This document shows positions 1 to 64,000 of a stretch of DNA of 64,000 bases, piece by piece. The DNA comes from Thermoprotei archaeon. GTDB lineage: Archaea; Thermoproteota; Thermoprotei; Gearchaeales; Gearchaeaceae. The stretch is taken from NCBI GenBank assembly GCA_017857595.1, contig JAFMCU010000006.1, forward strand, positions 10,364 through 74,363, written 5' to 3'. The notes beneath the pieces are model-generated. The model saw nothing but the letters and a program-made list of their open reading frames with translations, had not been told where the DNA came from and did no database searches. Within the stretch, counting starts at the first letter, position 1, and every line of letters starts with the position of its first letter. Both the position numbers and the translations under genes were made by a program.

Positions 1-924
1 CCTCCACATTCTTTTTTTGTTGGCTAAGGTTCTATAATAATCGGCCTTTGCCAATCTTGAATAAGCTAATTCTAAATCTTCATATTTAGTATAAAATTTA
101 TGAATATTTTCTTCAATCCAAAGCATTAATGTTTCTGGGTCATAAGCATATTCATCGACTGCTTTTCTAGCTGATGAAACTGTTGTTGCGTATATAATAT
201 GCCTAATGACACTAAAAACATCAGTTTGCCTATCTTTAGCTCCAGCAATGTTAACCTCTTTTAAGCCTATTTTACCAAAAATAGAGGCAATTTGAAGATC
301 AATTATTGCACTCCTCATATCACCTGAAGCTCTTTCTGCTATTATTTTCAAAGCGTCAAATTCATAAGAAATATTTTCAATCTTACAAATCTTTTCTAAA
401 TACGATATTATTTGCTTGGATGAAAGCTTTTTCATCTCAATCATTAAAGCCTTATTTCTTATTTGCCAAAGCTCAGGATTCCAAGCATCGTTGGCAATGA
501 GCGCTATTGGATATTTTGTTTGGTCTATCAAATCTGATATAGATTTTAATATTGTGGGAGCTTTTGAGCCTTCTATGCTATCTATTTCATCGATTAAAAT
601 TAATTTTTTTCTTCTTTCCAAACTTTCTTCGCTACTAAAAGGTAATGCTATTTTTCTGATAGTTTCAGAGCCTTCCAAGTCTCCAGCATTTAATTCAAGT
701 AATTCTAAATTGTATTGAATTGCAGAAACTTCAACAAGCAGAGTTTTACCTATGCCAGGTGGACCATAGATTAAGACAGCTTTTTTTATAGGCGGTTTAC
801 CTTTAAGCCAAATATTTAACCATTCTAAATACTCTTCTTTTGCTTCTTCGTTTCCAACAATATCTTCAATTCTTCTAGGTTTATGTTTAATTATCCATAA
901 TTGAGACCTTGATTCACTTAACAT
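1..924 (-). CDS. rfcL: Replication factor C large subunit (5' part; runs off window)
   Basis: Not in ORF track. Manual translation from ATG at 924 (after AGGAGT): MLSESRSQLWIIKHKPRRIEDIVGNEEA, then Walker A GPPGIGKT, ELNA and LIDEIDS; overlaps the rfcS stop. Confidence 0.92.
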   Translation of the reverse strand, partial: MLSESRSQLWIIKHKPRRIEDIVGNEEAKEEYLEWLNIWLKGKPPIKKAVLIYGPPGIGKTLLVEVSAIQYNLELLELNAGDLEGSETIRKIALPFSSEESLERRKKLILIDEIDSIEGSKAPTILKSISDLIDQTKYPIALIANDAWNPELWQIRNKALMIEMKKLSSKQIISYLEKICKIENISYEFDALKIIAERASGDMRSAIIDLQIASIFGKIGLKEVNIAGAKDRQTDVFSVIRHIIYATTVSSARKAVDEYAYDPETLMLWIEENIHKFYTKYEDLELAYSRLAKADYYRTLANKKRMWR

Positions 925-2518
925 ACTCCTTACATATTAGAATCATTTTTGCAATCAAGGATGCAAGTTGAATTTCTTCATTAGATCCTTCCATCAATCT
1001 ATATTCATAATCTCCCAAAGTTTCTATTAGCCTTATCTTGCATTCTTCTGGCACATTTAATCTTCCAATTTCTCTATGCAAATAGTAAACAATATCTGAG
1101 CCAGGAATTCCATCAATATAAAGCATCTTAACAACAGATTCTCTTGCTTCTGAAAATTTTCCTTTTACAACACTATCCAATATAGCTTTAATTTCCTTTG
1201 GTTTCACTGCACCAGCTACTTTATAAACAATCTCTTGATTCACCTCTCCTAACAATGAACTACTTTGAAGAACATTTATCGCTTTTCTCATATCACCTCC
1301 ACTTACTTCAAAAATGGCTTCTAAACCGTCTTTAGTATACTTTACGTTTTCTTTGTTTGCAATTTCAATTAATCTATTAATTATATCATCTTTACTTAAT
1401 GGACTAAATCTAAAAACAACTGTTCTAGACTGTATAGGCTCAATAATTTTGTTGCTATAATTACATGTTAGAATAAAACGTATATTTCTAGCATAAATTT
1501 CCATGATCCTCCTTAGAGCAGTTTGTGCATCATTGGTCATTGCATCACTTTCATCCAATATAACAATTTTAAAAGGAATCTCTCCTAAAGCTAATGTCTT
1601 TGCAAATCTCTCTTTTATCTTTTCTCTAATTGTATCAATCCCTCTCTCATCGCTATTATGAAGTAGTATGGGTGAATTGCCTCCCCAAAAAACTTGGGAA
1701 TCAGGAATACAAAAATCGTAGACATACCCATCGAAATCATGTTCTTCTATTTTATCTATCCTGACCACAGAAATGTTTGATTTAATTAAATTTAAAATTC
1801 TTTTTTTAAGCAATACACCGCCGGAATCAGATAATATTTCAAGCGCGACACGTTTATTAATTCTATCCTTTTCTTTTATACCAAACTCTTTTAAATAAGG
1901 TATCAATATGTTAGAAGGTATGTATTGATTATCCAAGGATTTTGAATCGTTATATGATATCAAAAAATCACCTTGTTTTAAAAGAGAAGCTTTAATAGGC
2001 ACAATTTCGCCTAAACTATTTAAAATCATGACAGAATGCGAACCTGTAATTGCTATAGAACCACCTTCATAAAATATTTTCAAGATTTTTCTTACACGGT
2101 GTCTTGAAATTTTCTTTATTCTTTTGAAAATAATTTTATAATTTGAATTTAAACTTTGAGAAAACAAGTTTATAGGATATGCATATTTTGATTTATCATT
2201 TTTAAAAAATTCTTTGTCCAACTCGTTAAAATCTGTTTCAAAAACATAATCATCGTAAAACAATCTTACTTTTGTATCAGGATGTACCGACGCATTTAAT
2301 TCTAGAACATTATTTCTCCACTCATTTTTATACAAATCCATTACAAAAGCCAAAGCGGTCGCAGTTTTACCTACACCTGGTGGCCCTGTAAAAAGCATAT
2401 GAGGGACATTCCTCTCTTGTATGAGTCTTTTTAAACTTTGAATTATTTCATTTTGATTTATAACATCATCTAATGTTTTTGGACGATATTTTTCTACCCA
2501 TATTAATTCTTCGCTCAT
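914..2518 (-). CDS. rfcS: Replication factor C small subunit, intein-containing
   Basis: WVEKYRP, GPPGVGKT, LELNA/SDERGID interrupted by an insert, ILDESD, CNY, QSR motifs. Confidence 0.97.
   Translation of the reverse strand: MSEELIWVEKYRPKTLDDVINQNEIIQSLKRLIQERNVPHMLFTGPPGVGKTATALAFVMDLYKNEWRNNVLELNASVHPDTKVRLFYDDYVFETDFNELDKEFFKNDKSKYAYPINLFSQSLNSNYKIIFKRIKKISRHRVRKILKIFYEGGSIAITGSHSVMILNSLGEIVPIKASLLKQGDFLISYNDSKSLDNQYIPSNILIPYLKEFGIKEKDRINKRVALEILSDSGGVLLKKRILNLIKSNISVVRIDKIEEHDFDGYVYDFCIPDSQVFWGGNSPILLHNSDERGIDTIREKIKERFAKTLALGEIPFKIVILDESDAMTNDAQTALRRIMEIYARNIRFILTCNYSNKIIEPIQSRTVVFRFSPLSKDDIINRLIEIANKENVKYTKDGLEAIFEVSGGDMRKAINVLQSSSLLGEVNQEIVYKVAGAVKPKEIKAILDSVVKGKFSEARESVVKMLYIDGIPGSDIVYYLHREIGRLNVPEECKIRLIETLGDYEYRLMEGSNEEIQLASLIAKMILICKEYVK
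1655..2290 (-). mobile_element. Mini-intein (212 aa) in RFC small subunit at the ELNA/SDERG site
   Basis: Starts Ser77 (SVHPDTKV), block B TGSH, block F VYDFCIP, ends LLHN followed by Ser; no LAGLIDADG motifs; removal leaves a normal 322-aa RFC-S. Confidence 0.93.
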
Positions 2519-2568
2519 TTTAAATTAGCTTATAATAAAATATTTTTATAACAATTAATGAATTTCTT

Positions 2569-2880
2569 TTAGATAAGGTTATTTTCGTTCATAACCTTTA
2601 ACTTTTCTATTTCTTCGGATTTATCAATCAATTTAGTTATTAAATTAAATATATCAGAGCTCTCATTTGCTACTATTATTCGTATCTTACCAAATTTTTT
2701 TTCTTTAACAATATTGTACTTTTTAAGAAATTCAACATATTTTACAACAGAAGAGAAGAAGCTATCAGATATTTTTGCAAGTGCACTTATGTTTATCTGT
2801 CTTTCGCTCACAATAACTTTTAAAGTTCTAATCTTCCATCTTGCGCCCAACAGTTCTTCTATAAAACTTTTTCTTTCCAT
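2569..2880 (-). CDS. Small winged-helix (ArsR-like) DNA-binding protein
   Basis: HTH pattern INISALAKISDSFFSSVVKYVEFLKKYNIVKEKKFGKIRII; 1-nt overlap with cdc6. Confidence 0.75.
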   Translation of the reverse strand: MERKSFIEELLGARWKIRTLKVIVSERQINISALAKISDSFFSSVVKYVEFLKKYNIVKEKKFGKIRIIVANESSDIFNLITKLIDKSEEIEKLKVMNENNLI

Positions 2881-4061
2881 TATAGATCCAGATTCTTTTC
2901 AATTATTTCTGAAGGTATATCTAAAGATATAAAACTTCTTCTTCCTCTGCCTATACTTTTTACCTGTACATTTATTAAGCCTTTATTTTTCAAATTTCTT
3001 ACATATGTCCAAAATTGAGTATATCTACGAGGACTTTCTCCGTACTCTTCGCATATTAAATTATAATTTTCTTTTACACGATTTATCGGTATGCTTGATT
3101 CTTCAGAATTTTTAAATGACCTTGCAATTGCTTTAAGAATTATTTTTTCATGCCTATCTAAAGATTGTATTATCTCTTGATTAAAGCCAGGATACATCTC
3201 GCTAAAAGCTAGCTTAACATGTTCCAATGTTACTTTATTCAACATCTTCATTTCTGCAATCTTTACTGAACGCCAAAGAATTTCGAGCGCAAATCTTGCA
3301 TCCCCGTTTCCTTGTCTATCATAACCTACCCTGTTTGAAATTTCCATGATTATATTATCATTCACTACATCAGATTGTAAGGCTTCATCAGCTCTTTCTT
3401 TAAGTATAGTATAAAGCTCTTTAGATGTGTAGGGATTGAATTTAATCATGTTTTTCTGCAACGTACTAAGAATACTTTCATTCAATCTATAAAGCAATGA
3501 TATATCTCTTAAAACTAGTACAAAACTTATCCGGCTTTTTCCTTTTGAAATCTCTGGAAATCTTGTTAAATCATATAAAGTGTCTGCTTCAGAACGAATT
3601 AAATAATCTGCTTCATCTAAAGTTAGCAATATTCTAAGATTTTCTTCTTCCAAATAATCTATAAGCCAGTCTAGTAATTGTTGAGGAGAAAAACCTCGCT
3701 TTGGTATGTTGGGTATAAGGGATTCAATTATTTTTCTTACAACCATGAATTTTGTTCTTTCTATTTGACAGTTTACATGAATATACTGAAGATTAATCCC
3801 TCTCTTGCTTGCCTCATCTGCGATCAACTTTCCAAAGAACTTCACAACAGCAGTTTTTCCAGTTCCAACAGGCCCGTAGCAAATTACACGATAAAATGGA
3901 AAATCATTATAATTTAATAGTCCATTAAAATATGAAGCAAGAAGATTTAGTTGCTCTTCTCTATGAGGAAGATGAGAAGGAACGTATTCCGGAAATAATT
4001 TAGATTCATCTTTAAATAAGCTAGGAAAATTGAACAAGCGTGAAATATTATTTTCAGTCAT
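2880..4061 (-). CDS. cdc6: Orc1/Cdc6 replication initiator
   Basis: YVPSHLPHRE, Walker A GPVGTGKT, LDEAD, GDAR, C-terminal winged helix. Confidence 0.96.
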   Translation of the reverse strand: MTENNISRLFNFPSLFKDESKLFPEYVPSHLPHREEQLNLLASYFNGLLNYNDFPFYRVICYGPVGTGKTAVVKFFGKLIADEASKRGINLQYIHVNCQIERTKFMVVRKIIESLIPNIPKRGFSPQQLLDWLIDYLEEENLRILLTLDEADYLIRSEADTLYDLTRFPEISKGKSRISFVLVLRDISLLYRLNESILSTLQKNMIKFNPYTSKELYTILKERADEALQSDVVNDNIIMEISNRVGYDRQGNGDARFALEILWRSVKIAEMKMLNKVTLEHVKLAFSEMYPGFNQEIIQSLDRHEKIILKAIARSFKNSEESSIPINRVKENYNLICEEYGESPRRYTQFWTYVRNLKNKGLINVQVKSIGRGRRSFISLDIPSEIIEKNLDL

Positions 4062-4086
4062 CTAATATAAAATATTTTATAATAAT

Positions 4087-4584
4087 TTATATTTTTCTTC
4101 TTGATAAAAAAATTAAATATGATTTCGAATTAAGGAATGAAATAAAAAAGCGATCATAGATTGGTTGTATGATTATTATATAGTCCGGATTCTTCAAATT
4201 TATCTTAATTCCATATGAATTAAGAATTGCACCTACTTCTTTTTCTATAAAAGTTCCACTTATTCCAAATCTCGATGTGCATCTCACCGCAAAACTTTTA
4301 TTTCTTAAATTTTGAATGTTTTCTGAAATCCAGTTTTTTATTGCTTCTTTGTAATCCTTTGTTTCAATATCTATAGGTATAACCTTTATGAAATAGGTTT
4401 TATTTACATTCTTTAATATAGATGCAAGATCTTCCTTTGTTACATTCGATTCTATTAATGATAAACCTGGCTTTATAGCTTTAATTAAGATTTTTGCATT
4501 TTCGTCTTTTTGGAAAATTAAACTTAGAACCTCCTCTACAGCTCTATCTTCCTTATTCTGCGGTGAAGTGATAATTATTTTCAA
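4087..4584 (-). CDS. THUMP domain RNA-binding protein
   Basis: SFAVRCTSR, IEKEVGAIL, INLKNPDYIIII THUMP signature. Confidence 0.85.
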   Translation of the reverse strand: MKIIITSPQNKEDRAVEEVLSLIFQKDENAKILIKAIKPGLSLIESNVTKEDLASILKNVNKTYFIKVIPIDIETKDYKEAIKNWISENIQNLRNKSFAVRCTSRFGISGTFIEKEVGAILNSYGIKINLKNPDYIIIIQPIYDRFFISFLNSKSYLIFLSRRKI

Positions 4585-4634
4585 CTTAATATTTCAAATT
4601 TAAAGATTTATTTTAAGTATTGCTAGAAATATTT

Positions 4635-4796
4635 GTGGAACATTTAATTCAATGTAGATGTGGCAATCTGCTTAACTTCGATGATGAAGAAGGTGAAAAG
4701 ATTGTTTTTTGTAAAGATTGCTATATGAATTATGTCATTGAGCTTAAAAATGGGGAATTTAAAATAAAAAAATTTTACTATTTCCCTGACGATTGA
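4635..4796 (+). CDS. Unannotated 53-aa zinc-ribbon protein (LysW-like layout)
   Basis: GTG start; MEHLIQCRCGNLLNFDDEEGEKIVFCKDCYMNYVIELKNGEFKIKKFYYFPDD; CxC and CxxC; stop abuts the convergent aminopeptidase stop. Confidence 0.7.
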   Translation: MEHLIQCRCGNLLNFDDEEGEKIVFCKDCYMNYVIELKNGEFKIKKFYYFPDD

Positions 4797-7259
4797 TCAA
4801 CTTAAGCTCTTTTCTATCTCAGCTAGCTTAGCTTTTAGCTCTAAATTCTCTTTTTTTAGCTTTTCGATTTCATCATGTAAAACTTTTATTTCCGCTTTAT
4901 TCTTTAGCTGCTCATTTATTCTATATATCGCTTCCTTTGCTGCTCTTATTACTCTATTATCCAAATCTCTTTCCAATATTTTTTTCAAAGGAGCTAAACA
5001 TCTTTCCTCTCCTAATTGTTCCAATGCCTTTATAGCTGTTATTCTAACTTTGTAAAAATCGTCTTCAAGAAATTGCAAATAATCTTCAAATAAACTTGGA
5101 TTATCTTTTAAATATTTACCCAAAGCTTCGACGGCCGCCACTCTTGAGTTATTATGGTAATCTTTTTTAGTGTATGTTTTTAAAACTTCTATTGCTTTAG
5201 ATAATCTTATCTCTCCTAGAGCTCTTAGAGCCCCAGCCCTTACTGTATCTGCATGAGATTCTATAGAAAGAGATTGAATGATAAAATCGAAAAGATCTTC
5301 CCTTTTTTGCTTTCCTAAGCTTATTAAAGCTTGTTCTTTCTCTCCATAGCCTTGACCATTTTTTACAACATTCTTAAGCCTTTCAATAACTTGATCTTCC
5401 TTAAATTCCCCTAAAGCTTTAGCAACTTCTTTTGTAACTTTAGGATCTTTATCTTCCAATCCTTTCAACAAAGCTTGTAAGCTTTCTTTATTTTTTATTG
5501 TAGAAAGAGATTTAGCAGCTTCAGCTCTTACTCCCCAAAATTCCTCATAGAGTAGAGCATTGGAAAGTCCTTCAACTATTTTTTCTTCAACTTTTTCTTT
5601 CAAAGACCTTATAGCTCTAATTTTGCTAATTACAGTCTTGCCATTTTTTAAAATTTGTAATAAATTATTATAATCATCTTCTCTAACAATATTAGCTATC
5701 AAAAGCCAACCATATGGGTCAACGTCAACGTATTCAGGTTTATCTTCTAGTGAATAGACAAAAACTTCTTTTCTATCTTTAATCGTAACTCTTTCCAGAA
5801 TTTCCTTGTCTTTTAGTTTAATTAACAAATCTAAATTTAATTCATATAACTTTTCAGACTCTTGAGATAAGTAAATTTTTAATTTCTTATTCTCAAAAGA
5901 CCAATTGAATTTAATTAAAGGATGGCCTGGCTGATAGAGAAATTGATCGAAAAATTTTTCAAAGGTTAATCCTGTAGTTTCTTCTATTACTTGCCTGAAA
6001 TCTTCCGTTGTTGCAACATTAAATTTATACTTATTAACGTATCTTCTCATAACATTCCAGAAATTTTCTTCACCTAACTCATATCTCAACAAATGTAAAA
6101 CTAATGAACCTTTTTCATAGGTATGCCTATCAAAGAGTTCTGTAGGTGTAGCATAAACTTTCGTAACTATTGCCCTTTTATAATTCTTTGATTCTTCAAA
6201 ATAAGAATCAGATTTTTGTAACATGTCATAAATGAATTCATTCCAACCCCTTGAATGTTCTTTATACAATGCTTGGAAATAGGTAGCAAATCCTTCATTT
6301 AACCATATATGAGACCATTCTTTACAAGTGATAATATCGCCAAACCAAGTATGAGCTATTTCGTGTGCCAGCAATCTTTCAGCACCCGTTTCCATTCTCG
6401 CTATTTTGTCATATATGCTATCCTCTGTTAATGTTGTGGCAGTTACATTTTCCATACCTCCATATATAAAATTCTTAACCGGAACATTCGTATATTTTTC
6501 AAATGGATATCTAAACTCAAGAGCTTTCGAAAAAAATTCTAATATGTCTTTAGTTTCTTTGTAGCTTTCTTTTGTATCTTCTTCTTTACCTTTAGGACCA
6601 TAATGTATAATTTTAACTCCATCCCAGTCTTCAACAATTTCCTCGTATTGACCTATAACCAATGTTAAAAGATAAGGTGCGAATGGCTTGTCCATAATCC
6701 AGTGATATATTGTCGAATTTTCTTCCTCTACAATTTCTGCTAAATATCCATTTGAAATTGCTTTATAACCTTTAGGTACATAAACAATAACTTCAGAAGT
6801 TATCTTTTCTTCAGGAGAATCAATACATGGATACCAATATCTTGAATCTTCATCCTCTCCTTGAGACCAAATTTGCAATAATTTCTTAGAATTATCCTTA
6901 TTTGATTTTATAAAATATAGACCTTTCTTAGGATTTATCTCGTATTCAATAAAAATTTTGAGCTTTTCAGATTCTTTTAAGTTACCGTTTCTTAATTTCA
7001 ATCTCAATTTTTTTCCATCATAATCATAGCTAAATTCTTCAAAACTTTCTATCTCAATTCTTTTTATGTTAAAGGAAACAGCGTCGAGCTTTATTTCATT
7101 TACCCCATCAACCAACGCTCTTAAAGTAAGCTCTGCATTTCCATTAATGACTCCATTTTCAAAATTAGGTTTTAAAATAAGTTTAACTTTTTCCAAATCG
7201 ATTTTTCTTTCTTCTCTGTAATGCTTAAAAGAGCCTTCCAGCTCAAATGGAATCTCCAT
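4797..7259 (-). CDS. M1 family zinc aminopeptidase with C-terminal HEAT repeats and coiled coil
   Basis: GGMEN, HEIAH(x18)E, YEKG; repeated VRAEAAKSL-type HEAT units. Confidence 0.93.
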   Translation of the reverse strand: MEIPFELEGSFKHYREERKIDLEKVKLILKPNFENGVINGNAELTLRALVDGVNEIKLDAVSFNIKRIEIESFEEFSYDYDGKKLRLKLRNGNLKESEKLKIFIEYEINPKKGLYFIKSNKDNSKKLLQIWSQGEDEDSRYWYPCIDSPEEKITSEVIVYVPKGYKAISNGYLAEIVEEENSTIYHWIMDKPFAPYLLTLVIGQYEEIVEDWDGVKIIHYGPKGKEEDTKESYKETKDILEFFSKALEFRYPFEKYTNVPVKNFIYGGMENVTATTLTEDSIYDKIARMETGAERLLAHEIAHTWFGDIITCKEWSHIWLNEGFATYFQALYKEHSRGWNEFIYDMLQKSDSYFEESKNYKRAIVTKVYATPTELFDRHTYEKGSLVLHLLRYELGEENFWNVMRRYVNKYKFNVATTEDFRQVIEETTGLTFEKFFDQFLYQPGHPLIKFNWSFENKKLKIYLSQESEKLYELNLDLLIKLKDKEILERVTIKDRKEVFVYSLEDKPEYVDVDPYGWLLIANIVREDDYNNLLQILKNGKTVISKIRAIRSLKEKVEEKIVEGLSNALLYEEFWGVRAEAAKSLSTIKNKESLQALLKGLEDKDPKVTKEVAKALGEFKEDQVIERLKNVVKNGQGYGEKEQALISLGKQKREDLFDFIIQSLSIESHADTVRAGALRALGEIRLSKAIEVLKTYTKKDYHNNSRVAAVEALGKYLKDNPSLFEDYLQFLEDDFYKVRITAIKALEQLGEERCLAPLKKILERDLDNRVIRAAKEAIYRINEQLKNKAEIKVLHDEIEKLKKENLELKAKLAEIEKSLS

Positions 7260-7297
7260 ATTTGTATAGAATAGCTGAATTTACTTTTATAATTTAA

Positions 7298-7354
7298 AAT
7301 CAGAACTCAAGATCCTAATCATCCTTTTTGTCATCGGGGTCTTTTCATCATCAA
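7298..7354 (-). ncRNA. Box C/D guide sRNA
   Basis: ATGATGA (C) - AAAGACCCCG - ATGA (D') - AGGATGA (C') - TTAGGATCTTGAGTT - CTGA (D); about 55 nt, intergenic. Confidence 0.72.
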
Positions 7355-7361
7355 AATATGA

Positions 7362-7727
7362 TTATCTTAAAGACTTTTTAACTATTTTTTCCGCTAACTG
7401 AACAGGTATGTCTAATATTCTAGCAATTTCTTCATATGTCAACGTTGGGTCTATTCTTAGAAGTGCTTCTACTTTCTTATCTAATTGCTCTTCCTCTGTA
7501 CCTCTATCGAAAAAGTTTATTTGTGCAACAGCTGAACCACTGATGTAAACACTCGGAATCTTTTTATTCTTCTCATGAGCATTTTCAAGCATGATACTTC
7601 CATCTTCTGGATTAAATGAAACAAGCTTACCGAATAAAATTCTATCATCAATAGTTCTTACTTCAACAAAGCTTCCAATTTTTTCTTTAATTTTTTTGTA
7701 AAGAGATGACCCTTCGATTTTTTTCAC
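7362..7727 (-). CDS. Sm/Lsm-fold protein with C-terminal HTH-like domain
   Basis: Sm1 VEVRTIDDRILFGKLVSFNPEDGSIMLENA, Sm2 VYISGSAV; tail LTYEEIARILDIPVQLAEKIVK. Confidence 0.75.
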   Translation of the reverse strand: MKKIEGSSLYKKIKEKIGSFVEVRTIDDRILFGKLVSFNPEDGSIMLENAHEKNKKIPSVYISGSAVAQINFFDRGTEEEQLDKKVEALLRIDPTLTYEEIARILDIPVQLAEKIVKKSLR

Positions 7728-7786
7728 CTTTATTGAAAATCCTTTAAGGCAATATAAATCTTTTAATTCAAAATTAAAAAAATTGA

Positions 7787-7859
7787 TGCGACCGCCGGGA
7801 TTTGAACCCGGGTCCTCGGCTCGGAAAGCCGACGTCCTTCCTAGCTAGACTACGGTCGC
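7787..7859 (-). tRNA. tRNA-Gly(TCC)
   Basis: Cloverleaf GCGACCG...TCGGC-TTTCCGA-GCCGA...GGTTCAAATCC...CGGTCGC-A; no encoded CCA. Confidence 0.96.
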
Positions 7860-7897
7860 TCTACTAATTATACATCTTTAAAATGATTATAAAATTA

Positions 7898-8023
7898 TCC
7901 CCCGAGTGGGATTTGAACCCACGATCTTCCGGTATCCGCTGATACAAGCTCATCATTGGTTAAACCACTTCGCTTGTACGAATACCTACAGCCGGATGCG
8001 TTACCAGGCTACGCTACCGGGGG
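7898..8023 (-). tRNA. tRNA-Tyr(GTA) with 52-nt intron (7934-7985) at 37/38
   Basis: C1-G72 acceptor CCCCCGG/TCGGGGG, TCCGG-CTGTAG, intron, A-CCGGA, T-loop TTCAAAT; BHB-like junctions. Confidence 0.94.
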
Positions 8024-8103
8024 GTTCTAAGTTATAAATTAAATAATCATAATTTAAAATTTTACAAAGAGCTAAACCTATCATAATTCGAAATATGACA
8101 AAG

Positions 8104-8188
8104 TGCTCCGGGCCGGACTTGAACCAGCGACCTCCCGGTCTCTAAAAAACTTCTTCAGCCGGGCGCTCTCCCACTGAGCTACCGGAGC
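8104..8188 (-). tRNA. tRNA-Phe(GAA) with 13-nt intron (8140-8152) at 37/38
   Basis: GCTCCGG acceptor, CCCGG-CTGAAG, intron AAGTTTTTTAGAG, A-CCGGG; CUGA/UUAG central BHB helix. Confidence 0.94.
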
Positions 8189-8228
8189 ACACTATAATAT
8201 TATTTGAATTTAAAATAAATTGTTTTCT

Positions 8229-8954
8229 TTAAAATTGAACTTTATTATACCATACAGCATATGCATCATGAGCATGTATAGATTCAAAGGCTCGAGCCTC
8301 AATTTTCAAAGCGTTGGGAAATTGCTCAATACAGCTCCTTACAACATCTTCAACAAACCTTGTATTTTCCTGAGAATCCAATATTAACTTAGCTTCATCT
8401 ATCCTCTTTAAGTATTCTGAAGGAACAGCTGAAAAGCATGAATCCATTTTCTTTGCAATATCATCGAAATCTAAAATTTCTTTAGATTTGATCTTTACCT
8501 TTAATTTAGCTCTTTGCATATGTCCTATACCTGTAACTTCTTTGCTGCAAGGACATGCAGTTATTCCAATTTTTTCAAATTCATATAAATAAGAATTATC
8601 TTCATTTAGTTGAATTTTTATTCTCATAAACTGATCAGAATAATTTACAGGATAATCAAACTTTGCTATAACCTTACATTTACCTAAAGTTTTATTTACA
8701 GATTCAGAGATCATCTTAAGTACTTTTTCGATTAAATCATTCTCTTTCCTAGCTTCATTTATAGCTTTTACAAGCCTACTCATATGAACGCCTCTTTTTA
8801 TTGTTGGAACAATTACGGTTAACTTTACAGGAAGATTATAACCTCTTATTCCTATAAGCGTGGATAAATTAGTTAAGCCTGCATAAATTTGTATGTTTGT
8901 TTCTTCTTCATGAACATCCTTGACCTTTGACAAATCGATCTTAGGTTCTTGCAT
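8229..8954 (-). CDS. mptA: GTP cyclohydrolase FolE2/MptA family
   Basis: RGVHMSR, TACPC, GHMQR, FVEDVVR, ESIHAHDA. Confidence 0.88.
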   Translation of the reverse strand: MQEPKIDLSKVKDVHEEETNIQIYAGLTNLSTLIGIRGYNLPVKLTVIVPTIKRGVHMSRLVKAINEARKENDLIEKVLKMISESVNKTLGKCKVIAKFDYPVNYSDQFMRIKIQLNEDNSYLYEFEKIGITACPCSKEVTGIGHMQRAKLKVKIKSKEILDFDDIAKKMDSCFSAVPSEYLKRIDEAKLILDSQENTRFVEDVVRSCIEQFPNALKIEARAFESIHAHDAYAVWYNKVQF

Positions 8955-8985
8955 AACCTTTATTTATACACTCTTCATAACATAT

Positions 8986-9678
8986 TTATTTCTTTCTTAA
9001 GAATTCAATTGATTCTAAAATTTTTTTTCTTTCTTTACATCCTATGCATTCATTGCAAGGTTTTTCACTTGTTGAATGACAGCTCCATGTATATTCCAAT
9101 GGTACATTATATTGTATTATATATTTTAAAAGGTCAATTTTACTAAACTTTTTAAAAGGCAAAACAACTTTCAAACCCTTAATTTTACCTACAATTGTTC
9201 CTTTTTTAATTGATGAATTAATACTATTTATAAATGCATCGTTAACATCAGGTAATCTTAACGTATCTTCTTTTGTATGACCCGTGAATATTCTTGAAAC
9301 ACCTAGCGATTCTGCAAAATAAACAGATATATAGAAGAAAATTCCGTTTCTTGCAGGAATATAAAAACTTGGTAAGTTAAAACCATTTAAAATCTTTCTT
9401 GAAAAACTATCGTTTAAATCTGATATTTCTTTTAAGAATTGCAGATCTACTTCAATATGGCTTTTTACATTGGCCAATCTTGAAAGATATCTTGAAGCTT
9501 CAATTTCTTTTTGATTTCTACGATAATAGTTAAAGGATAAAGAATGAATTTCAAAATTAAATTGCTTCAAAATAAATAATAATGTTGCAGAATCGATTCC
9601 TCCTGATAAAAGAATTATACAGCTTTTATCTTCTACTCCTTCCAAAAGCTCCTTTTCTAGCTCCTTCATAAATTTCAA
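8986..9678 (-). CDS. queC: 7-cyano-7-deazaguanine synthase
   Basis: SGGIDS, YIPARN, TWSC(x8)CNECIGC zinc site. Confidence 0.93.
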   Translation of the reverse strand: MKFMKELEKELLEGVEDKSCIILLSGGIDSATLLFILKQFNFEIHSLSFNYYRRNQKEIEASRYLSRLANVKSHIEVDLQFLKEISDLNDSFSRKILNGFNLPSFYIPARNGIFFYISVYFAESLGVSRIFTGHTKEDTLRLPDVNDAFINSINSSIKKGTIVGKIKGLKVVLPFKKFSKIDLLKYIIQYNVPLEYTWSCHSTSEKPCNECIGCKERKKILESIEFLRKK

Positions 9679-10081
9679 CTTTTATCATCTTAATATGTTC
9701 AGGAAGAACTTGGATTAACTTCTTACTAATATCTTTTGCTAGGTTTTCAGTTGTTACTTCTTCATTCAATAAATACAGGTCTTTTTTTGGTAGCTCTATT
9801 TTAAACTCATCATAGCTAATTATGACCTTATCTTTATATTCCTCCTTCACATACCTTTTAGAAGCTATGAGCTTATGATCATACAATGATAAAGTATTCT
9901 TAATCATTTTTTTTAGTTCACCAAAATCTATAATCATATCAAAATCTTTTTGAATACCTATCAATTCTATTTTTACTTTTGCTGTATGACCGTGCAGTGG
10001 ATAACACTTAGAATGATTGGGGATGAAATGCGCATAATCAAACTCGTCTTCTATAAAAATTCCTAATTCTTCTTGAGACAT
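9626..10081 (-). CDS. queD: 6-carboxytetrahydropterin synthase
   Basis: AH..., CYPLHGH, DFGELK, DH, TTENLA. Confidence 0.9.
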   Translation of the reverse strand: MSQEELGIFIEDEFDYAHFIPNHSKCYPLHGHTAKVKIELIGIQKDFDMIIDFGELKKMIKNTLSLYDHKLIASKRYVKEEYKDKVIISYDEFKIELPKKDLYLLNEEVTTENLAKDISKKLIQVLPEHIKMIKVEIYEGARKGAFGRSRR

Positions 10082-10199
10082 CTCACAGTATGAATGAACA
10101 TATAATTAATCCTATTAAAACTTTTTTATCTATAAAAATAATTGTTAATATACATATTTTTAATGAAATTTAAATATTAAATATTTGTTTTAAAATTCG

Positions 10200-10673
10200 A
10201 TGAAATCAAAAGCTATTTCTAGAAATGTGATTGTTGTAATAGTTGTTGTCGTAATTCTAGCTGGAGTAGCAGCATACCTAGCTCAATTTTACTTAGCTCC
10301 TCCATCAAGTAGCGGAGCAGGTAAGACATTAACAGTCAACATCTATATAGGCGTGAATAAAACAACGAGTAGCAATCCCCAGGATTATGGAAGATATTTA
10401 ATTGTTCAACTACCTGCCAATGCTACATTTAAGGCAGGAGAACAAGTTCAAATAATTTTACACAACAATGATACATTCCCAAATCCCCACGTTCTTGCAA
10501 TCTATTTGAATGGAAATTTTGTAACAACGGTTCAAGCTAACGCTATGTCAACTGGTTCAGTTACAGTTACATTACAAGCAGGTACATACACAATAAGTTG
10601 CCAGATTTACTGCGGGGCTTATCATTTAGTAGTAGGTAAAATGCAAAACGTTATGTTATTATCAGTAAGCTAA
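10200..10673 (+). CDS. Membrane-anchored cupredoxin-domain protein
   Basis: N-terminal hydrophobic segment; upstream His (PH) and CQIYCGAYH(x5)M copper-ligand loop. Confidence 0.8.
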   Translation: MKSKAISRNVIVVIVVVVILAGVAAYLAQFYLAPPSSSGAGKTLTVNIYIGVNKTTSSNPQDYGRYLIVQLPANATFKAGEQVQIILHNNDTFPNPHVLAIYLNGNFVTTVQANAMSTGSVTVTLQAGTYTISCQIYCGAYHLVVGKMQNVMLLSVS

Positions 10674-10674
10674 T

Positions 10675-10956
10675 TCAATAGATTATTTCAAAATCGCTAA
10701 ACTCATTCAAATATTTTTCTTGAATTATTTCGATGTTTGTAACCAAAGCACCTTCTGGTCCTTTTTTGCAAAATTCTAGTATCTTATTAACATTTTCCTC
10801 ATCACCTTCAAATATAGCTTCAACCCTTCCATCAGGCAAGTTTTTTATCCAACCATTTATGTTTAGCTTTTTAGCTAACTTATATGTATAGTACCTAAAA
10901 GAAACGCCTTGAACGATGCCTTCTATGAATACATGCACTCTGACTTTTTTATCCAC
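10675..10956 (-). CDS. acyP: Acylphosphatase
   Basis: [23 protein letters not shown]. Confidence 0.95.
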
Positions 10957-10960
10957 AATT

Positions 10961-12658
10961 TTAAGGTGATAATATTTGGGAATTTATTTTTTCAATTAGC
11001 TTTTTTATATTCTCTTCGTTTATTTCAGGTGAAAAGCACGTTTTACCTTTACATATATATACGCCTTCTTTTTGATAGGATTCATTTGATTCCTGAAAAT
11101 TAGTATACATTGATGGATGTAATAGAAATTTAAGATTTTTCATATATGAAAAAGCTTCTCCCATGTCTTGAAAAACAAGTTTAACTTCAATCGGATTTAA
11201 TGCGAAAAGTAAAGAATTAGCAAATGAACTTGCAAATACATTAAATCTCGGATAACTGTATGCTAACATAGAAGCTATATTCATAGATATTTTCTTATAA
11301 TCATCGTTATTTAAAATAAAACCAGCTAACATAAGCTCTCTGACAGCTAAGGAATTTTCTTGAATTGGATGATAGCTTTCTTTTAATAGGCCAAAATCTT
11401 CATCTAAAGTTACTTTATCTTTTAATAGCCCGTATTCATCTAAATAATAGTTTGTTAAAACCTTACAAATATGATCGATTTTATCGAGATAATATTTATC
11501 AAATGTTAGTTGATACAAATTGTTTAAAAGTCTGAGAAAAAGGACATTGTCGTTTAGATAAGAAATTTCTTGTTTTAAAGAATGAACTATTCCCTTCTCC
11601 CTTAATCTTTTATTTATTATCACTTCAGCAATTTCCTTGGCCAATTTTACGCTTTCTTCTTTACCAAATATTATCCCATAAAAAATTAAAGCGTCTGCAC
11701 AAATTGAGTTATAGCAACTGTATAGATTTGGATCTTTGTATGGTTCCTTCATTTTTAGTCTTTCGTCTAAAGATTTTGAATAATATTCCTCATCAGCATC
11801 TTGACTAGCATAAAATAAATTTTCTTTTATATCGAACATTTTATTCATAAGATACGAATAAGTTTTATCGCATGCTTCTTTGAAATCATTTTCATTTGTT
11901 AAATAATATGCTATTGAATATATCTTCAATAGATTAGAATTGGTTTCTAACATTTTTTCATAATGGGGTGTCTTCCAATCTCTTGTAACACTATATCTGA
12001 AAAATCCACCTTCTATTCTATCATAGAGTCCATTCAAAATACCCTTTAATGTTTTTACAAACATCAATTTGAATCCTTCCTTTTTTGTAAGCATATACAT
12101 ATTTTCTAAGAAAAGTATTGCATCAGGTAGAGGAAATTTGGATTCCATTCCAAAACCTCCATATATGTTATCGAAAGAATTGATTAATATGTCAGCAATA
12201 TCCCATATAACCTTTACATTCAATTCACCTTTAGGTGGCTGAGTTCTTTTTATCTGTTGCTGTTGTTCTAAATCTTTTATTTTTTCACTCTTTGAAAGAG
12301 AGATCATTTCTTTTAGAATTTCTTTAAATTGTTCTGGAGGAACATAAGTTCCCCCTGTGATAATATTACCTTCATATGTTAAGAAAACAAAAGTTGGGTA
12401 ACCTCCAAAGTTATATCTTTCACTTATATCAGGTCTTTCATCTACATCAACCCTAATAGGGATGAAGTTTTCATTTATTAGTTTTATTACTTCTTCATCA
12501 GAGTAAGTTGTTTCATCCATCACATGACACCAATGACACCAAACACCAGATAAACTAAGCAGAATTAATTTATTCTTCTTTTTAGCAAGCTCAAAAGTTT
12601 CCTTATTCCAATATTTCCAATTTATCTTCCAAGCATTACCCCTAATTCTCTCATTCAT
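10961..12658 (-). CDS. YyaL/DUF255 thioredoxin-domain protein
   Basis: [31 protein letters not shown]. Confidence 0.9.
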
Positions 12659-12688
12659 TTACTTAACTTTTGTATTATTTAAAATATA

Positions 12689-13180
12689 TTAGGTTAACTT
12701 ATTCACTCTGATTGGCATCTTTACAAGTTCTTTTCCGCATATTTCGCAAAGATCATCGGATTCAGAAAATCGATTACAATGTTTGCAAAAGTTTTTCCAA
12801 ATTATTTTATTCTTAATACCTAAGGTTGCAATACTTTTGAATCGTATATTTAAATTTGACAATATATTTTGTATTGAATAATCGTCTGTATAAACTATAA
12901 AATTCTCTTTATATATCTCACTTAATTCTATCGCTGCTGCTATTAATTCAATGTCAGCTTCTGAAAGATTCTTTTTAAAAAATCTCTTAGATTTTTCATT
13001 GGCAACCTTTATTGCATTCTTCGAAGGTTCATAAATTATAGCTTTTGAAAGTATGTATTCCAATCTTAATTTAGATTTTAAACTTCTTGCTTCCATCGCT
13101 ACTTTTGAAGTTAAGTATATTTTTTCACATTCTAATTTTAAATCATGAATTAGAACAGAAGTGTCGATTAAGCAAATCAT
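12689..13180 (-). CDS. nob1: Nob1-like PIN endonuclease with zinc ribbon
   Basis: IDTS, LSEADIE, TDDYSIQN, CKHC..CEICG. Confidence 0.9.
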   Translation of the reverse strand: MICLIDTSVLIHDLKLECEKIYLTSKVAMEARSLKSKLRLEYILSKAIIYEPSKNAIKVANEKSKRFFKKNLSEADIELIAAAIELSEIYKENFIVYTDDYSIQNILSNLNIRFKSIATLGIKNKIIWKNFCKHCNRFSESDDLCEICGKELVKMPIRVNKLT

Positions 13181-13986
13181 ATATCGAGAACACTTCTAAT
13201 TCTTATCTTATCATAAAATTTATTTGAAAATCTAATAAAATTCAAACTTTTATTCGACCCTTTAATTCTTATAACTTCATTAGCTTTACAATTTCTCTTT
13301 ATATTCCCATCTATTATGGTGATAAAATCCTTATCGGAACTTACTTCTAAATTAACATAAAATGGAACAACTAATACACGCGAACCCCATTTGAGTGGAT
13401 TTAATGGATCTACAACGAAAACATTAAGATTGGGGTCTATAATAGGTCCATTTCTACTTGCAATATAAGCTGTTGAGCCTAAGCTACTAGAAATTATTAT
13501 TCCATCGCACCTTCCTGAAAATATTTTAGTATCATTCATATTTACAGAAAACGTTGATACTTTTCCAATGTTTGATACATGAATTAAAACTTCATTTAAT
13601 GCATATATTACTCTTCCTTCATGAAAAATTTCTATTAACTTTCTTTTTTCTACTTTAAAATCCCCTTTTAATAATTTTTTTAAATTCTCCTCAAGATTGC
13701 TTGGATCTACTTCACATAAAAATCCAACACTCCCAAATTTTATTCCTAAAAGCTTGGAATTGTAACCTACTAATTTATTAACATGCACAAGCAAAGTTCC
13801 ATCTCCGCCGAGCCAAATTATAAAATCCAAATCCTTTTCATTCCACATTATATTCTTCTTTCCTACAATCTGAGCAATCTCATCATCATAGTAAACTTCA
13901 ATTTTATTTTTAAATAGAAAATCCTCTATTATAGAAAGATACTTCAAAGCTTCTTTATCATTCTTTGATATAATGCCTACTTTCAT
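13177..13986 (-). CDS. nadK: NAD kinase
   Basis: GGDGT, GSVGFL, LNE, DG...GSTAY. Confidence 0.93.
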   Translation of the reverse strand: MKVGIISKNDKEALKYLSIIEDFLFKNKIEVYYDDEIAQIVGKKNIMWNEKDLDFIIWLGGDGTLLVHVNKLVGYNSKLLGIKFGSVGFLCEVDPSNLEENLKKLLKGDFKVEKRKLIEIFHEGRVIYALNEVLIHVSNIGKVSTFSVNMNDTKIFSGRCDGIIISSSLGSTAYIASRNGPIIDPNLNVFVVDPLNPLKWGSRVLVVPFYVNLEVSSDKDFITIIDGNIKRNCKANEVIRIKGSNKSLNFIRFSNKFYDKIRIRSVLDI

Positions 13987-14039
13987 TGTTCAGATATTAT
14001 ATTGCAAAATATTTATAGCAAAGAAGCCTATATAAACCT

Positions 14040-14429
14040 ATGAGTGTTAAAATAGCTGATGCTGGTTCTATTAAAGAAGGCTCATACATTGTTATCGAAG
14101 ACGTACCTTGCAGAGTTGTTGAGGTTGAGAAATCAAAAACAGGTAAGCATGGCTCTGCAAAGGTAAGAATAGTCGGTGTTAGTATAATCGATAGTTCAAA
14201 AAAAGTTTTAACTGTTCCTGCAGATGCACAAGTGAACATTCCAATTATTGAAAAAAAGTATGCTCAAGTAATAAATGTATTGCAAGATACGGTTCAATTA
14301 ATGGATTTATCAACATATGAGTTTTATGAAGTTCCCAAACCTAAGGAATTAGCTGATAAACTATCCAATGGAATGGAGGTTGAAGTTTGGCAAGTATTAA
14401 ATTACAAATTTATCTCCAGGATTAGGTAG
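14040..14429 (+). CDS. eif5a: Translation factor aIF5A
   Basis: KSKTGKHGSAK hypusine motif. Confidence 0.97.
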   Translation: MSVKIADAGSIKEGSYIVIEDVPCRVVEVEKSKTGKHGSAKVRIVGVSIIDSSKKVLTVPADAQVNIPIIEKKYAQVINVLQDTVQLMDLSTYEFYEVPKPKELADKLSNGMEVEVWQVLNYKFISRIR

Positions 14430-15057
14430 GTTTCAATTTTTCTCTTTCTTCCAAAGTATTTTCTATTCCTTTAGCAAACAAGTAATAGTTTAACTTATCT
14501 TTACTCATGATTTCAATTCTTAGTCTTTCATAGATTGCTTCTTCTAAATTGGCAATACCACATCTCTTTTTAATATCCTCATAACTTTCAAATTTTTTCT
14601 TACTTCTCTCAAAAAGAATCTTTTCTACAGTTTTCTTACCAATCCTTTCAAATAACTCAAGTGAATGCATTCTAGGAGATATGGGACCTGATGTATTGAA
14701 GAATTCAACGAATCGTTGTTCATCTGTTTTAACTATTTGCTTTAATATATTATCCAACTCAATCTTTGCCTCATCAACTAGTTCCTCATAAATCAGCCTA
14801 GCACTAATCCTTTTTATCTTTGTCCTGCCAAATTTTCCTGCATAAACTAACTCATCTTTTTGTAGAACAACTCCAGGGTCTGAAACAACTTCCAGCAAAG
14901 TAAAGTAGTCTTTACCTAAACTTTGCGAATAAACTTCTTTAAATTTTTGAAAACTAAAAGGAGGCTTTTTTTCCTTCACGCTTTTTTGTGGAATATTATA
15001 CGCTAATATATAAACAAAGTCTTCATAATAGTATCTTTTCTTATAAGAAAAACTCAT
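14422..15057 (-). CDS. DUF655 RNA-binding protein
   Basis: FTLLE, FVEFFNTSGPISPRMHSLEL; follows rpo4. Confidence 0.88.
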   Translation of the reverse strand: MSFSYKKRYYYEDFVYILAYNIPQKSVKEKKPPFSFQKFKEVYSQSLGKDYFTLLEVVSDPGVVLQKDELVYAGKFGRTKIKRISARLIYEELVDEAKIELDNILKQIVKTDEQRFVEFFNTSGPISPRMHSLELFERIGKKTVEKILFERSKKKFESYEDIKKRCGIANLEEAIYERLRIEIMSKDKLNYYLFAKGIENTLEEREKLKPT

Positions 15058-15062
15058 TGGAA

Positions 15063-15380
15063 TTATTTATGAATAATAGAAAGAATTTTTTCTAAATCTT
15101 CTCTACTAAAGTATTTATCAGAAGGCAAAATGGATCTTAATTCTTCAATATTTGTTGGCATTATATTAACAATTTGTACACAAATATCACGTGTTAAATT
15201 TAACTGATTCATCAACTTATCTATAATTTCTTTTGCTTTATCTGCAGGAATTTTAGAAAATTTTTTAACGTATTCATACATTTTTTTCTGACCCTCTTTT
15301 AACTCATTTTCGGACATTCTCTTCTCTAGTATTTCTAATACCTCAGGTAAACTAATATCTTTATAATATAGTATCTTCAT
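15063..15380 (-). CDS. rpo4: RNA polymerase subunit Rpo4 (F)
   Basis: ISLPEV, YVKKFSK, QIVNIMP...ELRSIL. Confidence 0.92.
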   Translation of the reverse strand: MKILYYKDISLPEVLEILEKRMSENELKEGQKKMYEYVKKFSKIPADKAKEIIDKLMNQLNLTRDICVQIVNIMPTNIEELRSILPSDKYFSREDLEKILSIIHK

Positions 15381-15447
15381 TTTTGATTAACTAATATGAT
15401 ATAATTTATATGCTTATAACATAATAATATTTTCTAATAATTTAAAA

Positions 15448-15753
15448 ATGCCAGCCACAAAAGGGTATAGGAAAAAAACGAGAAAATTATTATCTTATAG
15501 GAGAGCAAGAAAAGGTCTATCACAATATATGATAAACTATGATATTGGAGAGAAGGTAATAATAAACATAAATCCTATAAGAATTGAGACTGCACCTCAT
15601 AAAAGATATCAAGGTAAAGTTGGAACAATAGTAGGAATTAGAGGTAAAGCATACATAATTGAGTTAAATATTGGTAGTAAAGTTAAAAAAATCATAACAA
15701 CAAAAGAACATATTATGAAATACCAAGCTGTAAATGAGCTCAGGGCTAGATAG
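15448..15753 (+). CDS. rpl21e: 50S ribosomal protein eL21
   Basis: KGYRKKTRKLL, PHKRYQGKVG. Confidence 0.95.
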   Translation: MPATKGYRKKTRKLLSYRRARKGLSQYMINYDIGEKVIININPIRIETAPHKRYQGKVGTIVGIRGKAYIIELNIGSKVKKIITTKEHIMKYQAVNELRAR

Positions 15754-16195
15754 ATTTAAAGATTATGTAACAAAGAACAAAATAGACTGTGAAATTATTA
15801 TTTTAAACGAAAGTACAAGAACTTCACAACTTGCTGCTAAAGCGTTAGGTTGCACAGTTGCAGAAATTGCTAAATCTATAGTTTTTACATGCGACAGACC
15901 TTTCATAATTATACTATCAGGCGATAAAAGGGTAAATTTGAATAAGCTTTCAAAAATTGTGAATTGCAACCCTAAATTAGCAGATGCTAATAAAGTCTAC
16001 GAAGAAACAGGATATTCAATTGGAGGTGTGCCTCCTTTTGGCCATAAGAAAGAAATTAAAGTTTATTTAGACAAATCAATTGAAAGGTTTAAACATGTTT
16101 ATGCCGCTGCAGGAGAAAGCAATGCAATAATAAAAATTTCTGTAGAAAATTTGAAGAAATATACTAATGCAGAATTAGTAGATGTTAGTGAATAA
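15734..16195 (+). CDS. YbaK/EbsC aminoacyl-tRNA deacylase
   Basis: IAKS, TGYSIGGVPPFG. Confidence 0.92.
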   Translation: MSSGLDRFKDYVTKNKIDCEIIILNESTRTSQLAAKALGCTVAEIAKSIVFTCDRPFIIILSGDKRVNLNKLSKIVNCNPKLADANKVYEETGYSIGGVPPFGHKKEIKVYLDKSIERFKHVYAAAGESNAIIKISVENLKKYTNAELVDVSE

Positions 16196-17438
16196 TTTCT
16201 AGTTTTTTCTCCAAATCTGGGGCTATAGATATTATATTAAGTGATAACACTTTTACATTTGTGTTAGCAATTTGAGCAATATTAGGATTAGTTCTTCCAT
16301 TATCCCCATGGGCTAGTTCTTTAATATAAAGGCCTCCTTGACAACGAATATGTAATTCTGCTTTATTATTATCGATTTTTTTAGCCTTTACATCATAGAT
16401 CATTTTGTATCGATACTTATCCTTCCTTCTATGTAATACTCTTGTAGGTGTTCTTTGAACAATAACTCTATTCGTCAATTCTTTCTCTATTTTAAACAAT
16501 ATATCATCCCCGATTTCTTTTTCAAACTCAACTAGTAAAACATAAGTTTTCTCGTCATATCTAGTAAAAACTGTCATCTTTTTTACCGCATCTCTATTAA
16601 CTTCAATCAAATTCTTAACAAATACAGCTCCATCAGAATTTGTGTTTACAACTTTTTCTAATTCAGAAAGATTTACTTTTCTTTTAATAGGCCTTACAAC
16701 TTCTACAATAAAAGGCCTTCCTTCGTTTAATGTTAAAACATCGATATCTTCCCTACCTGCAGCATGGAATATACTCTTTTGTGCTTGAAAAGCACTTGTA
16801 AAATGAGGTAGAATATATCCTTCTACAGATGGAGCTTTATCATAACCTGTGTAATCACATTCTGAGCATCCCTTACCATAGCATACATAACAATAGCTTC
16901 TTGTTTGTGATAATCCTTTTTTACTCTTTATATATCTTCCATAAATGTATATATTTTGAGGAATCAATTCTATTTGATTTTTCTCAGCGTCAAAGGAAAT
17001 CATTAAATGGTAATCTTTAGATTTTGCTATTTTGCCTAACTTTTTTGCAATATAATTTGAAAACAATCTATTGAAAGTTTGCTTAATTGATTCACCAGAA
17101 CTAATTTGGAACCGTACCCTTATTTCATCTTCATGCAGTATAAGCTTTTTTGGCACTTTTATGCTTGTATAAATACTATCAAACTCATATGCTTGTATTT
17201 TAGAGATTAAAGAAGGTATTTCCTTTTTAAATTTTATGAATGTATTATTGCATAAATAGCAAGGCCTATCAGATTTAACTGGCTCCTTTAAATTCTTTAA
17301 AGCTTCAATTTTAAGAGCTTTTCCAAATTTAATCAAATTTTTAAAACTTGGATGATAAAACAATCTTCCTATACAAATTGAACATATTTTATAATTTTTT
17401 AATATATTTGTTACTTTTATTATTAGCTCTCTATTCAT
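16185..17438 (-). CDS. pus10: tRNA pseudouridine(54/55) synthase
   Basis: GRYIK, HAAGREDIDV, QRTPTRV, GLYIKEL. Confidence 0.95.
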   Translation of the reverse strand: MNRELIIKVTNILKNYKICSICIGRLFYHPSFKNLIKFGKALKIEALKNLKEPVKSDRPCYLCNNTFIKFKKEIPSLISKIQAYEFDSIYTSIKVPKKLILHEDEIRVRFQISSGESIKQTFNRLFSNYIAKKLGKIAKSKDYHLMISFDAEKNQIELIPQNIYIYGRYIKSKKGLSQTRSYCYVCYGKGCSECDYTGYDKAPSVEGYILPHFTSAFQAQKSIFHAAGREDIDVLTLNEGRPFIVEVVRPIKRKVNLSELEKVVNTNSDGAVFVKNLIEVNRDAVKKMTVFTRYDEKTYVLLVEFEKEIGDDILFKIEKELTNRVIVQRTPTRVLHRRKDKYRYKMIYDVKAKKIDNNKAELHIRCQGGLYIKELAHGDNGRTNPNIAQIANTNVKVLSLNIISIAPDLEKKLEIIH

Positions 17439-18748
17439 CTAGTAGGAAATGCAAAACCCACTCTTTTTAATCTCTTGATGTTTCTTTTAATCATAAAATA
17501 GCTTTCAATTAACTTTTCAACATCCTTAACTTCTGTTCCTGAACCTTTTGATATTCTTCTAATTCTGGATTTATCTATTATTTTTGGGTCTTTTATTTCT
17601 TCAGCGGTCATTGAATTAATTATTGCTTCCCATTTTTTCAAGCTCTCTTCAGCTGACTTCAAGACATCATCTGGAAGATTCATGTTAAAGCCAGGTATCA
17701 AGCTTAAAAGCTTGCCTAATGGGCCCGCTTTCCTAAACTCTTTTATCTGCATAACCATCTCTTTTATTGTAAATTCACCTGCTAAGAATCTCTCTTTTGA
17801 TATTTGCTCTTTAACTTGAGCCTCTTCAATTCTATTCGCTAGAGCTTCTAAATCACCCAATCCAAGAAGTCGGTTGACAAAACTAACAGGATTAAAGACT
17901 TCAAAATCTTCTATACCTTCTCCTGTACCAATGAAGCTTATCTTTGCATTGGTTGCCTTAGCTGCGCTTATTGCACCTCCACCTTTAGCTGAACCATCCA
18001 ATTTAGTTACTATAATGCTTCCTATCTTTGTATTTTCATTAAAGGTCTTTGCTTGATTGTAAGCTGATTGACCAATAGTTCCATCAATTACGAGCAACAC
18101 ATGGTCAGGATTTATTTTAAGAGATAAATTTTTCATTTCTTCCATTAAATTCTTTTCATCCTTATGCCTTCCTGCAGTATCAATTATAATAACATTACAT
18201 TTTTTTTCCTTGAGATATTTTATTCCATCCAGTGCTATTTTTATTGAATCTTTTTCTTCTAATGAACCATAAAATTCAACTTGAATTTTTTCAGCTAGCT
18301 GTTTTAGTTGATAATAAGCACCTAACCTATAAGTATCTGCGCAAATTAAACCAGGTATATAGCCTCTGATTTTATAATAACGAGCAAGTTTTGCGGCTGT
18401 GGTAGTTTTACCTGAACCTTGTATACCTACGAGCATCAAGATATTTGTTTTTGTGGGATCTAAATAGAGCGTATAAGGTTTTTTCCCTCCTAATATTTCT
18501 ATTAATCCGTCATAAAGTTTCTTTAAGATAATATCTTTTTTAGTGAAACTTGTTGGAGGGGGTTCCTTTGCAGCTTTTTCCAAATTTTTACTAAGTTCTA
18601 AAACTATGTTTATGCTTACATCAGCTCTAATTAAAATTCTTTGTATATCTCTAATGAAGTCTTTTATCGATGCTTCATCGCCAGTGCTTCCTTTAAGCTT
18701 GTTTATTGCGCTTATTAATGATTGGGAAATTTCTTTTAGAAAGCTCAT
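17435..18748 (-). CDS. srp54: Signal recognition particle 54 kDa protein
   Basis: GIQGSGKTT, DTAGR, TKLDG, M domain SMT...RIRRISKGSG. Confidence 0.97.
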   Translation of the reverse strand: MSFLKEISQSLISAINKLKGSTGDEASIKDFIRDIQRILIRADVSINIVLELSKNLEKAAKEPPPTSFTKKDIILKKLYDGLIEILGGKKPYTLYLDPTKTNILMLVGIQGSGKTTTAAKLARYYKIRGYIPGLICADTYRLGAYYQLKQLAEKIQVEFYGSLEEKDSIKIALDGIKYLKEKKCNVIIIDTAGRHKDEKNLMEEMKNLSLKINPDHVLLVIDGTIGQSAYNQAKTFNENTKIGSIIVTKLDGSAKGGGAISAAKATNAKISFIGTGEGIEDFEVFNPVSFVNRLLGLGDLEALANRIEEAQVKEQISKERFLAGEFTIKEMVMQIKEFRKAGPLGKLLSLIPGFNMNLPDDVLKSAEESLKKWEAIINSMTAEEIKDPKIIDKSRIRRISKGSGTEVKDVEKLIESYFMIKRNIKRLKRVGFAFPTR

Positions 18749-19080
18749 TTATCTTGCTTTTTTATCGAACTAATGAATGCCGAAATAGCTTCTCTTAAGT
18801 TCATATCATATTTAACCACGTATACAGGCCTTGTACCTTTTATTTTCGTTAGTTCTTCTAGAAACTTGGCTTTCTTTAGACCTCTTTCATACAATCCGCC
18901 TGTTTCTTTTATACAAAGGTTCATGGGATTTAGTTTTATCTTGAGACTTTTTAAATAATCTAAAAAGGAAATATACAATTGAGTATTTGACCAATCTATA
19001 TTATGTTCTTCACAAACATGAATCCATATATCTATAGTGTTGTGATAAATAACATCTTCTTTAAAGTTTTTTTGTATCAT
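18745..19080 (-). CDS. Hypothetical protein coupled to srp54
   Basis: 111-aa ORF overlapping the srp54 start by 4 nt; no recognised family. Confidence 0.7.
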   Translation of the reverse strand: MIQKNFKEDVIYHNTIDIWIHVCEEHNIDWSNTQLYISFLDYLKSLKIKLNPMNLCIKETGGLYERGLKKAKFLEELTKIKGTRPVYVVKYDMNLREAISAFISSIKKQDK

Positions 19081-19133
19081 TTTAACTTATTATCTTACAT
19101 AGTTGTTTTATTTTTAGTTAAAGATATATTTTT

Positions 19134-19207
19134 GGGCCCATAGCTTAGCGGATCAAAGCGTCAGCCTTCGGAGCTGAAGATCGTGGGTTCGAATCCCACT
19201 GGGCCCG
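19134..19207 (+). tRNA. tRNA-Arg(TCG)
   Basis: GGGCCCA/TGGGCCC acceptor, TCAGC-CTTCGGA-GCTGA, GGTTCGAATCC; no CCA. Confidence 0.96.
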
Positions 19208-19263
19208 TTGAAAAATAAACCACTTATAGCTATTTTAAAAAGAAAAGAAAAATTTTCTATTTT

Positions 19264-19821
19264 ATGATTAGAGAGATTAGAGAAAAAATATCAGAATTGA
19301 ATAATAAAATACTTTCCATTCCATCCTTCATTGAAATCGAAAAATTAAAGCTTTTCTATGACCAACAGTGGTACATTGTTAATTATGACCTTAAATCTCT
19401 TGCAATAATGGTTTCCAGAGCAAATAAGCAAGATGAAATCGATTTCTTTATAAATGCAATGTTAGGAGATTATGAAGGATTAAAATTGTTAAGAGACGTT
19501 GCTGAAAAAACAAGAGAACCTATACCTGAAGCAGTTTCATATACACACTATTTATCTTGGCTTGCCAATTATGCAAACACAGGTGAACAGGTTCTCGCTT
19601 TAGTCATAAATTTTCCGATTTGGGCTGAGAAATGCAAAAAGTTGGCAGAAAATTTTAAGGGAAGATATGATATTAAATTTCTTGAATTTTTCGCAAATGC
19701 AAAGTTAAATGAAAAAGAGGCTGAAGATATTATAAAGAGATATGAAGGAAATTATTTAAATATAGCTCGAATGATACAATATTATGAATATCTTTTCTGG
19801 AACGCTATAGTAAAATATTAG
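19264..19821 (+). CDS. TenA/THI-4 family protein
   Basis: QQWYIVNYD, YTHYL, YEYLFW helical heme-oxygenase-like pattern. Confidence 0.75.
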   Translation: MIREIREKISELNNKILSIPSFIEIEKLKLFYDQQWYIVNYDLKSLAIMVSRANKQDEIDFFINAMLGDYEGLKLLRDVAEKTREPIPEAVSYTHYLSWLANYANTGEQVLALVINFPIWAEKCKKLAENFKGRYDIKFLEFFANAKLNEKEAEDIIKRYEGNYLNIARMIQYYEYLFWNAIVKY

Positions 19822-19873
19822 CTCAGCTCTTCTCTTCTTCATCACTTTTCAGAAGCTGCTCGCATCATCATAG
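19821..19873 (-). ncRNA. Box C/D dual-guide sRNA
   Basis: ATGATGA - TGCGAGCAGCTT - CTGA - AAA - GTGATGA - AGAAGAGAAGAG - CTGA; all four boxes are consensus and both guides are 12 nt. Confidence 0.92.
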
Positions 19874-19915
19874 CTTATTTATTACTTTATTAATAATTAA
19901 TGTTAAAAATAAATT

Positions 19916-20854
19916 ATGGCGAGAAAACTCATTATAATTGGTTCTGGACCCGCAGGATACACAGCTGCAATATACGCTGCAAGAGCTTTGATGAATCCTT
20001 TAGTTATCGCAGGTTACAATCATGGAGGGCAACTTATGTTAACTACTTTAGTGGAAAACTTCCCAGGATTTTCAAAGGGAATATTGGGACCTGAACTTAT
20101 GCAAGAAATGAGATTGCAAGCGGAAAACTTAGGAGCGGAAATAATTGATAGGGATGCTACAAAAGTAGATTTTTCAAGCAGACCTTTTAAAATTTGGGTT
20201 GAAGATGAAATGTATGAAGCTTGGGCTGTAATTGTTGCAACCGGCGCTAGACCCAAATGGCTAAAAGTAAAAGGCGAGAAAGAATTTGTTGGAAGAGGTG
20301 TTTCGACTTGTGCACCGTGTGATGCACCTTTTTTTAAAAATAAGAATGTGATCGTTGTTGGTGGAGGTGATAGCGCAATGGAAGAGGCTTTAGAATTAAG
20401 CAAGCACGTAAACTCTGTTACAGTTGTTCATAGAAGAGATGAACTAAGAGCAAGCAAAATACTTCAAGAAAGAGCATTCAAGAATCCTAAAATAAACTTC
20501 AAATGGTCCCATGTTGTAACTGAGATTGTAGGAGATAAAACAGTTCAAGGCGTATATTTAAAAAATCTAAAAACAAATGATGTTTATTTCTTTAAATGTG
20601 ATGGTGTTTTTTTGGCTATAGGACATGAACCTAATACTGAAATATTTGGAGGACAACTTGAAATGGATGAAAAAGGATACATCGTAGCAAGAGATTTTAC
20701 TAGAACAAGTGTTGAAGGTGTATTTGTTGCTGGAGAAGCAACTGATTACAAATATAGACAAGCAATTTCAGCTGCTGGAGACGGCTGCAAAGCTGCTCTT
20801 GACGCAATAAATTATGTTGAAGAATTAAAGGCAAAAGGTATTATAAAAGATTAA
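19916..20854 (+). CDS. trxB: Thioredoxin reductase
   Basis: GSGPAG, CAPC, GGGDSA, HRR. Confidence 0.96.
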   Translation: MARKLIIIGSGPAGYTAAIYAARALMNPLVIAGYNHGGQLMLTTLVENFPGFSKGILGPELMQEMRLQAENLGAEIIDRDATKVDFSSRPFKIWVEDEMYEAWAVIVATGARPKWLKVKGEKEFVGRGVSTCAPCDAPFFKNKNVIVVGGGDSAMEEALELSKHVNSVTVVHRRDELRASKILQERAFKNPKINFKWSHVVTEIVGDKTVQGVYLKNLKTNDVYFFKCDGVFLAIGHEPNTEIFGGQLEMDEKGYIVARDFTRTSVEGVFVAGEATDYKYRQAISAAGDGCKAALDAINYVEELKAKGIIKD

Positions 20855-21511
20855 GTGAAGAAAGCTATCTTAGTAGATATAGATGATTGCATAATAGATG
20901 TTACAAATAGGAAAGCTAAGATTTTTTCGTTTATATTGAATAGGAAAATAACAAAAAAGGATGTAATTGGCAAAAGGACTGCTGAAGTGCTGAGTCAATA
21001 CGTAAATCAAAAAGAAATTCAAAAATACAGGAAAAGATTTTGGGAAATAGCATTTTGCTTAGATAAAATAGGTCTGAATTTTTTAAAGTACGACAAACCT
21101 GTACCTTATTCTCGTAAGGTGCTTAGGAAGATTTCAAATAATTATGAAATTCTTTACATATCGAGCAGAATAGAAAGCATGTTAAACATTTCTATAGAAC
21201 AACTTAAAAAATTCAACTTCCCATATTATAATAACGTCTATCATGCATCAGATTCGTACTTTCTTATGGACATAAAATCAGCAAGAAGCGATGTTCTATC
21301 AAAAATTCCCAAAAATTATGAATATTTCTGTGTGATTGATGATATGCCTGATAACTTTGAACTTTATAAATTAATCAAAATTCCACATATAGTTGGGTTC
21401 TTAAGATATGTTGTATTAGATGAGAAGCAATATTGGCTTAACGGTGCGACATATGTCTTTAAAAACTGGAAGAATTTTCCATTTGAAATATTTAATGATA
21501 CCAAGAAATAA
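20855..21511 (+). CDS. HAD-superfamily hydrolase
   Basis: LVDIDD motif I, ISSR motif II, IDD motif IV. Confidence 0.8.
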   Translation: MKKAILVDIDDCIIDVTNRKAKIFSFILNRKITKKDVIGKRTAEVLSQYVNQKEIQKYRKRFWEIAFCLDKIGLNFLKYDKPVPYSRKVLRKISNNYEILYISSRIESMLNISIEQLKKFNFPYYNNVYHASDSYFLMDIKSARSDVLSKIPKNYEYFCVIDDMPDNFELYKLIKIPHIVGFLRYVVLDEKQYWLNGATYVFKNWKNFPFEIFNDTKK

Positions 21512-22484
21512 TACTTAAACCTTTCTGAAAATCTCTATAATTTCTCTTCAAAAGTTTAAGTGATTTTTCATCAAAATTTAATTCATCCATTTTATAGGCA
21601 ATAACAACAGCACCTAAAAGAGAACTCATTTTGACAATCTTTATCTTTGCATCAGGTAATTTAGAAGTTATCATTTCTTTGATCAAATCAATGTATATTT
21701 TATTCTTAATTGTATTTACAATTCCACCTGTTAAGTAAACATCTTTACTCTTAGTTTTTTCACTTATTACCTTCACACCTTCAGAAATTTCATCAGCTTC
21801 TTCTCTCAATATCTCATAAATTTGTCTATCCTTTTCAGCTCTGCCTATTATAAAAGAGGCAAGTTTAGCAATATCCTTTACTTTCCAATCAGTATAAACG
21901 TAACTAGCAATTTCATCAAAACTTTTAATTTTAATTAATTTAGCAATTTCATATCCTATTATAGGCATGGGTATTCTACCATCATAACCTTTCAGTATTA
22001 GGGATAGGACCTTGATAGATATTCTATAAGCACTGCCTTCATCACCTAATATATGTCCCCAATCGCAAATCCTATAATAATTTCCTTTTTCATCATAACC
22101 TGCAACTAAAGAACCTGTACCTAATATTACAATAATACCTTTTTTACCCAATGTTGTTGCATGCAAAGCAGCTTCGCCATCATGTACGATTTTTATTTTA
22201 CTTGCATAATGCTTTTCAGCAATTCTTTTAAGCATTCTTTTATAATCAACACCACTGTTAATCCCTGCTAAAGAGAAACAAGCTGAAGTAAAAACATAAT
22301 TAAAATTTATAGATTTTTTTGCTTTCAATATAGCATCTTCAATGTTTTTTATAGCTTCTTCTATACCAACACTTTGGTAATTAGAAGGACCGGAATTACC
22401 TAATGATAGTATTTCCAATGAGTCATTAGTTATCAATGCCAAAGTTTTCGAACCACCACCGTCAACTGCGAGATAATATTTCAT
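21492..22484 (-). CDS. BadF/BadG family sugar kinase (GlcNAc kinase-like)
   Basis: VDGGGSKT, HD, GTGS, WGHILGDEGS. Confidence 0.88.
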   Translation of the reverse strand: MKYYLAVDGGGSKTLALITNDSLEILSLGNSGPSNYQSVGIEEAIKNIEDAILKAKKSINFNYVFTSACFSLAGINSGVDYKRMLKRIAEKHYASKIKIVHDGEAALHATTLGKKGIIVILGTGSLVAGYDEKGNYYRICDWGHILGDEGSAYRISIKVLSLILKGYDGRIPMPIIGYEIAKLIKIKSFDEIASYVYTDWKVKDIAKLASFIIGRAEKDRQIYEILREEADEISEGVKVISEKTKSKDVYLTGGIVNTIKNKIYIDLIKEMITSKLPDAKIKIVKMSSLLGAVVIAYKMDELNFDEKSLKLLKRNYRDFQKGLSIISWYH

Positions 22485-22524
22485 GAATGTTATAAAATAA
22501 ATTCTAATCCAATATTATAAAACC

Positions 22525-23304
22525 ATGGATTTGGGAATTAAAGGAAAGAAAGTTATTGTCACAGCAGCTTCAAAAGGGCTAGGATTTGCTTCAGCAAAGA
22601 TACTTTTAATGAATGGAGCAAAAGTTATAATAAGTTCTTCCAATGAAGAGAACTTGAAATTAGCATATGATAATTTAAAAAATCTTGGAGAGTTAAGTTA
22701 TTTTAAAGCAGACCTATCTAAGAAAGAAGATATTGATGCACTTTTTAATTTTGCTTTTGAGAAATTTAATTCCATCGATATATTAGTATACGTAACTGGA
22801 AGTCCAAAAGCAGGAAAATTTATGGAGCTTAAAGATGAAGACTGGAATTATGCTTCAAACTTATTACTATTGAGCGCTGTAAGATGCGCAAAACGTGCTG
22901 CGGAATTGATGAAAAACGGTGGGAGAATAATATTTTCTGCTTCAGCTGCTATTAAAGAACCAATAATGGATTTAGCATTAAGTAATGTGATAAGAATATC
23001 AATTGCAGGATTGGTAAAAACATTAAGTAAAGAGTTAGCTTCAAAGGGAATACTTGTTAATGCTGTTTTACCTGGATATATATTCACTGATAGAGTTAAA
23101 CAAATCGTAAAAAATAGGGCAAATAAAGAAAAAATTACAGAAGAAGAAGCTTTAAAAAGTATAACAAAGGATATTCCTTTGGGAAGGATAGGAGATCCCG
23201 AGGAATTCGCTAATGTAGTATTATTTCTTGCATCAAACTTATCTAGCTACGTAAATGGCGCATGTATCCCTGTTGATGGTGGAATGCTGAAAAGTGTTTT
23301 TTAA
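22525..23304 (+). CDS. SDR family oxidoreductase
   Basis: TAASKGLG, SNVIR, PG, PLGRIGDPEE, VDGG. Confidence 0.92.
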   Translation: MDLGIKGKKVIVTAASKGLGFASAKILLMNGAKVIISSSNEENLKLAYDNLKNLGELSYFKADLSKKEDIDALFNFAFEKFNSIDILVYVTGSPKAGKFMELKDEDWNYASNLLLLSAVRCAKRAAELMKNGGRIIFSASAAIKEPIMDLALSNVIRISIAGLVKTLSKELASKGILVNAVLPGYIFTDRVKQIVKNRANKEKITEEEALKSITKDIPLGRIGDPEEFANVVLFLASNLSSYVNGACIPVDGGMLKSVF

Positions 23305-23324
23305 CTGATATGTAATTTTTCTTT

Positions 23325-23831
23325 ATGGAATCAAAATTGGATAAAAAAGATTTGAAGATTTTAAGTATAATTCAAAAGAATTGCCAATTAACAAGTAGGG
23401 AGATTGCAAAAAAAATTGGTTCACCAATTACCACTGTTTTCTCTAAAATTAAAAGAATGGAAAAAATAGGGATTATAAAAGGCTATAGGGCTATCGTTGA
23501 TCCTAATAAATTAGGTTTTTCTACAACAGCTTTTATTTTAGCCTCTGTTTCATACGCAATTAAAAATGAGAATGGAGGTTTATCACAAAGGGATATAGCT
23601 AATGAAATTGCAAAGTTTCCTGAAGTTCAAGAAATACATATAATAACAGGTGATTGGGATTTAATGATAAAAGTTAAAGCTGAAAATGTGGATAAAATGG
23701 GTAAATTTGTTATTGATAAGCTCAGATTGGTTAAGGGAATAGAAAAAACTTTGACATGTGTGGTTTTTGAGACAATCAAAGAAACTACAGAAGTTCCAAT
23801 TAATTTAATTGAGAATTTATCTCCTGAATAG
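23325..23831 (+). CDS. Lrp/AsnC transcriptional regulator
   Basis: LDKKDLKIL HTH, GIIKGY, ITGDWD. Confidence 0.93.
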   Translation: MESKLDKKDLKILSIIQKNCQLTSREIAKKIGSPITTVFSKIKRMEKIGIIKGYRAIVDPNKLGFSTTAFILASVSYAIKNENGGLSQRDIANEIAKFPEVQEIHIITGDWDLMIKVKAENVDKMGKFVIDKLRLVKGIEKTLTCVVFETIKETTEVPINLIENLSPE

Positions 23832-25146
23832 CATGATTGACTATTTCTTTAGCTAAACCAAGATAATTTTTTGGATTTAATAAAATTTTTAACTCTTCTC
23901 TGGTTAATAAACTCCTTATATATTCATTTTTTAACAATTCATCTTCAAAATTCAAATCACTTTCATAACTTTTAATTGCTGTATCTCTTACGATTTTATA
24001 TGCCAAATCTCTAGGCAGCCCTTTTTCAACAAGTCTTAGCATGACATTCTCTGAAAGATTTGTTCCATGCAATAAGTTAAGATTTCTTGTTATATTTTTT
24101 TCGTTGACTCTAAGATTCTTAAGAATGTCTATGATTTCGTTTAAGATATAATCTGTTAAAATGAATGAATGCGCTATTATAATCCTTTCATTTGCGCTAT
24201 TTGTTAGATCTCTTTCATGTTCTAATGCAATATTTTCAATCGATACATTTACCAAGCTCCTTAAATATCTCGCTAAACTACAAATCCTTTCAGATCGATG
24301 CGGATTCCTTTTATGTGGCATCGTAGAAGAACCTGCTTGATGTTCTAAAAAAGGTTCTTGAACTTCAGCTATTTCTGTTCGTTGTAAATTTCTTATTTCT
24401 TTAGCGATTTTTTCCAAATTTGCAGCTATAATTGAGTTTACATAAATAAAATCTGCAAATATATCTCTTTGAACAACCTGATTTGATACTAGACTAGGCT
24501 TTATTCCTAGCTTCTCCATTACTAAATTTTGAAGCTCCATACCTTTTTCACCAAATCCAGCCATAGTGCCAACAGCTCCACTCATCTTTCCTATAATGTT
24601 ATTATTTTCTAAAAATTCGACCCTCTTTAAGCATCTAAGCATATCATAAGCCCATAGAGCAAATTTCATTCCATAAGTTGTAGGTAATGCATGCTGGCCA
24701 TGAGTTCTTCCTATGCAGGCCAATTCTTTATATTCATCAGCTTTTTCTAACAAAATTTTTATAAAATTAGCAATTTTCCCTTTGATGATTCCTAAAGATT
24801 GACTAAAAGCAAGTGCCCAGGCTGTATCTTCAATATCATAACTTGTAGCGCCCTTATGAACATATCTTCCATAGTTGTTTTCACAAACTTCTGATAAAGC
24901 ATTCACAACAGCCAAAAGATCATGGTCAATCTTCTTTTCGATTTCTTTAATCCTATCTATTGAAACATATTTTAAGTTTGCTTTTTTCGAAATTTCCATT
25001 GCTGCTTCTTTAGGAATAATGCCAAATTCAGCTTGGGCTTCTGCTAGCACAGCTTCAACTCTTAGCCATCTTTCAATTTTAGCTTCTTCACTAAAAATTT
25101 TTTTCATTTCATCAGTTGCATATCTTGAATAAACAGGACAGGACAT
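23800..25146 (-). CDS. purB: Adenylosuccinate lyase
   Basis: HKGATSYD, RTHGQHA, GSSTMPHKRNP. Confidence 0.96.
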   Translation of the reverse strand: MSCPVYSRYATDEMKKIFSEEAKIERWLRVEAVLAEAQAEFGIIPKEAAMEISKKANLKYVSIDRIKEIEKKIDHDLLAVVNALSEVCENNYGRYVHKGATSYDIEDTAWALAFSQSLGIIKGKIANFIKILLEKADEYKELACIGRTHGQHALPTTYGMKFALWAYDMLRCLKRVEFLENNNIIGKMSGAVGTMAGFGEKGMELQNLVMEKLGIKPSLVSNQVVQRDIFADFIYVNSIIAANLEKIAKEIRNLQRTEIAEVQEPFLEHQAGSSTMPHKRNPHRSERICSLARYLRSLVNVSIENIALEHERDLTNSANERIIIAHSFILTDYILNEIIDILKNLRVNEKNITRNLNLLHGTNLSENVMLRLVEKGLPRDLAYKIVRDTAIKSYESDLNFEDELLKNEYIRSLLTREELKILLNPKNYLGLAKEIVNHAIQEINSQLN

Positions 25147-25213
25147 ACAATAAATAATTCTTAAGATAAAATAAATATGAAAGAAATTTATTTATCTAAA
25201 TCTTTAGCTTAAT

Positions 25214-25633
25214 ATGTCTATTTCAAAAATAATTTTATCTATAATAGCAACACTAATATTGATTTTTTCTTTAATCATATCTCTAAATGTCTTTTCATAT
25301 TTAGCCTATCAAAAATTGTATTCGTTGAATGACATAGCAAATTTTTTCGGAGGAATCTATGTTTTTATTTCCTTACTTATAGGAATATTCGCTTCTTTTC
25401 TATTCATGTATTGGTCCTTACCAAAAACAATAGTTAATGAAACAATAGAGCTTACAAAAGAAATATCAAATACACTGAATAAAATAAGAGATGAAATATT
25501 GGTGATACAAGAAGTGGATAAAAATTTAAATTATAAAATAAATGAGAATTCAAATAAACTAAATGAACTTGAAGAGAGAATAGTTGCTTTAGAAAAATTG
25601 GTAATAGAAATTAGTTCATTAATTAAAAAATAA
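25214..25633 (+). CDS. Hypothetical membrane protein (2 TM plus coiled coil)
   Basis: Two hydrophobic segments and a C-terminal heptad region. Confidence 0.65.
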   Translation: MSISKIILSIIATLILIFSLIISLNVFSYLAYQKLYSLNDIANFFGGIYVFISLLIGIFASFLFMYWSLPKTIVNETIELTKEISNTLNKIRDEILVIQEVDKNLNYKINENSNKLNELEERIVALEKLVIEISSLIKK

Positions 25634-25957
25634 TTAGCTTTCTTCTTTTATCTTCTTAGCTAACTCTTCAACTATTTGTAACCTTGTTTTACCTTCAACA
25701 GAAATACCCTTTCTCCTAGCAGCTTCGATCAAAGGATCATCATATTGTTTTTGCTGGATTGTTGATTGTTGGAGAATTGGTTGCGTATTTTGTTTAGGTT
25801 GAATATATGTTTCGCTCATCGCTTTTCTAAATTCTCTAACAGCTTCACCAAAACTTTTAGCAATTTCTGGTACTTTTCTAGAACCAAAAAGTATCAGTAA
25901 TATGAATATTAATAATATTAACGTAGGTATATCGAAAGCGTCATAAAGATAAATCAT
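25634..25957 (-). CDS. tatA: Twin-arginine translocase TatA
   Basis: LILFGSRKVPEIAKSFGEAVREFRKA. Confidence 0.92.
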   Translation of the reverse strand: MIYLYDAFDIPTLILLIFILLILFGSRKVPEIAKSFGEAVREFRKAMSETYIQPKQNTQPILQQSTIQQKQYDDPLIEAARRKGISVEGKTRLQIVEELAKKIKEES

Positions 25958-26001
25958 ATATTACTACATTTTCTTAATACTTCAGTATATATTTATTATT
26001 T

Positions 26002-26778
26002 TTGGCAATGGAAAAAAGCTATTTTTGGGAGGAATTAGAAGAATTGGTTAAGATACTTAAAAAAATAGTATACCTATTCATTATATTGTTTGGCATTTTT
26101 TTAATACTTCCTAGTCCTGAAGCTTTTACTTTGAATAATCAAAACATATTTTTCTATGATTTATTCATATTCTGGCTTTTAAGAGCAGCAGAAAAAAGTT
26201 ATTTACCATCTGGGACGATGATATTTGCACCTACAATAACAGCGCCTCTTTTTGCAATTCTTTATCTAGCTTTTTTATTAGCGCTATCCATAACAATACC
26301 CTTTGCAAGCTTAGAAATATATCGGTTCGTTGCACCTGCACTATATAGAAGAGAGAGATTGGCTATAAGAAAGTATGTATTACCTTTTGCAATACTCTAT
26401 CTATTTGGATTTTTCTTTACGATATTTTTCATTTTACCGTTAACTTTTAAAATGCTTTTATATTGGTATCAACCATTAGGTATAGTTCCACTTGTAAGCA
26501 TTTCAAGCTTTATATACATAATAGTTATACTTCCTATACTAGGAGGACTTTTATTTTGCATTCCTGTATTTTTATTGCCTTTAATAGAACTAGGTGCATT
26601 AAAAACTAAAACACTAACAAAAAATCGCATACTTGTGTATCTTATAATTGCTTTTATTGCAGGTTTAATTAGCCCAGACCCAACCATGTTAAGTGTGATA
26701 CCGATTTTAATTCCTATTTACATTTTATACGAAATCACAATCCTTTTAGGAAAGAGAATAGAAAAAAGATTGAATTAA
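26002..26778 (+). CDS. tatC: Twin-arginine translocase TatC
   Basis: FVAPALYRRE, ISPDP, LYE; multiple TM segments. Confidence 0.88.
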   Translation: MAMEKSYFWEELEELVKILKKIVYLFIILFGIFLILPSPEAFTLNNQNIFFYDLFIFWLLRAAEKSYLPSGTMIFAPTITAPLFAILYLAFLLALSITIPFASLEIYRFVAPALYRRERLAIRKYVLPFAILYLFGFFFTIFFILPLTFKMLLYWYQPLGIVPLVSISSFIYIIVILPILGGLLFCIPVFLLPLIELGALKTKTLTKNRILVYLIIAFIAGLISPDPTMLSVIPILIPIYILYEITILLGKRIEKRLN

Positions 26779-27794
26779 TTTTTCGTAGAAAGAAGTGCTC
26801 TTCCAAGAGTTGATTTATTTAGCATCATTTCATGCACTTCATTAGCTTTACTTAAAGGATATATTGAATGTATAATTGGCACAATCTTACCTTCCGAAGT
26901 CAATTTTAAAGCTTCATAAACATCCAGCTTTCTAGAACTATAGTTACCTATAATACTTACTTCTCTAAGAATTAATGAGCCCAAAGCGACACTTACTGAT
27001 TGTGCATTAACATTGCCAATAATGATAACTTTTCCTCCCCATTTTACACTTCTAAAGCTTTGTTCAAAAGTTGGTTGACCTACCGTTTCAATCACAATGT
27101 CCACTCCTTCTTTGTTTGTTAAACTCTTAACATCTTCAGAGAATTTATCCTTGGTTATTATAATTTCATCTACACCAACTTCTTTAATTTTTTTAGCTTT
27201 CCATTCGGATGAAGTAACAGCAATAACCCTTGCACCATATGCTTTTGCAATTTGAACAGCATGTATTCCTACACCTCCACCCGCACCTGTTACCAAAACA
27301 TTATCGTTTTCTTTAACATTCGGCTTTATTGCATGTACCAGCATTCCTGTTACACAAGAAGCAATTACCGCAGCTTCGATGGGAACATTTTTAGGAATTA
27401 ATATTAAGCTCCTTTCATTTACTTTTACATACTCCGCATATCCTCCATTCAAATCTTCACCATAAGTTTGTCTATTTCTGCAAAGATTTTCAAGACCTAT
27501 TCTACAATACTTGCATGTACCATCGGGTATATATATCAAAGAACATACATCGTCACCGATTTGAAAATTCTTAACTTCATTTCCTTTAGCTACCACCTTC
27601 CCAGCTATTTCATGTCCTAGAATTATTGGTAGCTTAACTCTTGGTTGCAGACCTTTTGCAGTTAATATATCTCTAAAGCATACACCTGTTATATCTTGTT
27701 TTATTATTACTTCGTCTTTTTCTAAATTTATCGGTTTATCTACATCTACATACTCTAAAGGTTGGCTAAAATTTCTTAATATTACAGCTCTCAA
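26775..27794 (-). CDS. Zn-dependent MDR oxidoreductase (acryloyl-CoA reductase-like)
   Basis: CFRD, LGHE, YIPDGTCKYC(x7)C, CVTGM, GAGGGVG. Confidence 0.85.
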   Translation of the reverse strand: MRAVILRNFSQPLEYVDVDKPINLEKDEVIIKQDITGVCFRDILTAKGLQPRVKLPIILGHEIAGKVVAKGNEVKNFQIGDDVCSLIYIPDGTCKYCRIGLENLCRNRQTYGEDLNGGYAEYVKVNERSLILIPKNVPIEAAVIASCVTGMLVHAIKPNVKENDNVLVTGAGGGVGIHAVQIAKAYGARVIAVTSSEWKAKKIKEVGVDEIIITKDKFSEDVKSLTNKEGVDIVIETVGQPTFEQSFRSVKWGGKVIIIGNVNAQSVSVALGSLILREVSIIGNYSSRKLDVYEALKLTSEGKIVPIIHSIYPLSKANEVHEMMLNKSTLGRALLSTKN

Positions 27795-27818
27795 TGTAAA
27801 TAAAAGATAACATTATAA

Positions 27819-28553
27819 CTATAATACTGTTTCTATTAAGCTAAGAATTTTATTAAAGTCTTCATCTTTCTTATGCTTCTTGTAATTCATTAAAATTTTC
27901 CTAATTATATTTAGAAAATGCTCATTATTTTTTAATATTTTTGTAATTATTTCATTTTGATACAACAAATATGATAAAATACTTGTCAGATTTTTTGGAT
28001 TCCGCTTAACACTCGCTGATTCGAAATCTATAATTTTAACTTTATAATCACTTGTAATCAAAACATGCTTATTCGGTCTTGAAAGTTCACCATGATCAAT
28101 GCCAAGTTTATCTAGTTTTCTACACTGAATTAACAATTCAATTATTACTTTTTTTATCTCATTAAAATTTGATGCTTGTATAAAATTATCAATTTGAAAA
28201 CCTTCAATGTATTCCATTATTAAAAAATCCTTTGAGCGTTTATATAGAATAGGTCCTATGCTTTCAGAATTTACTTTTTTTAGTATGTTAGCTTCATGTA
28301 GTAATGTCTTTCTACTTGAATCAGTTCTTCTTATCTTAATAGCAACTTCTTTACCATTATAGATTGCTTTTACCACGATTGAATTTGTACCTTTACCTAA
28401 TATTCTAAAATTGTTAATCTTTATAGCTCCAAAATTTATGATTCTTTCTATTCCTAATTCATTCAATCTTTTTATTCTTCTTTTAGCTTCACATTTTGAA
28501 AATTTAGGATAACAAACTATTTTATGAAGATCTTTATTAATTTCCAACATCAA
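27819..28553 (-). CDS. Protein-kinase-like (RIO/Bud32-fold) protein
   Basis: GKGTNSIV, VAIK, HEA, HGELS, IIDFE. Confidence 0.85.
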   Translation of the reverse strand: MMLEINKDLHKIVCYPKFSKCEAKRRIKRLNELGIERIINFGAIKINNFRILGKGTNSIVVKAIYNGKEVAIKIRRTDSSRKTLLHEANILKKVNSESIGPILYKRSKDFLIMEYIEGFQIDNFIQASNFNEIKKVIIELLIQCRKLDKLGIDHGELSRPNKHVLITSDYKVKIIDFESASVKRNPKNLTSILSYLLYQNEIITKILKNNEHFLNIIRKILMNYKKHKKDEDFNKILSLIETVL

Positions 28554-29898
28554 GATTATATCTTTTAATTAGGTCATCCCTGAGCCACCATAAATTTTTA
28601 AAGACTAAGTCAACTGCGGCTCTCTTTACCCCTGAATTAATATCATCTTTAAGTTCAGTTAAAGTAGAATTTTTCAGTACTTTGACCAAATCTTTTGGTA
28701 ATTTTTCATTACTTAGCCATATGCTTATTGCTTCTTTCAAATTCTTAATTTTTCTGTTTGTGTAGGAAAATATTCTATAATTTTTAGTAAATATAATGTC
28801 ATTTTCATGCGAACTCAAAAATTTCTTAACGTGATTTAATTCATGCAAAGGCGGACCGATTAATAACTTTGAGTATGGTAAATTTTCTTGAGTTATTTCC
28901 AATAGAATTGAAGCTATCTGTTTTTCATCTGAATAGCATGCCGAATCAACAACATTAAATTCATTAAAGATTAGAAAGTTTGTTAAATTTCTCCTAGCTC
29001 TTTCTATCTCTCCCCAAAATACATCAGGAGCGATGTTAGGATAATCGAATTGAAGAATGAATATTTTTGTTCCTCTATCATTCAATGCTTTTATAGAAGA
29101 CGGTATGTTTTCAGAATACTTTCTTCCTAAAAAGAAATTAATCGAAGGCTTTTTTAAAAACAAATTGCAACCCAATTTAAAAATTCCCATTTTTCTAAAA
29201 GCTGCAGCAACATTTCTTTTCTTATCTACAGGATCGACCACAATCAGCTCCTGTGGTTCAAGTTTCCATTCACCCCCGATTATTGTTTTATAAGGGATCC
29301 AATTTAATGCGTTCTTTATTAAATTTAAAAAACTTCCATAATGGATAACTAGCAGTTCACAAAGATAGCCAGAGAATCCTCCTATTTTTATTTCTGCACC
29401 ATAAATATCCAATGTTTTTACAAATTTTTTAAAGATTCTTATTTCGGTTTTTAATTCATCGTTAAGAACCTTTCTTAAATAATTTGTATGCAGCCTTGTT
29501 CTATCGACTGCTGTTTGAATTTTTTCCCCTTCATTTATATAAACTGCTGGAACTATATCGAATTCATATTGCTTATAAATAACGGTTATAAATGGATGTT
29601 CAGCATATCTTTCTATGTAATTCGGAAATGTTTCTTTTGCAATTTTTAATCCGTTTTCAATTGCCTTTTCTTTATCTTCTTTACTAAATATGAAAATGTC
29701 AATATCTTTATCTTCCTTCAACCATGTATCATGAGCAAAAGATCCATGCAGCTCGATTATTGCTTCTATTCCAAGTTTTTCTTTAGTTTTTTCCAGTTTA
29801 TCTATAACTTCTTGAATTATTTTGTTTGAAGTTTCTACTTCTTCCTTAGGTATTTTAACTAAGTTCTTTGCTCTTTCTATAACTTCTTCAATTCTCAT
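28537..29898 (-). CDS. cca: CCA-adding tRNA nucleotidyltransferase (class I)
   Basis: GSFAHDTWL..DKDID, YAEHP, AVDRT, GGFSGYLCE, DPVD. Confidence 0.96.
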   Translation of the reverse strand: MRIEEVIERAKNLVKIPKEEVETSNKIIQEVIDKLEKTKEKLGIEAIIELHGSFAHDTWLKEDKDIDIFIFSKEDKEKAIENGLKIAKETFPNYIERYAEHPFITVIYKQYEFDIVPAVYINEGEKIQTAVDRTRLHTNYLRKVLNDELKTEIRIFKKFVKTLDIYGAEIKIGGFSGYLCELLVIHYGSFLNLIKNALNWIPYKTIIGGEWKLEPQELIVVDPVDKKRNVAAAFRKMGIFKLGCNLFLKKPSINFFLGRKYSENIPSSIKALNDRGTKIFILQFDYPNIAPDVFWGEIERARRNLTNFLIFNEFNVVDSACYSDEKQIASILLEITQENLPYSKLLIGPPLHELNHVKKFLSSHENDIIFTKNYRIFSYTNRKIKNLKEAISIWLSNEKLPKDLVKVLKNSTLTELKDDINSGVKRAAVDLVFKNLWWLRDDLIKRYNLDVGN

Positions 29899-30440
29899 AA
29901 ATTGAATACTTCAATATCTTTATAAATTGGTCCATTAGGGGTTAAAATACTTTGCTTTAGATTGAAATGATCTACTTCAAAAGTGCCAAAATCTTCATTC
30001 ATGTAATCGTTTATTAGTTTAATAACTTCTTTTATATTTTCTCTGTATTTAACCCTTGCTAATGTAATGTGCGGATGGAAGCCTTCTTCTTCAAATCTTA
30101 GTCCTTCAGACTTTATCTCTTCATTTACAAAATTATAAAGAGTTATAAGTTCTTGAAAGCCTTCTTTAACGCCTGCCCAAACCACTCTAGGATTGCTGAC
30201 CTTTGGAAATGCACCTAAACCATATACATGAACATTAAATTTCATGAATTTTACTTTCTTAAGAGCGTTCTTTAAAATATCAACAACAGTTTCGTTTATC
30301 TCGCCCAAGAATTTTAATGTAATATGAAGATTTTCTCTTTCAACAGGCTTTACGCCTTTAATGTTGAGTAAAGATGCAATGCTATAAAGCTTATCCAATA
30401 TTTTTGCATCACTTATTTCTACTGCTATGAAGCATCTCAT
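29895..30440 (-). CDS. thpR: RNA 2',3'-cyclic phosphodiesterase (2H family)
   Basis: Two HITL motifs, RVVWAG, GPIY. Confidence 0.94.
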   Translation of the reverse strand: MRCFIAVEISDAKILDKLYSIASLLNIKGVKPVERENLHITLKFLGEINETVVDILKNALKKVKFMKFNVHVYGLGAFPKVSNPRVVWAGVKEGFQELITLYNFVNEEIKSEGLRFEEEGFHPHITLARVKYRENIKEVIKLINDYMNEDFGTFEVDHFNLKQSILTPNGPIYKDIEVFNL

Positions 30441-30472
30441 TTGCTTATATAACTATAAATTATTATCATTTA

Positions 30473-31027
30473 TTGAATTTTCTTATGTCCATGAAAATAA
30501 TTTGCATAACAGGAATGCCACTATCAGGTAAGACAACAGCGTCTATGTTTCTAAAAGAAATAGGATTTCATGTAATTAGTATGGGAGATGTTGTTAGAAA
30601 GCTATACTTCAATGAAAAAAGTTATGCAAAAAAGTTGGAGGATTTTATTGTAGAAAAAAGGAATGAAATGGGTAAAGATTATTTTGCTAGAATGTGTGAA
30701 GAAGAAATAAAAAAGTCAAATAACATTACAGTGATAGACGGGGTTAGAAGTATTGAAGAAGCTGAATATTTCAGTAAAATTGGAAAAGTATCATTAATTG
30801 CAATACATGCCTCACCCACTACAAGATTTAAAAGAGCCTTAGAAAGAAAAAGAGAAGATGATCCTATTGATTTTAATGAATTTAAAAAGAGGGATATGAG
30901 AGAACTTTCATTTGGCTTAGGAAACTTGATATCTCTTTCAGATTACATGATTGTAAACGAATACGATAAAAAATATTTAAAAGATAATGTATTAAAAATA
31001 GCTGAAAGAATTTTAAATGAAAATTGA
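30473..31027 (+). CDS. P-loop nucleotide-kinase family protein (UPF0200)
   Basis: GMPLSGKT, MGDVVR, DGVRS, RDMRE; start may be the later Met (MKIICIT). Confidence 0.85.
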   Translation: MNFLMSMKIICITGMPLSGKTTASMFLKEIGFHVISMGDVVRKLYFNEKSYAKKLEDFIVEKRNEMGKDYFARMCEEEIKKSNNITVIDGVRSIEEAEYFSKIGKVSLIAIHASPTTRFKRALERKREDDPIDFNEFKKRDMRELSFGLGNLISLSDYMIVNEYDKKYLKDNVLKIAERILNEN

Positions 31028-31457
31028 AGTCATTACAGAATTGAGAGATACTGAAGATGAAAGAAAAGTTATGCTAGCATTGAATAATGTATTCATATAT
31101 AATAAGATAACAAAAATAAACAACTTAGGAAAAACATTCATTATAGCGGAAGGGAACAACATAAGCTGTTTAGAGAAAATTTCTAATTTAATAAGAAATT
31201 CGAGAATAGAATTATCCGCAAGATCTATACTTTTGAAATCGATAAAAGATGGAATGTTAAAGTTTAGTTTAAATAAACAAGCAGCATACATGAATAGAGT
31301 ATCCTTCTGTACAGTTGAAAATGAATCAGCTATGGGTCCAATAGATTTCAGAATAATATGCGAAAACTTTGAAAAGCTTATTGATTATATTGCACCTTTA
31401 CCTAAAAGAACTATTTCAAGACAAATTCAAAGAAATCCTGTGCAAGAAAAGTATTAG
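31017..31457 (+). CDS. UPF0201/DUF54 putative RNA-binding protein
   Basis: TEDERKV, LNKQAA, GPI, IAP. Confidence 0.85.
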   Translation: MKIEVITELRDTEDERKVMLALNNVFIYNKITKINNLGKTFIIAEGNNISCLEKISNLIRNSRIELSARSILLKSIKDGMLKFSLNKQAAYMNRVSFCTVENESAMGPIDFRIICENFEKLIDYIAPLPKRTISRQIQRNPVQEKY

Positions 31458-32316
31458 GAAACACTTCAGTACTTTCTGCTAAAAGCTGATCACCTTTTTC
31501 ATATCTTGCACTTATATGTGTTAATATTAAATTTTTTACATTTGCTTCTTTAGCAATTTTTGCAGCATCTCTTGCTGTTGAATGCCTATATTCTCTGGCT
31601 TTTGATTCTTCTTCATCTCCAAAAGTTGCTTCATGGATTAATACATCTGCGTTAAAGGAAAATTCCACGAGAGGCTTTGTTGGAGCTGCATCACCAGAAT
31701 AGACTATTATCTTACCTTTTCTAGATTCACCTAATACATCCGAGGGTCTTATAATCCTTCCATCCTTTAATCTAACTTCCTTTCCCAACTTTAAATCCCT
31801 TAGAAAAGGACCTTTTGGTATTTTCAATTCTTCAAGCTTTTCCTTTAAAATTTTAGGGGGCTTATCTTTCTCCTTTATTTTGTATGCAAAAGACTCTGTG
31901 CTGTGCTTAACTTTTATTGCGAAAACCTCATATTCTTCTGTTTCATAAATTTTGCCTTCTTCAATCTCAAATACTTTAAGACTAAAATTTCTATATGGCT
32001 TTAAAAAATCATCTAAAAATTCTAGGAATTTCTTTATTCCTTTAGGACCATATATATTCAAATCTTCTCTTCTCATATCCAATCCCATACTCCAAATGAC
32101 ACCAGGCAGACCAAAAAAGTGGTCTCCGTGAAGATGGGTTATAAGTATGTTTTTAATTTTATTGGGATTTATACCAGCAATTAACATTTGTCTTTGTGTT
32201 CCTTCACCGCAATCTAAAAGTAAAGTCTCTTTTTCAAATTCTACAACAATCGCAGGCAAGCCTCGATATTTTGTTGGCTTGCTTCCTGTAGTTCCTAAAA
32301 ACTTTATCCTTATCAT
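31411..32316 (-). CDS. rnz: Ribonuclease Z (short form)
   Basis: DCGEGTQ, HLHGDH, exosite GP motif, HEAT, HST, HISARY. Confidence 0.96.
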   Translation of the reverse strand: MIRIKFLGTTGSKPTKYRGLPAIVVEFEKETLLLDCGEGTQRQMLIAGINPNKIKNILITHLHGDHFFGLPGVIWSMGLDMRREDLNIYGPKGIKKFLEFLDDFLKPYRNFSLKVFEIEEGKIYETEEYEVFAIKVKHSTESFAYKIKEKDKPPKILKEKLEELKIPKGPFLRDLKLGKEVRLKDGRIIRPSDVLGESRKGKIIVYSGDAAPTKPLVEFSFNADVLIHEATFGDEEESKAREYRHSTARDAAKIAKEANVKNLILTHISARYEKGDQLLAESTEVFPNTFLAQDFFEFVLK

Positions 32317-33317
32317 TAGCTTCTAATTTCCTTTTTCAAAACATATATGTTACGGTAAAGATTGCCTTTTACTTTTTGCCTATAAAAGAATTCGACTTTA
32401 AAGTTCTTATTTTTATTTTCTTCCGTTGTTGCAATTGATAACTTCTTTATATCGTAAATCTCTAAATTCCTTAAAAAATTGTAAAATAAAGAAGATTTTT
32501 CTCTACCTTTTACGGAAGAAGCTATACCATAGGGCATATCTGTAGCTACATAATCAATTTTCCTAAGTGGAATATTTTCTGCATCAGCTTGAACTAAATC
32601 TACATTATATTTATTGAAAAACTTTATGTTTTTCAAAGCTCCTCTTACCATTTTCCTATCTATATCAACTCCAACACAATAATCTACAAAATATGAAGCT
32701 TCTATAAGAAAACCTCCTGAACCACAAAAAGGGTCTAGAAGAAAATTGTTTATTTCTACCTGTGATAAGTTAACAATGCAACGAGCTAACTTTGGCATCA
32801 TTGAAGAAGAATGAAAGAATGGTCTTTTACTTGGCCTTCTTATTTCGTATTGCTTGTTATTAATATTTGCAATTAAAACTCCTAAGTATAAATTATCATC
32901 TAATATTAAGCATTTTAAAATTTTTGTAGCATTTTTAACACTTAACTTAATATCTTTTGAACTAAGGATACTTAAAATTTCATTTCTTATTGAGTTAATT
33001 AGAGGTTTATATTTGTTATCAAATGAATGTAGATCTAAATAGTAAATTGCATCAAGTCTTAGATTTTTTAATTCAGGTTTTTTAAAGAAATCCTGTAAAT
33101 TTCCTCGGTAAATTAATTCTATGGCGTATTTTAGCATGGAACATCTCCAGAATAAATAATCAACGAAAAATTTATCCAGTCTTATTATAAGGATTTGCCT
33201 GTTTTTATAAATGTCTTCATATTCTAAATTTAAAGATGATAAGCAAGATTTTAATTCTTTTTCGGCAAGAATTAAATTTTCTCCGTTTAAAATTATAGCA
33301 ATCTCATCTTTTTCCAT
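32316..33317 (-). CDS. trm11: tRNA (guanine-10-N2) methyltransferase Trm11/TrmG10
   Basis: RPFF, LDPFCGSG, TDMPYG; N-terminal THUMP-like region. Confidence 0.85.
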   Translation of the reverse strand: MEKDEIAIILNGENLILAEKELKSCLSSLNLEYEDIYKNRQILIIRLDKFFVDYLFWRCSMLKYAIELIYRGNLQDFFKKPELKNLRLDAIYYLDLHSFDNKYKPLINSIRNEILSILSSKDIKLSVKNATKILKCLILDDNLYLGVLIANINNKQYEIRRPSKRPFFHSSSMMPKLARCIVNLSQVEINNFLLDPFCGSGGFLIEASYFVDYCVGVDIDRKMVRGALKNIKFFNKYNVDLVQADAENIPLRKIDYVATDMPYGIASSVKGREKSSLFYNFLRNLEIYDIKKLSIATTEENKNKNFKVEFFYRQKVKGNLYRNIYVLKKEIRS

Positions 33318-33527
33318 TCAGGCCCATCTTTCCCTTTCCAGTGTTCTTTCTTCCTTTGTTTCCCTCTTCCAAATTTTATAATGTTCTTTGCAAAGATAAA
33401 CTTTGTTCGAAGTTTTATCCAAATTTAAAGAATTAGCCATACTAGCTCTTGAATAGGATAAAGACCTTTCTGCTTGATTGTTACAACCTAATACACTACA
33501 CTTCACACCTTTATCTACTTTCCCCAT
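33318..33527 (-). CDS. Small basic zinc-binding protein (C-x4-C...C-x2-H)
   Basis: CSVLGC...[10 protein letters not shown]; overlaps rpl13e and abuts trm11. Confidence 0.8.
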
Positions 33528-33876
33528 GCTTTTTCTTCCACTTGTGTTTATGTGTTAACTTAAGTTTATCTTTACGTAGACCTCGCATCTTTTTTCCTGC
33601 AGAAGTAAGTCCTCTAAATACTCTTTTTCTATTTGCTTGAGGTTTCAAAGTTTTTAATTTCTTTTTCTTTGATTTTAATTCTTTAATGTCCAATTTTTTG
33701 AGCTTTTGAACGTTTTCATCATATTTTGTGCTTCTTCTTAAGTCAACCGGAATTCCAAAGCTTAATGCTTGCTTTAGAGAAATGTTTGCCTCTTTCAACT
33801 CGTCCAAACTGAAACCTCTTCCTTTTCTAATTATGCCTTTAGTTTTAACTATTGCAAAGATTTGTTCACTTGACAT
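33511..33876 (-). CDS. rpl13e: 50S ribosomal protein eL13 with fused eL15-type C-terminal tail
   Basis: [23 protein letters not shown] core; tail [23 protein letters not shown]. Confidence 0.92.
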
Positions 33877-34315
33877 TTCCTCTATATATCCATTTTAAAT
33901 CTTTATCTTTCTTTAAGCTCGTACTAAAAGGGTCTACAAGGATTACTTCATACCATTTATATTTTCCATCCTCAGCAACATAATAAGAATTCAAAACTTC
34001 CATGTTTGGAAACTTTCTTTGAGCTTTCTCTTCAGCTATAAGCCTAAGATTTTTTTTCAATGTTAACCTAACCACACCCATCCTTTTAGGTCTCCTACCA
34101 CTTCTAGGCCTTTGCTTTTCCATTTTACCCTTCCTGACTTTTACTCTAACAACAATGACTCCTTGCTTGGCTTTATATCCAAGCATTCTAGCTTTATAGA
34201 CTTTAGTTGGCCTTTCTAGCCTTTTTACAGTAGGTTCTTTTCTCCATTCAATTAATCTTTGCTTCAATTCATCCTTATAATTTTCTTGGATGAGCTTTGA
34301 ATATTTACCTAGCAT
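33866..34315 (-). CDS. rpl15e: 50S ribosomal protein eL15, C-terminally truncated (149 aa)
   Basis: [38 protein letters not shown]; ends just after KW. Confidence 0.95.
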
Positions 34316-34355
34316 TGTTATAGTTAATGATAAATTCAGAAATATTTTAATCTTT

Positions 34356-35285
34356 CTAAAGATTAAAAAACCTTATAACGATTTCAGCAGCTTCAATAGC
34401 TTCTGCTTCCATCGTTTCAACGGTTTGAGCACCTATGTGTGGTGTTGCTATTACTCTATCATCCCTTAACAATTCCTTTTCAATTTCGCTATTTGGAGGT
34501 TCATTGGAAAATACATCCAACGCTGCACCTTTGATATGACCTTCTTTAATTAGCTTGAGCAAAGCTCCTTCATCCAATACTTCGCCTCTTGATACATTTA
34601 CAATATATGAACCTCTTTTCATTTTTATTAAAGTTTCATAGGAAAAAAGGTTTTTGGTTGATTCAATTAAAGGTATATGAATTGTAATTATATCGCTTTG
34701 CTTCAGAACATAATCCATATTCGTTGTAAATTCAATTCTCAATTCATTCGCAAATGTTTGCCTTGTTGGATCAATATCATAAGCTATTATTCGACAACCA
34801 AAATTTTTAAGTCTTTTTGCTACTTCATAGCCTATTCTTCCAAAACCGAATATTCCAATTGTTTTACTAGATATTTCGCTTCCAATCAATTCTTTTTTTA
34901 ACCACTTACTCTTTTTCATTGAATCATATGCTTTGTAAAGCTCTCTAAGTAAGCTAATTATCAATGCAATTGTTAACTCTGCAACAGCCTTACTTGGCGC
35001 TGCAGGTGTGTTTCTAACTTCTATGCCCCTTTCCTTTGCAAAATTCAAATCTATATTGTCTAGCCCAACTCCAGCTCTAACTATCAATCTAAGATGCTTA
35101 GCATTTTCTAAAATTTCTCTGTTTAACTTCGTTCTACCTCTAAGAATGATTGCATGCTTATCTACGATTGATTTTTTTAATTCATCTTGAGTTATTTCAG
35201 GTAAGTAATGAACGTTTATTCCTTTTTTCTTCAATATTTCTATACATTTTTCATTAATATGATCTGAAATGATTAAATCAATCAT
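34356..35285 (-). CDS. D-2-hydroxyacid dehydrogenase (SerA-like, no ACT domain)
   Basis: RAGVGLDNID, GFGRIG, NVSRG, DVF..EP, TPHIGA. Confidence 0.9.
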   Translation of the reverse strand: MIDLIISDHINEKCIEILKKKGINVHYLPEITQDELKKSIVDKHAIILRGRTKLNREILENAKHLRLIVRAGVGLDNIDLNFAKERGIEVRNTPAAPSKAVAELTIALIISLLRELYKAYDSMKKSKWLKKELIGSEISSKTIGIFGFGRIGYEVAKRLKNFGCRIIAYDIDPTRQTFANELRIEFTTNMDYVLKQSDIITIHIPLIESTKNLFSYETLIKMKRGSYIVNVSRGEVLDEGALLKLIKEGHIKGAALDVFSNEPPNSEIEKELLRDDRVIATPHIGAQTVETMEAEAIEAAEIVIRFFNL

Positions 35286-35324
35286 AAGAATAAATATTAG
35301 AAAAAAATAAAAAATTGTTTTAAT

Positions 35325-37850
35325 TTATTTAGGTCTTCTCGCTGCTAATGCAACTGCTACTATTGAAACTATCAATGTTATGATTACTAGAACTAATGTA
35401 TACAATGAATAATTGCTTGCTGTGCTTGCATTACTATTTGCACTGCTTGCTGAAGATTGTATTGAGCTAAGTGTTGTATTAATAGTTCCTAAGTTGGTCT
35501 GTATTGTTGCTACTCCATTACTGACACTTGTAACAGTTCCTTGTAATGTTCCTATAGCAGTTTTTATTGAAACAACGTTTCCATTAACTTGTGTTATTGT
35601 TGTATTCAATGCACTTAATGTCATGTTTAATGTTCCGATTGCAGTTGAAAGCGTAGCTACATTTCCGTTCAAAGCTACTATTGTTGCATTTATTTGCTTC
35701 AAGAATGTGACAACTTGGTTTAATGTCATGTTTAATGTTCCGATTGCAGTTGAAAGCGTAGCTACATTTCCGTTCAAAGCTACTATTGTTGCATTTATTT
35801 GCTTCAAGAATGTGACAACTTGGTTTAATGTCATGTTTAATGTTCCAACACTTGTTACTAATTTTGCAACAGTAGTGTTCAATGAATTAACGCTGCTATT
35901 AAGAATCGTCAACGTTGCATTAATGTTTTGCAAGGCAGCTAGAACGAAATCACCTTGTGGAGATACCCAGAATGTAACATAGGCATCAATTACATATTGA
36001 CCAGGAGCAACTTGCTCATATAAAGCAAGGGAATGGAGTCCAGGTCTGAATCCTGCAGCTACCATTTGAACTAGCAAATCTCCTGTACCATTTGCTGATA
36101 CTCCAGAGGATGAAGAAGGAGATACAGGTAAATTGTCTTGTGCTAAGAAGTATGTTGTAGTAGGATCTAAACCTTGTCCTGTAACATTGAAAACTTTACC
36201 ATTATTTGTTATAGTTTGAACAGCTTGTTGAGTATTACTTGATAAGGTAAATGAAAGTGATAAGCTTGGTGTTACTGTAAAGGTTCCTGTACCTATGATA
36301 TCAGCTGCTGGGAACGGAGTAGCTTGTGTTTTTCCTAAGTAATGATTTGAAGCTACAACAGTATGACCTCCTCCGAATGAGTGAGCTGGAACCGTAAAAG
36401 ACACTGTTACATTGAATAATCCATTCGCACCTGTTGTCGCATTCATAAACCAATAATATGTAGTACCTGGTGAATTACCACCTAGCCAATACAAATAAAC
36501 ATTTGAACTTGCTGGGAAACCGTACGCTGCTACGCTAACGTTTGTTCCTACTGGCCCAGAGCTTGGTGTTAATACTAAAGTTGGTTGAACGTTTAATTTA
36601 AACGTATAAGTTACACCATGATTTACAACGCTTACAACATTTATTCCAACTGGTAATGCTGGAACTGTAAAGGTCGTGTTAAAGAAGCCTGTAGCATTAG
36701 TAGTTGTATTGAATGTTGATGTTCCAACTACTATTTGAACTAAAGCGCTGGGTGTGAAATTACCTCCAGCTAGTTGTACAACATCGAAAACATTTACAAT
36801 TAGTTGAGCTGTTGCGTTTCCATAGAATGTTGAACTTGTAAGCATTCCTGTAGCAGAAGCTCCACTTGTTACATCCGTAATTTGTTTAAGTACTCTTGTA
36901 TATTCATTGAATGGAGTTGTTGATGTAGCTACAACTTGTGCAGTATTCGATGCATTAACTGCCTCAAAACTGATTGAAACTGATTGCTGTGTAGCACTTG
37001 TTGCACTGTTTGGATTAACAGATGCTCCTGTATCAGGAGCTGTTCCTGTTGCTGTGAAATATCCTGAACCTGTACTAACACCAGAGACTACGACTAAATT
37101 AGAAACTGTAACTAGGAATCCAGCCCAGTTTGTATACCTATATGTGGCATTAACATTTACTGTCATGTTTGCTGGAAATCCTCCGCCAACAAAGGTCAAC
37201 GTTTGACCAGCAACTCCTGCAGTGGGTGAAACAACGAAATTAGGCTTAACATTTACAGTTTGTATGCTAACAGCAACGGATGTCGTAGATCCGTCGAATA
37301 TTTTAACATACTTGTAAGCTGAACTTACCTTTAACGGTATTGGTCCTACGATTAATTGATATGAAATTCCGCTTATTGTTACAGTTCCTACATAAAATGT
37401 TGCAGAACTTGTGGTAAAGTAAGAAGAGTTGACTGGAATTGTATAAGCTTGATAAGCTCCTTGCAATTGAGATACACTAAATGGTCCAGCATATTCAACA
37501 TCACCAGAACTTATTTGGGAGAAACCGTTTGTACTGAAATATAATAAGAATTGGCTTCCTGAAAAAGTAACATATGTCGTTGCTCCTGCTGCAAAAACTA
37601 AAGCAAAATATCCAGCTTGAGCGACTGCATCTACTGCAGTAACAGTTGATGTTCCTGCTGTTACGTTAACACTTGTTGTTGCAACGGTTATTGCTGTTGG
37701 AGCAGCTGCATTATTTACTGAAGCTAATTTAGGAGCTCCTGTAGAAGCATATACAGGTGCAACGTTTACTAAAGCAACTCCTAGAACGGATCCTATTAGT
37801 ATCGCTAGTATTAATATGCTTGCTAATCTACTATTTTTTAAATTTCCCAT
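35325..37850 (-). CDS. S-layer-like surface glycoprotein (signal peptide, Ig/IPT-like domains, coiled-coil stalk, C-terminal TM anchor)
   Basis: Sec signal ending PVYA; Thr/Ser/Val/Asn-rich with many NxS/T sequons; repeats of P..G.vG..v.v.g.GFP; heptad stalk; TM followed by RRPK. Start at 37850 chosen from TATA spacing (ORF track gives 37868). Confidence 0.8.
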   Translation of the reverse strand: MGNLKNSRLASILILAILIGSVLGVALVNVAPVYASTGAPKLASVNNAAAPTAITVATTSVNVTAGTSTVTAVDAVAQAGYFALVFAAGATTYVTFSGSQFLLYFSTNGFSQISSGDVEYAGPFSVSQLQGAYQAYTIPVNSSYFTTSSATFYVGTVTISGISYQLIVGPIPLKVSSAYKYVKIFDGSTTSVAVSIQTVNVKPNFVVSPTAGVAGQTLTFVGGGFPANMTVNVNATYRYTNWAGFLVTVSNLVVVSGVSTGSGYFTATGTAPDTGASVNPNSATSATQQSVSISFEAVNASNTAQVVATSTTPFNEYTRVLKQITDVTSGASATGMLTSSTFYGNATAQLIVNVFDVVQLAGGNFTPSALVQIVVGTSTFNTTTNATGFFNTTFTVPALPVGINVVSVVNHGVTYTFKLNVQPTLVLTPSSGPVGTNVSVAAYGFPASSNVYLYWLGGNSPGTTYYWFMNATTGANGLFNVTVSFTVPAHSFGGGHTVVASNHYLGKTQATPFPAADIIGTGTFTVTPSLSLSFTLSSNTQQAVQTITNNGKVFNVTGQGLDPTTTYFLAQDNLPVSPSSSSGVSANGTGDLLVQMVAAGFRPGLHSLALYEQVAPGQYVIDAYVTFWVSPQGDFVLAALQNINATLTILNSSVNSLNTTVAKLVTSVGTLNMTLNQVVTFLKQINATIVALNGNVATLSTAIGTLNMTLNQVVTFLKQINATIVALNGNVATLSTAIGTLNMTLSALNTTITQVNGNVVSIKTAIGTLQGTVTSVSNGVATIQTNLGTINTTLSSIQSSASSANSNASTASNYSLYTLVLVIITLIVSIVAVALAARRPK
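35615..35846. repeat. Exact 105-bp tandem repeat (2.2 copies) within the stalk of the surface protein
   Basis: Unit starting TTAATGTCATGTTTAATGTTCC at 35615, 35720 and 35825. Confidence 0.95.
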
Positions 37851-37906
37851 TTTTACGCTAAGAAGCATTTTAATTATAAGTTTATAAGTTTTTCCATTTT
37901 TACAAT

Positions 37907-37923
37907 ATTCGGTTTTTCCGAAT
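37907..37923. promoter_or_regulatory. Inverted repeat ATTCGG-N5-CCGAAT in the divergent S-layer/ychF promoter region
   Basis: Perfect GC-containing 6-bp inverted repeat in AT-rich intergenic DNA upstream of TTATAA boxes. Confidence 0.4.
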
Positions 37924-37970
37924 CATGAATGAAAATTTACTTATAATTGAAATTAGAATAATTAATTAAA

Positions 37971-39170
37971 TTGCCAATCATAGGAATTTTAGGTAAGCCT
38001 AATTCAGGTAAGACAACATTTTTCAACGCGCTTACAATGCAATCTGCAAAAGTTGCGCCATATCCTTTTACAACGATTGAACCAAACAAAGGAATTGCAT
38101 ATGTAAGAGTTGAATGTGTATGCAAGGAATTTAATGTAAAAGATAATCCGAGAAATTCTGTTTGCGTTGATGGAATTAGATATGTGCCAGTTGAGCTAAT
38201 CGATGTAGCAGGTTTGGTTCAGGATGCATGGAAAGGTAGAGGACTGGGAAATAAATTTTTAGATGAAATCAGAAAGGCAGATGCTATAATACTTGTTGTT
38301 GATGTATCAGGAACAACAGATTCTGAAGGAAGGATTGTAAAGCCTGGAACTTATGATCCAATAAATGAACCTGAAATGATTTTCAATGAATTATTAATGT
38401 GGGTTTTTAACAATTTAAAAGAAGAAATTGAAAAGGATTTGAGAAAAATACAGAGACTAGATTACAATGAAAATGTTCAAATTTTAGAACGTTATCTAAG
38501 TGGATTTTCTTTAAAGAGAAAACAAATTGCAAACGCATTAATTAAATCTAGGCTTGAAAAGAAAAAAGTTGCTGAATGGAGTGAAGAAGAGATTAGGAAT
38601 TTTTGCAAAGAATTACTTTTATCGTCCAAGCCATTTCTGATAGCAGCTAATAAAATAGACCTGCCAACTTCAAACGAAAATTATAAAAGAATGAAAGAAA
38701 AATACAAAGATTTCATTATTATACCTACTTCAGCTGAATCTGAACTTGCTTTAAGGAAAGCAAAGGAAAACAAAATGATTGAATATAATGATGGTAAAAT
38801 TAGAATATTAAAAGAGATTGATGAAAAGCAAAGGAAAGCTTTAGAATACATTCAAAAAAACGTTTTAGAAAAATATGGTTCAACAGGTGTGCAAGAAGCA
38901 TTAGAAGCATGTTATTTCAAACTCTTAAACTACGTAGCTGTGTTTCCTGTAGAAGATCAAAATAAACTTACAGATCATGAAGGTAATGTTTTGCCAGATG
39001 TTTTCTTAGTTCCAAGCGATATGAATGTAAGAGATTTTGCGTCAGAATACATTCATACAGAACTTGGTAAATATTTCTTATATGCAATCGATGTGCGTAA
39101 AAAACAAAAACTAGGTGAAGATTATATTTTGAAACATAGAGATGTAATTAAAATTGTTTCTTCAAAATGA
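37971..39170 (+). CDS. ychF: YchF/Ola1 family ATPase/GTPase
   Basis: GKPNSGKTT, YPFTTIEPN, DVAG, NKID, C-terminal TGS domain. Confidence 0.94.
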   Translation: MPIIGILGKPNSGKTTFFNALTMQSAKVAPYPFTTIEPNKGIAYVRVECVCKEFNVKDNPRNSVCVDGIRYVPVELIDVAGLVQDAWKGRGLGNKFLDEIRKADAIILVVDVSGTTDSEGRIVKPGTYDPINEPEMIFNELLMWVFNNLKEEIEKDLRKIQRLDYNENVQILERYLSGFSLKRKQIANALIKSRLEKKKVAEWSEEEIRNFCKELLLSSKPFLIAANKIDLPTSNENYKRMKEKYKDFIIIPTSAESELALRKAKENKMIEYNDGKIRILKEIDEKQRKALEYIQKNVLEKYGSTGVQEALEACYFKLLNYVAVFPVEDQNKLTDHEGNVLPDVFLVPSDMNVRDFASEYIHTELGKYFLYAIDVRKKQKLGEDYILKHRDVIKIVSSK

Positions 39171-39226
39171 TAAAAATTTAAAAAATTTTATACTATTTAA
39201 ATATTATTCTATAATATATTTTTAGA

Positions 39227-39973
39227 GTGGAACAGGAATTAAAAAAGAAAATAATCGATTTACTAATAAAGGACGAAGAATTTAGATATGCTATACTAGG
39301 AATACTGGAAATTTCAGATGTAACAAAGAGACTGGATTTCTTAATTGAAAATAATAAAAAAATTTGGGAAGAAATTAGGTCTTTAAATGAAAGTCAAAAT
39401 AAACTTTGGGAAAGCCAGATTAAGCTTTGGGAAAGTCAAAATAAACTTTGGGAAGAAGTTAAAGCTTTAAGAGAAGGACAAAATAAGCTATGGGAAGTAG
39501 TTCTTGAACATTCGCATAAAATAGATATATTGTCAACAGAAATTTACAAGCTAAAATTAATTTTAGAAGAAATGCGTGGAGAAAGAGGTATTCCTTTTGA
39601 AAGATTAATTCTAAGCTTGTATAGCGATGCATTAAAAAAATTTGGAATATTTTATGAAAAAGTAGAGAAAAAGAAATTCATAGATAAAAGGGGAATAATA
39701 AGAGAAGTGGGAAGAGAAGTTGATGTAGATATTTATATTCATAACGATAAACGTTTTTTAATTGAAGTAAAAGCTTATTCTGATGATGAAGATGATGTTT
39801 GGAAAACCCTTAAAAGAGCTCAATTATTGAAAGAAGATTATAATTTAGACGTTCAGCCTGTAATTGTAGCTATCTCAATTGAAAAATCGGTATTAAATTT
39901 AGCAAAAGAGAAAAACGTTATAGTTATCTATGGTGATGTAACAAATTTTAAAGAGAAATACAAAGAAGATTAG
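39227..39973 (+). CDS. Coiled-coil plus PD-(D/E)XK nuclease-fold protein (DUF3782/paREP-like)
   Basis: DEEFRYAILG, QNKLWEE heptads, DVD...IEVK. Confidence 0.8.
   Translation: MEQELKKKIIDLLIKDEEFRYAILGILEISDVTKRLDFLIENNKKIWEEIRSLNESQNKLWESQIKLWESQNKLWEEVKALREGQNKLWEVVLEHSHKIDILSTEIYKLKLILEEMRGERGIPFERLILSLYSDALKKFGIFYEKVEKKKFIDKRGIIREVGREVDVDIYIHNDKRFLIEVKAYSDDEDDVWKTLKRAQLLKEDYNLDVQPVIVAISIEKSVLNLAKEKNVIVIYGDVTNFKEKYKED
39389..39493 (+). repeat. 21-bp in-frame heptad tandem repeats (5 degenerate units)
   Basis: GAAAGTCAAAATAAACTTTGG is identical at 39389 and 39431, with variants between and after. Confidence 0.85.
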
Positions 39974-40551
39974 CTTATATATTTAGTTAAGACTTTACTT
40001 TTAATCAGTTCAAATTTTTTCAAAGGATATATCTTTTTAGCTGCAGCATTCAGCTCTGCACTAACATTACCTAAGAATGTTTTTGAAATAAGCTCGTCTA
40101 AGCTTACATTGCTAAGTAATTCCTCAAATTTTTTAGTAACAGCTTTTCTTATTTCACTTTCAACCGAGTGGCCAACATGCTTTGCTGTTATAGCGAGTGC
40201 CTGCAATCTGCAATGTATGTTGTCTGTTGTATATACATCATAGAACGTATCTACTCTTGACGTACCTGGCCTTACAAGGCTTCTTACGTAATCTCTAGTC
40301 ATCTCATGTCCTTTAAATTTCGAGTATGCTTCATAACCGTCTACTTTTATTATTTGAAACTTTAATTTAATGTATTGAAAATAAATGTTATTCTGATCAT
40401 CCAAAAGGTCAGCAAGCGTAGTTTCAACCGTTCTTTTTAGAATGCTATCAGGGGTTTTTCCTAAAATTTGCGCAATGACTTTATCTTTAAATACCGAGTT
40501 AGCATGTACATTGTAAACATAAACTGGAGCCTTTTTTGAAGATTTACTCAT
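39970..40551 (-). CDS. rps3ae: 30S ribosomal protein eS1 (S3Ae)
   Basis: RTVETTLADL, FKGHEMTRDYVRSLVR, KIYPL, KSKVL; start moved to MSKSS. Confidence 0.94.
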   Translation of the reverse strand: MSKSSKKAPVYVYNVHANSVFKDKVIAQILGKTPDSILKRTVETTLADLLDDQNNIYFQYIKLKFQIIKVDGYEAYSKFKGHEMTRDYVRSLVRPGTSRVDTFYDVYTTDNIHCRLQALAITAKHVGHSVESEIRKAVTKKFEELLSNVSLDELISKTFLGNVSAELNAAAKKIYPLKKFELIKSKVLTKYIS

Positions 40552-40795
40552 TTTTAATACCCTTATTAAATGTTTTTTCAATTAAAGATATAAGCCTTAG
40601 AATCTCCTCTATCGTAGACTGAAATCTGTTTATATTTAACGATTCGATTTCCATATATACTCTTTTTTCTTTTACATCCATTTTTAATTTTAAATCTTTC
40701 GGTATATTTATATTATCTGGCAACAGTGAGTTAAATAGATTTTCTGCCATTTCCTTTGTTTTTAAATTTATTTCAATAAAGGCTGAACAGATCAT
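40544..40795 (-). CDS. pcc1: KEOPS subunit Pcc1
   Basis: SLLPDN motif, size, and conserved S15-DHH-Pcc1-S3Ae context. Confidence 0.85.
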   Translation of the reverse strand: MICSAFIEINLKTKEMAENLFNSLLPDNINIPKDLKLKMDVKEKRVYMEIESLNINRFQSTIEEILRLISLIEKTFNKGIKNE

Positions 40796-42135
40796 AACGA
40801 TGAATCCAATTCATCAATAAATTTTTTGACCAGGCTTTTTGGAATTATCGCTCCTGCCGAGTTTACATGACCTCCTCCTTTACAATTAATTTTTTTAGCG
40901 ACAGTCTTAACCAATTCTCCAATATTTACATTGTTAAAATTTCCTTTTAGCCTGATTGAGACTTTACAATTATCGTTAAGCGTTGTAGATATCATGATAA
41001 GAGGTTTTTTTGATATATTTGAAGATGCAAATAAAGATGAAAAATCGCCAGTCAATCTTGCAATGCTAAAATCGTTTAAATCTATATAAGCAATATTGTT
41101 AAATTCTTTTACTCTGTTCAAGATTATTTCAGAAAACTTTTTAATCTCATTAGAATAATTTATTAAAGATTCTTCAAATCCTTCTTTTATTTCTTCAGTT
41201 ATTAAATTCCTAATAATCGTATCATATTTATAGTATCTTCCGTGGTAATTCAATATCTTTGCTAAACTTCTTAAATTTTTTATCTTACCAAATCCTGTAA
41301 CTTCATAATTTAATCCAAATAGCCTTTCAATGTTATAAGCTTCATAGGATTCCTTTATAAGCTTCTTAGCTACTTTTTGACATATCCAAAATTGTTCTTT
41401 TTCATTTATTTTTCTTAATTCTTTTGATAAAAGTTCATTGGGTATACCACAATCGATTAAAAATTTTCTAGATTTTTCAATGTTTCCAAATATAGTTGGT
41501 ATAAACGGTTCAAAAATATAAGCGAATGTTTTCTCAAGTGTTTCATTAAAATCTACATAAGAAACAAGACCTAAGTTAGATGAACAAATACCTGCTTCTT
41601 CAGCTTCATCGTAAATTTCTTTGTTTAAACCCAAGAAAAATCTTTTTTCAGCTACATCTTGCTTATCTTCTAGCGCACCTGCTAAAGCAAGAGGAGATAG
41701 ATAGACTAAAGATTCATCAATGCTTTTAGCTAGAAGATATGCAATGCAAGATGAGCATGCGTCTTTGTTACCATCTATTTGAAATAGGTATGGATTAAGT
41801 AGCATCATTTGACCATAAATATCGTAATCTAAAATTTGATGATGATCTATCATAAGAATTCTTTTGTATTTTGAAAGTGTTATTATTTCTTCTGAAATTT
41901 GAAAATCGATTAAAATTATTCTATTAAAAGCTGATTCTTTTACATTTTCCACTTCATCTAAAGAGCTTACTGTTCTGAATACAAAAGGAATTTTTTTATT
42001 GTATAGTATTTTTATCAGTATTAAAGCAGCAGATAAACCGTCTGTATCATAATGAGAGACAATGAAAATAGGAGAATAGTCTTCCTCAATAAATTCAATA
42101 GCTCTTAAGATTTTGCTTTCAAGATTTGATTGCAT
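40792..42135 (-). CDS. DHH/DHHA1 phosphoesterase (RecJ-like)
   Basis: HYDTDG, IDHH, GGGH..SAG. Confidence 0.9.
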   Translation of the reverse strand: MQSNLESKILRAIEFIEEDYSPIFIVSHYDTDGLSAALILIKILYNKKIPFVFRTVSSLDEVENVKESAFNRIILIDFQISEEIITLSKYKRILMIDHHQILDYDIYGQMMLLNPYLFQIDGNKDACSSCIAYLLAKSIDESLVYLSPLALAGALEDKQDVAEKRFFLGLNKEIYDEAEEAGICSSNLGLVSYVDFNETLEKTFAYIFEPFIPTIFGNIEKSRKFLIDCGIPNELLSKELRKINEKEQFWICQKVAKKLIKESYEAYNIERLFGLNYEVTGFGKIKNLRSLAKILNYHGRYYKYDTIIRNLITEEIKEGFEESLINYSNEIKKFSEIILNRVKEFNNIAYIDLNDFSIARLTGDFSSLFASSNISKKPLIMISTTLNDNCKVSIRLKGNFNNVNIGELVKTVAKKINCKGGGHVNSAGAIIPKSLVKKFIDELDSSL

Positions 42136-42572
42136 TACTTTGGTACAAGTATATCATGCTTCCACTCTTGCTTCAATATATTCTCCCTTTTATAATATTT
42201 TGCAAGTCTGTTTATTTTAGAGATTATTTCTTCCAATCCTCTTTTAGCTCTGTAATCTTTTGGATGCTCTTTTAAATGTTCAATAACATTATTTGCCCTT
42301 TTTATTAGATTGGAAAGGTCTTCAGGAAATTCTGGCTTTAAATTTAATTCTTCCAATATATCTTTCATTTTCTTCCCTAATACATGTTTTACCAAAGGAA
42401 CACCATACTGATCTCTCAAAATTACTCCTATTGTTGAAGGCGGTGTTCCTTTCTTAGCCAAATCTGCAATAACTTTTTTTATTGCATCTGGGTCATGAAG
42501 TGAAATTAGACCTTCATTGATCCCTACAGGTCTTGTCGAATGTGATTTGCCCTTTTCTCTGCCTCTTCGCAT
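42135..42572 (-). CDS. rps15: 30S ribosomal protein uS15
   Basis: GKSHSTRP, IGVILRDQYG, PEDL, HPKD, RLAKYYK. Confidence 0.96.
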   Translation of the reverse strand: MRRGREKGKSHSTRPVGINEGLISLHDPDAIKKVIADLAKKGTPPSTIGVILRDQYGVPLVKHVLGKKMKDILEELNLKPEFPEDLSNLIKRANNVIEHLKEHPKDYRAKRGLEEIISKINRLAKYYKRENILKQEWKHDILVPK

Positions 42573-42608
42573 ATCATTATTTATCTACATTCTTTATTAA
42601 TAAAATTT

Positions 42609-43175
42609 GTGAAATTTTCAATTGTTTTAATAACTGGAAATGAAAACAAGTATAGAGAAATAAAAATTTTACTATCTAAATTTAAAATTGAAATTGAAAA
42701 ATTGGATTTAGATATTCCAGAAATACAGTCCAACGAAATTGAAGAAATTATAAGCGATTTTATTAAAAAAGCTTATGAAGAAGTAAGAAAGCCAGTAATT
42801 GCTGAAGATTCTGGTTTATTTATAAGAAAACTTAACGGTTTTCCTGGACCTTATACTTCTTATGTTTATAAAACACTTGGCAATGAAGGGGTTATTAAAC
42901 TAATGAGGGATATTGAAGATAGATATGCTGAATTTAAATGCGCACTTGCCTATAAAGATGATAAATATGAAAAGGTATTTATCGGAATTTCAAAAGGAAA
43001 AATTTCAAATGAGATTAGAGGAAAAGGTTGGGGGTTTGACCCAATATTTATTCCTGAGGAAGCAAGCCTAACTTTTGGAGAAATGAATGTAGAGGAGAAA
43101 AATAACTATTCTCACAGAGGAAGAGCAATCAATCTATTCATTGAATGGTTCAGGAAAACGTATATGATTGATTAA
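42609..43175 (+). CDS. rdgB: Non-canonical purine NTP pyrophosphatase (RdgB/HAM1)
   Basis: TGNENK, EDSGL, GFPG, GFDPIF, SHRGRA. Confidence 0.95.
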   Translation: MKFSIVLITGNENKYREIKILLSKFKIEIEKLDLDIPEIQSNEIEEIISDFIKKAYEEVRKPVIAEDSGLFIRKLNGFPGPYTSYVYKTLGNEGVIKLMRDIEDRYAEFKCALAYKDDKYEKVFIGISKGKISNEIRGKGWGFDPIFIPEEASLTFGEMNVEEKNNYSHRGRAINLFIEWFRKTYMID

Positions 43176-43849
43176 AATATTTTAACTCTCCTTCTTTCAG
43201 CAATATATCTTCCTCTTCTTCTAATTTCTTTTAACTTATTTAAGATTTCACCATGATTTTTCATAAAAATCGAATATCCTTTCATAAAATATTCGAAGCT
43301 TTCTTTTGAAAGGCTGCTAAAGCTACTTTCTATGTTTCTAAGAAATAAGTGAATATCAATCCCTTTGTCTTCAACTCTATTGGAAAATTCAGATAGACCA
43401 AAGTCTATTGTACAAATTTTTCCATCATTAAGCATGATAAAATTACTTAATGTAACATCTCCATGAACAATATTTATTGAATGAAGTTTACTTAATATTC
43501 TTCCTATTTCAAATGAAAATTCTTTATGTTTTTTTGGAAAAATTTCTTTAAGAATTGTCCCATCAACATATTCCATAATAATGGTCGAATTTTCCAAATC
43601 TACATCGTATAAATATGGCACTCGCACGTTTTCTTCTAAAGAATAATACATTATTTTGGCTTCTTTGATAGTTCTTATTGATCTTATTTTTGAATCTAAA
43701 ATAGGATGTCTCCAAAGTTTAGGTACACGAACTTTAAATATTGCTTGTAAATCAAACCACCTACCTTGCCAAATTTCTGCTTCAGCGCCCTTTTTTATTA
43801 ATTTGTCTTTAATTATCTCCAAGGTATATCTACTTGATCCAATCTCCAC
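43172..43849 (-). CDS. bud32: KEOPS kinase Bud32
   Basis: GAEA, HGDVTLSN, IDFGL, RRGRY. Confidence 0.95.
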   Translation of the reverse strand: MEIGSSRYTLEIIKDKLIKKGAEAEIWQGRWFDLQAIFKVRVPKLWRHPILDSKIRSIRTIKEAKIMYYSLEENVRVPYLYDVDLENSTIIMEYVDGTILKEIFPKKHKEFSFEIGRILSKLHSINIVHGDVTLSNFIMLNDGKICTIDFGLSEFSNRVEDKGIDIHLFLRNIESSFSSLSKESFEYFMKGYSIFMKNHGEILNKLKEIRRRGRYIAERRRVKIF

Positions 43850-44796
43850 ATAGGCTTTACATAGCTTCTAATTGGATCAATTGTTACCTTATGCATAAAA
43901 GCAAGCATACCTGTTAAAGCAATCATTCCTCCATTATCTCCTGCATATTCCCTAGGAACAACTTTAAAACTGACGTTCTGGCCCTGTGCTAATTTCTCAA
44001 GTTTTTCCTTCAATATTATTGATCTTGAAGTACCACCGGTTAAAAGAATGGATTTTTTATTTGTATACGCGATTGCTCTTTCTATTGTTTCGCAGAGCAT
44101 GCTATAAGCATATTCAATAAAGCTTAAAGCTACATCCTCAACCCTATATCCTTCCTTGATTAACTTCAAAGCAGATGTGATCAAACCTGAGTAAGATACA
44201 TCTTGACCTTTTACAACTAATGGTAAATCAAGCAATTGTTTACCTTCCATTGCAAGCTTTTCTACATTAATTAATTCAGGATATTCGACTCCGATCATTC
44301 TACCAAAGTAATCAACAGCATTTCCAAGCGCAATATCTTGTGTCTCTCCAAATATCCTATATCTTCCTTCAACGAATGTTGTTATTATGGTGTTTCCTCC
44401 TGCAATATAAACAATTAATGGATCTTCTTCATTGCATGCATACCTTGCTATTTCTAAATGTGCTACAGCATGATTTACTGGAACTAGAGACAGTTGGAAT
44501 TGCAAAGATAAAAACCTAGCAATGGTAGCTCCAGTTCTCAAACATGGACCTAAGCCAGGACCAAGGGCAATCGCTATAGCGCTTAAATCTTTCATTCTTA
44601 CATTTGCTAGTTTTAAAGCTTCATTTATAACTTCAGCAGCATTTTCTGAATGGTGGATTGCAGCTTCTCTAGGATGAATACCCTTTCCTTTAGGAGGGAT
44701 ATATGTAGAGTTAACGTTGGCTAATATATTTAATTTTTCATCAACGATACCAACACCAAAAGTGTGAGCAGTACTCTCTATACCAAGAAGAAACAT
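43813..44796 (-). CDS. kae1: KEOPS t6A synthase Kae1
   Basis: GIESTAH, HAVAHLE, GGNT, GETQD, DNGGMIA. Confidence 0.96.
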   Translation of the reverse strand: MFLLGIESTAHTFGVGIVDEKLNILANVNSTYIPPKGKGIHPREAAIHHSENAAEVINEALKLANVRMKDLSAIAIALGPGLGPCLRTGATIARFLSLQFQLSLVPVNHAVAHLEIARYACNEEDPLIVYIAGGNTIITTFVEGRYRIFGETQDIALGNAVDYFGRMIGVEYPELINVEKLAMEGKQLLDLPLVVKGQDVSYSGLITSALKLIKEGYRVEDVALSFIEYAYSMLCETIERAIAYTNKKSILLTGGTSRSIILKEKLEKLAQGQNVSFKVVPREYAGDNGGMIALTGMLAFMHKVTIDPIRSYVKPMWRLDQVDIPWR

Positions 44797-44966
44797 TACT
44801 TTTTAACTGAAATGAATTCTGTATATCCACACTTCCCACAGGACCATCTATCTGGTTGCTTATGCCTAGCCATGAATACTCCGCATCTTGGGCATTTCTT
44901 ATTTTTTCTTTTAATTGTATTAGTAGAAGGATCCACATCAAATATTTTGTGTATATAAGGCATCAT
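44796..44966 (-). CDS. rps27ae: 30S ribosomal protein eS31 (S27ae), 56 aa, no ubiquitin fusion
   Basis: Not in ORF track; [56 protein letters not shown]. Confidence 0.95.
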
Positions 44967-44970
44967 TCCA

Positions 44971-45333
44971 TCACTTCTTCTCTTTACTCTGTTTTAACTC
45001 TAATTTCTTTTTCTTTTTTTCTTCTAATATTTTCTTCCTTTCTTCTTTATTCTTATGTCTTAAAATTACATGTTCAAGCTCTATTTTTTTGCTATCAAGA
45101 TCTTTGTATACTAAAGCTATAGAATAAGCCTTTGTTCCTCCATATCTCGAAATCAACTTTCTGATTATGATTTTTTCAGCGTTTTCATTTAGAAATTTTG
45201 CTAAAGCTTCTATTACTTCCTGTCTTTTAGGAAATGGTTTGTTCTCTAAATTCAACTGAATCATATACTCATCCCTGTTTAAATAGGGATTCTCAAATTT
45301 TTCTAAGATTTGAATATCCTTTGGGTCCAACAT
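44971..45333 (-). CDS. rps24e: 30S ribosomal protein eS24
   Basis: [17 protein letters not shown]...VY; S24e-S27ae-Kae1 context. Confidence 0.92.
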
Positions 45334-45902
45334 TAAAACATTCTTTGTATCATCTTTCTTAATATAAATCTTTTTCTTTTATTTACAATTACGATTTCAA
45401 TTCCAAAATTTGGAAGGCCGAATATAACCAATGAATTATCATTCTCTTCAATTAATGGAACAATAGCAAGAAGATCTTCCTCCCCATCAACCAAGATAAT
45501 ACAATTATCTTTAACTAATTCTTCTTTAACCTTTAAATAATTATCAAGTGATAGCGTGCCTTTAGGGTTTTTTATACGCAGCACTCTGTTGAAAGTGCTT
45601 ACATCAATTTTTTCATCCAATTTTTTGTTTTCCAAATATCCGTCAATAATTGCAAAATTCACATTTATTTTATTTTCAATAAATGATCTAGTAACAAAAT
45701 CACCTATAGTAATTATCTTTTTAGGCTTTATTAATTCTATAATATCTTTAACATGATCCATTTTTTCATTGGGGTATCGAAACAGTGCAATACCAAAAAT
45801 CTTCTTAAGCTTCCTTCTTAAACTTTTAAATTTTCTTTTTCGATCTAAATAAAAGATCCTTTCTTTTTTACTCGTTTTGGAAACATCAATAAAATATTTC
45901 AT
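45333..45902 (-). CDS. GTP-dependent dephospho-CoA kinase (DUF359)
   Basis: IGDFVT, NPKG, VDGEEDL, GLPN. Confidence 0.85.
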   Translation of the reverse strand: MKYFIDVSKTSKKERIFYLDRKRKFKSLRRKLKKIFGIALFRYPNEKMDHVKDIIELIKPKKIITIGDFVTRSFIENKINVNFAIIDGYLENKKLDEKIDVSTFNRVLRIKNPKGTLSLDNYLKVKEELVKDNCIILVDGEEDLLAIVPLIEENDNSLVIFGLPNFGIEIVIVNKRKRFILRKMIQRMF

Positions 45903-46112
45903 TCATCTTACTTTTATTGCATACATGCCAGGTGTTTTAATTCCAATAAGCTTAGCTATCTCAGATTCCTCTGGTTTAAAAAGTATAAATATACCACTCC
46001 ATTCATCTGAAAAATCCTTTCCTTTACAATTTGGGCATATTTTTTCTTTTTTTGGTACTAGCATTTTGCAATTTGTACAAGCTTTGAAGCCATAGGTTGC
46101 TTTTCTTACCAT
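45903..46112 (-). CDS. spt4: Transcription elongation factor Spt4 (RpoE2)
   Basis: ACTNC, CPNC, WSG, SEIAK, PGMYA. Confidence 0.95.
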   Translation of the reverse strand: MVRKATYGFKACTNCKMLVPKKEKICPNCKGKDFSDEWSGIFILFKPEESEIAKLIGIKTPGMYAIKVR

Positions 46113-46685
46113 TTATTTCACCTTTTGCAATTTCTCTATATCTTCTTTTATCCATTCAGGTTTTCCCAAAAAAGGTTGTCTCATAGTAAAACCTAATTTA
46201 AAATTAGAAGAACCAGCTGAATAGCTAACTGTTGTTATTCTTGCTCTAACAGGATCGTGTTTAGCGAGTATTCTTTTGGTCTTTTTAGCTACAATTCTAT
46301 TTCCCTTTTTATCATAACTTACAAAATCATCGATAATTTGTGAAATATGAACTAAGCCTTCTATTGGGCCTATTTGTAAGAAAACTCCAAATTCCTTAAC
46401 ATCTACAACTTCAGTATCCACGACTTCTTTTACAGTAGGTATCCAAGCAAGGAACTCAAATTCAACTTCATTATAAAGAAAACCAGAACGAGAAACAATC
46501 ACACCGAAGCGAGAAGGTTTGGCAGAAAGGACACAAACAATGTATCCAATTTCTTGAATAAATTTATCTTCGTATTTTTCTCTTAAAATAGATAAAACTA
46601 CTTGTTCAAGGTTTAATTTAGGTTTTAAGTCTTTAGGAGATATAGCTACAACATCTTTTGTTCCAAATAGTCTAAACAAATTCAA
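46113..46685 (-). CDS. rpo7: RNA polymerase subunit Rpo7 (E')
   Basis: S1 domain FGVF...GLVHISQ, TMRQPFLGK. Confidence 0.95.
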   Translation of the reverse strand: MNLFRLFGTKDVVAISPKDLKPKLNLEQVVLSILREKYEDKFIQEIGYIVCVLSAKPSRFGVIVSRSGFLYNEVEFEFLAWIPTVKEVVDTEVVDVKEFGVFLQIGPIEGLVHISQIIDDFVSYDKKGNRIVAKKTKRILAKHDPVRARITTVSYSAGSSNFKLGFTMRQPFLGKPEWIKEDIEKLQKVK

Positions 46686-46744
46686 TCACTCTCTATTGAA
46701 TTTAATGAGTAATATTAATGATTTTCTACTTTTAAAAAGTTTTC

Positions 46745-47128
46745 TTAATACCTTAATACAGACAATCTTCCTTTTTCTTTAAGAATAATAACATCTATTC
46801 CTTTATTAAAAGCTTTATGAGCAAGTTCTAAATCAGCGGTTGCTATAACACAATTATTTTTTATTCCTATATTAATTAAATCTAAATCTGTATATTTTTC
46901 TTGACTTTCAAAAATTTTATTAAAATTTAAAGATAATTTTAAAGCTAAATTTGCCAATCTAGATTTTTTATCTTTACCTACTGATAAAGATTTTAATTCA
47001 TTTATTACATTTGTCGTTGTTGAGGGAATTAATTTTTCTCCTAAAAAATTTTCAGATTGAGATATTAAATTTTTACCTAACTTCATCATTTCAAGTAAAA
47101 AACTTGTATCAATCAGAAGATATCTCAT
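46745..47128 (-). CDS. PIN domain protein (Fcf1/Utp24-like)
   Basis: IDTSFL, VINEL, D..., ATAD; follows eif2g; start moved to MRYLL. Confidence 0.85.
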   Translation of the reverse strand: MRYLLIDTSFLLEMMKLGKNLISQSENFLGEKLIPSTTTNVINELKSLSVGKDKKSRLANLALKLSLNFNKIFESQEKYTDLDLINIGIKNNCVIATADLELAHKAFNKGIDVIILKEKGRLSVLRY

Positions 47129-48381
47129 ACAAGTTCGCCATAACCAACCAGCCTCCATTTACCTTGAATTTTTCTGCTAATTGCTACCTTTGTTTTCAAA
47201 TCACCGCATACTGGATTACCGAGATTGACTGTCATTGTATCCTTTTTAACCTGCGTAACAATGCCAATTGTTCTTGCAGGACCGACGTTCAATACAACTT
47301 CTTCCTTTAATTTAATGGGTTCTACTTTAATAGGTTCTTTCGTTCCAACAACTTGCTCAAATAATGTATAACTTACATTTATAGTATTCCAAACCTTTGG
47401 CATCCTTCCTGCAAGGCCAACGATGTTTCCTACAAGTTGATCTGCCTTAGTTAGAGAAGGATCTAAATTTGTTTCAATGCCTATTAGGCCACCAGGCAAA
47501 GCTTTTTCTAAATTTAGTTCACCACTTTTCAAATTTATAATCTTAGTGTAAAGAGGAACATATTCTGTTTTATTTTCTTTTTTAATTCTATAACCAGGCC
47601 TTATTTCTATTTCTTGACCTATCTCAAGCTTACCATGCACTATGCTTCCGCCTAGAACTCCTCCATGTAAGTCTTTATAATCAGTTCCAGGTTTATTAAT
47701 ATCAAAAGAACGAATGACATATACAAGTGGATCTTTTGTTTCATCTCTCTTTGGTGTCGGAAAATAGACCTCAAAAGCTTCGATTAATAAGTCTAGATTA
47801 GCTTTATGAAGTGCAGATATTGGTATTATGGGAGGATTTACCTCGACTAAATAAGAATTTTGTATCATATTTCTAATTTCTTTATAGCTCTCTAATGCTC
47901 TTTCTCTAGTTACAACATCCAGTTTATTCTGAACAATTATAATATTCTTTAAACCAATAATTTCCATGGCTTTAAGATGTTCCCTTGTTTGTGGTTGCGG
48001 AGCTGGTGCGGTTGCATCTATAACAAGAATACCTACATCCATCACTGCTGCCCCAGATAACATGGTTGATATTAACATATCATGACCGGGTGCATCAACG
48101 AAGGAAACATTTCTCAAAGGTATTAGCTTTGAACCGCAATGTATGCAATAACCGTTGTTTGATAGAGCATATGTAGTATAATTAGCTGGTGGTAAACATT
48201 GTGGACATTTCATTATCGTAGCCGTAGCATATCCAAGTTTAATGGTTATACCTCTTCTTATTTCTTCAGAATAACGTGCTGTCCAGGTTCCAGTTAATGA
48301 ATAAACTAAAGTAGTTTTACCATGGTCAACATGACCCAAAGTTCCTATGTTAATTTGTGGCTGGCCCAGCTCTTTAAACAT
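47125..48381 (-). CDS. eif2g: Translation initiation factor aIF2 gamma
   Basis: GHVDHGKTT, RGITIKLGY, DAPGH, QPQTREH, NKLD. Confidence 0.97.
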   Translation of the reverse strand: MFKELGQPQINIGTLGHVDHGKTTLVYSLTGTWTARYSEEIRRGITIKLGYATATIMKCPQCLPPANYTTYALSNNGYCIHCGSKLIPLRNVSFVDAPGHDMLISTMLSGAAVMDVGILVIDATAPAPQPQTREHLKAMEIIGLKNIIIVQNKLDVVTRERALESYKEIRNMIQNSYLVEVNPPIIPISALHKANLDLLIEAFEVYFPTPKRDETKDPLVYVIRSFDINKPGTDYKDLHGGVLGGSIVHGKLEIGQEIEIRPGYRIKKENKTEYVPLYTKIINLKSGELNLEKALPGGLIGIETNLDPSLTKADQLVGNIVGLAGRMPKVWNTINVSYTLFEQVVGTKEPIKVEPIKLKEEVVLNVGPARTIGIVTQVKKDTMTVNLGNPVCGDLKTKVAISRKIQGKWRLVGYGELV

Positions 48382-48730
48382 TCTTTTCTTCTAAAATTAC
48401 ACAATTGATTAAAACTGTATCTTCAGTTACAGTATTTCCTCTTACCATTTTCCTTTTCCTCAATCCCTCTTTTTTTGGCTTAAAGCCTATTCCCTTTGTC
48501 ATTATCACAGATTTTTTTACACCCCCTGGTATGGAGCCAATCATAGTAAAACCTGAACTATCAGAACCTCCTGTAATTTTTAATTTTACACCTTTCAACC
48601 CTAAAATTACGCCATCAAATTCATCTCCTATTTTCAAACCTATCAATGACCTAGCTTGCTGATCTTTTACAATATATACTTTAGATGTCCCATCTTTTGG
48701 ATTAGATACATTAACTTTAAATTCAGGCAT
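48374..48730 (-). CDS. rps6e: 30S ribosomal protein eS6
   Basis: LKITGGSD..GF, RKRKMVRG. Confidence 0.96.
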   Translation of the reverse strand: MPEFKVNVSNPKDGTSKVYIVKDQQARSLIGLKIGDEFDGVILGLKGVKLKITGGSDSSGFTMIGSIPGGVKKSVIMTKGIGFKPKKEGLRKRKMVRGNTVTEDTVLINCVILEEKNV

Positions 48731-48770
48731 ATTGAGTATTTTGTTAAAAAATCAATATATCTTTGTCGTT

Positions 48771-50528
48771 TTAAGGCATTTTTCCCAAAGATATTTTTTC
48801 AAGATAATTAATCTCTTCTTCTAAAAATTCACTTTTATATTTATTTAAAAGATATTTTGCATCCTCTCTGCTAATGTGAACATACAAAACATCACCCTCA
48901 AAAATATTTCTTCCTACATTAGCTTCTCCTTTAATGGATATAGCAACTGCCATACCTTTCTTTGCTTCATTAATTGGTTTACCTTGATCTTGTATTTGCA
49001 TAACAGTTCCTACAATTTTGCCAGCTTTATTCATAAGAATATATCCAGGTTTAATTTTACCCAGCAATATTTCTACACCTACGATTGCAGGTTCACTTCT
49101 CCTAAAAACGTAACCTGGCAATATTCTTAACATTCCAGGATAAGGATATTTTTCAAAATCAGCCTTCTTTTCTTCTTCTTTTATTTTATTTACATACTCT
49201 TCATAAGATTCAATTAGCTTGTAAATGATCGGTTCTTTGATCAATTTTATACCCTTTTCAAGCATTTCTTTTTCAGCTTCGGACAATATTTTTACATTGA
49301 AGGCGAGAATAACGCCATAAATCTTATTTATTTCTTTCGATATTGATGCTTCTAATACATCGCTCTTTGTAACAGGTCCAATATCTGCATATCTTACTGG
49401 AATTCCATAGGATTTTAAATATGAAGTTAGCGCTTCAAGAACTCCTAATGTATCTGTTTTAACAACTATACCTTCTTTATCTGATCTTATTTTTATAGAA
49501 CCAACTTCTTCTTCTATCTTTTTAATTACATCTTTATAATTTTCTTCATATACTGAATAAATGGGAGATCCTGTTATAGCTTTTTCAAGGTTTTCAGCAA
49601 CAATTTTTACTCCAGCAGCTGCAACAACCTCTTCTACACTCAAGAATTTATCTTCAGGAGCGCGCATTTCATCTAAAGGTTTAGGCATTAAGATGGCTTT
49701 TACTTTAGTGGTAATTATACCATCAGTACCAGCAAGAACTATCGTATCTCCCTTTTTAAGAATACCGTTGAATATTATAGAATCAACCGTCGTTCCTAGA
49801 CCTACTTCTTGCTTTATTTCAAGTACAACACCGCTAGCAGGACCTTCAGTATAAGCCAATCTACTTTTTAGATAATTCTGACAGATACCACTTATCAAAA
49901 GTAGTAATTCAGAAATACCTATACCATATGTTGCACTCGTGGGTACAATTGGAACAGTCTTTGTAAAATCCCTTACTCTATCGAATCTTTCAGATTGAAA
50001 GCCTAATTTAGATAAATTACTAACCAGCTCATAAATTTTATAATCTAATCTTTCCTTCGTTCTTTCATCCTGTTCATTGAAAGATTCTAAAAATGAATAC
50101 GTTTCTTTTGGATTCCAACCTTCCAACCTGTCTAGCTTATTAAATGCTATTACAAAGGGTACATTTCTAGATTTTAAAATTTCTAAGCTTTCATATGTTT
50201 GCTTTTCCAATCCCTTTAATATATCTACGACTAAAATTGCCATGTCTGCAACAGAGCCACCTCTTCTTCTTAAATTAGCAAATACTTCATGACCGGGCGT
50301 ATCGATGATAAGTATTCCAGGAATTTCAAGTTTGGCTTTAAACTTAACCATTAAATTCGATGAAAGCTTTTCAATAACTTGAACCGGTAAAAATGAAGCC
50401 CCAATATGCTGAGTCATACCACCTGCCTCTTTTAATTGAACAGCTGTACCTCTAATTTTATCCAATAACGTAGTCTTGCCTACATCAACATGACCCAAAA
50501 CGGTTAAAATAGGTTGCCTAATTCTCAT
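48771..50528 (-). CDS. infB: Translation initiation factor aIF5B (IF2)
   Basis: RQPI..LGHVDVGKT, EAGGMTQHIGA, DTPGHE, NKLD. Confidence 0.97.
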   Translation of the reverse strand: MRIRQPILTVLGHVDVGKTTLLDKIRGTAVQLKEAGGMTQHIGASFLPVQVIEKLSSNLMVKFKAKLEIPGILIIDTPGHEVFANLRRRGGSVADMAILVVDILKGLEKQTYESLEILKSRNVPFVIAFNKLDRLEGWNPKETYSFLESFNEQDERTKERLDYKIYELVSNLSKLGFQSERFDRVRDFTKTVPIVPTSATYGIGISELLLLISGICQNYLKSRLAYTEGPASGVVLEIKQEVGLGTTVDSIIFNGILKKGDTIVLAGTDGIITTKVKAILMPKPLDEMRAPEDKFLSVEEVVAAAGVKIVAENLEKAITGSPIYSVYEENYKDVIKKIEEEVGSIKIRSDKEGIVVKTDTLGVLEALTSYLKSYGIPVRYADIGPVTKSDVLEASISKEINKIYGVILAFNVKILSEAEKEMLEKGIKLIKEPIIYKLIESYEEYVNKIKEEEKKADFEKYPYPGMLRILPGYVFRRSEPAIVGVEILLGKIKPGYILMNKAGKIVGTVMQIQDQGKPINEAKKGMAVAISIKGEANVGRNIFEGDVLYVHISREDAKYLLNKYKSEFLEEEINYLEKISLGKMP

Positions 50529-50567
50529 GAATAGAAGAAAATTGTTTTAAAAAGAAATTAAATTTAT

Positions 50568-50753
50568 TTATTTTTGTTTAGCGTAAAAAGAAGCCCACTT
50601 AAATTTTATAGGATTTCGCCCCAAAATAGTCCTATTCTTTCTACATTTACTAGAACAAAAATAAAGAACGCTGCCGTCATTTTTCACAAATAGCATACCC
50701 TTACCCTTGGGAAACTTTTTCCCACAAAAACTGCAACTGTATTCTGTAACCAT
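50568..50753 (-). CDS. rpl24e: 50S ribosomal protein eL24
   Basis: CSFCG, GKG, FCSSKC, W. Confidence 0.96.
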   Translation of the reverse strand: MVTEYSCSFCGKKFPKGKGMLFVKNDGSVLYFCSSKCRKNRTILGRNPIKFKWASFYAKQK

Positions 50754-50965
50754 TACCTTGGAACCAACTTCTTTGCTTCTCTTTCAGTTTCTCTTAACAT
50801 TAATATATCGCCAACTCTTACAGGACCCATAACATTCCTCGTCAATACTCTACCTTTATCCTTTCCTTCCAGTATTCTTACTCTCACTTGTGTAACTTCA
50901 CCTCCTACGCCTGTTTTTCCGATTATTTGAACAACCTCTGCTGGTGTTGAGTCTTGAGAACTCAT
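50753..50965 (-). CDS. rps28e: 30S ribosomal protein eS28
   Basis: [25 protein letters not shown]. Confidence 0.97.
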
Positions 50966-50975
50966 TATTTAATTA

Positions 50976-51455
50976 TCATTCTTTCTTTTCAGCTTTAGCT
51001 TTACCTTTTTTAGGCTTTTCTTCCTTTTTTTGTTCTTCAACTTTTTCTGCTTGAGATGGTTGTTCCTTAGGGGCTAGCTTTGCCCTTAAATCTGAAAAGG
51101 CTGATACCAAATCATCATATAAAGATTTACCATCACCTACTTCAAGGACAGCAACTGAACTTGCTGAAACATTTATTCCTGCAACTTCTCCCAATTTTTT
51201 CTTATCAGGAACATAAAGATACGGTATGTTTTTTTCCTCACATATTAAAGGTAAATGTGCAACAATTTCTGGTGGATCAACATTTTCAGCAAGAACAACA
51301 AATTTTGCAAGACCCCTTTCCACAGATTTTGTAGTTTCATTTACACCTTTCTTTATTTTTCCAGTTTCTCTGCTAACTCTTACAAATTCATATATTTTTT
51401 CATGCAAATCCTGCGGCACTTCAAATCTAACATACATAGGTTTTTTAGACGTCAT
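50976..51455 (-). CDS. rpl7ae: Ribosomal protein L7Ae (eL8) with charged C-terminal extension
   Basis: KKGVNETTK, AENVDPPEIVAHLP, LGEVAG. Confidence 0.96.
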   Translation of the reverse strand: MTSKKPMYVRFEVPQDLHEKIYEFVRVSRETGKIKKGVNETTKSVERGLAKFVVLAENVDPPEIVAHLPLICEEKNIPYLYVPDKKKLGEVAGINVSASSVAVLEVGDGKSLYDDLVSAFSDLRAKLAPKEQPSQAEKVEEQKKEEKPKKGKAKAEKKE

Positions 51456-51510
51456 CTTTTAAATCCGTGATTATCTTTACTTTCTATTATATATTTAAAT
51501 TTAACTAATA

Positions 51511-53298
51511 TCAATTGTGAGTATAATAGAAAATGACCTTATCATCTTGGAATTCATCCAATTTTACAAAACCAAATCTTAAAAATTGAATTACTGTGCC
51601 AATTTTTATATTTTGAATTTCTTTTTCGACATATCCTTTAATAAACTTTTTGTCAAATACAAATGAAGGGCATTTAACAACAGCATCCAATTTAAATTCA
51701 TCATAGACCCACTGAACAAAATTTAAAGATTTATTTCTTGCATAATCAACAGTTTGGTCATCAATAAACTCTGCAAAAGATTTTTCATCTTTACTATATA
51801 TTTTTACATTTCCTAGCTCTATCAGCCTTATTTCATCTTTATAATCTGATTTAGAAATGTAAAGTTTAATAATACCATTCTTTGGAGTTAGTTTTAATTC
51901 ATAGTATTCAGTTTTTGAAGGATGCAGTTGTCTTTTAACAATTATTTCTTTATCATGAATTAAGTTCAACTCTACAGGATCGCTTACAAAAAAATACCTA
52001 TTTGCTATAGCATCTATTTTCTTACGATTTATTGCATAAATATTCTCTAAGCTTATTTTTGCTTCAACAGGCTTAATGCCAAGTTCTAGTATAACTTCTC
52101 TAATAGTATCAGGTAAGAAGCCACGCTTTCTAAAAGATAAAATTGTAGCTAAGTCAGGATCGCTATAGCCTTCATAAATTCCCTCTTTTATCATGGCATT
52201 TATCTTAGTTTTAGAAAGTACTATATTTTCAAAGTTTATTCTTCCATAATGGATTGATTCTGGTTCTTGCCAGTTCATATGCTTATAAATATAGCTTTGT
52301 TTTAGAGCATTTATCATGTGCTCCTTGGCTCTAAATACATGTGTTATACCCATCATATGGTCATCGACACTCACAGAGAAATTATATGTTGGCCAAAAAC
52401 TTGGTTTATATCCTAAATAGCCCACTATTTTTTCCATTCTTGGATGCGGGAATAAGTTTGGATTGACATGCCTGAAGGCAATCCAGTCTCTCACACTGGG
52501 ATTTGAATGCTTAATGTCTGTTTTTATTCTAAGAACAGGCGGATTTTTAAGATCCAAAAATTCTCCTCTTATACATTTCTCGAAATATTCAAGACTTTCT
52601 TCAGGACTTTGAATTCTATGCTCGCATGCTAACGCATTACTTCTAAAATTCTTTATTTTTTCTGAATCACAAAAGCAAATGTAAGCAAAGTTATTTTTTA
52701 ACAATTCCTTTGCTATATCATAGTAAATCTTTAATCTATCAGATTGAATATATATTTCATCGGGATAAATAAAAAGCCACTCAAGGTCTTTAATAATATA
52801 TTCATAATCTAATTTCTCTCCTTCGAATAGATGCAAAATAGGCTTTTTTGTTCTAGGATCTGTATCTTCAAATCTTAAAATGAATTTTCCGTTGTATTTT
52901 TTAGCGTATTCATAGGAAAGCAAAGCAGCTCTTATATTGCCTAAATGTAATGGTCCGTCTGGATTTGGTGCAAATCTTGTAACTATTTTACTATATTTTT
53001 CAGCATTAGGTAAGGGCGGTAACTCAAATTTTTTAAGTTCTATTTTTTCCTCTTTTAGTTCTTCTGGATATTTTGAAATTAAATAATTGTATTGTTCTTC
53101 TAAAGTCATCGAATTAACCTTAGAAACGATCTCATCGACCTTTGGTAAGTATTCCCTTATTCTAGCCTTTATATCAGGATATTTAAACAATACTTTCCGA
53201 ATAACTACTTGAGTTGCAGCTTTACCATTATGCTTATATGCATTAGATAAGGCTTTTTTAAATATATACTCCTCTAATTCTTTATCGTTTGCCATCAA
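51511..53298 (-). CDS. gltX: Glutamate--tRNA ligase
   Basis: TRFAPNP, HLGN, RFEDTDP, LSKT, QFLRFGF. Confidence 0.96.
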   Translation of the reverse strand: MMANDKELEEYIFKKALSNAYKHNGKAATQVVIRKVLFKYPDIKARIREYLPKVDEIVSKVNSMTLEEQYNYLISKYPEELKEEKIELKKFELPPLPNAEKYSKIVTRFAPNPDGPLHLGNIRAALLSYEYAKKYNGKFILRFEDTDPRTKKPILHLFEGEKLDYEYIIKDLEWLFIYPDEIYIQSDRLKIYYDIAKELLKNNFAYICFCDSEKIKNFRSNALACEHRIQSPEESLEYFEKCIRGEFLDLKNPPVLRIKTDIKHSNPSVRDWIAFRHVNPNLFPHPRMEKIVGYLGYKPSFWPTYNFSVSVDDHMMGITHVFRAKEHMINALKQSYIYKHMNWQEPESIHYGRINFENIVLSKTKINAMIKEGIYEGYSDPDLATILSFRKRGFLPDTIREVILELGIKPVEAKISLENIYAINRKKIDAIANRYFFVSDPVELNLIHDKEIIVKRQLHPSKTEYYELKLTPKNGIIKLYISKSDYKDEIRLIELGNVKIYSKDEKSFAEFIDDQTVDYARNKSLNFVQWVYDEFKLDAVVKCPSFVFDKKFIKGYVEKEIQNIKIGTVIQFLRFGFVKLDEFQDDKVIFYYTHN

Positions 53299-54296
53299 TA
53301 ATTTCTCTCAACTAAAAATTCACCGAATGAACGTAGGAATTCTGCTAAGTCTTGTTTTAAGCCTTTTAAATGTTGATTAGCTAAATTTAAATAATAATTT
53401 GATTTTTTAATCGCAAATTCATCACAGCCCATATTTTTAAAAGAAGCGATTAACTGCCTAATTTCTTCTTCTCTCGCATTTGGATTTCCTAGAATAGAGA
53501 GTATCATTTTCCTCAATTCAGCATTACCTTTCTTCATTGCATAGATTACTATTAAGGTTTTTTTACCTTCTTTCAAATCATTTCCTACAGGCTTACCTGT
53601 TATTTTTTCATCTCCGAAGGTTCCTAGAATATCATCTTTTATTTGGAAAGCAATTCCAGCGTATCTAGCAAATTTCCTTATCTGCTCTATTTCTTTTTGC
53701 TTCGCATTGCCGATTATAGCTCCCATTACACAACTAGCTTCAAAAAGAGCTGAAGTTTTATTTTGAATCATCTTTATTGTTTTCCTATAATCAAATATGC
53801 TATTTTTCGCTAGATAAATATCAAGACCTTGCCCGATCGCAAGACTTTCTGTAGCTATAGATAATTCTTTATAACATTGAGTTATTCGAGATTTAGGAAT
53901 AAAATTCTTCAAAAAATATAGTGATTTGAAGGCTAGAGCGAATAAAAGATCACCAGAAAGTATCGCGAAATCTAATCCATATGCTTCATGTACTGTTGGT
54001 TTCCCGTGCCTAAACTTATCTTTATCCATAATATCATCATGTATTAGACTAAAATTGTGAACAAGTTCAACAGATAATGCAGCTGGAAAAGATTTTTGGT
54101 TATCTAATCCGTAATAAGAAGAAATTTTGGATAAGACGTAAGGCCTTAACCTTTTTCCTCCGTTTATTAATATATGCAGAGAAGAATTTTTGAGAATTTG
54201 CGGTTCAATATTATTAAAGAAACTAACCAATTTTTCATTAAAAAATTTAGCATAATCCTTAATTTCGTTAATATTGATCGACATTTTTTTATTCAA
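53295..54296 (-). CDS. idsA: Polyprenyl (GGPP) synthase
   Basis: GGKRLRP, HDDIMD, KT, FQIKDD, GKK. Confidence 0.93.
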   Translation of the reverse strand: MNKKMSININEIKDYAKFFNEKLVSFFNNIEPQILKNSSLHILINGGKRLRPYVLSKISSYYGLDNQKSFPAALSVELVHNFSLIHDDIMDKDKFRHGKPTVHEAYGLDFAILSGDLLFALAFKSLYFLKNFIPKSRITQCYKELSIATESLAIGQGLDIYLAKNSIFDYRKTIKMIQNKTSALFEASCVMGAIIGNAKQKEIEQIRKFARYAGIAFQIKDDILGTFGDEKITGKPVGNDLKEGKKTLIVIYAMKKGNAELRKMILSILGNPNAREEEIRQLIASFKNMGCDEFAIKKSNYYLNLANQHLKGLKQDLAEFLRSFGEFLVERNY

Positions 54297-54300
54297 TTGC

Positions 54301-55077
54301 CTAATATATTTCTGTTCCTATATAATCTTCATTTCTTAATACTCTCATTAGCATATTATGATAGAAACCATTGATGAATATTGATTTTATTCCCATATTT
54401 GCAGCTTCATATGCAACTAATAATTTATTAACAACACCTCCAGTTACATCATCTCCTTTAGAAAAATTGGAAATAAGTCTTTTAACTTCCTCTTTACTAA
54501 TTTTTTTAATTAATTTTGCATCATTATGCTTTTTAGGATCTTTATCATAAATACCCATTGTATCCATGCAAAAAACTATTTTTCTTGCTGAAATAATTTT
54601 AGCTAACTCTAAGCAAATCTGATCACCTGAGAGTATTCTACAACCTTTTTCTTCATCAAACACTACATCGCCATAGAGCAAAGGTATATATCCTTTATTT
54701 ATTGCATCCAATATAGGTTTAGAATGAAATACGTTGATTTCATCCCCTTTAGTAGAAAAAATATCTATGGGCGAAATTTGTATAACAGGAACGCCATGAT
54801 TTATCAAGGATTTTGCAACGATTAAATTTAGTCTTCTCATTTCCATTTCTAAAATCGATAAACCAATTTTGATTCTTGGCAATCCAATATGTATTGCATA
54901 CTTTTTTGCAATGTAATGACCGAATGAGCCTCCTCCATGAACAATACATAAATTTAAATCGTTGCAAACACTTGATATTTGGCTTGATAAATTGTTAATG
55001 GTCTCTATTCTTTCCTTTAAAGGTTCGTCTTTTTTTGTTATAACAGATCCACCTAATTTTATAACAACAGATTCCAC
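54301..55077 (-). CDS. ipk: Isopentenyl phosphate kinase
   Basis: KLGGSVITKK, HGGGSFGH, LSGD, DVTGG. Confidence 0.93.
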   Translation of the reverse strand: MESVVIKLGGSVITKKDEPLKERIETINNLSSQISSVCNDLNLCIVHGGGSFGHYIAKKYAIHIGLPRIKIGLSILEMEMRRLNLIVAKSLINHGVPVIQISPIDIFSTKGDEINVFHSKPILDAINKGYIPLLYGDVVFDEEKGCRILSGDQICLELAKIISARKIVFCMDTMGIYDKDPKKHNDAKLIKKISKEEVKRLISNFSKGDDVTGGVVNKLLVAYEAANMGIKSIFINGFYHNMLMRVLRNEDYIGTEIY

Positions 55078-55131
55078 TCTATAGAATAAATGAAATAGTT
55101 ATTTTTATTTCCATACTTAGAAATATAAATA

Positions 55132-56106
55132 TTGAGCACAGCATTAGCACCTTCAAAAATAATAATTAGCGGTGAGCATTTTGTAGTTGAAGGAGCTCCC
55201 GCACTTGTGGCAGCAATAAATCTGTATGTAGAAGTAAGTGCAGAAGAAAGATATGATAATCATTTAAGAATTGAAACCGATTATGAAGGAAAAAAATTTG
55301 TAATAAAAAGTACATTGAATGAGAAGATATTGGATACAGCAGGTGGAGAGAAGGCTAAAAAATTCCTAAGACCAGTTTTAAGGACTATCAGAAAAACATT
55401 TGAATTTATAGAAAAATCTGAGGGAATGAATGTTTATATTTATTCTAAAATACCTCCATCTTCAGGTTTAGGCTCTAGTGCTGCTGTTTTTGTAGCAACA
55501 TCAGCTTCAGTTTGTAAAAGATTAACTGGCTTAATTGATAAAGAGATTGTTTGGAAAGCAGCCTTCGAAGGTGAAAGATTAGTTCACAAGGCACCTTCAG
55601 GTGTAGATATAACAATAAGCACTTATGGAGGAATGTTGCTTTATAGAAAAGGAGAAAAGCCTATCATGCTTCAAAAAAGCGGAAAAGCAATATTTTTAAT
55701 TGCAACTGTTGGAAAAAGAGTGCCTACAGGTAAAATTGTGGAAAGAGTCCTTAAGTTAAAATCCGAATTTCCTTCAATAATAAATCCTATTTATATGTCA
55801 GCTAATTATTTACCAATTAAAATAGCTGAATTTTTAAGAAAAGATGACTTATACAATGCTGGTAGACTTATAAATATAAATCATGAACTTTTATCTGCTG
55901 TTGGTGTATCGACACCGAGATTAGATTTTTTTGTAAATCTTTCTAGAAGGAAAGGGGCTTATGGTTCCAAACTGACTGGTGCAGGAGGTGGTGGAGCATT
56001 TTTTGCCTTAGTAGATGATGAAAGAAAAACCAAAGTTTTTAACAGTTTAAGTAAAAGATTGAAAGATGTTTTTGAGGTTACTATAGTTGATGAGGGTGTA
56101 AATTGA
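55132..56106 (+). CDS. mvk: Mevalonate kinase
   Basis: KIIISGEH, PPSSGLGSSAA, PSGVD, KLTGAGGGG. Confidence 0.94.
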   Translation: MSTALAPSKIIISGEHFVVEGAPALVAAINLYVEVSAEERYDNHLRIETDYEGKKFVIKSTLNEKILDTAGGEKAKKFLRPVLRTIRKTFEFIEKSEGMNVYIYSKIPPSSGLGSSAAVFVATSASVCKRLTGLIDKEIVWKAAFEGERLVHKAPSGVDITISTYGGMLLYRKGEKPIMLQKSGKAIFLIATVGKRVPTGKIVERVLKLKSEFPSIINPIYMSANYLPIKIAEFLRKDDLYNAGRLININHELLSAVGVSTPRLDFFVNLSRRKGAYGSKLTGAGGGGAFFALVDDERKTKVFNSLSKRLKDVFEVTIVDEGVN

Positions 56107-56279
56107 ACTTTATATCTTAACCAGTTCACTGTTAGCGTATTAGATTTTTAAAATCTATTAAAAATTAAACAAAATTAATTAAGCTTAAGAAAATAAAGCT
56201 AATAATAGGTCAGGTTAATTATTTTCTAAATATACCATTATAATTGAAAGATTAGTTGACTCTAAAGTAAAATCTAAAT

Positions 56280-57128
56280 TTAGTTATCAGTATATAAGCA
56301 TGCAGATAAATAACCTACTACACTGTCTTTAGGCCCATATGTATCGCCTGAAGTTGCATGAGCTAATATTGTTGATTTTTGACAACCTATTTTCTTTGCA
56401 TAATGTAAAACTGTTGCCGTTGGACACGGTCCACACATTGATATGTTTTTATCTTCTATTACTTTCATTAAATAGGCTTCATCAATCTTCTTCACAGCAT
56501 CAATTACATATTCATCTTTATTGTAAGTAATTTCAATGTTTTCATAATGGTTAAGATCTGTTGATGCGATTACAACAGAATTTGTTCCTTTCAAAACTTT
56601 AGCTAACGCACTACCCAATTCTCTAGCAACTTCTAATGTTTGTAACATTATACAGATAGGGACAAAGTCAAACCTATTGTAAATATATTGTAGGAAAGGT
56701 AATTGAACCTCTATAGAATGTTCATAAAGATGGGCCATGTAATCTGCAGTTAGCATTTTATATTCCTTCATAAGTTTATTTGCTATATCACTGTTTATTT
56801 TAACGCTTCCCAAAGGAGTTTCCCATTCGCCTTCTTTAATAATTGAGACTAGTGCTCCGTATCCTGTATGATTCGGCCCTATTATTACTACTGTTTCTGG
56901 TCTTTCATTTTCTGCAAGCAATTTATATGCATGAGCTGCTATTGGCCCGCTGTAAATATATCCTGCATGAGGAACTATAAAAGCAGGGTATTTTCCTTTA
57001 TATTCTCTTGATAAAAAATTTGGCAGTCCTGGTCCAAGTTTATGTTTAAAGCACTCCTCAATTTGATTCTTAAGTGATTCAGGATTTTTCTCATAAAAGT
57101 ATCCTGCTACAGCACTACTCCTTTTCAT
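56280..57128 (-). CDS. MEMO1 family protein
   Basis: AVAGYFY, PHAGYIYSG, GPNH, EHSIEVQLPF, STDLNH, CG. Confidence 0.94.
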   Translation of the reverse strand: MKRSSAVAGYFYEKNPESLKNQIEECFKHKLGPGLPNFLSREYKGKYPAFIVPHAGYIYSGPIAAHAYKLLAENERPETVVIIGPNHTGYGALVSIIKEGEWETPLGSVKINSDIANKLMKEYKMLTADYMAHLYEHSIEVQLPFLQYIYNRFDFVPICIMLQTLEVARELGSALAKVLKGTNSVVIASTDLNHYENIEITYNKDEYVIDAVKKIDEAYLMKVIEDKNISMCGPCPTATVLHYAKKIGCQKSTILAHATSGDTYGPKDSVVGYLSACLYTDN

Positions 57129-57134
57129 AAAGTA

Positions 57135-57782
57135 TTAAGCAGTTTCTTCTATAAGTTCAGTTTCAAAGTCTTCAATTGAATATTTGAACCGATCTGAAGA
57201 AGTTAACAGACCTCTTTCTTTTAAGATTTGTCTTGCTAATAACCAATAAACAGTAGCTAGTGCTCTTCTACCCTTATTATTACAGGGTATAACTAAATCC
57301 ACATTTGAGCAAGTATGTTCTGTATCACATAATGCAACAACAGGTATGCCAAGCTTGCTTGCTTCATTTACAGCTTGTGCATCGTGAAAAGGATCATTAA
57401 CAAATATTAATTCTGCATGCTTATATTCCTCTAAAGAAGGATTCGTTAATGTCCCTGGGAGAAATCTTGAAGTTATAGCTACAGCGCCTATTATTTCAGC
57501 AAAAAGATTTGCTGGTTTGATTGCGTAAGGTCTTGAAGCTACAACTATTATATTACTTGGTTCATAGAATGACATAAATTTAGCAGCGATCCTAATTCTT
57601 TCATCAATACTTCTTATATCGATTATGTTAATTCCTTCAGGCTTTGTTTTGTAGATAAAATTTCTCATATATTTAGATTTAAATTTTGTGCCTAGAGGTA
57701 GAGCAGCCTGAATATAAATATCGCTTGGTGCTAAAATTAACTGTTCTTCCTTTTTGAAATCGAAGCTTGAAAAATCTGACAT
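57135..57782 (-). CDS. rps2: 30S ribosomal protein uS2
   Basis: RFLPGTLTN, DP..D.QA..EA, IPCNNKG. Confidence 0.96.
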   Translation of the reverse strand: MSDFSSFDFKKEEQLILAPSDIYIQAALPLGTKFKSKYMRNFIYKTKPEGINIIDIRSIDERIRIAAKFMSFYEPSNIIVVASRPYAIKPANLFAEIIGAVAITSRFLPGTLTNPSLEEYKHAELIFVNDPFHDAQAVNEASKLGIPVVALCDTEHTCSNVDLVIPCNNKGRRALATVYWLLARQILKERGLLTSSDRFKYSIEDFETELIEETA

Positions 57783-57792
57783 AATACAAAAA

Positions 57793-59058
57793 TTATTTGG
57801 CTAAGCTACTTATATAATTATTCAATTTTGCCTTATAACCAAGATATTCTTCTATTCTTATTAGTTCATTAAGTTTGGCCATTCTTTCACCACCGATAGT
57901 ACCTGTCTTTATCAAAGGAGAATCGAAAGCCGTTGCTAAATGAGATATAAAATTATCTTCCGTTTCTCCTGAACGATGTGAAACTACTATTTGAATGCTA
58001 TTTTGCTTTGCAAACTCGATCGTCTCTATGATACGGGAAACAGTTCCTACTTGATTGGGTTTTATTATTATACCATTGGTCGCGTTAAAATCAATCCCTT
58101 TTCTTAACCTCTCCTTATTAGATGCATAAATATCATCGCCCACTATAAGTAAATTCTTAAAATCTTTCCTCAAGTTTGCAAAATCTTCAAATGAGTCTTC
58201 TTCAAAAGGGTCCTCGATATATGTAATCTCAAATTCTTCTATTAAGTTACACACATACTTATAATGCTGATCTTTATTCAAATTCATTCTTTCAAGCTTA
58301 TAGTTATATGTTTTATTTTGTTTATCATAAAAAGTAGAAGCTGCAAAGTCTAGTCCAATAATGAACTCAAATCCCTTTTCATTTTTAACCTGCAAAATTG
58401 CCTTCCTTACAACTTCTAAAGCTTTTCTATTTCCAACTCTAGTTATCCAAGCGCCTTCATCATTTTTTCCCCCGCTAAAATACATATCCTCTTTACTTAG
58501 AATTTGAAAACATTTTTTATGTACAAGCACATTAGCCTCGATTGACTGTTTTAAATTTTCTGCGTTTTTACATGCAACCAGTATTTCTTGTATATCGATA
58601 GATAATCCCCTTGCATGCTTACCTCCTCCTACGACATTTCCCAAAGGAATTGGTAAAAGATAATTTACTTTATTTTTAATTACCTCAAAAACTTGCTTTT
58701 CTATTAAAGATGAATAGGCTTTAAGATTTGCCATCGAGACAGAAAGTATATTGACTGCACCATAATTTGAAAGATTATTAGTTCCATCTATTTCTATTAA
58801 GTTTCTATCAATTTCTTCCTGATTAGCTGTATCTTTACCTATTAATTTGTTTTTAGCAATTTCATTGAAAAGTTTAACCTTTTCTTCGAAATTTCCTTCA
58901 GGTACATTCCTTACCTCATATGAACCTGTACTCATTCCTGAAGGACATGATGCTATTCCTTTACTTTTTTTTGTAAAAATTGTAGATTCTACAGTTTTAT
59001 CTCCCCTGCTATCAAATATTATTCTATGCTTTAAATCGATAATATCAGAATCTTTCAT
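57793..59058 (-). CDS. eno: Enolase
   Basis: DSRG, PSG.STG, DEG, IEDP, VGDD, IKPNQ, SHRSGET. Confidence 0.96.
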   Translation of the reverse strand: MKDSDIIDLKHRIIFDSRGDKTVESTIFTKKSKGIASCPSGMSTGSYEVRNVPEGNFEEKVKLFNEIAKNKLIGKDTANQEEIDRNLIEIDGTNNLSNYGAVNILSVSMANLKAYSSLIEKQVFEVIKNKVNYLLPIPLGNVVGGGKHARGLSIDIQEILVACKNAENLKQSIEANVLVHKKCFQILSKEDMYFSGGKNDEGAWITRVGNRKALEVVRKAILQVKNEKGFEFIIGLDFAASTFYDKQNKTYNYKLERMNLNKDQHYKYVCNLIEEFEITYIEDPFEEDSFEDFANLRKDFKNLLIVGDDIYASNKERLRKGIDFNATNGIIIKPNQVGTVSRIIETIEFAKQNSIQIVVSHRSGETEDNFISHLATAFDSPLIKTGTIGGERMAKLNELIRIEEYLGYKAKLNNYISSLAK

Positions 59059-59061
59059 AAA

Positions 59062-59352
59062 TCATAGAAACTTTCTTTTTCTTCCCCTTCTACCTTTTGT
59101 AACTTGCTGTTGCTCGGCCTCTTCTTTAGGAAATTCAGAAACTTGTATTTTTTCTTCAGCTTTAACAAATTGCAAATATTCATCAGCATACTCAAAAGCT
59201 GAAATAAACATTCTTCTACAACAATACCTTTTAATTCCTAAACTATTTAGAACCTCATCCGGTTTTTCTCCACCTTCAACTCTTCTTTTATATTCATCCC
59301 AATGTCTAGAAATTGGTGCCCCGCAAGTGAAACATCTTACTGGAATAAGCAT
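59062..59352 (-). CDS. rpo10: RNA polymerase subunit Rpo10 (N) with C-terminal extension
   Basis: IPVRCFTCG, RYCCRRM. Confidence 0.96.
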   Translation of the reverse strand: MLIPVRCFTCGAPISRHWDEYKRRVEGGEKPDEVLNSLGIKRYCCRRMFISAFEYADEYLQFVKAEEKIQVSEFPKEEAEQQQVTKGRRGRKRKFL

Positions 59353-59358
59353 ATTAAA

Positions 59359-59778
59359 TCACCTATAAGATTTCTGCCTTTTAGCTCTAGCCTTTTTACC
59401 TCTTGGTTTTTTAGGCTCCACTTCTCGTGGATCATGCTTTAATAAAGCTCTATTATAATCAAGATAAGCTTTCTTTAATTCTTCGTTCTTCGTAAACTCA
59501 ATCAATGCTTTAGCTATGGCCATTCTTGCAGATTGACTTTGACCCATAAAACCTCCTCCTTTAACATTAACATATATATCTATCTTATCCCTTAAATCTT
59601 CACTTAAAAATTCTAAAGGTTCTTGAATAGTATATCTTGCTATCCAAGGTTCTATAAGCTCTAAAGGCTTTCCATTTATTAACACACGACCATGTCCCGG
59701 ATATTTAAGATAAGCTCTTGCTATTGCAGTTTTTCTTTTACCTGTAGCGATTATGACCTGTGACATTATGATTCCCAA
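59359..59778 (-). CDS. rps9: 30S ribosomal protein uS9
   Basis: GKRKTAIA, GGG..GQ, EPKK, QKSYR. Confidence 0.97.
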   Translation of the reverse strand: MGIIMSQVIIATGKRKTAIARAYLKYPGHGRVLINGKPLELIEPWIARYTIQEPLEFLSEDLRDKIDIYVNVKGGGFMGQSQSARMAIAKALIEFTKNEELKKAYLDYNRALLKHDPREVEPKKPRGKKARAKRQKSYR

Positions 59779-60212
59779 CCTAAAATTTTACATATATCAC
59801 CTAAATAAATATATGCGTGACCCAATTTTGTAGCATCTGCTTCCTCGAAACTTAGAACTTGAGTACTTTTTGGAATATCTATCTTACCAATGTAAACTTT
59901 TAATTTTTTATAAGCTTCTCTTCCCTTAGGCTTTTTATATGGCAACATTCCTCGAATTGCTCTTCTGAGAATTTGGTCAGGAGATTTTGGATTTTTATGC
60001 GCAATCTTCTCAGGATTTTTTATTGTCCTTCTTGCTAATTTTTTTCTAAACCTTTCTATTACTCTACTTTTATCACCAGAAATAACCGCTTTTTCAGCAT
60101 TAAAAATATATACTTTTGAGCCATCTAGCAAAAACTTAGCTACTTTAGAAGCAAGTCTACCCATTATTTGATTAGTAGCATCTACATAAATTATTTGATT
60201 TCTACTGCTCAT
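59766..60212 (-). CDS. rpl13: 50S ribosomal protein uL13
   Basis: DA...GRLAS, NAEK, RGMLP. Confidence 0.96.
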   Translation of the reverse strand: MSSRNQIIYVDATNQIMGRLASKVAKFLLDGSKVYIFNAEKAVISGDKSRVIERFRKKLARRTIKNPEKIAHKNPKSPDQILRRAIRGMLPYKKPKGREAYKKLKVYIGKIDIPKSTQVLSFEEADATKLGHAYIYLGDICKILGWES

Positions 60213-60574
60213 GTTAAAACTTTAACATTACTACCCTTAGGATTTAAACTAATTAATTCTTCAAAAGATAAACATTTACCTTTTGCTTCTTCAATTTTTC
60301 TCTTTGCTGAATTAGAAAAAGAAAGTGCTGCGACATTAACTGCATGATCCAAAATTCCAAAACCAAGCACTTTACCAGGTACGACAACGAATTCGTTTTC
60401 TTTTGTTAATTTATTTATTTTACCTACATTTACTTTAATCCTTCCTCTTTTCCTTATACTTAATTTTTCTCCTACAAGTTTCCATATTGGACTTCCGAAT
60501 TTCCTATAGGATTTGAATAAGAATCTTATTTCTTTTCTAATAATTGGATTAGTTGGTCCTGTTGGCTTTATCAT
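60209..60574 (-). CDS. rpl18e: 50S ribosomal protein eL18
   Basis: TGPTNP, IW, VNVGKI, VPGKVLG. Confidence 0.96.
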   Translation of the reverse strand: MIKPTGPTNPIIRKEIRFLFKSYRKFGSPIWKLVGEKLSIRKRGRIKVNVGKINKLTKENEFVVVPGKVLGFGILDHAVNVAALSFSNSAKRKIEEAKGKCLSFEELISLNPKGSNVKVLT

Positions 60575-61172
60575 CTTTCAATTCATTAAGTTTTTTATTT
60601 ATATTTTCATAAGTATTTAAAATTACTTCGATACCCTTTAGCAGAATTTTTTCAGGCAAATCTACACCGGTTGATTCGAACGAAAAAATGAAACTTTTCT
60701 CATCCTCTAATTGCTTATAAGTGCAAACAGAAACAGGCTGAAAACGTGCATGTTCAGAACCAGTCTTAACTCTTGCTATAGCCTCAAAAGAAACTTTTTG
60801 TCCTTTAGCTAATTTCACTATTGGAATGGTTTCATAAGCTGGTTTTATATTGGGATCTGATGGAATAAGATCTTTCGAATAAACAACTAAGTCTCCTTCT
60901 TTAGCTTCAACTTCACATTTAAAATATGCAGTGGTGTCTTCCTTTGTATTTAACATATCATATCTTATAGGAATCAAACCGAGGCGATGTGCTAACATTT
61001 CATCAAACATTATTGATGAATTTTCTATTATTATTACATCATCTATTGCTAAAGTTGGTATTCTAGATATCATAACTCTTCGTAAAAGATTAACAAATTG
61101 AGGAGATATATCATTAACCTTAAAGCTCAGCGATAAATCGTTTTTTTCCAACATTTCTACTTTTAATGTCAT
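60549..61172 (-). CDS. rpo3: RNA polymerase subunit Rpo3 (D), short form
   Basis: NLLRRV, ENSS...DEMLAHRLGLIP, EHARF, ESTG. Confidence 0.95.
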   Translation of the reverse strand: MTLKVEMLEKNDLSLSFKVNDISPQFVNLLRRVMISRIPTLAIDDVIIIENSSIMFDEMLAHRLGLIPIRYDMLNTKEDTTAYFKCEVEAKEGDLVVYSKDLIPSDPNIKPAYETIPIVKLAKGQKVSFEAIARVKTGSEHARFQPVSVCTYKQLEDEKSFIFSFESTGVDLPEKILLKGIEVILNTYENINKKLNELKDDKANRTN

Positions 61173-61229
61173 AATTAAGTTACTTGATATTTTATTAATA
61201 AAACTAATCTACTATATAATATTTAATAA

Positions 61230-62129
61230 ATGGATGAAGAAGAGAGAAAACTTTATCTTAAGGCAGGAAAAGCTGCTGCTAATGCTTTAAAAATCGTCAA
61301 AGAAAAAATTCAAGTTGGAATGAGTTTAAATGAAATATGTGAAATTGCAGAAAAGGAAATATTGAATAATGGTGCTCAATTAGCTTTTCCTTGCAATGTT
61401 TCTATAAATAATATAGCAGCGCATAATACAGCAGACTTTGAAGTTATTGAGTATATCCCTGCAAATTCTGTAGTTAAAATAGATGTAGGTGCCAGTTGTG
61501 ATGGATATTTAGCTGATACAGCAACAACGATTTGTTTCAATAGAAATTTTGAAAAAATGGATGAGATAGCAAAAAAAGCTTTAAAATATGCTATTGATTC
61601 GATTAGACCTGGAATGAAAACTTCAGAAATCGGTAAAATAATATATTCTTACGCGAAGGCTAACGGATTTAAAGTAATAAAGAACTTATCAGGACATTCT
61701 ATGAAAAGAAATCTATTGCATGCAGGTAAGTCTATACCTAACTTTGATGATGCATCGCAAGAAAAAATTGAAAAAAATGAAGTTTATGCTATAGAGCCAT
61801 TCTTAACGAATGGTTATGGAATGGTGGAAGATAGCGATTTGATTAGGATTTATTCCTTAAAGGCTCCACCAAAAGTTAAAGGCCTTAAAAATTCAGATTT
61901 CATTTATAAAATCTGGAAAGAAAGATTATATTTACCTTTTTGTTTAAGATGGTACAAAGGAAGAGTCGACTTAAAGGAGTTAATGAAAGATTTTGAAATA
62001 CTTCTAAATAAAAATGAATTGATAGGTTATAATGTTTTGGTTGAATATGGTAATGGTATTGTTGTTCAAGAGGAACATACAATAATAATTGATAACGATG
62101 ACGTTATAGTAACAACCTATATAGAATAA
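61230..62129 (+). CDS. map: Type II methionine aminopeptidase
   Basis: AFP, AAH, KIDVG, DTA, GH, LHAG, AIEPF, EHT. Confidence 0.96.
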   Translation: MDEEERKLYLKAGKAAANALKIVKEKIQVGMSLNEICEIAEKEILNNGAQLAFPCNVSINNIAAHNTADFEVIEYIPANSVVKIDVGASCDGYLADTATTICFNRNFEKMDEIAKKALKYAIDSIRPGMKTSEIGKIIYSYAKANGFKVIKNLSGHSMKRNLLHAGKSIPNFDDASQEKIEKNEVYAIEPFLTNGYGMVEDSDLIRIYSLKAPPKVKGLKNSDFIYKIWKERLYLPFCLRWYKGRVDLKELMKDFEILLNKNELIGYNVLVEYGNGIVVQEEHTIIIDNDDVIVTTYIE

Positions 62130-62185
62130 TTTTTATTTCTTTAGCTAATATATAAATTAAAAATATTTTTATATTTCAATATAAG

Positions 62186-63370
62186 ATGAAAATTTACGGA
62201 AAGGAAATTAAGGATTATGTAAATGATTTGATAAATGAAATTAGGAAAGTAGTTGATGATAAAGTTGTTGTAGCTGCGATATCTGGTGGAGTAGATAGCG
62301 CTGTTGCTTCTTATTTATGTTGGTTAGCTATAGGAAGCAACTTAAAGCCTGTAATAATTGACACAGGATTTATGAGGGAGGGAGAAATTGATGATACAGT
62401 AAAAAGATTTGAAGAAATAGGCATGCATGTTGAAGTTATCGATGCTTCATCCTTATTTTACGAGGCTTTAAAAAACAAAAAAGATGCAGAAGAAAAAAGG
62501 AAAATTTTCAGAGAAAAATTCTATGAAGTATTATCTGAAGCGGTAAAAAATTATAATGCGAGTTATTTGGTTCAAGGAACAATAGCTCCAGACTGGATTG
62601 AAACTAAAGGAGGAATAAAAACTCAACATAATGTATTAGTTCAAATAGGAATAGATCCAGAAAAAAAATTTGGCTTTAATTTAATTGAACCAATTGCTAA
62701 TTTGTATAAAGATCAAGTTAGGAAAGTAGCTGAATACATTGGAATCCCAAAAGAAATTATTAATAGGCAACCATTTCCAGGACCTGGATTGTTAATAAGA
62801 TGTGTAGGCGAATTTGAATTGGAAAAACTAAAAGCCTTAAAAAATGTTACATTCTTATGTGAAAAATACCTTCAATCGATTAATGCTTCACAGGCTTTTT
62901 TAGCTATCTTTAAGAAGCCTAGAATGGCTACATCGAACAAAATTGTTGAGTTTTTAAAAGAAACAAAAAGAATAATAGGAATAGGTGGAAGAGGTTTTAA
63001 AACTTATGAGTTTTATGAACTTGCTACAGGAGTTAAAGGAGATGCTCGAGCTTATGGAAAATTATTAGGATTATATTATAAAGAATATGATGCATTTCTT
63101 AAACACAAAGACGAAATAATACAAGAGTTTTCAAGAATTTTGCCAGATTATACAAGATTATTGATAATGATTTCAGATCCAAGACCTGCTGGAAAATATG
63201 CTATAGCATTGAGAGCTGTCGTAACAAAAGATTTTATGACGGCAAGTGTGCCTGATTTGGATATGGAATTAGCCCAAAAAATTGTCGATGAAATTTTAAA
63301 GGATATAAGAATTACACATGTGTATTATGATATAACTCCTAAACCGCCTGCAACAATTGAATATGAATAG
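62186..63370 (+). CDS. guaAB: GMP synthase ATP-pyrophosphatase subunit
   Basis: SGGVDS, QGTI, IKTQHN, KDQVR, PFPGPGL, KPPATIEYE. Confidence 0.95.
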   Translation: MKIYGKEIKDYVNDLINEIRKVVDDKVVVAAISGGVDSAVASYLCWLAIGSNLKPVIIDTGFMREGEIDDTVKRFEEIGMHVEVIDASSLFYEALKNKKDAEEKRKIFREKFYEVLSEAVKNYNASYLVQGTIAPDWIETKGGIKTQHNVLVQIGIDPEKKFGFNLIEPIANLYKDQVRKVAEYIGIPKEIINRQPFPGPGLLIRCVGEFELEKLKALKNVTFLCEKYLQSINASQAFLAIFKKPRMATSNKIVEFLKETKRIIGIGGRGFKTYEFYELATGVKGDARAYGKLLGLYYKEYDAFLKHKDEIIQEFSRILPDYTRLLIMISDPRPAGKYAIALRAVVTKDFMTASVPDLDMELAQKIVDEILKDIRITHVYYDITPKPPATIEYE

Positions 63371-63935
63371 AAAAAAGGTATTGATTTTAGGTCCAGGAGG
63401 ACAATATAATCATTTAATATATAGGAAAATTAGCGAATTAGGGCATGAAAGCTATTTGCAAGATTTTAATTCAGATTTTTCAATTAATTTTGACGCATTC
63501 ATAATCGGTGGAGGACCAGCAAGATTGAGCAAAAATAGCTACGAAGTTAAAAGAATTAGAGAATTAGTTTATCAATCTTCAAAACCCATATTAGGAATTT
63601 GCTTAGGATTTCAAATTCTTAGCTTAATTTATGGTGGAGAATTAACAAGTTCAAAGCCAAGCTTTGGTCCTCAAAAGATTTTTATTGAAAAATATGATGC
63701 ATTGCTCAATAATATACCTAATTCTTTTGTAGCATGGGAAAGTCATAATGATACGTTAACAAAGTTACCTGAAGATTTCGAAGTCCTTGCATATTCTAAA
63801 CTGAATGCTACAAAGATTGTAGAAATTATAAAGCATAAAAGCAAATTAATATATGGTGTACAGTTCCATCCTGAAGTAGATCATACCGAATTTGGCAAAG
63901 AAATCCTAAACAATTTCGTAAATTTAAATGAGTGA
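63357..63935 (+). CDS. guaAA: GMP synthase glutamine amidotransferase subunit
   Basis: GQYNHLI, GICLG, SHND, QFHPEV. Confidence 0.94.
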   Translation: MNMNRKKVLILGPGGQYNHLIYRKISELGHESYLQDFNSDFSINFDAFIIGGGPARLSKNSYEVKRIRELVYQSSKPILGICLGFQILSLIYGGELTSSKPSFGPQKIFIEKYDALLNNIPNSFVAWESHNDTLTKLPEDFEVLAYSKLNATKIVEIIKHKSKLIYGVQFHPEVDHTEFGKEILNNFVNLNE

Positions 63936-64000
63936 AAAACCAATTATAATTGTTGATTTTAGAGAAAGAACTTCTAAAATTCCTGAATTAATTGTGAAAA
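63928..64000 (+). CDS. ERCC4/XPF nuclease, 5' fragment
   Basis: MSEKPIIIVDFRERTSKIPELIVK matches the ERCC4 N-terminal IIVDxRE pattern; only 24 aa visible. Confidence 0.6.
   Translation, partial: MSEKPIIIVDFRERTSKIPELIVK

Follow-up and report, generated by a model that had tools for sequence, protein, structure and literature searches.

Known forms of eL15 and eL13

In canonical eL15 proteins (Pfam PF00827; 8hku_L15E, 4v6u/6skf eL15, RPL15), a globular core and a C-terminal tail form one polypeptide, and the tail is also kept on eL15 in the Sulfolobus-type 50S subunit (8HKU, chain 8hku_L15E). The short archaeal form of eL13 (~75-110 aa; NCBIfam NF008914), present in Sulfolobales-type genomes and most Bathyarchaeia, ends after the core helix, whereas eukaryotic eL13 carries an unrelated extension, and no protein of either form has the RGLTSAG tail. 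In yeast, the two proteins are neighbours in the large subunit, as the first-pass annotation of the locus described here had stated: a passage of PMC4671574 places eL8, eL13, eL15 and eL36 in one protein cluster on domain I of the large subunit, and according to a passage of PMC7804294 the extensions of eL13 and eL15 meet on uL4. Rare genomic changes in a core machine that track major clades are known from split and fused archaeal information genes such as RpoA/RpoB (a table in PMC3082918). Those cases are plain splits or fusions of one protein, whereas here a module was moved to a neighbouring protein.

The eL15 and eL13 genes of the window

The window, which is the whole stretch of 64,000 nucleotides that was analysed, holds the following features.

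33866..34315, minus strand: rpl15e without C-terminal tail (eL15 core, 149 aa), assigned by Pfam, NCBIfam and the identity to relatives
33866..33884, minus strand: junction, with the eL15 stop TGA at 33866-33868 and the eL13 start ATG at 33874-33876, read from the sequence
33511-33876, minus strand: whole eL13+tail ORF, 121 aa
33667..33876, minus strand: rpl13e core (aa 1-70 of the 121-aa ORF), Pfam PF01294 on aa 16-86; best solved relative 9e6q_AH
33514..33666, minus strand: eL15-derived tail on eL13 (aa 71-121; ends THKHKWKKK), Pfam PF00827 positions 144-189
33511-33513, minus strand: stop codon of the eL13+tail ORF

The 149-aa ORF matches Pfam PF00827 (Ribosomal_L15e) at profile positions 16-153 of 191 (E 1.6e-56, 191.4 bits, cut-off 27) and NCBIfam NF003269 (L15e) at positions 15-154 of 196 with 219.5 bits, above the 178-bit cut-off. 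It aligns full length with canonical eL15 chains (E 1e-47 to 1e-25) and is 59-64% identical to the eL15 core of relatives. The conserved KW is followed by 7 aa and the stop codon, and the tail (profile positions ~154-190) is absent from the same polypeptide. Of a canonical eL15, the globular core is found in this ORF and the C-terminal tail in the next one. The first-pass annotation had claimed that eL15 stops at 149 aa without its tail, which agrees with the end of the Pfam match in the ORF at 33866-34315 (-). A second eL15, which could have been a full-length copy elsewhere, was not found by profile search of the window's genome (89.9% complete, 60 contigs).

The 121-aa ORF carries two domains. 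Pfam PF01294 (Ribosomal_L13e) matches aa 16-86 (E 1.3e-12, 48.4 bits, cut-off 24.9), and PF00827 matches aa 71-116 with its profile positions 144-189 of 191 (E 1.6e-7, 31.6 bits, cut-off 27), both above the gathering scores. NCBIfam L15e covers positions 144-192 of 196 on this ORF, a complementary split as in Pfam. It had been suggested beforehand that this ORF joins an eL13 core to the eL15 C-terminal tail and that the eL15 profile should match both ORFs in complementary segments, and both expectations were borne out by Pfam and NCBIfam, well above chance. The NCBIfam equivalog of short archaeal L13e, NF008914, is not reached (58 bits against a cut-off of 96); the core is divergent and the C-terminus foreign. 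The core GRGFS...D.RR...ENV.AL is common to the window, short archaeal and eukaryotic eL13. Short archaeal eL13 ends where the window protein continues into the tail, and eukaryotic chains align only to window aa ~10-90. The tail motif is the same sequence element as in canonical eL15, and in a 47-aa alignment with the tail of one outgroup genome's full-length eL15, the window tail has 62% identity. Homology of the eL13 tail to the eL15 C-terminus, also claimed earlier, is thus upheld by Pfam, NCBIfam, a profile of eL13+tail proteins and outgroup eL15 sequences. Among 20 eL13+tail proteins, the residues R85, F87, T91, G94, R98, G99, H109 and K112 of the tail are invariant. Beyond the 121-aa ORF, no eL13 match was found by profile search of the window's genome (89.9% complete).

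The eL13 start lies in the +1 frame inside the last 11 nt of the eL15 ORF (ATGTCAAGTGA), which gives an overlap of 11 nt, and a purine-rich AGAGG is located 2 nt upstream of the eL13 ATG. In nine relatives of the window's order, the two genes are at most 1 nt apart and at most 20 nt overlapped when the first start codon is taken as the eL13 start. The frame offsets among these nine junctions are 0, 1 or 2, and therefore no frameshift is conserved. In one family relative (L064:767-1660, minus strand), eL15 and eL13+tail are in one frame with a single TAG between them.

Downstream, a 69-aa Cys/His zinc-finger-like ORF (33318-33527, minus strand) shares 17 nt with the end of the eL13 ORF. Relatives of the window's order have this ORF in the corresponding position (E 3e-14 to 1e-27), and its only Pfam match, to THAP, is weak (E 0.019). 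Elsewhere in the window, an 847-aa Thr/Ser/Val-rich, secreted-looking protein (35325-37868, minus strand) resembles a surface-layer protein by its sequence; a segment of ~35 aa is duplicated close to the C-terminus, and the end is hydrophobic.

The same swapped state is found in the Pyrobaculum calidifontis ribosome (PDB 9E6Q/9E71/9E7F). Its eL13 in the 50S subunit of 9E6Q (chain 9e6q_AH, 157 aa, with the tail) is the best solved relative of the window eL13 (E 1e-20), and its eL15 is chain 9e6q_AM with 189 aa. P. calidifontis differs from the window in that the genes are unlinked, the tail exceeds that of the window by ~20 aa and a new basic extension is present on eL15.

Taken together, the locus is read, with a probability of roughly 80%, as two tightly coupled genes, of which rpl15e encodes the globular core and the next gene an eL13 core followed by the canonical eL15 tail.

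Distribution in the class and in outgroups

By Pfam scan, an eL15 match was found in 39 of the 41 genomes of the same class, and all 39 matches end at or before profile position 176; the two genomes without a match are 91% and 81% complete. In 34 of these 39 genomes, another ORF, with a length of 127-255 aa, gives a second eL15 match (positions ~150-189). Sixteen of the second ORFs were inspected together with adjacent ones, and each has an eL13 core followed by RGR[AV]... ETH-YKWKKK, mostly running on to KER-LKKRHEA. With a profile of eL13+tail (A1), built from 20 proteins and searched against 301 genomes of the phylum, a single ORF holding both core and tail was recovered from 43/43 class genomes. 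Among the outgroup matches listed (131 weaker ones lie outside), there were core-only ORFs of 69-176 aa or tails only, in ORFs of 221-285 aa. A second profile likewise gave core plus tail in 43/43 class genomes and in none among the matches listed from 124 matching outgroup genomes (17 outside). The window protein matches A1 at positions 22-144 (E 1.3e-40) and, together with its tail-less eL15, is in the swapped state. In terms of database labels, 33 of 37 loci are swapped and belong to Pyrobaculum, Thermoproteus, Thermofilum/Thermofilaceae, Thermoproteales, 'Thermoprotei archaeon' and Candidatus Geoarchaeota, and the four tail-only loci are labelled Ignisphaera, Sulfolobales and Desulfurococcales.

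A survey for short eL15 with long eL13 had been proposed, and within the phylum it identified the 43 class genomes of 301, so that the idea of a strong clade marker is well founded (43/43 in the class against none among the outgroup matches listed). The accompanying claim of a rare rearrangement stands as far as the clade marker is concerned; a local rarity of this one genome it is not, as the state is class-wide and recurs in a subgroup of Bathyarchaeia.

In five outgroup genomes of the Sulfolobales type, eL15 has 220-245 aa including the tail, eL13 has 81-102 aa, and the genes are unlinked; 20 further outgroup eL15 proteins have the same form. The ends of class eL13 match the ends of outgroup eL15, and therefore eL13 carries the tail in full, down to the distal part that is specific to the lineage. 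The tail was found on eL13 or on eL15 and never on both in the class, in the five Sulfolobales-type genomes, at 33 loci labelled Bathyarchaeia and in five Bathyarchaeia genomes with the swap.

Class eL15 often carries a new basic extension of 15-45 aa at its C-terminus. The idea that these extensions are remnants of the distal tail found no support, since an HMM of 24 outgroup tails gave 16 of them scores no better than those of 200 shuffles each (p 0.065-0.95).

Outside the class, an eL15 match was obtained in 109 outgroup genomes, and in 40 of them it extends at least to profile position 175. In the other 69, eL15 ends at or before position 172, mostly at 137-165, in ORFs of ~145-190 aa (e.g. 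G041, G049, G046, G042), and no tail elsewhere was detected in these genomes among the matches listed for the eL13+tail profile. Judging from these ORFs, an eL15 that lacks the tail seems to be frequent across the phylum. Some lineages therefore manage with no tail, and 'one tail per ribosome' does not hold strictly.

Proposed placement of the tail and alternative explanations

According to the proposed mechanism, the rpl15e product would be the globular eL15 core alone, and the C-terminus of eL13 would bring the ~40-60-residue tail that elsewhere (Sulfolobales/Desulfurococcales, Euryarchaeota, eukaryotes) is eL15's own C-terminus. With eL13 presumably bound beside eL15 on the large subunit, the tail could reach the same rRNA pocket from eL13, with one copy per ribosome, and we infer that the eL13-borne tail fills the pocket of the eL15 tail.

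A different placement, in which the tail on eL13 has taken up a new site or function and does not replace the eL15 tail, is unlikely. The basic extension of class eL15 could occupy the old site, and many lineages live without any tail, which leaves some room for such a role. The motif residues, however, do not vary among the eL13 proteins and agree with the consensus of eL15, and the tail is mutually exclusive between the two proteins in every genome examined. Far less probable is a single polypeptide, in which a programmed +1 frameshift or read-through would yield an eL15-eL13-tail chain with eL13 as an inserted domain. The 11-nt overlap in the +1 frame and the lone TAG between the same-frame ORFs of L064 would fit this, but the frame offsets of 0, 1 and 2 among the nine relatives do not, and the genes are unlinked in most of the class. 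In all longer database proteins (107 matches of 213-284 aa, query coverage 17-42%), the eL15 domain stands alone, and a single-chain eL15-eL13 fusion was found in none of them (0/107 with both domains). In addition, eL13 and eL15 of P. calidifontis are listed as separate chains in the PDB. Accordingly, rpl15e and eL13+tail are two separate genes with separate products. That the arrangement is an artefact, be it an assembly error, an eL15 pseudogene in decay or a motif arisen by chance, is hardly credible: the assembly is in 60 contigs and 89.9% complete, which could invite such a suspicion, but the arrangement recurs in eight other assemblies of the window's order, the Pfam and NCBIfam scores are strong and the state is conserved throughout the class.

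A second occurrence in Bathyarchaeia

Searches of the protein database also revealed eL13 proteins of 101-126 aa that end with an RGRV[FY]-type tail. Such short eL13+tail genes were found at 13 loci labelled Bathyarchaeota or Hecatellales (L137-L149), with no eL15 nearby. In the five genomes of this group (G317-G321), referred to as Bathy-swap genomes, eL15 is truncated in 5/5 (match ends 152-157) and lies on another contig. As in the window's family, the neighbours of this truncated eL15 are the GTPase and 2-hydroxyacid dehydrogenase genes.

In an EF-2 tree, in which the row of the G011 locus represents a wrong ORF and is to be disregarded and G320 had no EF-2 match, the four remaining Bathy-swap genomes group with other Bathyarchaeia (support 100), apart from the class. 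Three genomes labelled Bathyarchaeia (G321, G322, G323) have two aEF-2 genes each, and the two types form separate deep clades. A tree of the eL13 core (69 columns, 59 sequences) has a deep support of 36-60 and does not separate an independent origin of the Bathyarchaeia form from a transfer.

At the other 33 loci labelled Bathyarchaeia, every eL15 bears its tail. A short eL13 lies 3' of the full eL15 at -58 to +97 nt in 26 of the 33 and at 0.6-1.0 kb in two more, and the PF01877 gene comes next in 33/33, often followed by the gene for RNase P p30 (rpp30). From this order, rpl15e(full)-rpl13e(short)-PF01877-rpp30, in most Bathyarchaeia, it follows that the two genes were probably once neighbours, arranged as a local exchange would require.

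It may tentatively be proposed that the tail is a portable rRNA-binding module which was discarded in many lineages and whose move from eL15 to eL13 took place independently on two or more occasions, one in the stem of the class and one inside Bathyarchaeia. If so, neighbouring proteins of the ribosome could take turns, over evolution, in providing a conserved rRNA-threading element.

Gene order and origin of the swap

In the window's order, the genes run dehydrogenase, eL15, eL13+tail, zinc-finger ORF, methyltransferase, metallo-beta-lactamase (MBL), PF01877 paralog and kinase. The stretch from 28537 to 33317 encodes a UPF0020 methyltransferase, a metallo-beta-lactamase/RNase Z-like protein, a divergent PF01877 paralog, an AAA_18 kinase and two more genes, and this whole set is shared by the window and Sulfolobales-type genomes (L099, L095, L096). 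The block from methyltransferase to kinase is ancient and is found without eL13 in outgroups. A YGR210-like GTPase flanks eL15 in the window and in 3/5 outgroup genomes, and a 2-hydroxyacid dehydrogenase lies upstream of eL15 in the window, in G032 and in the Bathy-swap genomes.

Elsewhere in the class, gene order is different. At least five class families resemble Sulfolobales-type genomes in that the PF01877 gene comes directly after eL15 (PF01877-p30-Pop5-proteasome alpha). The window's genome has its PF01877 gene on another contig, along with adjoining genes of the superoperon. In 10/10 genomes of one family, including Pyrobaculum-like ones, eL13+tail lies ~3.6 kb upstream of the same PF01877 paralog, and the methyltransferase is located between them in G019, the one genome examined in detail. 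Among the 32 class loci that the gene-order pattern could score, eL15 was directly upstream of eL13+tail in one, labelled Candidatus Geoarchaeota. Three relatives of the window's family show the adjacency as in the window. From the eL15-PF01877 adjacency and the shared linkage of eL13 to the methyltransferase, it can be argued that eL15 and eL13 were already apart in the ancestor of the crown group. In the EF-2 tree, the window's order falls inside the class and not at its base, with weak support (30-84).

The swap itself rather likely arose by an exchange between neighbouring rpl15e and rpl13e, which are adjacent in that order as a rule in Bathyarchaeia. The first-pass annotation had inferred an insertion of rpl13e into rpl15e. 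The exchange between neighbours is made likely by the Bathyarchaeia, whereas insertion is one of several routes and the adjacency in the window may be secondary. For the adjacency in the window's order, re-formation by a later rearrangement comes close to even odds, and survival as a relic of the exchange is possible, somewhat short of such odds. Every history drafted needs one re-created or convergent adjacency, and the EF-2 placement is weak.

An insertion would have placed the rpl13e ORF between the core and the tail codons of rpl15e, with the window as direct relic and the rest of the class separated later. The gene order of core, eL13 and tail is exactly as this predicts, 26-28 of the 33 Bathyarchaeia-labelled loci have rpl13e next to rpl15e in this order, and the window eL15 retains its old 5' neighbours (YGR210-like GTPase, 2-hydroxyacid dehydrogenase). 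This route is nevertheless to be regarded with some doubt. The adjacency is confined to the window's order (8 relatives; 1/32 scorable class loci), which the EF-2 tree does not put basally, eL15 and PF01877 are directly adjacent in outgroups and in at least five class families, and the linkage of eL13+tail to the methyltransferase block is common to another family; given these two linkages, an insertion would call either for eL15 and PF01877 to have become neighbours anew or for the link between eL13 and the methyltransferase to have arisen by convergence. Those same features of class synteny, with eL15 next to PF01877 and eL13+tail near the methyltransferase block, speak for another course of events, in which rpl13e, by then no longer linked to rpl15e, received the tail by copying or transfer (e.g. 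by partial duplication of the rpl15e 3' end), the eL15 tail was lost and the adjacency in the window came later. The location of the PF01877 gene and its superoperon neighbours on another contig in the window's genome would agree with this, as would the eL13 genes already unlinked from eL15 in 5/5 Sulfolobales-type genomes. It would, however, require a precise in-frame graft at a distance and a later coincidence that restored the ancestral gene order with stop/start overlap, and no remnant of a duplicated tail was recognised in the 16 class eL15 extensions compared with shuffles; such a graft is a real possibility that falls a little below an even chance.

Three other attempts were given up. 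A duplicated block of tail and PF01877 beside eL13 was rejected, as the paralog is present in 5/5 outgroup genomes checked; it lies within the methyltransferase-MBL-paralog-kinase block in 3/5 and near eL13 in 0/5. An excision-and-circle model predicts a tail-less eL15 followed by PF01877 in the Bathy-swap genomes, and no PF01877 homolog was found within 1.5 kb on each side in any of them (0/5). A combined tree of eL15 and eL13+tail (300 columns, 25 genomes) did not recover the class, showed long-branch effects and was set aside.

Novelty and meaning

Literature searches of main texts found no description of a tail transfer from eL15 to eL13. By term search, eL13 and eL15 go unmentioned in the main text of the P. 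calidifontis preprint (10.1101/2024.11.12.623245), and the terms searched in the texts of a 2023 review on archaeal and eukaryotic ribosomal proteins (PMC9932298) and of the ribosomal protein network paper (PMC7804294) led to no description of the transfer. A conserved extension handed between neighbouring ribosomal proteins and fixed in a whole class has thus apparently not been described before. Databases name the eL13+tail proteins plain 'ribosomal protein L13e' yet list both precomputed Pfam domains. This is relevant to annotation, and the class eL15 genes could be mistaken for truncated genes.

Both eL13 and eL15 enter early in yeast ribosome assembly, and for this reason the swap bears on assembly order. 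The placement of the tail is directly testable on the existing 2.0-2.4 Å structure. As a discrete and easily scored rare genomic change, the swap unites Thermoproteales, Thermofilales and Geoarchaeota-type lineages against Sulfolobales/Desulfurococcales. It also indicates that a conserved rRNA-threading extension can come from a different ribosomal protein, which bears on the evolution of ribosomal protein extensions.
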